Positions 1-41,140 of a stretch of 41,140 nucleotides of DNA are shown here, one piece after another (the stretch's first letter is position 1; every line of letters starts with the position of its first letter). The notes beneath the pieces were generated by a model, which saw only the letters and a program-made list of their open reading frames with translations, did no database searches and was not told the DNA's origin. Source of the stretch: Hydrurus foetidus (taxonomy: Eukaryota). The stretch is taken from contig UYFQ01000174.1 of NCBI GenBank assembly GCA_900617105.1, positions 1-41,140 on the forward strand. Direction: 5' to 3'. The translations under genes were made by a program, and so were the position numbers.

Positions 1-207
1 TGTAGTCCGGATAGGAAGTAGGTCGATAGAAAGAAGGTGTTAGTTAGTTACAGGCTCTAAGCTAGAAGCTAGGATAACTTCTACGAGTAGGCTAGAGCTA
101 GCTAGCAGCTGCGCTAGAGATGTATGTGTACAGTAGGCGGTAGGATCGGATGGATCGGGACTAGGTCCGGTACGGCCCGTAGGCCCGGTATAGCCGGTCC
201 GACCACA
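1..207 (-). repeat. 3' LTR of E1
   Basis: TGTAGTCC...GACCACA; near-identical to 6553-6759; abuts the PPT. Confidence 0.95.
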
Positions 208-221
208 TCACCCCCACTTAT
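208..221 (-). other. Polypurine tract of E1 (ATAAGTGGGGGTGA)
   Basis: Purine-rich tract immediately before the 3' LTR. The same ATAAGTRGGGG core precedes the LTRs of E3, E4 and E5. Confidence 0.85.
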
Positions 222-443
222 CTTTTTTCTGAAGAAAAAGAACCTATGACGCGACCACCACGTTTTGTACAAAAATCTAATACAACTAAAACTAACTAAA
301 GGAAGAATAAAGAAAAAGATTACAAATATGTAAATCTCATAATACATTGAAATGTATAAAAATAAAAATCTATACAAATAGACTGGGTGGTGGGTCGGTC
401 AAGGTGATAAGGTGGGTGCCTAGTACCATGTACTTGCGCACGA

Positions 444-545
444 GACCTCGATACGTAATTATGTCAGATTTTTACTGACTAAAACCATAAAACCTCATAG
501 AGGGAAAATTAGGAAAAATCTTCAAAAGATAATACGTTCGAGATC
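444..545. ncRNA. Conserved structured 3'-UTR element, E1 copy
   Basis: TTATGTCAGATTTTTACTGAC...AATCTTCAAAAGATAA core inside a closing stem; shared with E3, E4 and E5, with compensatory stem changes. Confidence 0.65.
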
Positions 546-551
546 AGCAAC

Positions 552-3500
552 TTAGGCTGATGTCTCAATGTTTTTGGGAATGAAATGTTTCATTTTATTA
601 TCCCGTAAATAATCATGGAGTGCTTCACAGAGCCGTAGTGATTTCCACGGCTCCCATGTATTATGAGAGTCATCGTAGTTGAGCCATTTAACATGGAACG
701 ACATTGTAGTCGGTTTCTTGGTGTCACCAGCGTGACCCAGAACTTTCTCAACCACGAACTCCATGTAATCGCGACGAGCAGTGTCAGCAGGTATATCTAC
801 CTCTGGGTCATAATTGAATATTTTCAAATTTTTGACATGAACACTTCGTGTCTTGTGGTTTACAAGATTAGCGAGAACGTACTCGGACCCCTTAAAGGAG
901 ACAATACAGTAAGGGCCATGCCACTTAGTATGTAATCGAGTTGGAGGTCGATCAGTGTATCGGCATAAGACATATGACCCCACGGGGAACACAGTCGCTG
1001 ATTCAGCTGACGCGGCGTTTTTAGCATCCGCTTTTAACAAAGTTTGAACCGCAGTTTCAAGTACTTTGTCTTGTACACTTATCAAATCTGATATGTACGT
1101 TGATCTTGAATGTGTTCCGACACTTAAGTGTGGAGTGAGAATACCACGATTCAAATCAAGTTTGTTCCCGAACAATAAATGAGCGGGGCAGACACCTGTG
1201 CGTCTATTAACTGAACTGTTAATGATACGTTGCACGAATGGGATTGACTTAGCATATCCCTCAAGGGTTTGTTTATCAAAAACTAAACCTCTTAAGTGTC
1301 TATTCACCTCTTTGTTGACTCTTTCAACAATTGCATTCTCTTGTTTCGAGTAAGCAAGGGTGAGATTATGTGGTGTCCCACAAAGATCTAAGAATTCTTT
1401 GATCAATTCATTTGCGAAATGTGATCCTCGATCAGATCTAATCATATTTGGTGATCCAAATCGACCAAAATGCGCAAGCAAACAGTCAGCTGCTGATTTA
1501 GCATCTGCGTCTGCACACCAGAACAATTCTGTCCATCGTGTGAATGTATCGATGATGACTAGGATATAACCTTTGTCAGGAAATGGACCAATATAGTCAA
1601 CATTTAGCGTATCGAAGATAGCATAATTTGAAGTTGCAAAATGAGACGCATTGATCTTAGGATCTTTTGCACTCAACTTTTGACAACACGGACAGTTCTG
1701 TATGAACGTACGTACATGTTGTTTCATGTGTTTCCATACTTGTTGTAAACTAAACAACCGAGTAAGGGTACGGTCTACGCCGTTGTGACCGACAATTGCA
1801 TTGTGGCACATTTGAATGTATTCTAACTGATCGTCTGAAGCCGGTTCTATGACCGTCAGAGCTGATACAGTGAAAGAAGATGATGAAGTAGGAAGTAATT
1901 CCAATTCTTCTGTTCGTAACGGCAGAGCAATTTCTGTCAGATTAGGACAAAGCCTTGACAGTGCGTCTGCCAAAACATTTGAAGTACCGGGTACGAATAC
2001 CACGGTAAAATCTAGTTCTTGCATAGCAATGAACCATCTCGCCACCATTGAGGTAGGATTTTGTTTCATATATGTTATGTTCAAGTGATCCGTATGGATA
2101 GTGAACGTACGATCTCTGATTAGATAATCGAGTTGTGTACAACAATAGAAGATGGCATAAGCCTCTTTTTGTATCGTAGACCACCTTATTTGTGTGGGTG
2201 TCAACGATTTGCTAATGAAAGCAATTGGTTGCCAAATGGCACCAACAACTTGGAATAAGACCCACCGATACCAAAGTCGGATGCGTCTGTATACAAGCGG
2301 ATGTCTAACTTATTGTCATCAATGAAGTACATTAATGGACAACGAGATATAGCAATCTTTGTGTCAACAAATGAGTTGGTGCTCTTTTGAGTCCAAACTA
2401 CAGCAGAACGTCTCGGAGCAGAGTGATCAATCATATCCTGCATTGGCTTAACCAAAGTGGAATGCATTGGTACAAACTGTCGAAAATAGTTCGCTAAACC
2501 TAAAAATGACCTGAGTAAGGTTAAATTTTTAGGTATAGAAAAGTTTAAAACTGTTTCTATCTTCTCTTTTGACATGGATAAACCATCTTTGTCAACGACT
2601 CTGCCAACGTATTCAATACGTGGAAGGCCGAAACGGCATTTTTTAGCTTTGAGTCTTAGACCCTTAAGTCTAAATCTTGCAAAAACTTTTTCAAGTTAGT
2701 AAGAAACTCTGCTTCACCCTTGCCATATACTATACAATCGTCGAGATACATCTCGCAACAATGATAGATAAGGCCATAGAGGACCGCCGTTACCATCTGC
2801 TCTTGAAAGTAAGAGGGGGCTCGACACGGACCAAAGGGCAGTCTCGTAAACTGAAATACCCCCGCAAAGCATATGAATGCCGTAAAAATGCGGTGTGCGG
2901 GGTGTAACGGTGCTTGATGGTAACCAGCGGTTAAATCCATCACACCAAAAATATCCGGTTTTTTATTACCGATCCTCTCAAAGAGGTGTTTGATATTTGG
3001 TAACGGGAATGAGGCCGGCTTAAGACACCTATTAAGTGGCCGGTAATCGATGCAGGTTCGAAATTTACCGGGTGACTTAGTTACTATTACAGGATGACTG
3101 TAATAAGCGGCATCTGATCGCTCTATAACCCCTGATGCAAGCATCTCGTCAAGGTTTTCTTTGAGAGCAACCTCTTTTGTTGATGACTGGGGACGTACCG
3201 GCGTACGGTTTTCGTCTTTTTCCCACAACTCAAGTGGGATGTTAATCTCAAAGGGTTTAAGTGACGCTGGTTTCTCAGCTAATTGATCACTGAAGATGTC
3301 TGAATATTCAGAACAGAGCTCTCGGAGCTTCCTTTGAAAGCTTTCATCTCCTTCAAAGGTAATCTCTTTGAGGAAATCCTCTGGCCCTTTGGGCAAGTCA
3401 TCTTGACTAGGTTTCTCCGCCAAGAAGGGGGCAAACGTATCTATCTTGCCATCGTCAATCTCGTCAACTGAGAGTGCGACACCACTGGGCCATAAAGGCT

Positions 3501-5990
3501 CAGTGACATAGTCTAAGGTATCAGAGTCCTCAGAAGTGTTTGTAGGGGTGGGAATCTGGTCGCCACCTAGGTGCGGTGTATCACCCGTACGTTTTGCGAG
3601 AATAGTAGTGACACTATTCAGTCGCTCACAACCTACAACACCACAGGGATCTTGGGTCATGACTCCCTCGATTTCCATCTGAGTATCGTTACATGTCGAC
3701 ATTGTATGGACACAAGAGACGTTGCTCTTCGAAGAAGATTGACCATGCAATATGCTCTTCTTGTTTGGATACTCGAAGATCCGTGTGTTTCTCTCTTTTT
3801 AGAGGGTGGTTTACCGCCTGGATATTTCAGCTTGTCGTAGTGAGGTGTTAAAGACTCGACTACGGCTGTATCAGGTTCGGTACCCAACGCTATCATACGA
3901 CGCGTATATTTGTGTTGAAACAACGGATCGAGTTTATCCAAAGCTTCTTTTCTTTCGAATTCGCGTCTGCGAGCATCGCTCTTTCTCTTATTCTCAGCAC
4001 TTAGCTCAGGAGAAATGCCGAATGCAAACGGAGTTAACGTCCAAAAATCATACTTATTTACCGTTTCACGGCTAAATAAAATGTCGATGTCGGTTTTCCG
4101 ATTGACCCTCATGGGTAGGCTGATGCTATGGCATTCACCATCGTAAGAATGAAAAAGGATTTTTAAATCGCAAATTTCGTTATTTAGGTAACATTGGCCA
4201 TCGAGACCGCTACAAACAGTTATGGCTTTAAGAGCAGGATAACATAAGTGAGTAGCATTTAATTTTTCAATCATGTCATATGAAATAAAATTATCGGAAT
4301 AATTGGCCGTATCCATTACGGCCTTCCCCGCGGCGCGCAGCTCGCTAGCTGGGCCTGTCCTGTCCTTATCCTGCACAATAACCGTAACGTTAAGGTGGTG
4401 AGAAGCGAGGGTGGAAGGGGTATGTAAAAATTCTTCACGAATAGGTACAAGTGGCTGCACTTCGAGATGATCATCAGTCAGATTAAAGACATCATCATCG
4501 AATGTGGCAGCCACACAGTCATGGGCAAGGTTCTTACCCTGGTTTTGTCCCGGCTGAGTGTTGGGAGGAGGGTTGTGTCCCTGCGGGGGGTTGTATTTAC
4601 CCTTACCGCCGGACCCACGGCCCTGGTATTGGTTCGCATTGGGGTTTTGATGGCCCCTTTGCTTTCCTCTACCACCCCCCTGGTTACCCTGGTTACCATA
4701 ACCAGATTGGTTCTGGGAGTTTCCTCCTTGACCCTGGTTGGAACGATCTGAACCATCCGAGGTGTTGGAGTGGTTCCCAGAACCATGGCTGTTCTTGGCG
4801 CGCTTGTTGTCGTTACACATCAAGTAAGGTTTAGAACCTCTGGGGTAGAACTGAACTCGTTCCTCGTATCCAGGAAGGACGAGGTTGAGTTGCCATTCAG
4901 AGTACCCCACCGCGGCCCAAGCCATCCCCACTGTAGAACTCTCCCACTCAACTTGGTGATTCGTGTTGGAGTCGGAGTAGTACAGGATGGGGCAGTCTGC
5001 CAACGTGTGCGACGTAGCTCCGCACGACCGGCACGGACGAAACATCGGTACGAGCGGTACTTCCGTGGAAGCACGGACAGAGAGTCCGTGCTGCGTCGGA
5101 ACGTACGAGCTAGGGGTACGCACAGTAGCAGTGACTGATCTCGACGAAGCGGAGGGTGTAGGTGAGGGTGCTTTAGCACTCGCTCTACTCGTTTCCTTCT
5201 TACCAACGTCTGGTGGAACTGCTGATGCAGGAAACGAGTACACCGTGTCCGGGTTGCCATAGCTTTTGATGAGGTTCATCATTGCCCTAGCCTCGGCAAG
5301 AACCTGACCAATGCGTAGCATAGTCGAATACCACGTATGAGGTGGGGTATTGTCAGCAGCTTTCGCTTTCAGGTAATCCTGTTGGATTTGACTACCCTTG
5401 GCTAGGCGCTTCTCCAAAATCAATATGAGCTCAGCATGCTGAGTCTCTGATAATGGTCCCTTAGACCTCTCATAAGTGCTCACAAGTTCGTTGTAACGTA
5501 CGAATGTGGCATTCTCATGATCGTGGTTAGCGATCTGATAATGGAAGGGAACTTGGCTAAAGCTCTCTGCCAGAGTACATTCTCCCAAACCATTTGGCGA
5601 GAAGTACTTTATTATCAGTTTGGCTACCTGAAGTACCGACAATTTAGTCTGCCAATCATGGCGTTGTCGTCTATCGATGATGTTAAATTCAGGATCGATC
5701 ATGATCCTGAAATTAAGTAACTCGATTGCCTGCTTCTGCATGCAATCGGTTAGCTTCATCAACGGGTACCTCTGAGCCTGTTCGTAGAACTCAGTCGCAT
5801 CAGCTTCATCAATGAAGTTATGCCTGAGGACGAACACCTCACCCTGGAGTTGCATCGTCGAGGGGAAAGCTGGGAACAGCGAGTTCGACATTGAGATAGT
5901 CGAATCGTTGAGCGCGGCTAAAGCTGCCAGACGTGCAATCTCCTCCTCGTCCGGATTCGGATCAGGGTTTGGGTTAGGTGGTGATGACAT
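552..5990 (-). pseudogene. E1 gag-pol polyprotein (Gag with CCHC knuckle, protease, RT, RNase H, integrase, chromodomain), broken by three frameshifts
   Basis: Motifs: CRSCGATSHTLADC; VMDTANYS (protease); YLDD (RT); YTDASDFGIG (RNase H); HHCC and D,D,E (integrase); WLNYDDSHNTWEP (chromodomain). Frame breaks near 3750-3800, ~2690 and ~2262; the last two are 1-nt deletions relative to E4. Confidence 0.93.
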
Positions 5991-6552
5991 GTCTAATCAC
6001 TTATCGATGTAAATCTCACTGAAAGTCAATGGAGATCGATAACCCCTGCTCAGAAAAATTTTTCAAGAGCTTCGCCTCGTTCGCAAACGGGTACTGTAAC
6101 GTCAGTAACAACGAATAAAGCAATTCTAACCAACTCTTGAACTGAAAAGTTCTATGGCGTGAAAGCCAAATTTAGAGTGGTAGAAAATATGAGTGACCGT
6201 TAAGGTCAAAGACGTTGCTCAACGTCGACGAAAAGAAGTCTATAGACTAACTTTGTGTCTCTGGTGATGAATCTGTGATTCGATCGACCAGCGGAGCAAG
6301 TCTAAAATGACTTTTGGGAAGGATAAATCAACTTCGACCAAAATGTCAAGTTTGGAAGAGCCCAATGCACGGGGATTCCAAGAAAGCAGTTAATCTGACT
6401 TTCTCTAACTTAGACTAGGTCTTCTGAGCCAATGGCTGCAGAAGAAAACGGCTCGAAAGTCGTTGAGCGAAGGCTCAGAAGTCTTATCTACAGGTTGGGA
6501 CGAGTAGATGGAATGAGAAGTAGCAGAAGAAAGAGTGGACGAATAGCGCTAT
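5991..6552. other. Highly structured ~560-nt 5' leader of E1
   Basis: Near-continuous inverted repeats, e.g. TTATCGAT/ATCGATAA, GAACT-GAAA-AGTTC, GACGTTG/CAACGTC, AGTCTAA/TTAGACT enclosing a multibranch, and CTTCTGAGCC/GGCTCAGAAG. Confidence 0.6.
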
Positions 6553-6759
6553 TGTAGTCCAGATAGGAAGTAGGTCGATGGAAAGAAGGTGTTAGTTAGT
6601 TACAGGCTCTAAGCTAGAAGCTAGGATAACTTCTACGAGTAGGCTAGAGCTAGCTAGCAGCTGCGCTAGAGATGTATGTGTACAGTAGGCGGTAGGATCG
6701 GATGGATCGGGACTAGGTCCGGTACGGCCCGTAGGCCCGGTATAGCCGGTCCGACCACA
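6553..6759 (-). repeat. 5' LTR of E1
   Basis: 207-bp copy of 1-207. Confidence 0.95.
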
Positions 6760-7872
6760 GTGAGTGTACCGAATGAGTATGTATTTTTTTTATTAACGAT
6801 TTGATTTCAACGAAAATCACTAAGATCAACATAGCAGCATATATAAAGAAATTGAGCTGTAAAATTTGAGTGTTGGATCATTATTCAGGTCGTTGTCAGT
6901 ATTTAAGTGGATGATTTTAGTGACTATAATGATGACAATATTTCAGTATTTTTGGAGAGATGGAGAGCAAGTTGATTTCGGTTGGAAAATTCTGCATCAT
7001 TATTGTGTTCACCTTCCAGTGAATCCATCGAAAAAGTTTCGAGTAGATGTCTTCTAATTGTTTCTCTATGCTCCTCAAAATGCTGCAAAAATACAGCAAA
7101 AATGACTTATTAGGAGTCACACCACTTTTCAGGGAAGCATTATATTGCACTATAACTTCAGATTATGAGAGATAAGTAGTCTGAGTGATGATATGAGCAA
7201 TAACATTGGCAAAAGAAGGCGTTCTATGAATCATTCTGGGGCAGTTTTGAAGGCACCAAATTATGGCAGTTTTGAATTCGATCTCACTTAAAATTGCGTG
7301 AAATTCAAAATTTCTTCGCGCGCACAGCGTTGAAGACCTCTGACTCTGCAAATCGAAAAACTTTGGAAATCGATTCTACAGCCTTGATGTTGTAACTATG
7401 TGAGTTGAGTTGTCGAGTGACATCTCATCGAGATTGCGATTCCATTTTTGTGGGGGGGTTTTGGGATTCCACGAGGTTTTGGGACTGGCGGGATATGTGA
7501 CTTCTAATACCATACCGTAAAGAATTAAGTGATGACACTTTTAATGGTGTACTATAATATTGGATACTTGCTTCATTTTCCAAGCAATGCACCCAAAGTG
7601 AGGAGTTGTTCGAGTTTCGAGTTGAGGTAGACCTATAGTTGTAATTTGTAGGGAGCTGAATGTTGGAAGTTGACGGAGTACTGAGGGCAACAAGAACAGA
7701 TAAGAATATATGGTTAGAATGTCAGGGGATATGTTAAGTCATCGCATGCATGGATCGATCTAACTTTGAAGAGTCAGGCACAAACCACTACTCAGCTGAT
7801 CTAAGAGCGTTAGGCATCTTAACTTCGAAGCAAGCTCAACATCGACATTAACGGAATTAGCTTCTTGCCTCA

Positions 7873-10800
7873 ATGTCCCTCTTACCATCTCATCATGATC
7901 AATTTCGATCGAAAGAATACTGGGACCGTTTCTTTCTCGAGAGGGGTGGTGAACAATTCGAGTGGTATGGCACTTACGAGGAAATCAAGGTCGGTAGCCT
8001 GGGCGTTACCGCATTGCAAATGCAATGGATAGCTGACGTCGACAACTGTTTATCCAGCGCTACTGCAGAAGTAAATCATAACCATCACACTATTGGCAGG
8101 TACATGTAGGTCGAACAGTACTGAAGAAAGATCGCATCTTGATCATCGGATGTGGGAATTCTGAGATATCAGCAGACTTTTTCGACAATGGTTATCAGTC
8201 CATAACAAACATTGATTTCTCTCCTCTCGTCATAGAGGAGATGATAACGAAGAACACTCAGAGGTATTATGATGTTTTGAATAAAATGGCCCACTTTGTG
8301 CAGTTCGCTGCATTGAGCTGAAGTCACTGAATTGGAATGAGCATAACATGGCAGTCTGTTTATTTTGGATGTGCAGGCCAGCGATGAAGTGGCATATCGG
8401 GGACATGACATGCATGCCTGAGTATGAAGACAGCGCGTATGATGTTGTGTTTGACAAAGGGGCACTAGATGCTCTGATGAGTGAAGACACGCCTGCTGTG
8501 ATTGAGAAGGCTGGAGTCATGTTCGCAGAGATCTCAAGGCTTCTGTCTGAGAAGGGAAAGTACATCTGCATCACTCTAGCGGAGTCGTTTATCTTAAAGA
8601 CTCTATTAGCCCACTTTACAGCTCTGAATTGGAACATTACAGTAGAGACGGTGCAAGGAAAGAAGCCCTCTCCATTTAAGCCATTCTATGTCGTGATATC
8701 CAGACATGGCTCACTTGGCAGAACAATAGATCTCATGATCGATTCTTTAGGAAACGCTTCAGTGCCGAGACAAGTCTCTTCTACAGTGGCTATGGAAGAG
8801 GTACAGTACATGTCAAATAAAACAAGTTTTATCTCTGTTTTCTAAAATGTTTTTTCTATCGTATAGTCTGACTGATCATCATTTTTCTGAAACTCGTCAT
8901 CCAAATTTCCGACACTTCTAATGCAGGATTGAAATGTGCACCATTTTCTTCCTTTCATTTTTCCACACTTTTCTGAACATAACTTGCTTTCTAATTATCT
9001 GTTCCAATGTAGATACCCCGCATTCAAGAATTCAATCAAAAAAGATTCGAACTCGGTGCAGTACGTGTGGGGCGATTTGAACTGTTAGACTTCATGGCAC
9101 CTGTCATCCTCTCCCTCTCTCTCTCTGCATCAGAAGGGAAGACAGGAGGGGAGGGGGAGATACCGAGATTCTCCGTGACTCTGTTGGATGCGTCTTACAA
9201 AGCCGCGAGGTGTCTAGCAGTGACAGCGATTTCAACGATATATTGGCTCTCATCAACTCAATAAATGCCCACCAGCACCCCACCTAATGCCTATCATGAC
9301 AGACACTACAGCAATGACAATAAGTGATTCACGATGAGTACTGTGTCATTGTTCGATTGTGACTGACTGGCCATATCAACTCCATCTGTCTTGATAATTT
9401 ACGGCATACAGCACAACTTGAACTCCTCCTTATCCTACCCTACCCTCCGCTATTCCATCTCTCGTATACTCCCTAATTCCATATCATGCATCATCTTCCA
9501 TTCCTTGCTTTATGTTTTGTCACCTATCGCTTCTCTTCTGTACTCTTCATGAATCCAAGATCCCTCGCGTTAGATACTACAACACCTCTTAAGTCACTCA
9601 CTGATTTACTCTCATGCATTCACTTACTCGTTTACTCTTTCCTCCTTCATTCACTCCCTCTCACTTACTCACTCACTCACCCACTCTTCCTCTTCTTAGA
9701 TCGTGTGTTGTGTTTTTCGTCCCTCCGGGGCGGGAATCTGAGTTCCAGTTCTCCACCCAGACGGGCCTACAGGGCATAGCCGAACAGGCACAGTGCAGGT
9801 ACAGAAATGTGATGCAATATAGTATTTTTACAAGCCCGATTTCGTAAACTACGACTTCTTGTCTTTTGTGCACTCAAATTCACTGTTATCGCACGCTGCT
9901 CAATCCGTGTGGAGCGGTAAATGAGTGAAAACGGTATGCAAAAACACTCCAACGTCACTCTTTCTTCGAGTTGAAAGCACGTGTTATTATGTCATGTTAT
10001 GATATGAGATAACGTCAAGTGTTACGTCAACAACGTCATAAGTTCCTGCGCAAGAGCATGACTCGCTTCTCAGGTTCCTCACAACCTTGTAATTCAACAT
10101 TATTTGACTTGTTCATTCATTCTTCTCAGACGTCTGCTAGCAGTGCGATGTAACCGCCCTCATTTATTCCCTGAAATGAAAGAGCTACAGAACGAATTGT
10201 CCCCAATCGCTAACAGTCTAAAACCCAGGTGCACTATGTAGTTGCGGTCGAAGTCATAACTAAACATGAACACTATTTTTTGACCATATAAATGACCGCT
10301 GAGAACAACGATTCCCACTCCTACATTCGTCAGAAATGCTTTATGGAAATCCTCCAAAGCGCTGTTTTGTTCTGACTTCCACAACGTCACACCACTTATT
10401 CTCGTTGAGCGTGATTTGATGATCTCTGAGATCAATTTAGTCACTTCAATTTGTTTCTCACCGCGCTGTTCCGTGCTGTTGTTGTGCACTGTACTCAGAT
10501 GTTGCCATCCTCGCAAGTGCTACGTCATAATCTGATCTGACACATTGTGCTGTGCTGTGCTGTACTGTGCTGTGGTGTGCTGTACTGTACTGTGCTGTGG
10601 TGTGCTGTGCTGTAGTGTGCTGTGCTGTAGTGTGCTGTGCTGTGGTGTATGTTGCTATCGTCTGACATGACTGCACTTCACTTTAACTGACCAGCTGTCG
10701 TCGCATCTGCTGAACCTTCTCCTCAATATCTGAAGACTTCACATCATGCCATGTCATGTCATGTCATGTCATGGTGTTACTGTCCAGCACGTCTAATATT

Positions 10801-13800
10801 AACATCACGTGAAACAAGATAACTCACCTCCTAACCCTAACTGAACTCACCTAAACTAACTCTTCTTCGACCTCTATCTGTCCATGATATTCATGTCTTA
10901 CGTCCTCAACTATGTTGTTCAGTGATATGTCGGGGGATGAAGCGATACCCTACATGGCGCTGGAGGTAAATTAGACCAGCATCCATTTCTTCCTTTCTGT
11001 CTTCATTCCCTCACTCTCTAGCCTCCTCCTATCTCCTTCTCCCTCTTCTACTCATCACATTTATATGCGATATCTTGTATGCACTGCTGTGATGCGTGCC
11101 ACTACCTGTCACCTGTCTACTGGTATCTCCTCACGCTATACCCTTACCTTGTCTTGTCTTGCTCTGCCTTGCCTTGCCTTGCCTTGTCTTGTGTTATCTC
11201 TCATTGTCTTGTCTCGTTGTTTTGCACTATCCTGCTCTGCTTCGTCTTTTCTTGCCTTATCTTATCCTCTCTCATTGTTTTTTCTCATTGTTTTCTTTCA
11301 TTGTCTTACCTTGAGCTGTCTTAACTTATTGTCTCTCATTGTTTTCTCTCATATTTTTCTTTCATTGTACGGTACAGGCGGATGGCAGTTGGGAGACGTT
11401 AGAGTGCGGCAGATCCTCCATATCTGGGGAGTACATAGTGGAGGAAGAACCAGACGAGAGCAGACCGAATGGAGTCACCAGGTGGGCAGGAGAGGGAAGG
11501 GAAGGGGAAAAGAGAGAATAGAAGAGAGACGGGAAGGGAAGAGAAGGGCAGGAGAGAGCACCAATGCACTTTATATCATGCATACTTCACTATGCCTTGA
11601 CATGATGTGCCGATAACATAACGTACCATCACACTTACACTTTCCCTATCTGCCCTCTTCCCCTTACCATGACCTACCTGCCCTCCCCCCTCACCTTTCC
11701 GTGTGCGCCCTGGCCACGTAGACGACTAGTGTTTCTTCAGAATCAGAACTTCATCCAGACAGAGGTAAAATTGGTGGAGAAGAGGGACAGTACCAGCTCA
11801 AAGTCACGCAATACGAAGTCAACAGGCAGCAGTAAGGGCAAGAGTAAGAGCAAGGTGTCGAAGAAATCTAAGTCAAACAAAGATGATAAAAAGGGGGATA
11901 GGGACTGGGATAGGGATGAAGATGGGGAGGAGGAGACGGACTGCTGTTCAGGGTTAGAGTTGGATTACACTTATTTAGATGACCACCACAAAGCAGTTCT
12001 ATCCGCAATGGTGCTCTCTCCTGACATCATATCGGGGGGAAGCAAGATACAGCACAAACCCTCCCCCTCCTCCTCCTCTTCCTCCTCCTCTCTCAACACA
12101 GCAGGCAGTTCGTCTGACAAAAATACCCCCAGAGTTCCTTATGGTCTGATAATCGGGTTGGGGGGTGGAGCTATGCCTATGTGTATGCAAAGATATTTGC
12201 CGGGCATGCGGCTAGCAACATGTGAAATGGACGGGGAGATGCTCGGTATAGCCGTTAAATTCTTTGCATTCAAGTGAGTACGTCATGATTGAAGTGTCCT
12301 AATGTCCAGTCCAGTATTGCTTGTGCATCTTATCTTGTCATGCTTGCAGAGCACACATATGCTCACTGCACTGTGTTGACATGGCGTCTTCTTCGCAACT
12401 GCCGAGTGCTAATGTGATTTGATCTGATCTGATCTGACGTATGCAGTGCTATGCGATGCTATTATGTATGTCTCATGACTATGCCACGTCACTTGTCAGA
12501 TGCAATGCGCGTAATAGCGTGATCGTAAGTGAAGGTTTGGCTTTGCTCAGGAGGTTAGAAGCGCGCATAGACATCAATGGTAGAGGACACAAGCCAGAAC
12601 TCCCTGCTGATGATACCGCTAAGACCATAGAAGAGGAAATAGAGGGGGAGAAGAAGGGAGTAAGCAGTGTGGATGCTGAGCCATCCGATGCGCTTGACTT
12701 CCTGTTCATCGATGCGGACAGCAAAGACTCATCCCTCGGACTGTCAGCTCCCCCTAAGGCGTTCATCACTCCCTGTGCGCTGCGCACTCTATATAGAGGT
12801 AAAGAGAGAAGAGTGGAGCAACACCTCTACTTGACTTTTTGATTTCTTGACTTGTTAACACGCCGTGCTCTTGCACATCCCTGGGTGTCCAGTGCAGTTA
12901 AGTCCAGTCACTTGAAGCCAGACTCTCCTTTGAATGAGTCACAGTAGATCTCATTATTTTATCGTTGCTTTTTGACAACGCCTCATTTCCACTTCATGTG
13001 CACCTTATCCTGTTCTTTATTCTTGACTATTCATTCTTTATCTACACCTTATCTTGCTCATCATCTTCACTCTTCAGTGCTCCGACCTGGTGGGATACTA
13101 GCGATCAATGTGGTAGCCCGCACCAGCAGTTTATTGAAGCAGTTGGTGTTGGACATAAAGACGGCCTTCGCAGATGGTGAGGCGGAGGAGGAAAAGCAGG
13201 TGTTACGTGCAATCAGCGGTAATCTTAGCACCAATAGCAGTGTGCTCGGTAGTGACTCTATGAGTAGTGGTGCTGTCAGTGTTAGTGGGAAGAGGGAGCA
13301 GTGTGCAGGACAAAGGTCCCAAGTGCATCTACTGAAGGTGTCCGAGTTGACCGCCAATACCACGCTACTAGTAGTCAAAGGCACCATAGGCAGAGCTTGC
13401 ACAGAGAAGGAGAAGGATAAGGATAAGAATAGAGTGGACTCTGTTAAGACGAATGGAACAAAGAAGAAACCTTCCTCCCACTCTGACTTCAGTCCAAGTG
13501 CGAGCACTAGTCCGAGTGCTAGTAGCCTGAAGTCAGCCAGAGAAGATGCAATAGAGGAGTGGCTTAAGGTGGGCATACAGTCTGATTTCATCTATCAACA
13601 TGTATATGTATCTCCGTGTCTGCCTCTCTCTGTCTGTCTGCCTGTCTGTGTGCCCTCTCCCTCTAGCTTTAGCGCGGTGGCATTGTCCCTCTCCACTTCT
13701 TCATTTCCCTCCGTACATGCGCGTCTTTTATCTCGTGCCACTTAATGTGTCCCATTAAATGTGTCCTCTAATCTGTGCCACCGAATGTGCAGGTAATTGG

Positions 13801-13858
13801 CTTGTCATCCGATCCACTTGAACTCGTAGACACTATTTCTAAACTCAAAGAGGTGTGA
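7873..13858 (+). CDS. METTL13: eEF1A lysine and N-terminal methyltransferase (METTL13/eEF1A-KNMT), 12 exons
   Basis: Motifs: MSLLP..F.SKEYWD.FF, FEWYG, ILIIGCGNS, DKGALDAL, RRLVF..N.N.IQTE, IIGLGGG, LFIDADSKD, LRPGGILAIN. GT-AG exons in phase: 7873-7989, 8100-8263, 8377-8800, 9013-9209, 9700-9798, 10130-10228, 10923-10965, 11378-11481, 11722-12273, 12500-12798, 13078-13568, 13793-13858. Confidence 0.92.
10546..10645. repeat. Intronic pentanucleotide microsatellite (TGTGC/TGTAC/TGTGG/TGTAG)n
   Basis: About 20 tandem 5-mers. Similar (ATGTC)n near 10745-10772 and (CTTGT/CTTGC)n near 11148-11190. Confidence 0.9.
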
Positions 13859-14019
13859 AGGACAAGGGAGGGTTCTGACTGAGACTACTGGGGAGATGAA
13901 GTTTTGTGTATATTGATCTGTCAATATGCTTCATTGCATTTAACATCCCCTCTCAGCCCATTTTTATCTTATCCCTTCGGACTCATAAGTAATATGCCTG
14001 TTACTAGTACCTCATCTTA

Positions 14020-14055
14020 TTGTCTTGTCTTGTCTTGTCTTGTCTTGTCTTGTCT
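14020..14055. repeat. (TTGTC)n microsatellite downstream of METTL13
   Basis: About 7 tandem copies. Confidence 0.9.
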
Positions 14056-14657
14056 GTTGACTTGGTGTCAACATCCGGGCGCCATTCAATCTCAATGACG
14101 CAACACAGGACAAGATGGCACAGGAGAAGACATTAAAGCATAAGATGTGCTTATGAGTATTTCATTGTCACAGTTTAATTGACATTTCCTTTGCTTTGAA
14201 ATCTGAATGTCCTCAATGACAAGGCTCTGAGGTAGAATTATTCCACTCTCACGTTAAATGTGCATATCAGCTTGGTCTACCATTAACTGACTCGATAGAA
14301 AGACAGATTTCGTGTCGTAGTTTCTACGCGGGTTCAACGAGGGTGTCCCGTCTACATATTTTCAGCCGCCATTTTTTTAAAACATGCTGTAAAACAACAT
14401 GCGGTAGTAGGTAATATCACAATAATTTTTGTACTTTCATTGCGAATGTACAGTACGTACTGTACACTGTGCGCCCTCAAGGGAAGAACCTCTCTAAGAC
14501 TATGGCTGTGTGCTGTGTGCCCGATTCGATTGCTTCATTGAACTTTACAACTCAACACTCGTCTCAACTTGTGACTTGACGATTGCTTCCGAAAAACAGA
14601 TCATCAAGACATCTTCTTGGCTTGCTGGTGGCTGAAATTTTCTATTCTGTCAGAATC

Positions 14658-15386
14658 ATGGAAGCCAATGTTGGTCAGATGCAGCAGTCGTCAGTCTGGA
14701 CGAAGAATACAGCTGACCATCCATTACAGACTGCTTGGGCTTTCTGGTACGACAAAAAACAAGTTAAGAAGACAGATGAAACCGAATTCAGGAACAAGCT
14801 GCACAAAATTGGATCATTTGACACTGTGGAATCTTTCTGGAAGCTGTACCTATTTCTCAGGAGGCCTTCAGTTCTTGAAATGAACATGAATCTTTACCTA
14901 TTCAGAGATGGGCCAAATATAGCCCCTATGTGGGAGGCATTTCCAAGGTAGGAAGCATGTGATTTCCTTTATTTGAGGGCACCAATCTTAATTTTAATCG
15001 CTTCATGATTTTGAAGAGGAGGATGCTGGATTTTGAAGATAAAGAAGAAACACGGAGGCGGCGCTAGCGTTCTTGGGAAAATGTGGCAGGATATGGTACT
15101 TGCCGCTATAGGAGAGTGTTTTGAGGAGCCTGATGTCGTCGGGATCACCATTTCAATTCGGAAAAACGACGACTTGATATCTGTGTGGAATGCGGACAAT
15201 AGAAATGATGAGATCAGATTCCGCATCGGAGAGAAAATGAAAGAAATTCTGGACTTAGAGGCATCAACCATTATTGAATACAAATCGCATGCTGTGTCCA
15301 TGCAAGATATGAGCACTTTTAGAAATGCGAAGGCATATGTATTTGCCGCAGCGTCAGAACCGCATCAAGCATTAGCACACGCTTGA
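14658..15386 (+). CDS. eIF4E: Eukaryotic translation initiation factor 4E family protein, 2 exons
   Basis: Motifs: HPLQTAWAFWYD, FDTVESFW, LFRDG..PMWE, GGCW, W.DMVLAAIGE.F, ISVWN. Exons 14658-14947 and 15017-15386. Confidence 0.93.
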
Positions 15387-16009
15387 CAAGTAGTGTGAGC
15401 GCGATATGAATCTTACACCAGTTTAGTAATTTCGCACTTATAAGAAACCAAGTTTACTGGACTCACAGATTTTTTCTGTGTCGGTGATATTCCGGGAGGG
15501 ATCGCCGTTTGAATCTTTTTTCCTGAACAGTTTTCAAAGACTCAGTAGTGGTGTCAGATTTTAGCAGACGATTTCAGCAGGAAATTCATTACATGTAGAG
15601 CGTCTTGACAAGCAGTGAATATTGTCTGGTAGTAATTTTGTAGGTGTAGTTCATGAAGTCAGTTTGAGGGTCCGAAAACGAACTCTCAGTGGGACACCCA
15701 CAAGTACACCGACATCCTGCGCCAGACCATTTCATTGATTATTTCAAATTGGAATGACTGGTGAATATCTTCTTGGCACACATCAAATATTTCGACAGCT
15801 ACAGTATTCCCCTTATCGTCGAAGGTCTAAAGCGGAAAAAACTAATGTTGGGTTTCAGGATCCACAGTCCGCATAGTGCGACACTTGACTTTTTCATTTT
15901 TCATGTCATAGTCCGTTACCAATATAAATATCTAACCTGATTCATCGAGGTCAGTGACTCGAATACAAACGCAATAAGCAGGTAAAAGTTCATACCGACC
16001 ACATCGAAA

Positions 16010-16519
16010 ATGAGCAAGAAGGTGGTTTCGGTTGAGTACGGCGACTCAAAATCTCTTTTCAATGAAGACTTTCGGAGTCAGCATCGAATAGCCGTGCGCT
16101 GCAGCAACGCAAAGTGTGATGATCTGGAGGTAAGCGAAACACGTTTTGCCCGCGTCTGTATTACAAATTCATGTTAATGCGTAGTCCACTTCCTCTTCCA
16201 GCGCCTGGGACATCTCCAAGGCGAAGAATGCAGCCTTGAACAGGATTCTGACCAGATGATATCGTGCATGGAGTCGACATCTCTGCTGTCACCGATTGAA
16301 CCATCTCTAATCTCATCGTTGGACTCTGAATGCCATTATCTCGACGAGAGGGAGGATCAGTCAAGACCACTCTTGACGAAGACAATCTGCTACACTCAGA
16401 GCGGAATGTTCTCTGCCGAGGGCGGAATTTTCTCTCCCGTAAAGGATGCCAATGTGTACATGATGACGCAGTCAATGATAGACACTTTCTACTGGCTCAG
16501 TCGAGCTTATTCGAAGTAG
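16010..16519 (+). CDS. Hypothetical protein (~145 aa), 2 exons
   Basis: ATG at 16010; strong GAG|GTAAG donor after 16129; pyrimidine-rich CAG acceptor at 16201 joins in frame to the 16256-16519 ORF. No recognisable domain. Confidence 0.5.
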
Positions 16520-17498
16520 ATGATCATCCAGAATAACCTGAATTATTGTGGCAAATACCTCTAGACTATTACAATGGCGATTATCGACTAACGGGTGATA
16601 AATGTGAGTATTTTTGTTTAGAAGAATATGGACGAGAGAGAAGATTGGATAAGTCTCCGATGAATTACACCTTCTTGATTGATAAAACGGTTTACAAAGT
16701 ACTGCCTCAGAGGCTTCTTCGCTTTACTGTTCCACTTAAAATGAAAAGGCACGGATGGGAAGTGGTCATGAGGTTTGAGATCCTGTATAATAAGCAATGT
16801 ATCTATTATATATAGCGGTATTGCGAGAAATTATAAAATGTATAAGTCTCTATTGCGAGTAAATAAATAAAATTGAGTGGATTAGGATAAAGCAGGAAAT
16901 CATTTCAGGGTACATTTATTGCCTGAGGTGTTAGGAGTATGAGGCTGTCAGACATCAAGACATGGAGAATATGCCAGATTGTACAGCTCTTTCATGTGAG
17001 GAACGGACAGAAATAATTGAGTATCGTACTGTAAAATGATTCCACGCTTCTTATTACTAAGCATGTCATGTCACTTCTTGCAATTTAGGGGACGATGATA
17101 TTGGAATTCTTTGAAAGAGGATATGGTAAACAGGATGACAAATCCGACAGCAATTCTGTGCTGTAATCACTTCAATCCTGGCAATCGATCACAATTTTTA
17201 TCTTTTTATCTATTTTCCTCTCTTTCATCTTCATATCAACGGGGTATCAAAAGGAGACGTCAAAGTGCCCCCTCTCCTTTTAATACCCCCTTCTTGTTCA
17301 TATCATCATGTTCTTCATGTGGTTTCCCAAACAAGTAGGGACGGAAAAAATGCCAAAAATCAGTATATGCCTGTCAAAAATACCAAATATCACTCTTGTC
17401 ACGAAGTCACAAAACGAATCAAGAGGGCAGAGGCAGCAGTCAATTTTCGAGTCGTTGGTACAGCTGTTGATCAGTAAACATAAGCTTTTAAAACTGCA

Positions 17499-19998
17499 AT
17501 GTCAGGGGTACGAAGCCGCAGATCAGCGGCCCGTGATGAAGACAATGCTGATCTGTACTCCTCATCCCTCATATTTGGAAACGTTGGCGGTGGGGTGAGA
17601 CTATCACAACTTCTTTCGCTGAGCTTTGCGTGGGCACATCAGCCACCAACTATCGAATCCAAGCAATCTTCGTCATGATTTGGACGATGCAGCACTCCCA
17701 CATCGCTGATTCACTCATCTTCTTTGCAAACTACTACTTAGGCTTCAGCGCAGCAGCAGTCGTCCTCGACATCCTACAACCCTGCTAGCACACCTTTTTT
17801 GCTAGATGGTAGTAGGGGCTCCCGTAGACTCCCATTAAGCTCCTCGAAGTATGTAAAACATCCGGATATCAACACCTGTTCTAGCCTGCGATTATCTTGA
17901 TGTGTTATCGTTGTGTGATTTCAAAATATTCACCAACAATTCCAGGCAGTCAACAGGTCAAGCTCCAGCTGAGTATCCAACTGAGAACCAATATAACAGC
18001 ACTTCAGGAGCGACTAAACCAGTGAGGAGTAATAGACCACCTATAACATCTCTACTCGAGAGACAGGCTGGTGGTGAGTTAGAATAATCACGAACGATTG
18101 AGGTTTCCATTATTGGTGTCTTGCGGAAGATCCATTGATGATTGATGAGCAATGACTCCACATAATCCAGTATTAATCGAACAGTGCAGATAAAAACACT
18201 ATATCTTTCACTGATTGCATGGCCACTCACTGCTGTGTCATTTCTGTGATGCGAATTGCAGGATCCATGGACTTTGATTCCGTCCGGTCCCCCAACCCGA
18301 ACATGATGGACACTAACCGTGACATGTCCACTGGTAGATCGCCTTATCAGTCAGACAGGGGCATGGGGATGGGAGATATGTCCTTCAGTCCCGATGCTGC
18401 TCGATTCTCAGGAGGGTTCTCGAGGGAACATGCTGTGGACTCGGATGGAGCAACGAGAGGATCACAAGGGAGCGCTAATGCTCGCACATTCGGAGGTCGC
18501 TACGCCGTTGAAAATGATCAGAGCAACGCATACAGATCTTTCAATGGGGCAGCCAATAGTGATGAGGGCGGTTACGGCAGCAGTGTGACCCCCTTTAGGG
18601 CTAGAGAGGACAGGGGGGATTCCAGCAGGTCCAACTACTCTGCAGGACCCTACCCTGCTAGTGCTGACAGAATGACGGAGAAGCATGGCAACATGGATAG
18701 TGAGAGAGGAATGCGTGCAGCATCGAGCTATGGGAGGATGGGGATGATGATCGGGACGAGCAGTGAACATAACGGAGGGAAAGCGCTCAACCACCTGGTA
18801 AGTGAGAGGAAGGAAACAGCAATAATGGACTAGCGTGATCACCAGTAGTGCAATCGATAAATTTCATTGTGCAGGAAGTCTCTCTGATAAAGTTGAACCA
18901 ATATTACAATTTGTTCTGAACAGCTTTAGTCTCAACCATGCATGATACGACATGGCATGATATGGCATGTATAGAACCGATGGTGCCCCGTGATCTTGTG
19001 TACTCATCTTCTACACTATTGTACGTAGGACGCGTCACTGTTGATGTGGGTAGTTGTGTCTGGTGTCCCAGTAGGATCCTCTTCAGGTACAGAGAGCAGC
19101 AGCAGCGTCAGCAAAGTCCTCATGCGCATGCAGGCATTCGGCACAGTAGTGGAGCACAGGATATTTGCGGGCAACTCCATTGTCGTCAGGTGCATTTCAT
19201 TTTCTGACTTGTCTTGACTAGTTGTTTCTCGTTTTGTTTTCACCTGTTTCAGAGATTATTAGTGACAATGCTACCGATGTGTATCGTACTGTATTGTACA
19301 TTACTGAATTGTACTGTGTCATAGTACACCACATAACATCATGCAACATCATATCATACTGCTCTACACTACGCTAAACAGTACTATATCGCGCTGTACT
19401 GCACTGCCTTCTCACTCGATGCCTCTCCTTTCCATACAATGACCCTTGAAGATACTCCTCGCCCTTCGAGGCAGAGAGGGCGGTAGCAGAGCCCATATCA
19501 TTTCTGGGCACTGCGCTCAACGGCCACGTGATGCTCTCCTTCACCCAGCTGAACGCTCAGATAGCACGATCCCTGGGCCTTGAGATAGATGCCAATGGGG
19601 GTCTCATCATGAGTGGCGATGGGGGGGATGGGGACGGACAAGGGACCACCTCCCCCTTCCCAACCACCAGGCACACGCAGAGACACAGCAGGGCAGACAA
19701 GCCTCACGGTGCGGGGCTCGAGCTCAGGTGAGACGCTTGACTTCATCTCACAGTCTCTTCCTTCTCATCAGTCCTGATCAGTATATGGACTTAGCGACAG
19801 ATATGTGTGACAGTTGTCAGTCGACAAGCGTACCAATCATGTGTATAACCGCAAATGTTGCCCCTTTCCCGCAATCATCGCAGGGGTCATCTGGCCAGTC
19901 GGGAGGAACCAGTCAGCACAGACCTGTACTTACGACCACCCAAGAAAAGGGCGGGCAATATCTGCAGTAGACTAGTGGAGTACATCTTCTCCTACTGA
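17499..19998 (+). CDS. NUP35: Nucleoporin Nup35/Nup53 (MPPN-type RRM), 7 exons
   Basis: The spliced product has RPPITSL, an RRM (WVVVSGVP...MQAFGTVVEHR...GNSIVVRYSSPFEAERAV) and a C-terminal amphipathic helix (ICSRLVEYIFSY*). Approximate exons: 17499-17594, 17742-17848, 17946-~18073, 18262-18797, 19029-19189, 19452-19727, 19884-19998. Confidence 0.8.
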
Positions 19999-20702
19999 CG
20001 CACTTACGCTATCGACCCACTCCCACATCGAGTGACAGCTATTACATGAGTCAACTATCATTAATCAGTGAAATATGTCCAGTAGAATGTGTCAAGCATA
20101 GAAGGGTTTGCGAGCGTTGACAGATTTTGTTGCATTAAAGCGACTCCATAGATAGCTAACAACGCTTTAACCCAGCTTGAAGATAATTGATGTCGTCATC
20201 CTAATTGTCGAGTTTCTTCATGACTTCGAAGATTCGAGTATCGGTAGATGACAGAGAGAGTAGCAGAAGTGCAAAGCAGGAAAACACGAAGACACATCTA
20301 GTAATGGCTTGACGATCGGAATCAGATTTGATCGTCATGTGTTGAGAAGACTACGTGCGTACAGATTGTACTGTAGTGAGCGCAAAAGCGCAAAATTATT
20401 TACAGTAGGCAAATAAAAGTCCGTGTGTGGAGATAAGCAAGATTCGCATAAATGTGACCGCAACAAATCTGACATCGTGAGTTGGAATGAAGATGTAACA
20501 GCACACTGAGACAGTCTTACAGACTGCGATAGGAGTATATAATCACAGAAAGAAGTCACTGATTTGTGGAGTCATGTGCAACCCGTATCTTAATTGAGGT
20601 TGGGATGGAATTACGAAAGTAATATGATGCCTTCGCACGACCCATCAGAACAAATTTGGCTCGTCCTGGGAACTGCAGGAATAATCATGATCAGTAAGTC
20701 AT

Positions 20703-21017
20703 CTACACTGGCATGTACTGTGCTCTACTAATTGCGCTTGGTCTCAAAAATAAAGCAAAAGCTACAGCTGCAATTATGACGAAGAACGCAGTTATGGCCT
20801 GAATGCCCACCCATCCTGTCCCACTAGGATTGCTGTTTGATGAGATTGAAGACAGTCCCCTGAACGAATTTGAGTAATTAATCCGGTGTGAGCCGGCATA
20901 AATATCTGGGGGCTTCGTATCTACAATTTCTGATGCCGATTCGAAGGATTCACCATGTGCCATCCTGATCGAGAGGAAGCTTAACGTAAGGATACCACAG
21001 CTGTAAATTGATCCCAT
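20703..21017 (-). CDS. Small hypothetical membrane protein (signal peptide plus C-terminal TM helix)
   Basis: MGSIYSCGILTLSFLSIRMAHG is signal-like; hydrophobic IQAITAFFVIIAAVAFALFL is followed by a short tail ending YMPV. Confidence 0.55.
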   Translation of the reverse strand: MGSIYSCGILTLSFLSIRMAHGESFESASEIVDTKPPDIYAGSHRINYSNSFRGLSSISSNSNPSGTGWVGIQAITAFFVIIAAVAFALFLRPSAISRAQYMPV

Positions 21018-21267
21018 CGTCAGAAATTTAGGAGCCGGGTACCATTTTACCATTTGGCGAATGCACCTTTTGTTGCGTTGGTCGGACCTCAATAATTTTA
21101 CTTATTATTGAGGCCTTCGATGATAAATGATAACCTATGTGAACGGCAGCAGATCAAGAGATGCACCATGCAGGCCCCCAGAGTGCGTTGGGTTCAGTTG
21201 AGTTGTGGAAAAAACAAATAACGCGGTTTCAGATCCTAAATCCAAGCTAACCCCTTGATTCCTCTGA

Positions 21268-21670
21268 TCTTGGTAAAACCGTTCCTTTAGGGATAACTGA
21301 TCCCGGTACTGAACTGGTAGGTTGCTAGTGATTCGTTGAGAATACACCCTGTGAAATGCAAGCCTAGCCAGAGCAGCAGAAAAGTCAACTAGTGTAGGTA
21401 TAATGACGTGATGTCATATAGTCTCTTTTAATAAGAAGTGGTTAGCATGTCAAAACATCCACTTCATCAGCTGTATACTAACTGCTAGTATGCTACTTGG
21501 TGTGATTCATCACTCCAACATTTCATTCCTGATGTGACCGCGGGTTGGTGTATAGTATCAACCGGTCTACAAGGAATCATAAAACGTATGCCTAAGCTAC
21601 AACTATCCGGACTGGATATCGCTCATGATATTATCCCCAAAGGGATTCCTAGTCTACGCATATCCCAACA
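21268..21670 (-). repeat. 3' LTR of the copia element
   Basis: Copy of 26234-26636; preceded on the minus strand by a short PPT, AGGGGTG (21671-21677). Confidence 0.95.
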
Positions 21671-21849
21671 CACCCCTAATGTCATCGACATTCAGTCACA
21701 TGGTTGTTTAGGTATCATGCAAATTATTTATCATCACATGGTCTTAAAACGTGGTAATTATCATAACTAATATAGGTTTCTGCGTAGTTATCATCATAAC
21801 CATATAGTCAAAAATCACGGTGACTTTTTGAGTGTGAGATAAAGAGATG

Positions 21850-24800
21850 TTACTTTTGTCCCATTATTTTCTTGAACATTTTGTCGAAAATCGCACCTTG
21901 CAACGGTTTTGTAAAGTAGTCGGAAGTCATTTCCGCCGTGGGAACATAGACAATGTCCACTGCACCGTTCTTGATATAGTCCGAGATCCAGAATTTCCGG
22001 ATCTCGATGAACCTGGTGGTCTCTGCGGTAGACCGACCTTTCGTGAGTAGTGTGATACAGGATTGGTTATCCTGCTCCAATCGCACTGGTTGTGGATCGT
22101 ATCCTTGAAGGCGGATGAAGTCTGCGAGCCATAATGGGATGTTCATCCCGTCGGACACCGCGATGATCTCAGCCTCCGTGCTCGACTTGGAATTCAGCTT
22201 CTGGACCTTGGAACTCGTGATGAAAAATCCCACCCCTAATGTGACGCACATTCCTGAGGTTGATTTCATGTTGTCGCGATTCGCAAATGCAGCATCAATT
22301 GATACCGTGACTCTTGGTGGGAGGTCAGCTTTGAGTCGTAGGGGTACGTCACGTACGTACTTCGCATAGCTGATGACCCTGTCGAGCTTCTTGTCATCCT
22401 CGTAGGATGGTGCTTTCACTCGTTTTGAGAGTTCGCCCACCACTGTTGTGAGGCTCGGATGTGCACGCGAGCATGTCCATGCAATGGTTGCGGTGTCGGT
22501 GTGATATATTTCTGCATCCTTGGCACTCAACAGCTCACTGTCAGGGGTTCGATCAAACAGGTGAGGAGCACCTGGTGAGTGCGGAATTCCAGCGGGTTTG
22601 GTTCCGCGGTCTTTGTGAGTCTTCTCTCTTGCAGCGACAATGTCTTGGATCATCCCTGCTTGTGAAACTTTCACGTATCCTGTTTCACTGTAGTCCCAGG
22701 TCAGGCCTAGGTACGATACGATAGGCCCCTGTGTTGTCCTGAATTGGCCGTAAACTTTTAGTGTGGGTAGGAACTTCTCCGTGACGTTCATGATCGAACG
22801 CAGGATCTTGTTTCGCTGTGGTTGTGTCAGTTGTGACATGTGCACCCCTGAGAATGTGTCCTTTGCGAGGAGCGATTTGACCTCTGACTCGATGGCGAAT
22901 GCAGTCTTTTCCGGGAAGAGCTTCAGTCCCCGAGTAACTGACATCATGGACCAAACGTGCGGATTGTCGATTTCTTGTGCTTGAGTTGATACTTCTTCCG
23001 CTGTTAAGTTAAGTCGGTCGATTGGTTTCTTCAGTCTGGATGACTTTTCCCTTGGTTCTATGGGTCGAGGTGTGTACTTACGTACGTTCACCGGTGCACT
23101 ATCAAAAGCGTTCTCCTCCGGAATCTCTTCAACGGGCTCCGTTGGTTCCGATATTTCGCCAGAAGTTTCATGTAGGTTTTCTGTGTCTGGAACCGTATCA
23201 GTCTCACCCCGAATCTCCATTGGCGATTGTGTCGGTGGGGATTCAAAACCGATTGGTGCGGTGGGAATTGACGGCGGAAATGGGTCCTGAATGGGTCCGC
23301 GGTCTCCGATTGGTGCCGCTGTCGGTGGTGCTGCACGAGTAATGTTTCCGACGGCATCATTGTCGACATCATTTGTGATGTCTCGGTCGTGGAATGTGAA
23401 GATCGGGTCGATCGAGGTATGCAGCTTGTTCTTTGCCGCCCACCCATTCACGGTAGTGATAACGATGGGTGGGATCGGCAGTACCACATAGTGGTTCGCA
23501 TTGATGGTCGCCCGATTGTCCAACCGAAGGAATGCATGTGTTCCTGTGCCATTCATCTTCGGCTCCAGGTAAAGGCATCCAATCGTGCGCTGGTCCATGC
23601 CATTCGACATGGTGCGGTTGGTGACCTGACAGTAGGTGCCGAAAGGTGGACCGATGTCCATCTTTGTATCAGCCTTTCTCCCGAAGAAGGCCTCAAAGGG
23701 AGATATTTTGTCCGTTCGTGTGGACGAAGGGAACAACAGTAGTTTCTTGGAGCAGCTCAGCACCAAGTGATTCATCATCGCGTCAGCGACTAGGTAGGGT
23801 AGGCTGTGTATGGTGGCCCGAATGGTCTCCTTCAGGTGGCGGATCATCCGCTCCACGATGTGATCATGCTGACCTGGTCCGACGAGAGAGACGGCCACGC
23901 CCATTGCATTCATGTCTCCTGCAAGCGCCGCGATCCCTCGTTCATTGTCGCTGGTGAAGCGGGTGATCTTGATACTGCGGGATCCGATGGTGCCGAACAT
24001 CCTCCTGATGCTTTGTCTCAGGATTGGCGCTGTGAGATTCTCCACGCAAGCAACGAGGACAATGCCAAGAGGATGTGTGATGGAAACCAGGAATGGTTGC
24101 TTATTGACAAACATGACATCACAATGCATGTGTTGCTCATCAGAATCACGGTGACTTTTAAAATCACGGTGACTTTTAAAATCACGGTGACTTTGCAATG
24201 CTGGGAATGGTCGGGCTCGAACTGTTCGCCCTTTCAGAGCAGCGATGTTGGCACCCCAGATCGCAGTTGCTCGATTAACATCTTCAGGAAGGATGTCGCA
24301 GTTGAGGAATGCTCCGGCGTTCAAAGCAGAGATCATCTTGGCGTCGGGTGGGAATCCAAGGCTTGCTTGTAGCCGTCGGGCATCGAAGCTTCGAGCAACC
24401 TCGCGCTTGGAGTACGCTGCCTCATTTGCCGTTGTTGTTGGCAAAGGAGCTGAGAAAAAAGGTCCTCCTGCCTTATTGAGAGCGATGGCGGGGTTGGCTG
24501 ACTCTAATCTCGACTTGTTGGAGCTCTCATGTCGAGGCTCTGGTCGTGATGCAAGATCGCAAACATAGAGTCCACCTCGATGTTGAAAGCGATAGGTTTG
24601 CTTTGCTGTGTGCACCAGGAAAGCATCTTGATCAACATGTCCTCCACGTTGGAACTCCCAGTTGTGTCCTTGCAAAAGGATATCCGAAGCTGAAATGATG
24701 GAGAGCGCCGCCCGATCATCGAAGTGAACGATGCCGATATCACCAAGTCTGCCGACTTTTGTCACTGTCAAGGATCCATGCAAGCCCTTAAACACAGTTG

Positions 24801-26206
24801 GCCGACACGTCCAAATCTCTGAGAGAACATCAGCGCTTGTGATGATTGTGCCGGTGGCACCGGTGTCGAAAATCGCTTCGGTCGATGATGGTTGGATTGA
24901 AGTTCGGGTGGCCTGTAGACTGATTCCGTCACCGTCGTCGGGTGGAGATCCTTTCAACGCGACATTGCATCTTCGATCATCATCTTCCATTTCTTCATCC
25001 TCTTCATCATGCATGTTGCCAAATGATGTGTAATATGAGGAGTGACTGCTCGCCTTGTTTGCCGGCTCTGGATTTTTCTCAAATCGCACCTTTTTCGGCT
25101 CGTCTTTCGCCTTGCTCCGGCACTCAGATTTTCGGTGGCCAAACTTGCCACAGTTGAAACACTCGCCTTCGAACTTTGTTTTTGGCTTGTCTTTGTCAGA
25201 TTCAGCCTTGGTGTCTTTGCCGGAAGGTTTGTCTTTGTGACCCTTGCCCTTCCCCAACTGCTTGCCACCCTTTTTTCCTCGATCTTCAGTCTGCTGCTGA
25301 GCTCCGAATGCTGAATGTGGCGTTGTCGGAGGGAGGGTTGCATTGATATTCTCAATGAATGAAGTCTCAAATCTTGTTGCTCGTAGGATTGCGTCCACGA
25401 GTGTCGCTGGATATATGTCTCGATCCGTTTGCTGTTTGGCATTAATCAGGTACATCTTGTAGCCGTGGTATGCCGGAACTGATCCATCGAGTCCATCAAT
25501 GAAGCGCATTGATTGCTGCTTTGGCTTTGGCTGTTCTTCCACTGGTATTCCAGTCGTGGTGAGTCTTTCAAATGTTTTGATAGCACGCCTGCCATAACTT
25601 AGAATCACCTCGCCATGTTCCATTCTCAGTCCAAACCACTCGCTAAGGGCTTTCTGACGGTCGAGTTCTTCATTTCCATCTGGTCGAGCCGTGACGAGGC
25701 GCTTGATTACACGAAGCAACTCGAGTGGGTCGTCTTCTTCGCAGGCTATGAATGCAGCGTCGACAGCGAGTAGCGAGTTGAGCTGTGCTGAACACATCTC
25801 TCGAATGACTGTGTAGCAGTTCTCCTTGTCGATCCTCTGTTGGGTCAGTAACTTGAGGTACTGGTTGTTCCTGCCGCTGAGTAGTCCCATAAAGATCTTG
25901 TTTTTATCTCCAGTTGGGTCGTTCTCTTCTGATCGCCTCCAGTTCTGCCTCAGAGGCCATCGGTGGTAGGTGCTTCCGGTATGCCGGTGCAACAGTCACT
26001 TTCATCGGATCCTGACAGATTGACTGTAGATCCTGATAGTTATCTCTGCAGTACGCCTTCAGCTTAGCTATGATTGAATCCCACTGCTTGTGGCAATCAT
26101 GGCTGATCTCAACCAATCCTGCGGGTATGGTCCTCTTTTCAAGGGATCCATTTGCACCCTCATCTTTCCTCGGTGGCACACCACCTTTGGAACCTTTTTG
26201 ACTCAT
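21850..26206 (-). pseudogene. Copia gag-pol polyprotein with an N-terminal frameshift (~25930) and an in-frame deletion of the RT core
   Basis: Motifs: CFNCGKFGHRKSEC knuckle; FDTGAT protease; HCDVMF / TSDNE / VERMIR integrase; SIDAAF, STEAE, EQDNQ and SDYFTKPL RNase H. No KARL, YGL or YVDD RT motifs. The ATG at 26206 is in a different frame from the 1380-aa ORF. Confidence 0.9.
24144..24194. repeat. 18-bp tandem repeat x3 (AATCACGGTGACTTTTAA; encodes SHRDFK)
   Basis: Direct reading; the same motif recurs at 21811-21828. Confidence 0.9.
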
Positions 26207-26223
26207 GATAAAGTCTTTAAAGG

Positions 26224-26233
26224 CTTCTTATTA
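26224..26233 (-). other. Non-tRNA primer-binding position TAATAAGAAG, complementary to LTR 26395-26404
   Basis: Directly abuts the 5' LTR; no TGG start; exact 10-nt complement within the LTR. Confidence 0.65.
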
Positions 26234-26636
26234 TCTTGGTAAAACCGTTCCTTTAGGGATAACTGATCCCGGTACTGAACTGGTAGGTTGCTAGTGATTC
26301 GTTGAGAATACACCTTGTGAAATGCAAGCCTAGCCAGAGCAGCAGAAAAGTCAACTAGTGTAGGTATAATGACGTGATGTCATATAGTCTCTTTTAATAA
26401 GAAGTGGTTAGCATGTCAAAACATCCACTTCATCAGCTGTATACTAACTGCTAGTATGCTACTTGGTGTGATTCATCACTCCAACATTTCATTCCTGATG
26501 TGACCGCGGGTTGGTGTATAGTATCAACCGGTCTACAAGGAATCATAAAACGTATGCCTAAGCTACAACTATCCGGACTGGATATCGCTCATGATATTAT
26601 CCCCAAAGGGATTCCTAGTCTACGCATATCCCAACA
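26234..26636 (-). repeat. 5' LTR of the copia element (TG...GA termini)
   Basis: Boundaries fixed by the TSD and by LTR-LTR identity. Confidence 0.95.
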
Positions 26637-26929
26637 TCTGATGTTTTTTTTGAAAATAATCTGGAAATCTGATCCCTCTTTCCTCTCGAGGGTCGAGGGT
26701 CGAGATTTGAGAGAGATCGAAATCAAATCCGCTACCCGCGATGCTACGACCTTCCGTAATGTGATAACTTTGGGGGATGGGTGACACTAAAACAGTATTG
26801 GGGAATCGCGTGGACGCGGTTATCACGCTTGGGTGAACCATAAGGCCGTATCTTCCATGCATTGAATGCGGCACGAATTTTCTGTCTGCAGTACACAGTG
26901 GACGTAGAGATTAAGAGCACTAGAATTGA

Positions 26930-28423
26930 ATGTCGAGATCAGTGAGGGTTGCTCATCAGCAGATGGAGAATAATGTAAAGAATCAGCGTAGAATGGACGA
27001 CCAGAGACGTGAAGTATTATCCTACATCGAGGATAATGCGAAGATGACGTCTGTCGCTCGAATGCAGTCAAATGCCGATGTCCGCTCCCGCCAGTCAAAT
27101 TTGCGTTCATGTGAAAGTGAGAAGCAGTACATAAAACTTTTGGAGGATGAAAGAAGTTGCAGGAGATTGAATGAGCGAACGAATTATCAGAATGAGGCAA
27201 TTGCTACAGAACTGAGTCGCATGACGATCGATAACGAGAGACGCAGTAAAGAGATGCAGAAGATATGTGAAGAATCTGATGAGCTGAGATTCCTCGAACG
27301 CACCTTGAAATCGGCATACCTCAACAAAGATAGGGCAGCGCAGTTGGAATACAGGATGCAACTGACTGCGATAGAGCAGTCGAAGATGCATGAAATAGAG
27401 GATCGGATGGAGTTCGACAGACAGCTTGCACTTGCGGGCGAAGCGAATCAGAATGGTGTCCGAAGGGAGAAATTTCTGGAGCTGCGCATCTGCCTTCAAG
27501 ATCAAATGCGGGAAAAGGAGGAGAGAGAAGAAGATCGGAGGAGAGGATTGCTCGCAGAGCGGAATGTTGTTGACGAGATAGTTGACAGAATCAATCAGGA
27601 GGACGAGGATTACTATCGCGGCAGGAAGGAGTCACAGGCGATGAATGCAAACATGATCCTCGAGGCGGAGCAACAGAGAAGACAACAGGTCAGCGCTGCT
27701 AGGGAGGCAGCACAAGCAGAGGATGACAGAATTGCAGCGTACAACAGATCAGTCGCAGCACGTACGGAGGGTCATGCCGCGAGGAGACAGGCTAAACTTG
27801 ACGATGAGGCTCGGACACTGAAAAGAATTTCTGAAATTGTGGCGGTTAAGCAGCGTGAAGAAGAGGAGTTCGAAGAACTCAAATCCATGTTGTACGAAGA
27901 AGAAGCGGAAATTAGAAGGCAACAAGAACAGGACGAGAGGAGGAATCGACAGTTGGTGATGAAGCGTGACATGATAGAAGCTAATGCGAACCTGCTATCA
28001 TCGAGAGCAGAGAGAAGGCAGATCGAGATGGAGAATGAAGCACGCATTGTCAGTGCAATGCGTAAGAAGTTCGCAGAAGATGAAGCGCAAGAGAAAGCAG
28101 AAGAAGAGCGGCGGATTAGGAAGAAATTCGAGCAGTTATCTTATCTCGAAAATCAGAAGATGGAGAAGAAACACCTTAACGATGAAGAGAGAGAAAGAGT
28201 ACTGAAGAGCATTACGGAGGAGAACAGGCGGGAGGAGTACAAGAGACGAGTCATCGCAGAAGCAAGGAGGCGGCTCTTGGACGAGCACGCTGCCAAGCTG
28301 CAGGGGTATCTACCCGGCAAACTGTTCAACGGCACCGAGGAACATGACCGATATCAACCGCACCCATCGAGACAGCCCCATAGGGTTAGGGACAGGGATA
28401 AATATCGTTACAGTGACAGGTAG
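26930..28423 (+). CDS. MNS1: Meiosis-specific nuclear structural protein 1 (TPH-domain axonemal coiled-coil protein)
   Basis: 497-aa E/R-rich coiled coil with ELRFLERTLKSAYLNKDRAAQ and C-terminal RRLLDEHAAKLQGYLPG, both characteristic of MNS1; intronless. Confidence 0.85.
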   Translation: MSRSVRVAHQQMENNVKNQRRMDDQRREVLSYIEDNAKMTSVARMQSNADVRSRQSNLRSCESEKQYIKLLEDERSCRRLNERTNYQNEAIATELSRMTIDNERRSKEMQKICEESDELRFLERTLKSAYLNKDRAAQLEYRMQLTAIEQSKMHEIEDRMEFDRQLALAGEANQNGVRREKFLELRICLQDQMREKEEREEDRRRGLLAERNVVDEIVDRINQEDEDYYRGRKESQAMNANMILEAEQQRRQQVSAAREAAQAEDDRIAAYNRSVAARTEGHAARRQAKLDDEARTLKRISEIVAVKQREEEEFEELKSMLYEEEAEIRRQQEQDERRNRQLVMKRDMIEANANLLSSRAERRQIEMENEARIVSAMRKKFAEDEAQEKAEEERRIRKKFEQLSYLENQKMEKKHLNDEERERVLKSITEENRREEYKRRVIAEARRRLLDEHAAKLQGYLPGKLFNGTEEHDRYQPHPSRQPHRVRDRDKYRYSDR

Positions 28424-28959
28424 TGCAGTAGAGTCAAGACTGTGTGGTCCGATCCGTTCCTTTTTGATCGTATCTGATATTCTGTAGCTCACTGTGACTG
28501 ACGTCACTGCACCGCGCCTCAGAGATGCTTAGAATTCTGCACTTCGTCTTCGTGTTAATGATGCAACTCCACTCTTCACCTCATGTTGTGTTATTGCATT
28601 TTCATTTCTGCGCTTATAAGAATTGACATACTAAGTCTGACTGATCTGATTCAGTTGAGGGAAGCAATCTGTGATGTCCAACAGTATGAGGATAGACAAC
28701 ACCAATAACTGTCACAATTCAAACCAAGAGATGTCCTGACTTGGACAGATAATGTGTGCTGTCCTGCGCTGAGCGTTAGATGCATTTACGTTGTTCCTTA
28801 TCAATCTACGACCAAAGATCATAGATCAGAGCAAAGGCGGAAGAGTACAGGAAGAGAATTTTAGGTTACGGAATCTGGATCGTCATAATCAAGTACAGAG
28901 AGATGGATGGATAGACAGAAAGATGGACGTGTGGTGTGTTGGGTATCTACAGTGTGTCA

Positions 28960-30856
28960 CTACTTCAATGAGGACGCAACTACAGAGACCTTGGACTGAG
29001 ATTCCACCAGAGCTGCTATTTGTCTGAAGGGGTAGAGGGACTTGTGTCCGTCCGACCAGTCAATAGACATCGCGTATCGCCCTATAGGAGCTGTGCTGAG
29101 TGGCGTGATGTTGTCGGGCACTGTCTGGGCGGTGACTAGCGTCCTCCCCGTGAACTCCTCCACACACACAGCGCACCGACAGTCCAAGCGAAGATTCTTC
29201 GCTGCGATCCTCGACACACCCTCGAATATGATTTCGTTGGTGGCTCTGTCTACCGCTAATGGTGCTACTGTACTCACAGCCCTGGAGAGTCTAGCCAGCT
29301 CCTTCACCACTCCTTCAGCCAACTCCGTCATGCTACCCGCTACCTCCGAGTCAGGGTACCTAATGACGTGGGGGATGCCACTGTCTCCGCTAATAGACAC
29401 CTCTTCTAATAGCGGCATCGATACGATGTTCTCAATGCCCCACATGTCTTTCAGCCTCACATTGTGACCGTCTCCGAACAACCTGCGCGGCTTCTTCTGC
29501 CCCTCCACAGCCTCTCTGATTACCCTAGACACCGCCTCCATGGCCTTGGTGGGGTCAGGGTTGAAGGCAGTAGCCACTGCAGCAGCAGTAGCAGCCTTGA
29601 CGCCAAGAGCATCGTAGAAGCTGTCGGGGAAGGAGTACGTGGCGAAATCAGCCATGTTCTCCACCACTGCGATGCAAGGCACGTTCACAGTGTCGAACAG
29701 ATCAATGCCCTTCACGACGTCCACAAAACTTAGTCGCTGCGGTGTGGTGACGATCACCGCTGCTGATATATTGACTATTTGCGCTAGTGTGAGCTGTATG
29801 TCTCCTGTCCCTGGAGGCATGTCGATGATCAGGTAGTCCAGGTCGCCCCAATTGCACAGTGACACAAACTGATTCAATATCTGCAATTACAAAAGATTGG
29901 GGTACTCAGGTCATTTGAAATCTGTTCCCGCAGTAGTTCATATTGCAGTTTCAATGGCTCAACTCACTTGATTGACCATGGGACCACGCATGATGGATGC
30001 TCCCTTGTTGATGAAGCCCATACTCATGAGCTTCACCCCCTCGTACTCCAACGGTCTCAGCTGGTTGTTCGCAAACACTACATCCGTTGATGCCGGCTTC
30101 GTCATCTGATTTTTGTTTAACGATGTAACTACCTCAAAATCTGCGAAATTCGATCATTTCTTCCAGGTATTGATGAGACAGATCGAATTTGAGAGTAACA
30201 CTAACCGTGGGTAAACTAGGTCCGTAGATGTCTGCATCAAGAATTCCTACTCTAGCCCCTGCTCTCTGGAGGGTGAAAGCCAAGTTAACAGCGACTGTAC
30301 TCTTGCCAACACCACCCTTGCAACTCGACACAGCTATCGTGTGTTTGACGTTAGCCATGCCCCCTGTCCTCTGGGATGTGGGGTCTCCGATCACAGTGGG
30401 GCGAGGCGCTTCTGTCTCCTTAATCGCTACTGCTGGTGGATCAGAGACTTCAACGATGTTAATGTTGACTTCTTTCAACCATTTTATCCCTGACAACTCC
30501 GAGATGCATAGTTTTTTTATCTCCTCGTTCAGAGGCGATTTTAGGCTCTGGACAACCAGAGCAAAGTTGATGATGCCATCTGCGCTCAAATTCATATCTG
30601 CTACTTTTCTCGCTGAGACGATATCATTACCGATATCAGGATCGATCACATTGCGGAGTTTGTTGAGGACTACTGTCAGCCTGTCGTCGCCATCAGTTAC
30701 TTCAAGTACAGCCATTCTTGGTACAGTGATGTCTCTACAGTTACTTGTTCGGCATCCGACTTTTGAAATTACGAAGTTAAACGATAATGCAGGACTGAAG
30801 TGGACCGACACGATGATGGCAGCTACGAGTGTAAAAGCTGAAAGTGATATCTTCAT
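28960..30856 (-). CDS. HCF101: Plastid Fe-S cluster assembly factor HCF101 (DUF59 + Mrp/NBP35 ATPase + DUF971), 3 exons
   Basis: Motifs: [55 protein letters not shown]...WSDGH. Signal peptide ends ALS|F. Exons 30856-30206, 30105-29968, 29880-28960. Confidence 0.94.
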
Positions 30857-31150
30857 TTTAATTTCGTTCCACCGATTATAGTTTAAATTTTACTCTCGAT
30901 AGCCAATTTAAACTACCATTTCATTCCAGAAAATAACACCAGGTTGTAGAGAAGTCAGGTGACAATGTCCAATTGGTTGTGTTCCAATCACTTCAAGATC
31001 ACGAATCTTCACCATGACGAGACTGGTTCAATCATGAGGTTGGTGTTCTAAGAGTGACGTTCAGGGTGTCAGCTTGCTCCTTGGGAACCCGAAAAGTACG
31101 ACTCAAATTATCTAGAGCCCGTTCGATGGCTTTCGTCAAATATCTAGCGT

Positions 31151-31338
31151 TGTGGCCTAGAAGGGTCTAGGCTAGGATGGGGAAAGGTCTTGCTTAGGTT
31201 AGGTACGTTAGGAAAACAACTGGCAAACGCTAGGAAACGTCCTATGCATGGCTAGAAGTCTACCTAGAAGTCTACGGAGTTTAGGTGTACCTAGAGACGG
31301 AATCGGGTCCAAGGTCCCTAGGACCCCAGACGGCTACA
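31151..31338 (-). repeat. 3' LTR of E3
   Basis: TGTGGCC...GGCTACA inverted termini next to the PPT; CTAG-rich like the other LTRs. No partner copy is visible, so the left boundary is inferred. Confidence 0.75.
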
Positions 31339-31393
31339 CTACCCCCACTTATTTCAACAAAAATTGAAACAATTTTTCAGAGAAAAAGAAAGA

Positions 31394-31569
31394 GGCTAGC
31401 GCTTGTAGGAAGGGCATCAAGACTAACGCTTCTTAAGGAAGAGTGCAAAAAAATTATTTGATTAAATTTTTTATTTATTATTATCATTATTTTTTTTAAT
31501 CAACTAAACTAACGCTTCTTGTGAAGGGTGCGAAAACTACGTAGACTAGCGCTTCGGAAGGAAGGGCAT
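31394..31569. repeat. Four ~25-nt hairpin-like repeats (CTARCGCTT...GAAGRG(T)GC) in the E3 3' UTR
   Basis: Copies at 31394, 31421, 31507 and 31544, in an A-B-B-A arrangement. Confidence 0.7.
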
Positions 31570-31639
31570 AACTCAAAACAAAGGTTAAACAATGTATGAA
31601 CAAAATGTGAAAGGAGGTAAGTGTGCCGAGTGAACTCCT

Positions 31640-31748
31640 CGTGAATGATTATGTCAGATTCTTACTGACAAACCTCCATAAAAAAAATCTCAATTGAAAT
31701 TGAGGCCAATAAAAAATTTAGGAGTAATCTTCATAGATATCATTCACG
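31640..31748. ncRNA. Conserved structured 3'-UTR element, E3 copy
   Basis: Closing stem CGTGAATGAT/ATCATTCACG (includes the pol stop codon); GTCAG-ATTCTTA-CTGAC; AATCTTCA. Confidence 0.65.
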
Positions 31749-34700
31749 GGTTCTCCATTACAGAGGGGGGCGCAAGACGGAACTCTCTTGGAATAACATT
31801 TAACATGTTGTTTTCGCGCAGATACTTATGGAGTTGATCTGTAGAGCGCATGGACTTCCAAGGTTCCCATGAATTATGTGATGAATCATAGTTCAACCAC
31901 TTGACATAAAATTTCATTGTGGATGGAGCTTTTTTATTTCCGATATGTGAAATAACTGCTTCAATGAAAAATTCCATGTAGTCACGACGAGCTGTGTCAG
32001 TCGGAGATTTCTGAGTCGGATTAAACTTAAAAAGTTTCAATTGACTAGCATGAACCTCACGTGTTTTCTTCGTGATAAGATTCTGAATAGTGTATTCACT
32101 TTTATCAAAGCGTATAACTTTGAAAGGGCCAAGCCACTGACAGTGTACCCTAGTCTCTGTTCCCTTAGGGTTGAGAGCTAATACATAAGAATCAATTTGA
32201 AAAACTGTTCTTGGTTCAGTATTAACTGAAACGCGTCTCGCATCAGCAGTCATCAACTGGGTTCTAGCCGCAGTGTTGAGTTGTTGTTGTATAAGCAACA
32301 TATTTGCTATAATAGTCGACGCTCTAGTCGGTAGTAGATTTGGGTCAGGAAATCTAATCAAGATACCTCTATCCAGGTTTAATTGATTTCCGAACAGCAG
32401 ACTAGCTGGTGAAGCTCCTGTACTAGAATGTACAGAACTGTTTATTATTCTCTGCACAAAAGGCAGGCAAAGCTTATAAGCATTAAGATTTGTTAAATCA
32501 AAAGTAAACGCACGTAAGTGTCGATTAACCTCTTTATTAACCCTTTCCACAATGGCATTCTCTTGCTTGGAGTATGCCAGGGTAAGATTGTGGGGGTACC
32601 CGTACGGAGTAAAAATTCCCGTACGGTATCATTCATGAAATGAGATCCCCGGTCTGATCGGATCATGCTGGGTGCACCGAATCTTCCAAAGAATTGGAGT
32701 AAACATTCACATGCAGAATGTGCTGTATTATCAGCACACCAGTAAAGTTCAGTCCAACGAGTGAACGAGCAAATCATGACTAACACATATCCCCCGTCGG
32801 GGTATGGACCTATGTAGTCAATGTTGACTGTATCAAACGGTCTATATGTAGACGTTGTGTATTTGTGAATGTGAACCGGGATTTTGATCACACTCATCTT
32901 TTGACAGCAAGCGCAGGTGCTGATAAAGTCCCTAACATGGGCTTCCATGTCGAGCCATTCTTCGTCTAAACTGGATAGTTTACTAACGGTACGAGCAATG
33001 CCACCATGTCCCACCATGGAATTATGACACATTTCGATTGCCTCGAGTTGTAACTCGGTAACTGGTGCAAGTTCATGCAGAGCAGATAGATGAACTTGTA
33101 GTTCTATCTCTTGAGTAGGTGGATGAAGAACAACTAATTGTGTTAGATTAGGACATAGTCTCGAAAGGGCATCGGCTATGAAGTTGTTTGTGCCAGAAAC
33201 ATAGTTTACTGCGTAATCAAGCTCTTGTAGAGCCATTGACCAACGGTTAACCATTGCAGATGGATCTGAATTGATGAAAATAAGATTCTTGTGATCAGTA
33301 TGAATCATAAATTTCCTATCCCTGAGGAGAGAGTCCAATTGCTTGCAGCAATAGTAAATAGCATAAGCTTCTTTTTGAATGGTTGACCATTTTACTTGTG
33401 TTGCGCTAAGCGACTTACTCACAAATGAGATTGGATTTTTAACTGAATTCACGACTTGGAATAGTACTCCACCTATTCCATAATCGGATGCATCGGTAAA
33501 CAGCTCGATGGGAGACACTTCATCTAAAAAATGAAGAAGCGGGCAGCGGGATATGGCTTTTCTTATTGCAAAGAAAGACTTATCTGCCTGTTCGTTCCAG
33601 TCAATTTTGGATTTTTTACGCCCTTTAGGGTCGATCATCTTTTGAAGTGGAGCGACTATGTCGGCATGAAAGGGAACAAAGTTCCTGAAGTAGTTCGCCA
33701 AGCCCAATAAACTTCGTAAAGAAGTAAGGGTCATGGGTTTCGGGAAATTAAAAACCGTTTCTATCTTCTCTTTAGACATAGAAATGCCTTGGGAAGAGAT
33801 TTGTCGACCGACATGATCGATTTAGGTCATACCAAATCTACATTTCTTTGCTTTAAGCAGTAAACCAAAACAACGAAAACGTCGAAAGACTCGTTCTAGT
33901 CTCTCCAGGAACTCATCCTGACCTCGTGCAAAGACGATACAATCGTCCAAGTACATTTCACATGAAATGTAAATGAGTCCATTGAGGACTATTGTCGCCA
34001 TCATCTCTTGGAAGTAAGAGGGGGCTCTCCGAGGACCGAAGGGTAGTCTGGTGAATTGGTATACACCATAATAGCAAATGAATGCAGTCAGGACCCTGGA
34101 TGCATGATCCATGGGTGCCTGATGGTAGCCTGAAGTTAGATCCATAACTCCGAATATGTTTGGCTGTTGATGGCCGATTCGCTCGAAAAGAGCCCGAATG
34201 TTCGGCAGCGGCCAGCTGGCAGCCTCGGTGCATTTATTCAGATTTCGGTAGTCAATGCAAAATCTGTATAAATCAGCTGTTCTCTGTACTATGACAGGAT
34301 GGCTATAATAAACCGCCGTCGATTCTTCAATGACTCCCGAGCGCAACATCTCATCGATGGCTCGTTTTATCTCACGTTCTTTTCGAACGGTTTGCAGACG
34401 CACGGCAGTCCTATTTCTAGGACTTTCCCATTCTCTCTTGTTGACTTTTATAACAAAGGGAGGAAGTCTAGCAGGTTTAGCTGCTAGTTTATCGCTAAAT
34501 ATGTCTGCGTATTTAAGACAGAGTCGTCTAATAAGCAATTGTTGGTGTTCCGTCCCTTCAATTGTTATTTGTGACAAAAAGTCCTCTGGCCCTATAGGCG
34601 GAGCATTCTGCTTAATGTGATTAGGCAAGAATGGGAGAAAAGTATCGGTCTTCTCATTATCTATCTCGTCTGAAGAGATTACGATACCACTAGGTGTTTC

Positions 34701-35512
34701 CACTCTAGCGTCTGTTTTAGCACTGTCTGCCATTTCACATAAATGTGCTAGGGTGTACGTTCGGAGACGTAGATCACCACCATGAGTCGATACATGGTTA
34801 CAACTGTCACACATAGTTTCAGCCCTAGAGGTGCTCGGTTGACTAGAGCATCCGACATCAAAACAGCGAGCTACTCTGTTAGAGTCTGTTTTGTGGAATG
34901 GCATGGTACTATGACCAGAATGAGGACGTGCCAATTCACCCTTCTCGCCCTCACGTATGGACGGAATGCCCTCCGCAGCTAATAAAACTTCCATTCTTTC
35001 GAATGAGTTTATCACATTAGGCATCCCGATTTCAAAAGGGGTTAAAGTGAAGAAATCATAACTCCTAAGAGTTGGTCGACCCAAAATTAAATCGATGGTG
35101 TTAGGAATAATCCTTACTGTTAAAAATATCGTTTTAATTAACAGAGTGTTTGTGACAAAAATCATGCCTATATCGATTACTTGGTCTCTAACATAACAAG
35201 TGTTATCGAGACCAGAACATATAGTGAGTGGGTTATTAGATGTGTAAACAAAATCATCTCCGTGAATGTTATCTACAAAAGTCTGACTAATAAAGTCGCC
35301 GGGGAGGCTCCCGGTATCCAGGAGAACCTTCGCTTCGCCAGAACCCTTTGGGGCCTATGGCTTTGGGGGTAGTTGGTGGGGTACGTATGGGTTGTGACCC
35401 TGGCCCCATTCCTGACTCTGCTTAGCTGATTTATAAAAATCCAAGCAGACAAAAAATTAGAATCAATGTCTATTTTAGTCAGAGATGCTGCTAGGATAGC
35501 AGATTGGTGCAA
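31744..35512 (-). pseudogene. E3 pol (PR, RT, RH, IN, chromodomain), disrupted
   Basis: Motifs: LLDTGS, YLDD, FTDASDYG, SDRGSHF, WLNYDSSHNSWEPW. In-frame TAA at 33822-33824; frameshifts near 32590 and 35340-35520. Confidence 0.9.
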
Positions 35513-37152
35513 AGGATTACCTTGTTTTTGTTTCTGCGGTTCTCCGCGTGTTGGGCATTTGTAGCGGGGTCGTGCGCCGGGGGCTGCGTACCCTCGAAAC
35601 GAGTTCGCTTAAACTGATTCTTGGGTGGGTATAGCATACCCACTTTGAATTCAGACTGAGGTCTGTTCAGGTGTTGGGTCTCGTACCCTGGAAGTTTGAC
35701 TCCCGCATCATAGGCTTGGAACCCATGGTGAAGCCACAGGTGACCCATCGTGGAGTCCTTCCATAGCAGATGGAGTTCATTGTTGGCGTCTGAAAAGAAC
35801 AGAGCCGGACAGTCTCGGACCTCATGTCCGGCATGTCCACACGAGCGACATGGTGGAGGTGGCGGTTGGGGCCGCATCTGGACCGGAGGGTCATTTGATG
35901 TTCTCCTTGCCAAGGGAGCGGTAGCTTGCATCGTTTGCATAGGTTGAGCAGGGGGAGGGAGAGGCAGTGCTGCTAGTGCTGATTTAGCATAGACAGCAGC
36001 AGAGAATGATCTCTGTTCAGGTATGATCATCTGTTGTGCTTTTGGTACCTGGGTTACTCGCTCATCATAGCGGCTCTCTCTCGAAGAGTAAGAGTGTCTC
36101 CCAACGGGGTCACCGTAGTTAGCGACTTCTTTGAGAAGCTTACGTACGTGTCCGATGCACGTTCCAAAACGGATGAATGCAGACTCCCAGGTCTCATTCG
36201 CAATGGGTTTACCATTGTTACCCTTCACCCTGAAATAATCGTTTTTTAGTTGACTATCAGGTTTGAGTTTTTTCTCAATCGTTACTATCAGTGCAGCATG
36301 CTGCTCTGGGGTGATTGGTTGGGTGTTCTCGTAAGTCGCTGTAAGCGACTTGAGTTTCATGAAAGTTTCCCTCTCGTAGGTCTCATTCGTGAAAGAAAAA
36401 TTAATTTCAATTGACGCGAAGTTCTCTACGAGAGTCCGACCCAGATCATTTTTGTCGCCAAAATATTTGATTATGATGTTCGCAGCCTGTTTGACTGTAA
36501 CATGGTTATACCATGTGGAAAACTTATCTTTGGGGAGTGTAGTAAACTCTGGGTCGCTTGCAAAAGCGTATTGTATGACATAGGTCGCAGGGTCGACGAC
36601 GACCTGGTGCGTAAAAAAGTTGTCATGCCATTGATTGGCCTGATTTTGAAACTTCGCAGCTTGTTCTCCCGTAATGTTCGGGGTATCAATGATAAACAGC
36701 GGTTTCTGGAGGTTTAATCCACCGGTAATTCTCTGTTTAAAAGCACTTGCAACCTGCTCCATATTGTACTGAGGAGTACGGAGTGGAACATCGACTACGA
36801 TGGGAACGAGGGTCGACTGCCACACGTTTTCGATAATCGGGGCGACTGTACTTTCGCCAGCTTCGCCACGCATCGATGCCTGTTGACACAGTTCAGGTGA
36901 GGTCAAGGGCCTATCGGGGTTACTAGTGCTACTAGAGCTACTAGACGAGTTACTCGGGCTCGATTTACTCGGAGAGTTCTCGATATCACTCTCTTCAGAG
37001 TAATCGTAATTGTCTCGTGGTATTTCTCCACCATCATCCAAGTCAGGTAGCCCATGACGGTGTGAATTGGAAGGAACGGCGTCAATTTCCATTGACTCCT
37101 CTCCGGTCTCATACGGAGTCTCTGCTAAATAATCCGCAGGTAAATTTGACAT
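35491..37152 (-). CDS. E3 Gag (553 aa)
   Basis: CRSCGHAGHEVRDC knuckle; distant similarity to E1 Gag (DPEF, IIKYF, QHA.LI, YG.P, D.N). Confidence 0.88.
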   Translation of the reverse strand: MSNLPADYLAETPYETGEESMEIDAVPSNSHRHGLPDLDDGGEIPRDNYDYSEESDIENSPSKSSPSNSSSSSSSTSNPDRPLTSPELCQQASMRGEAGESTVAPIIENVWQSTLVPIVVDVPLRTPQYNMEQVASAFKQRITGGLNLQKPLFIIDTPNITGEQAAKFQNQANQWHDNFFTHQVVVDPATYVIQYAFASDPEFTTLPKDKFSTWYNHVTVKQAANIIIKYFGDKNDLGRTLVENFASIEINFSFTNETYERETFMKLKSLTATYENTQPITPEQHAALIVTIEKKLKPDSQLKNDYFRVKGNNGKPIANETWESAFIRFGTCIGHVRKLLKEVANYGDPVGRHSYSSRESRYDERVTQVPKAQQMIIPEQRSFSAAVYAKSALAALPLPPPAQPMQTMQATAPLARRTSNDPPVQMRPQPPPPPCRSCGHAGHEVRDCPALFFSDANNELHLLWKDSTMGHLWLHHGFQAYDAGVKLPGYETQHLNRPQSEFKVGMLYPPKNQFKRTRFEGTQPPAHDPATNAQHAENRRNKNKVILCTNLLS

Positions 37153-37156
37153 CAGC

Positions 37157-37364
37157 TGTAGTCCTGATGGAGAAGAAGATGGGTAGGAGAGCGGGTTGTG
37201 CTTAGGTGACAGACTATGCTAGAAGCTAGGTAACTTCTACGAGTAGGCTGCAGCTAGCTAGCTAGTCGTGGTAGGGCTGTATGTGTACTGTAGGCGGAAG
37301 GATCGGGTGGATCGTGACAAGGTCCGGTACGGCCCGTAGGCCCGGTATACCCGGTACGACCACA
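37157..37364 (-). repeat. 3' LTR of E4
   Basis: TGTAGTCC...GACCACA, 208 bp, alignable to the E1 LTR. Confidence 0.9.
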
Positions 37365-37574
37365 TTTCCCCCACTTATCTCTTTTTTGAAGAAATCTAAT
37401 CTATGACGCGACCACCACGTTCAAAAATATAATAACTAACAATAACTAAGAAAGGAAAAGAAAATTTAACGAAAACTAAAATGAAAAATATAATAAAGAA
37501 TATTTACAAAATGAAACTGTGGTGGGTCGGTCGACGAGAAAAGTGGTGCCTAGTACGTAAGTACGTGTGCCCGA

Positions 37575-37677
37575 GGCCTCGATACGTAATTATGTCAGAT
37601 TTTTACTGACTAAAACCATAAAACCTCCATCGAGGGAAAATTAGGAAAAATCTTCAAAAGATAATACGTTCGAGATC
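37575..37677. ncRNA. Conserved structured 3'-UTR element, E4 copy
   Basis: Nearly identical to E1 444-545, although the distal 3' UTR has diverged. Confidence 0.65.
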
Positions 37678-37684
37678 AGTATTC

Positions 37685-40465
37685 TTAGACTGATGCCTCA
37701 AGATTCTTGGGGATAAAGTGTTTCATTTTATTGTCCCTCAAGTATTCATGGAGTGCTTCACAAAGCCGTAGGTTTTTCCACGGCTCCCATGAATTATGAG
37801 TGTCATCATAATTAAGCCATTTGACTTTGAATGACATTGTCGTAGGCTTCTTTTTGTCACCTGAGTGACTAAGAACCTTTTCCACTACAAATTCCATGCA
37901 GTCACGACGAGCAGTGTCAGCAGGTACATCGACCTCTGAATCATAATTAAATTTTTTTTAATTTTTAATATGCACACTTCGTTCCTTGTGTGTCACAAGG
38001 TTTGCGAGGATATACTCGGATCCTTTGTAGGAGATAACACGGTACGGGCCATGCCACGTAGTGTGTAACCGAGTAGGCGGTCGATCTGTGTAACGACATA
38101 AAACATATGTCCCTATAGGGAACACTGTCGCACACTTAGCTGATGCCGCGTGTTTAGCGTCTGCTGACACTAAAGCTTGAACAGCTGAATCAAGGACCTT
38201 GTCCTGAACGCTGATCAAGTCCTCAATGTATGTTGATCTAGAATGTGTATTCACACTTAAGTGTGGTGTTAAAATACCACGATTCAAGTCAAGCTTGTTT
38301 CCGAACAGTAAATGTGCGGGCGCAACTTTAGTGCGTCTATTAACTGAACTGTTAATGATGCGTTGCACAAATGGGATTGACTTAGCATATCCCTCTAGGG
38401 TCTGTTTATCAAAAACAAGACCTCTTAGGTGTCTATTTACCTCTTTGTTGACTCTCTCAACAATCGCATTTTCCTCTTTCGAGTATGCGAGGGTTAAATT
38501 ATGTGGCGTACCACAAAGATCTAAAAAATCTTTTATTAAATCGTTTGCGAAATGGGATCCTCGATCCGATCGTATCATGTTTGGCGAGCCGAAACGGCCA
38601 AAATGAGAGAGTAGGCAGTCGGCCGCTGATTTTGCGTCTGCATTTGCACACCAAAATAGTTCAGTCCAACGTGTGAACGTGTCGATAATGACAAGGATAT
38701 AACCTTTGTCTGGGAATGGACCGATATAGTCAACATTCAGCGTATCGAAGATAGCATAATTCGACGTTGCAAAGTGAGACGCATTGATCTTAGGATCTTT
38801 TGCGCTCAGCTTTTGACAGCACGGACAGTTCTGTATGAACGTACGTACATGTTGTTTCATGTTCTTCCAAACTTGTTGTAGACTGAACAACCGAGTAAGG
38901 GTACGATCTACACCATTGTGACCAACAAACGCATTGTGGCACATTTGGATGTATTCTAACTGATCGTCTGACGCTGGGTCGATAGCTGTCAAAGCTGACA
39001 CAGTGACCGACGACGACGAAGTTGGAAGTAATTCCAATTCCGTTATTCGTAACGGTAATGCGATTTCTGTCAAGTTAGGACATAATCGCGACAATGCGTC
39101 GGCTAAGGCATTTGACGTGCCAGGTACGAAGACAACCGTAAAATGAAGTTCTTGCATAGCAATGAACCATCTTGCTACCATTGAGGTAGGGTTTTGTTTC
39201 ATATACGTGATATTCAAATGATCAGTATAGATTGTGAATGTACGATCTCTGATTAAATAATCGAGTTGTGTACAACAGTAGAATATAGCGTACGCTTCTT
39301 TCTGTATAGTTGACCACCGTATTTGTGTTGGTGTCAATGATTTGCTTATAAAAGCTATTGGTTGCCAAATGGTATCAACCACTTGGAAAAGGACACCGCC
39401 GATTCCAAAATCAGACGCGTCTGTATATAATCGGATATCCAATTTATTGTCATCAATGAAGTACATTAATGGACAACGAGATATCGCGATCTGTGTATCG
39501 TGAAAGCTGTTGGTACTTGTTTGAGTCCATACAACGGCCGAACGTTTCGGTGCAGAATGATCTATCATATCTTGCATTGGTTTAACCAAAGTTGAATGCA
39601 TCGGTACAAACTGTCGAAAATAGTTCGCCAATCCTAAGAATGATCTTAACAAAGTTAAGTTCTTAGGTATAGAAAAGTTTAACACTGTTTCTATTTTTTC
39701 TTTTGACATGGATAAACCATCTTTGTCAACCACTCTGCCAACGTATTCAATACGAGGTAAACCAAAGCGGCACTTTTTGGCTTTGAGTCTAAGACCCTTA
39801 AGTCTGAATCTTTCAAAGACTTTATTCAAGTTCTTAAGAAACTCTGCTTCACCCTTGCCATATACTATACAATCGTCGAGATACATCTCACAACAATGAT
39901 AGATAAGGCCATAGAGGACCGCCGTTACCATCTGCTCTTGAAAGTAAGAGGGGGCACGACACGGACCAAAGGGCAGTCTCGTGAACTGAAAAACCCCCGC
40001 AAAGCATATAAACGCTGTGAATATGCGGTGTGCGGGGTGTAACGGTGCTTGATGGTAACCCGCGGTTAAATCCATCACACCAAAAATATCCGGTTTTTTA
40101 TTACCGATCCTCTCAAAAAGATGTTTGATATTCGGCAGGGGAAAAGAGGCGGGAGTCAGGCACTTATTAAGTGGCCGGTAATCGATGCAGGTTCGAAATT
40201 TACCGGGTGACTTAGTTACGATTACAGGATGACTGTAATAAGCAGCATCTGACCGCTCTATAACCCCCGACGCAAGCATCTCATCGAGATTCTCCTAAGA
40301 GCAACCTCCTTAGTCGATGACTGGGGACGTACCGGCGTACGGTTTTCGTCTTTTCCCACAACTCAAGGGGATGTTAATCTCAAAAGGTTTGAGTGACGCT
40401 GGTTTCTCAGCTAACTGATCACTAAAAATGTCTGAATATTCAGAACAGAGCTCTCGGAGCTTCCT
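37685..40465 (-). pseudogene. E4 pol fragment (RT, RH, IN, chromodomain)
   Basis: 773-aa ORF highly similar to E1 Pol; frame break at ~37958 and 1-nt deletions at ~40295-40370. Confidence 0.92.
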
Positions 40466-40924
40466 CCAGACCTGAAAGGCAAAAGAGAAGGGAAATCTAA
40501 AGGCTAAAAGGAGCTAGTTAGTTAGGGATGCAGACAGAAGGTACGCTAGTAACTTCTGCAAAGCAGCACAAACTAGCTAGTGACTGATAGTCGTGGCTGT
40601 GAACACGAAGGTACTAAGGTGGAAACAGCATCTAATCGGCTGAATGGGGTAGCAGACCCTGAGGGAGCCACACTACCCCTACTTATCTCTCGTTTTCTCA
40701 TTTCTCTCTCCCTCTCCCTCTCTCTCTCCCTTGGTGAGTCTCTAGCTACAGTGTGTAACAAAACAAATATGACTCAAGCGTGATAAAAAAAATGCAGAAA
40801 AAAATAATAAAAAAATACAAAAATGCAGTAATAAATACGTACGAAGTATACAGATATTTGTACATGTGAGAGTTTGGGGGAGTGAGAAACGAGAGTGCCT
40901 AGATGTGTTGTAACTACGTGTTCC

Positions 40925-41021
40925 CCTACACATTTATGTCAGATTTTTACTGACTAAACCTCCTGAAAAGCAACTTAAAGTTGTAAAAATGAGGAGGAAT
41001 CTTCAAAAGATAATGTGTAGG
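40925..41021. ncRNA. Conserved structured 3'-UTR element, E5 copy
   Basis: Closing stem CCTACACAT/ATGTGTAGG; GTCAG-ATTTTTA-CTGAC; CCTCCT/AGGAGG; GCAAC/GTTGT; AATCTTCAAAAGATAA. Confidence 0.65.
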
Positions 41022-41036
41022 TCGTTCCTTGGGAAC

Positions 41037-41138
41037 TTACTTTTCTGTCGGAATTATTTTCGACATGCCGTGAAGGCGTAAATATGTGTGAAGAGCGTCT
41101 GTAAGACGAAGATTCTTCCACGACTCCCACGTATTGTG
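41037..41138 (-). CDS. E5 Pol C-terminus (chromodomain end), partial
   Basis: Translates as HNTWESWKNLRLTDALHTYLRLHGMSKIIPTEK*. Confidence 0.88.
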   Translation of the reverse strand, partial: HNTWESWKNLRLTDALHTYLRLHGMSKIIPTEK

Positions 41139-41140
41139 TG

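Follow-up and report, generated by a model that had tools for sequence, protein, structure and literature searches.

A circularly permutable four-way RNA junction behind pol in Hydrurus foetidus gypsy elements, with apparent relatives in marnavirus-like RNAs and the Drosophila R2 3' UTR

What is the structured RNA that four LTR retrotransposons of Hydrurus foetidus carry directly behind pol, and is it confined to such elements? We addressed this question in a 41,140-nt stretch of DNA (the window), for which an earlier reading of the letters alone (the sequence-only reading) had placed four copies of a covarying motif just after the pol of gypsy elements. This placement was borne out: the 21-mer TTATGTCAGATTYTTACTGAC occurs as four exact copies (at 459, 31649, 37590 and 40934), the window holds no further copy at up to three mismatches, and none of 100 shuffles contained any match. 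GTGCC(T/G)AG is found at 416, 31623, 37546 and 40895 and in one unrelated copy at 8762. The alignment likewise contains AATCTTCA and the stems (closing and middle) and inner hairpins that this reading listed. In each of the four elements (E1, E3, E4 and E5), the motif lies on the minus strand, 3' of the pol stop codon and before the polypurine tract and LTR:

1..207, minus strand: E1 3' LTR, 99% identical to the 5' LTR at 6553-6759
208..228, minus strand: E1 polypurine tract
250..402, minus strand: long-range E1 stem predicted by single-sequence folding, looping out an AU-rich spacer between motif and polypurine tract
448..542, minus strand: E1 motif copy, 69.7 bits with the covariance model, of which it is a training row
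454-462 and 529-537, minus strand: E1 P1, 3' strand and 5' strand, respectively
463-479, minus strand: E1 P4
480-483, minus strand: E1 linker UUUA
484-516, minus strand: E1 P3 with its U4/U4 internal loop and hairpin
517-519, minus strand: E1 linker AUU
520-528, minus strand: E1 P2
552..2309, minus strand: last reading frame of E1 pol (RNase H, integrase, chromodomain), stop 552-554
About 31338, about 37365 and about 40672: polypurine tracts before the LTRs of E3, E4 and E5, respectively
31638..31750, minus strand: E3 motif copy (P4 31653-31669, AUU 31726-31728, P3 internal loop U6/U8)
31744..32628, minus strand: end of E3 pol with chromodomain, stop 31744-31746
37579..37674, minus strand: E4 motif copy, a near-copy of that of E1 (P4 37594-37610, AUU 37649-37651)
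37685..40294, minus strand: E4 pol (RT, RNase H, integrase), stop 37685-37687
40923..41023, minus strand: E5 motif copy (P4 40938-40954, AUU 40998-41000)
41037..41140, minus strand: tail of E5 pol (chromodomain end), stop 41037-41039, the last 32 codons being all that the window holds

The host elements show the features of chromodomain Ty3/gypsy retrotransposons, namely the order RT, RNase H and integrase, a chromodomain, a polypurine tract and an LTR; the E4 pol frame is broken before the chromodomain. A distant cluster of related integrases includes members from Ochromonas/Chlorochromonas danica and from dinoflagellates. The 3' LTR of E1 is expected to contain the poly(A) site, and single-sequence folding predicts stems like that at 250..402 in E4 and E5 as well. 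Between 31130 and 41140 the insertions are nested: the E4 3' LTR (37157-37364) adjoins the 5' region of E3, and the E5 3' LTR (about 40470-40671) splits E4 pol. In the 3' UTR of E3, the sequence GC(A)CCUUC...AAGCG(C/U)UAG recurs four times at intervals (31395-31565, minus strand); none of the other elements has it. The window also holds a eukaryotic NUBPL/ParA plus GBBH-like gene and a young fifth LTR element (21259-26636; LTRs of 412 nt, 99% identical) with a single 1381-aa ORF; in this element we found no motif, no pol domains and no PDB match, the ORF showing a weak zinc knuckle only.

We assign the motif RNA to the minus strand because this is the strand of the ORF, as it is in the plus-strand RNA viruses described below; with pol on the minus strand, the sequences written in the sequence-only reading are those of the antisense strand. 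Folding energy does not decide the strand, since single-sequence folding of the window copies is significant on both (z -2.1 to -5.1), and the count of G-U versus A-C is 16 versus 13. E1 and E4 are near-copies (98% identity over the motif), so the window contains three independent motif lineages. The motif had also been called more conserved than its surroundings. Within the window the difference is modest: in a crude global alignment of E1, E3 and E5, identity is 61-73% over the whole motif, 45-60% over the downstream UTR and 51-58% over the LTR. Better evidence of conservation is the pile-up on the motif of contigs from other samples at 80% likeness. Run X6 reaches a depth of 30,000-44,000 on 452-493, compared with 500-1,100 on the flanks, and runs X17 and X18 cover 441-547 while leaving 309-440 and 573-616 bare; these RNA runs consist of contigs only, from which ends, strand and expression are not readable.

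The motif is a four-way RNA junction, in which the helices P1-P4 are joined by the U-rich linkers AUU and UUUA and one hairpin bears the signature of a UA-handle. In the MAFFT alignment, 86.9% of cells are paired as compared with 73.6% in shuffles, 11 of the 17 pairs show two-sided changes, and sliding the partners cuts pairing to 29-48%; the structure was drawn from the same sequences as were scored, and kinship inflates the covariation counts. None of 500 shuffles reached the score, which supports the proposed conserved, cis-acting structured RNA. The individual parts were tabulated by hand anchoring in 38 retrotransposon copies and 11 circularly permuted copies (see below). At the end of P1, two pairs change together (AU/AU, GU/AC). 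P2 consists of two pairs (CU/AG, CC/GG, UC/GA, GC/GC, AC/GU or GA/UC) and a loop of 3-8 nt, the final base of which is A in 42 of 49 copies. The linker that follows is AUU in 37/38 retrotransposon copies and CUU in three viruses. P3 varies in sequence, with U.U at its first position in 21/38 retrotransposon and 11/11 permuted copies, and leads into UUUA (35/38 and 10/11, respectively). P4 has five pairs, of which the opening ones are G-C, U-A in 38/38 and pairs 3 and 4 show swaps, and its hairpin covaries (GUCAG/CUGAC, GUGAG/CUCAC, GUGGG/CCCAC, GUUGG/CCAAC). Its closure, G-U...A-R-U-C, tolerates inserts of 0-132 nt and is that of a type II UA-handle, which the accessible part of PMC2615604 describes by the signature G-U...A-N-N-C and by two bulged bases that often form pseudoknots. 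Among the retrotransposon copies the signature is kept at G-C in 31/38, U in 33/38 and ARU in 31/38; among the permuted copies, U and ARY are each present in 11/11. The bulge could pair with the linker (AUU:ARU) in 93.9% of cells, but as the changes are solely A/G opposite U, such pairing is compatible with the data and not proven by them. All conserved unpaired bases of the core are U or A, with no conserved unpaired G or C among them. In many elements, including E3 (31744-31746), L034, L039 and L047, the pol stop codon adjoins P1 or falls within it on the 5' strand, and ribosomes terminating there would open this outer helix.

P4 resembles the T-arm of a tRNA in its 5-bp stem ending in G-C, its U...A and its two-base bulge. 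The 7-nt loop of most copies (UUCGACU in L057) resembles a T-loop, and the four helices follow one another in a cloverleaf-like order. Unlike a tRNA, the motif accepts loop inserts of up to 132 nt and lacks the U-turn consensus, CCA and an anticodon; ARAGORN found no tRNA in the window or in ten of the loci.

Relatives of the host elements were collected with a profile of the pol C-terminus, and the best 80 of 153 metagenome loci were analysed. The covariance model, a step that the sequence-only reading had suggested, was built from 28 copies (four from the window, 24 from these loci), and covariation in the family is strong. It matches 36 of the best 80 of 153 loci on the sense strand at E below 0.01, or 33 of the 70 among these 80 loci whose sequence continues for at least 150 nt past the stop; 12 of the 36 matches are not training rows, several of these being near-copies of training rows. 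The match starts at a median of 2 nt from the pol stop and within 30 nt in 28/36, and the LTR follows the stop at 84-624 nt in 27 carriers. The parts that had been called invariant are so within the window, but none of the 36 related carriers has the 21-mer or GTGCC(T/G)AG. When prokaryote genome bins (GTDB set) were scanned with a pattern, ten contigs (L221-L230) matched, nine of which have the same kind of pol 3' end and score 56-72 bits though absent from the model; these nine are evidently mis-binned eukaryotic retrotransposon DNA. In a quick tree of 83 pol fragments, from which identical rows and rows with fewer than 150 aligned residues were left out, the motif is present in 35 of the 37 rows of one branch (SH-aLRT 97), and further carriers appear in three to four other places. 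The tree implies seven motif changes, at least three of them forced by well-supported branches, a pattern that may reflect loss or transfer. A subfamily (L035-L048) has an added tiny GC-GUAAA-GC hairpin in the 3' strand of P3, which resembles the P2 hairpin of the viral contigs L182, L231, L232 and L267. Nothing in the window or in 40 loci matched Rfam at gathering level; a Qrr match on L148/L179 (E about 2) was taken as chance.

The junction is also present in RNA viruses. An 18-nt pattern matches a picorna-like contig on the coding strand, 32 nt after the capsid stop; its best solved relatives are 6shl and 8b38, which we take to be marnaviruses of diatoms. A looser pattern gave 64 matches, of which five were real and added four more viruses; this pattern also fits tRNA T-arms in phages. 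Of 31 matches of a 17-mer hairpin in viral contigs, one contig (L002/L033) was real, and the others, mostly in phage coding DNA, were taken as chance. Capsid-based scans, which are blind to the motif, added L197, L231, L232, L255 and L267. In one such scan, 16 of 80 loci have at least 150 nt after the stop, and the junction was seen in seven of the 14 that were read, three of the seven having themselves been seeds of the query. An automatic scanner for the permuted form recovered four viral copies, a low yield because long inserts defeat it, and the remainder were parsed by hand. In total, the 3' UTRs of ten marnavirus-like contigs contain the junction, and in 10/10 it is circularly permuted: P3 closes the structure, and UUUA, P4, the P1 hairpin, P2 and AUU follow in this order. 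Six aligned permuted copies, one row of which is partly mis-aligned, show 85.1% pairing (0/500 shuffles), and four folded singly gave z -3.1 to -4.3. The facing U-tracts at the viral junction are U4-7/U3-6 in 10/10, the motif lies 160-370 nt from the stop in L178, L179 and L182, and viral contig L194 ends in A's. No relative of pol was found in the viral contigs, and many sister retrotransposons and viruses do not carry the junction. A patchy presence in the 3' UTRs of unrelated RNA replicons is known for another small RNA element, s2m. The motif has no likeness to s2m in sequence or fold; its sequence covaries, its topology is permuted, and it has no Rfam match.

The permuted form points to a known family. 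L226, a permuted copy at 995-1078 (minus strand) on a 1.3-kb contig with no recognisable ORF, scores 28 bits (E 0.0019) against Rfam RF00524 (R2_retro_el, the Drosophila R2 3' UTR), and viral L178 scores 15.9 bits (E 0.23 in 201 nt), both below the gathering score of 38 bits. Both align in register with the core of the model, and none of five viral records reaches the gathering score. The comparison was made with the RF00524 consensus, not with individual R2 sequences. This consensus has a closing helix that ends at the model's 3' end, UUUUA, a 5-bp G-C/U/../G-C stem with U...AAU, an AU-opened helix and AUCUUUcGAAGAUUU, which agrees with E1/E4 at 14 of 15 letters. The window copies contain the same core parts in the circularly permuted order, in which P1 closes and P3 is a stem-loop, and they give no match to RF00524, as expected for the other permutation. 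They lack the upstream 95 nt of R2 and have an added ENE-like loop, and the motif is carried by chromodomain Ty3/gypsy elements and by picorna-like viruses instead of R2 non-LTR retrotransposons. P2, which covaries in the present family, is unpaired in the Rfam model; the R2 model would be revised to include a P2 helix and a UA-handle. The motif had been described as new. This holds for the window copies in so far as they have no Rfam match; by sequence alignment of the permuted relatives, the junction core appears to lie inside RF00524 and P3 resembles an ENE. The strand, the P2 helix, the ENE-like loop and the viral and R2 occurrences had gone unnoticed. In the literature that could be searched, most subscription journals lying beyond it, the core outside R2, its permutation, its presence in chromoviruses and marnaviruses, and its occurrence across three unrelated replicons are unreported, and an earlier mention is possible.

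What could such a junction do? Within P3, a script found facing U-runs of at least four in 31 of 39 distinct retrotransposon copies; it mis-anchored E3 and L046, where U6/U8 and U5/U6 are seen by eye. The runs are only U3 in L080, L081 and L106, and in L087, L091 and L105 the core is present but the upper U-rich loop is missing. All four window copies have this loop by eye, most clearly E5 (CCUCCU/AGGAGG stem, U5/U4). A second pair of U-tracts faces each other at the junction, as U5/U4 in E1 and E4 and only U2/U3 in E3 and E5. In ENEs and double ENEs (KSHV PAN, Evade/ATCOPIA93, rice TWIFB1, PSIV), as here, short G-C stems flank a U-rich internal loop, and the P3 loop fits the ENE description in the accessible part of PMC13541005. 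Another shared trait is the location directly after the ORF, in LTR retrotransposons as in picorna-like viruses, as the available text on Evade and PSIV indicates (PMC12501189, PMC13541005); in Arabidopsis, the Evade ENE at this position is described there as raising RNA stability and mobility (PMC12501189). Double ENEs, as outlined in PMC13541005 where accessible, combine two U-rich loops, a short stem between them and a terminal pocket, and the two loops are matched by the two U-tract pairs of E1 and E4. Unlike a double ENE, the motif has no adenosine triad, and beyond its second U-tract pair three helices meet where a double ENE has a plain stem; unlike ENEs in general, some carriers lack the upper loop, and the triplex is a prediction. 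A scan for plain ENEs, which is insensitive, was positive in 14/33 carriers and 2/37 non-carriers.

The facing U-tracts, a helix that also bears the ENE-like loop, and a location after the stop or before the A-tail lead us to propose, with a probability of about 0.5, that the motif clamps poly(A) in the manner of an ENE and has a new kind of end-cap, made of three short helices. The poly(A) tail would fold back and form U-A-U triples in the P3 loop, then continue along P3 into the facing junction U-tracts, which would act as a second small U-rich loop. P4, P1 and P2, locked by pairing of the UA-handle bulge with AU of AUU, would form a pocket for the 3' end. Such a clamp would slow deadenylation, leaving more full-length RNA to be translated and copied. 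Poly(A) is common to all three kinds of RNA, retrotransposon, virus and R2; D. willistoni R2 elements end in 13-41 A's according to the accessible part of PMC3414825. That a core of about 45 nt recurs, in two wirings, in three kinds of replicon with no relation to one another strongly suggests an autonomous function, which could be studied with a short synthetic RNA; the circular permutation is in keeping with a module for which the entry point of the chain does not matter. We regard as a more tentative extension the idea that a portable, permutable junction grips the poly(A) end and has moved among LTR retrotransposons, protist RNA viruses and insect R2, the Drosophila R2 core then being a poly(A) end-clamp and not only an RT handle. 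If the poly(A) clamp is real, it would be a new end-protecting fold beside ENE and double ENE and a possible compact mRNA stabiliser. It would also bear on how the 3' end of R2 RNA, which is of Pol I origin, is processed or protected, a question left open in the accessible text of PMC11194090.

Several findings speak against a clamp. The junction U-tracts of E3 and E5 are short for an ENE, some carriers keep the core without the upper loop, and in LTR elements the putative poly(A) site lies several hundred nt from the motif. If AUU paired with ARU in the P4 loop, the U's in question would be taken up with no need for poly(A). In viral contigs L193, L194, L196 and L197, we noticed by eye a plain ENE-like stem (GACAAGG..AAUUUU/GGGUUUU..CCUUGUC) in the last 100 nt. 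L194 has this stem without the junction; in L193, L196 and L197 it is separate from the junction, which may therefore do something else.

The AUU:ARU pairing is central to a less probable but serious alternative, in which the motif is a pseudoknot complete in itself and offers a docking site to a host protein or the ribosome, acting as a translation enhancer or NMD shield, with AUU paired to ARU, UUU in the groove and the ENE-like loop a separate add-on. The three pairs are A-U in 38/38, U-A/U-G in 35/38 and U-A/U-G in 34/38 retrotransposon copies, and type II UA-handles often make such pseudoknots, judging from the accessible part of PMC2615604. The motif hugs the stop codon, and the core persists without the upper loop. 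That R2 and picorna-like RNAs are uncapped also favours this reading. However, double-sided changes give the pairing no support (one cell), its first pair is broken in 3/11 permuted copies, the motif is remote from the stop in the three viruses named above, and the docking partner is only hypothetical.

We consider it unlikely that the core serves the polymerase or capsid of its own element as a handle on the template, for RT recruitment, packaging or minus-strand initiation as is held for R2. The match to the R2 3' UTR favours such a handle and counts against a clamp, as the accessible parts of PMC3414825 and PMC11194090 treat this UTR as the binding site of the R2 protein, and the former describes its structure as kept in the protein-less R2 SIDE. 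R2 3' UTRs are, however, poorly conserved between groups (PMC11194090, in the part available). Moreover, LTR RTs, non-LTR RTs and viral RdRps have no relation to one another and prime synthesis in different ways, and many sister retrotransposons and viruses lack the motif. A core shared by three unrelated sets of polymerases and capsids makes a host factor, or the RNA itself, a likelier partner than an element protein. The sequence-only reading raised roles in packaging, in strand transfer, in nuclear export or at the cDNA level; all of these are weakened because the same core occurs in picorna-like RNAs with unrelated capsids and polymerases.

A nuclear export element is accordingly very improbable: retroviruses and IAP elements have their CTE and RTE at this position too, but picorna-like viruses, which carry the core, are expected to replicate in the cytoplasm, and no Rfam export family was matched in the window or 40 loci. 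A new self-cleaving ribozyme, also raised earlier, is at least as improbable. The compact, circularly permuted four-way junction recalls hammerhead and hairpin ribozymes, and UGAAGAUU/AAUCUGAC in the window copies resembles hairpin loop A. In relatives, however, these letters vary with P2 and P4 pairing as helices do, and there is no loop B, the second conserved internal loop that hairpin ribozymes need (PMC8216279, accessible part). No Rfam ribozyme matched in the window or 40 loci, and the conserved unpaired bases include no G or C. A cut would sever the polypurine tract and 3' LTR, or the viral 3' end. The rings of xrRNAs depend on the 5' strand, and the 5' entry strand of the motif differs between permutations (P1 versus P3). 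This leaves little room for an Xrn1-resistant roadblock yielding a subgenomic 3' RNA, despite the motif's place at the 3' UTR start and the other xrRNAs reported in Marnaviridae in the accessible part of PMC10321173.

A sister lineage of chromoviruses that lacks the junction (L061-L075, L090, L113) has a different post-stop motif, CUGACAAGCGUGUGAGAAGAC plus repeated GGGACAAGA. Seven non-carriers (L060, L064, L068, L072, L076, L095, L108) have apparent plain ENEs, with a long stem and facing U-runs, after the stop. A second motif of marnavirus-like 3' UTRs, GCGAGAAGACGCUAUAUAA followed by a stem-loop with CUUCA..UUUU, is conserved in L235, L237, L240, L241, L253, L255, L272, L277, L280, L288, L293, L294, L296 and L298. 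It had no Rfam match in the four loci tested and may be the coremin-type xrRNA mentioned in the accessible part of PMC10321173.

Follow-up and report, generated by a model that had tools for sequence, protein, structure and literature searches.

A Ty1/copia element of Hydrurus foetidus with a predicted self-priming signature shared by diatom-type relatives

The element and its surroundings

The window considered here is a stretch of 41,140 nt, contig UYFQ01000174.1 of Hydrurus foetidus. On its minus strand lies an LTR retrotransposon of 5.4 kb, a copia element that carries at its left end a predicted signature of self-priming. Its parts are the following:

26637..26641, minus strand: target-site duplication TCAGA, left of the element
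26234..26636, minus strand: 5' LTR of 403 nt (TGTTGG...CCAAGA), with terminal GA rather than CA and one mismatch to the 3' LTR
26403..26407, minus strand: initiator-like CCACT, one base off the diatom consensus TCAHW; predicted transcription start at 26405 or 26404
26395..26404, minus strand: predicted self-primer CTTCTTATTA, exact complement of the primer-binding site
26224..26233, minus strand: primer-binding site (PBS) TAATAAGAAG, flush with the LTR end
26218..26255, minus strand: U5 TAAAGG (26255-26250) and leader CCTTTA (26223-26218), with a GGTTTTACC hairpin (26246-26238); the letters are present, the stems putative
21850..26206, minus strand: gag-pol, with Gag (CCHC knuckle), protease, integrase, RT and RNase H in the copia order
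21671..21680, minus strand: polypurine tract ATTAGGGGTG, abutting the 3' LTR
21268..21670, minus strand: 3' LTR of 403 nt, with a second copy of the primer word at 21438-21429
21263..21267, minus strand: target-site duplication TCAGA, right of the element

The assignment to Ty1/copia follows from two LTRs (ending in GA, not CA), a 5-bp target duplication, a polypurine tract and the order Gag-PR-IN-RT-RH, as aligned to intact relatives. The integrase was called from alignment motifs rather than a Pfam hit. Protein P0002, an intact relative, matches only RVT_2 and zf-CCHC in Pfam. Because the LTRs differ at one base (26315) and TCAGA stands on both sides, the insertion is young. The LTR pair and the flanking duplications define the boundary of the LTR, so its end is fixed independently of the pairing claimed below. 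Within the 5' LTR, TATAC lies at 26443-26439 and ATTAAA overlaps the primer word; the ATG of gag comes 17 nt after the PBS. Both LTRs end in AGA (26236-26234 and 21270-21268), where ACA is usual among the relatives described below, and a loose contig end in sequencing run X1 suggests an AGA end in a diverged relative too.

The gag-pol frame is damaged. There is a frameshift near 25926, where contigs from three sequencing runs read differently, and alignment to P0002 shows that the RT core is gone near 22750, a loss of about 181 codons (P0002 residues 1151-1331). Owing to the frameshift and the deletion, this copy is, to judge from its reading frames, non-autonomous and would need proteins from intact copies. 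The RT deletion is common to protein P0001, which is 99% identical and may be the same locus, and contigs of run X12 diverge at the deletion point, about 22750. In that run the depth is about 120 in the flanks and 3,100-5,400 in internal contigs, which suggests tens of copies of the element, though depth is not copy number. As to the host, a neighbouring gene is 74% identical to a protein of Ochromonas (Chrysophyceae), against 46-47% for two diatom-named matches; judged by this one gene, it is probably a chrysophyte.

Other retrotransposons share the window. A chromodomain gypsy element (1-6759) has, at the position of a PBS (6553-6542, minus strand), the 12-nt palindrome AATAGCGCTATT, counting the last A of the LTR. 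It has no TGG there and no LTR self-complement above 6 nt, and is reminiscent of the conserved hairpin site of GalEa. Two more gypsy elements lie within 31649-41028, where the gag of the second element begins right beside an LTR (37364-37158) related to that of the first gypsy element, which suggests nested insertion.

A primer-binding site complementary to the element's own LTR

Immediately beyond the LTR, with no gap, comes TAATAAGAAG (26233-26224), which is perfectly complementary to CTTCTTATTA (26404-26395) within the LTR. The match of 10 bp can be extended on neither side, and it is the 3'-most base of the LTR word that pairs with the base just past the LTR. A sequence-only reading of this stretch had pointed out the PBS and the LTR word, along with TATAC, ATTAAA, TAAAGG, CCTTTA and the hairpin, and all of them lie where it placed them. 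It had also noted that the element has no TGG-type PBS, which holds as well, and had put the chance of such a 10-mer at roughly 4e-4. The 10-mer is present in 13 of 20,000 dinucleotide shuffles of the LTR, near that estimate, or in 29 of 20,000 if offsets of 0-5 are allowed. No tRNA gene occurs within the 41,140-nt window.

Folding is consistent with the pairing. RNA running from 26404 to 26190 folds with the primer helix (z = -3.6; 0 of 200 shuffles are as stable). Much depends on where the RNA starts: when it begins at 26404-26420, the pairs of the helix have probabilities of 0.5-1.0, which drop to 0.1-0.76 if it begins at 26450-26500 and almost to 0 if it begins at the left end of the LTR. 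The helix is thus rarer in predicted folds of RNAs that start upstream. The duplex (10 bp, about -8.4 kcal/mol) is shorter than the 14-15 typical of the clade to which the element belongs. A U3 sequence, GAAGTGG (26430-26424), is complementary to CCACTTC (26407-26401), which overlaps the initiator and the start of the primer; pairing of the two could hide the primer copy in the 3' R. A hammerhead ribozyme in the LTR was considered and rejected, an Rfam search giving only two chance-level matches.

Taken by itself, a match of 10 nt in a single copy would not survive a genome-wide search. It is the relatives whose sequences remove the doubt.

Pairing is kept among relatives while the letters change

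Relatives came from a metagenome scan covering 11 of 64 parts, in which 566 of 606 stretches were confirmed and the best 80 kept, yielding 78 loci. Their best segments are 25-42% identical in protein to P0002. At 33 of the 78 loci gag homology begins no more than 2.2 kb beyond the end of RNase H, so that an LTR and a PBS lie between, and at each such junction the longest inverted match was sought with no assumption as to where the LTR ends. In 31 of the 33 it begins at the LTR end, at a distance of 0-1 nt from a terminal [AT]ACA or AGCA; 30 of these come from the junction scan and one, L077, was seen separately since the junction window stopped short. The two others, L017 and L035, fail in this respect and show the weakest gag matches of the 33 (E about 3e-6). 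An inverted match of 18 nt does occur at L035:1085-1185, with TC(A) before it; an LTR end of the CAACA type is missing there, and this may be a variant junction.

A larger set of 45 junctions, the Hydrurus element included, collapses to 40 distinct PBS sequences. Since this set was picked after the matches had been seen (four junctions by eye, six LTR ends corrected by 2 nt) and includes the Hydrurus element, 31 of 33 is the unbiased count. A match of at least 10 nt with the element's own LTR is found for 38 of the 40 PBS sequences (median 14), as against 2 of 1,560 pairs when LTRs are swapped, or 33 of 1,560 with G-U allowed, it being understood that related elements are kin and not independent samples. 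Any two PBS sequences agree, in the mean, at 5.8 of 14 bases. Because the letters differ between relatives, inheritance alone does not explain the matches. None of the 40 has TGG in the first 6 nt after the LTR, so that the lack of a TGG-type site extends to the relatives. L018 keeps 14 pairs through two G-U wobbles, while L071 matches its own LTR over only 9 nt. In a control, 0 of 66 [CT]AACA sites in 24 other loci reach 10 nt. The pairing is also present in four linear contigs (L015, L020, L039 and L056). No complement was found for the LTR-like end of L006, whose LTR may be incomplete; L041, L054, L067, L069 and the first L036 segment hold too little LTR to judge. Predicted primers across the clade are 10-19 nt long, with the LTR word about 60-210 nt upstream of the PBS. 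To go by these comparisons, the pairing is kept while the letters change, and is a real feature of the whole clade. The sequence-only reading had suggested self-priming and proposed looking for covariation in related families; both the 31 of 33 loci and the contrast between own and swapped LTRs strongly support it.

The covariation rests on distant relatives, because the searches for the close subfamily (57-100% protein identity) yielded nothing that includes a 5' junction: three viral-contig scans and a first metagenome scan came up empty, and a scan of genome contigs gave one locus, without that junction. Nearer at hand are the contigs of four sequencing runs, which were aligned to 26170-26470. 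Diverged copies in these runs align mostly to 26355-26433, around the primer word, and no substitution is listed at 26383-26408. One variant falls in the PBS, at 26229 (depth 161 of 11,820), and would replace an A-U pair by G-U. In run X1, loose contig ends read as if the LTR word, with TCA before it, were longer by one base and the PBS by one base complementary to it. Lying on two different contigs, they hint at a closer relative with a matched extra base.

Ten relatives have a small ORF of about 100-140 aa between PBS and gag (L009:3316, L021:5480, L024:1221, L025:6436, L029:1390, L037:5397, L051:2581, L057:1599-1916, L060:1619 and L063:2184), broken in L021 and absent from the Hydrurus element. 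Its product has a coiled-coil-like start and a small beta-barrel-like end, and 2 of 6 tested pass the cut-off of Pfam MS_channel_2nd.

Placement of the clade

A tree of 90 RT/RNase H rows was built by a quick IQ-TREE search, with SH-aLRT as the only measure of support. The rows comprise the 45 self-complementary junctions, 32 selected relatives and 13 distant copia proteins, one of them named from a plant. All 45 self-complementary rows fall on one side of a branch with SH-aLRT 97, together with proteins of Fragilaria crotonensis. The Hydrurus element groups with its own subfamily on a long branch, inside the clade that holds diatom elements. The tree has no labelled TAR or named CoDi rows, and four outgroup rows are long-branched; read with that in mind, the clade is probably not TAR, the plant copia lineage with predicted self-priming, and an origin of self-priming independent of TAR is likely.

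Signals for the start of transcription

If the LTR word is to serve as primer, then the transcript should begin at its 5' edge. In 37 of 40 PBS types a CA lies 2 nt or less from the 5' edge of the duplex; the background frequency of CA is 0.058. The sequence TCAHW, proposed as a diatom initiator with +1 on H (PMC4686930), fits 27 of the 37 CA-bearing elements; the motif is a common one, present in 68% of upstream regions of P. tricornutum (PMC4686930). From the A of this CA to the end of the predicted primer, 23 of 40 elements measure 15 nt, the Hydrurus element, L003 and L023 measure 11 nt, and L004 measures 10 nt. A CA at the duplex edge combined with a mostly fixed spacing is what a start site plus a measured cut would give, and I infer such an arrangement here. 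By the same signals, the Hydrurus transcript is predicted to start at 26405 or 26404.

Two other supports offered by the sequence-only reading did not carry over to the relatives. The first is the TATA box as evidence for the start site: TATA occurs 13 times in 36 upstream regions of relatives and has no fixed position there, whereas the initiator-like CA does have one. The second concerns the stems that Lin and Levin reportedly found to be needed in Tf1, one between U5 and the leader and another at a U5 inverted repeat. The Hydrurus element has letters that could form their equivalents, but its 6-bp U5-leader pair and 3-bp hairpin are no more than chance would give, and there is no enrichment across 39 relatives. 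A U5-leader pair of at least 6 nt is found in 2 of 39 own combinations and in 6.2% of cross pairs, duplex energies do not differ between own and cross (p = 0.29), and U5 ends are no more structured than shuffles (mean z -0.21 across relatives). A pair between TAAAGG and CCTTTA would cross the primer helix, and such crossing is beyond the model of the folding program.

A model for priming, and its alternatives

I propose that the Hydrurus element and its clade prime minus-strand synthesis from their own RNA, much as Tf1 does. What the sequences themselves display is that PBS and LTR word are complementary, in register with the LTR end, that the two covary across the clade, and that an initiator-like CA stands at the 5' edge of the duplex; on these grounds I hold the proposal, with the start site, duplex formation in vivo, cleavage, enzyme and priming that it entails, to be very probable. 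The transcript would start at the initiator, 26405 or 26404, and the RNA would fold back so that its first 10-11 bases pair with the PBS that adjoins the LTR. Cleavage where this duplex ends, probably by the element's own RNase H as in Tf1, would then free a 3'-OH primer. RT would extend it through U5 and what remains of R, then transfer to the R copy at the 3' end, and that copy would restore the first bases that were lost.

An alternative view is that the helix between LTR and PBS is real and selected, but for RNA folding, packaging, dimerisation or control of translation, the primer being something else: a protein, a host small RNA that binds elsewhere or a tRNA at a hidden site. Covariation, after all, proves pairing and not priming, the accessory stems of Tf1 are not conserved, and fungal GalEa copia elements carry, where a PBS would be expected, a conserved hairpin that is not known to take part in priming (PMC5445492). 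It is hard to see, on this view, why the helix should start flush with the LTR end, where the 3' end of a primer must lie to make the LTR end, why its other end should lie at an initiator-like CA, mostly at a fixed distance, and why 40 of 40 elements should have no TGG site after the LTR. I regard such a helix without priming as improbable.

One might also grant that the word primes but suppose that it does so by a different route: in trans from a second genome copy, from the 3' R copy, or after a cut by a host nuclease. The word does stand in both LTRs, and the cutting step may well differ from that of Tf1, given that primer length varies (10-19 nt) and there is no conserved scaffold of the Tf1 type. 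But the intramolecular helix is predicted to dominate if the RNA starts near 26405, a primer cut from the start of U5 would by reasoning leave strong-stop DNA without R for strand transfer, and Tf1 uses its own RNase H (PMC7175516). These routes seem very unlikely. As for a chance match in the Hydrurus copy, with a host tRNA fragment or other small RNA as the true primer, the 10-mer does occur once elsewhere in the window (17047-17056), but each of 40 different PBS sequences matches the LTR of its own element rather than that of another, a pattern which no conserved set of tRNAs could follow, so that, to go by the sequences, this reading is close to refuted.

Self-priming in the manner of Tf1 may be part of a wider claim, towards which I lean: that the whole diatom-type copia clade, from diatoms to chrysophytes, is tRNA-free, a third and independent invention in which RNase H would cut an RNA-RNA duplex 10-15 nt from the start of the RNA, without the U5 scaffolding of Tf1.

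If this model is right, then a large clade of algal copia elements is independent of host tRNAs, and self-priming arose at least three times, in Tf1/sushi, in TAR and in the Hydrurus/diatom clade. Three origins would suggest that RNase H readily evolves the ability to cut an RNA-RNA duplex as a side activity. The pairing of PBS and LTR would amount to a sequence rule that predicts the start site of each element. Should CoDi elements of Phaeodactylum share the signature, self-priming in copia could be tested in a transformable alga. There is a practical consequence as well: pipelines that keep only elements with a detected PBS, as in a study of Cyclotella (PMC7466962), may discard the clade.

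Comparison with known systems

The diatom lineages CoDiI and CoDiII are copia elements distant from Ty1 and Copia (Maumus et al. 2009, PMC2806351; further literature in PMC5029228 and PMC7466962). The Hydrurus clade likewise holds diatom proteins, those of Fragilaria crotonensis, while the host of the Hydrurus element is probably a chrysophyte. The passages of PMC2806351 give no priming mechanism for CoDi, and those of PMC1940013 do not touch on a PBS or self-priming. A search that had most subscription papers, Repbase and GyDB pages outside it found no paper on self-priming in copia elements of diatoms or other stramenopiles.

The fungal GalEa elements (PMC5445492) are also copia elements that have no tRNA PBS. 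Their Conserved Hairpin Site is a local palindrome for which the authors found no LTR complement, whereas the PBS in the Hydrurus clade pairs with a word in the LTR.

The sequence-only reading took the mechanism to be known only from Tf1/sushi, but it had already been predicted for the plant Ty1/copia lineage TAR (Houba, Osr-1, Fourf). There the criterion was a complement of at least 10 nt starting 0-5 nt after the 5' LTR, and self-priming was predicted for 89% of 203 TAR elements (Neumann 2019, PMC6317226, which cites an earlier proposal of self-priming for Houba and Osr-1). By the same criterion self-priming is predicted for the Hydrurus clade. TAR is a lineage of plants, placed in the GyDB Tork group among tRNA-primed lineages (PMC6317226); the host of the Hydrurus element is not a plant. 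Self-priming in copia is therefore not new as a prediction, and what is added here is a separate, diatom-type clade with the Hydrurus element in it.

The closest mechanistic parallel lies outside copia. Self-priming in Tf1 was shown by experiment, and that of the Hydrurus clade is predicted from sequence. Tf1/sushi elements belong to Ty3/gypsy, whereas the Hydrurus element has the copia order, with RVT_2 in an intact relative and no chromodomain match of its own. The U5-leader and U5 hairpin stems said to be part of the Tf1 system are not conserved in the Hydrurus clade. The placing of the site itself is the same: in Tf1 and Tf2 of Schizosaccharomyces pombe, Tj1 of S. japonicus and the Tf1/sushi/Tcn1 chromoviruses, the PBS is flush with the LTR and complementary to the word at the 5' end of the RNA, as predicted for the Hydrurus element. 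Self-priming in Tf1 (PMC7175516, PMC4600332, PMC5341516) employs a primer of 11 bases (PMC7175516, PMC4600332), freed by an RNase H cut (PMC7175516), and the primer predicted here measures 10-11 nt in the Hydrurus element and mostly 14-15 nt across its clade.
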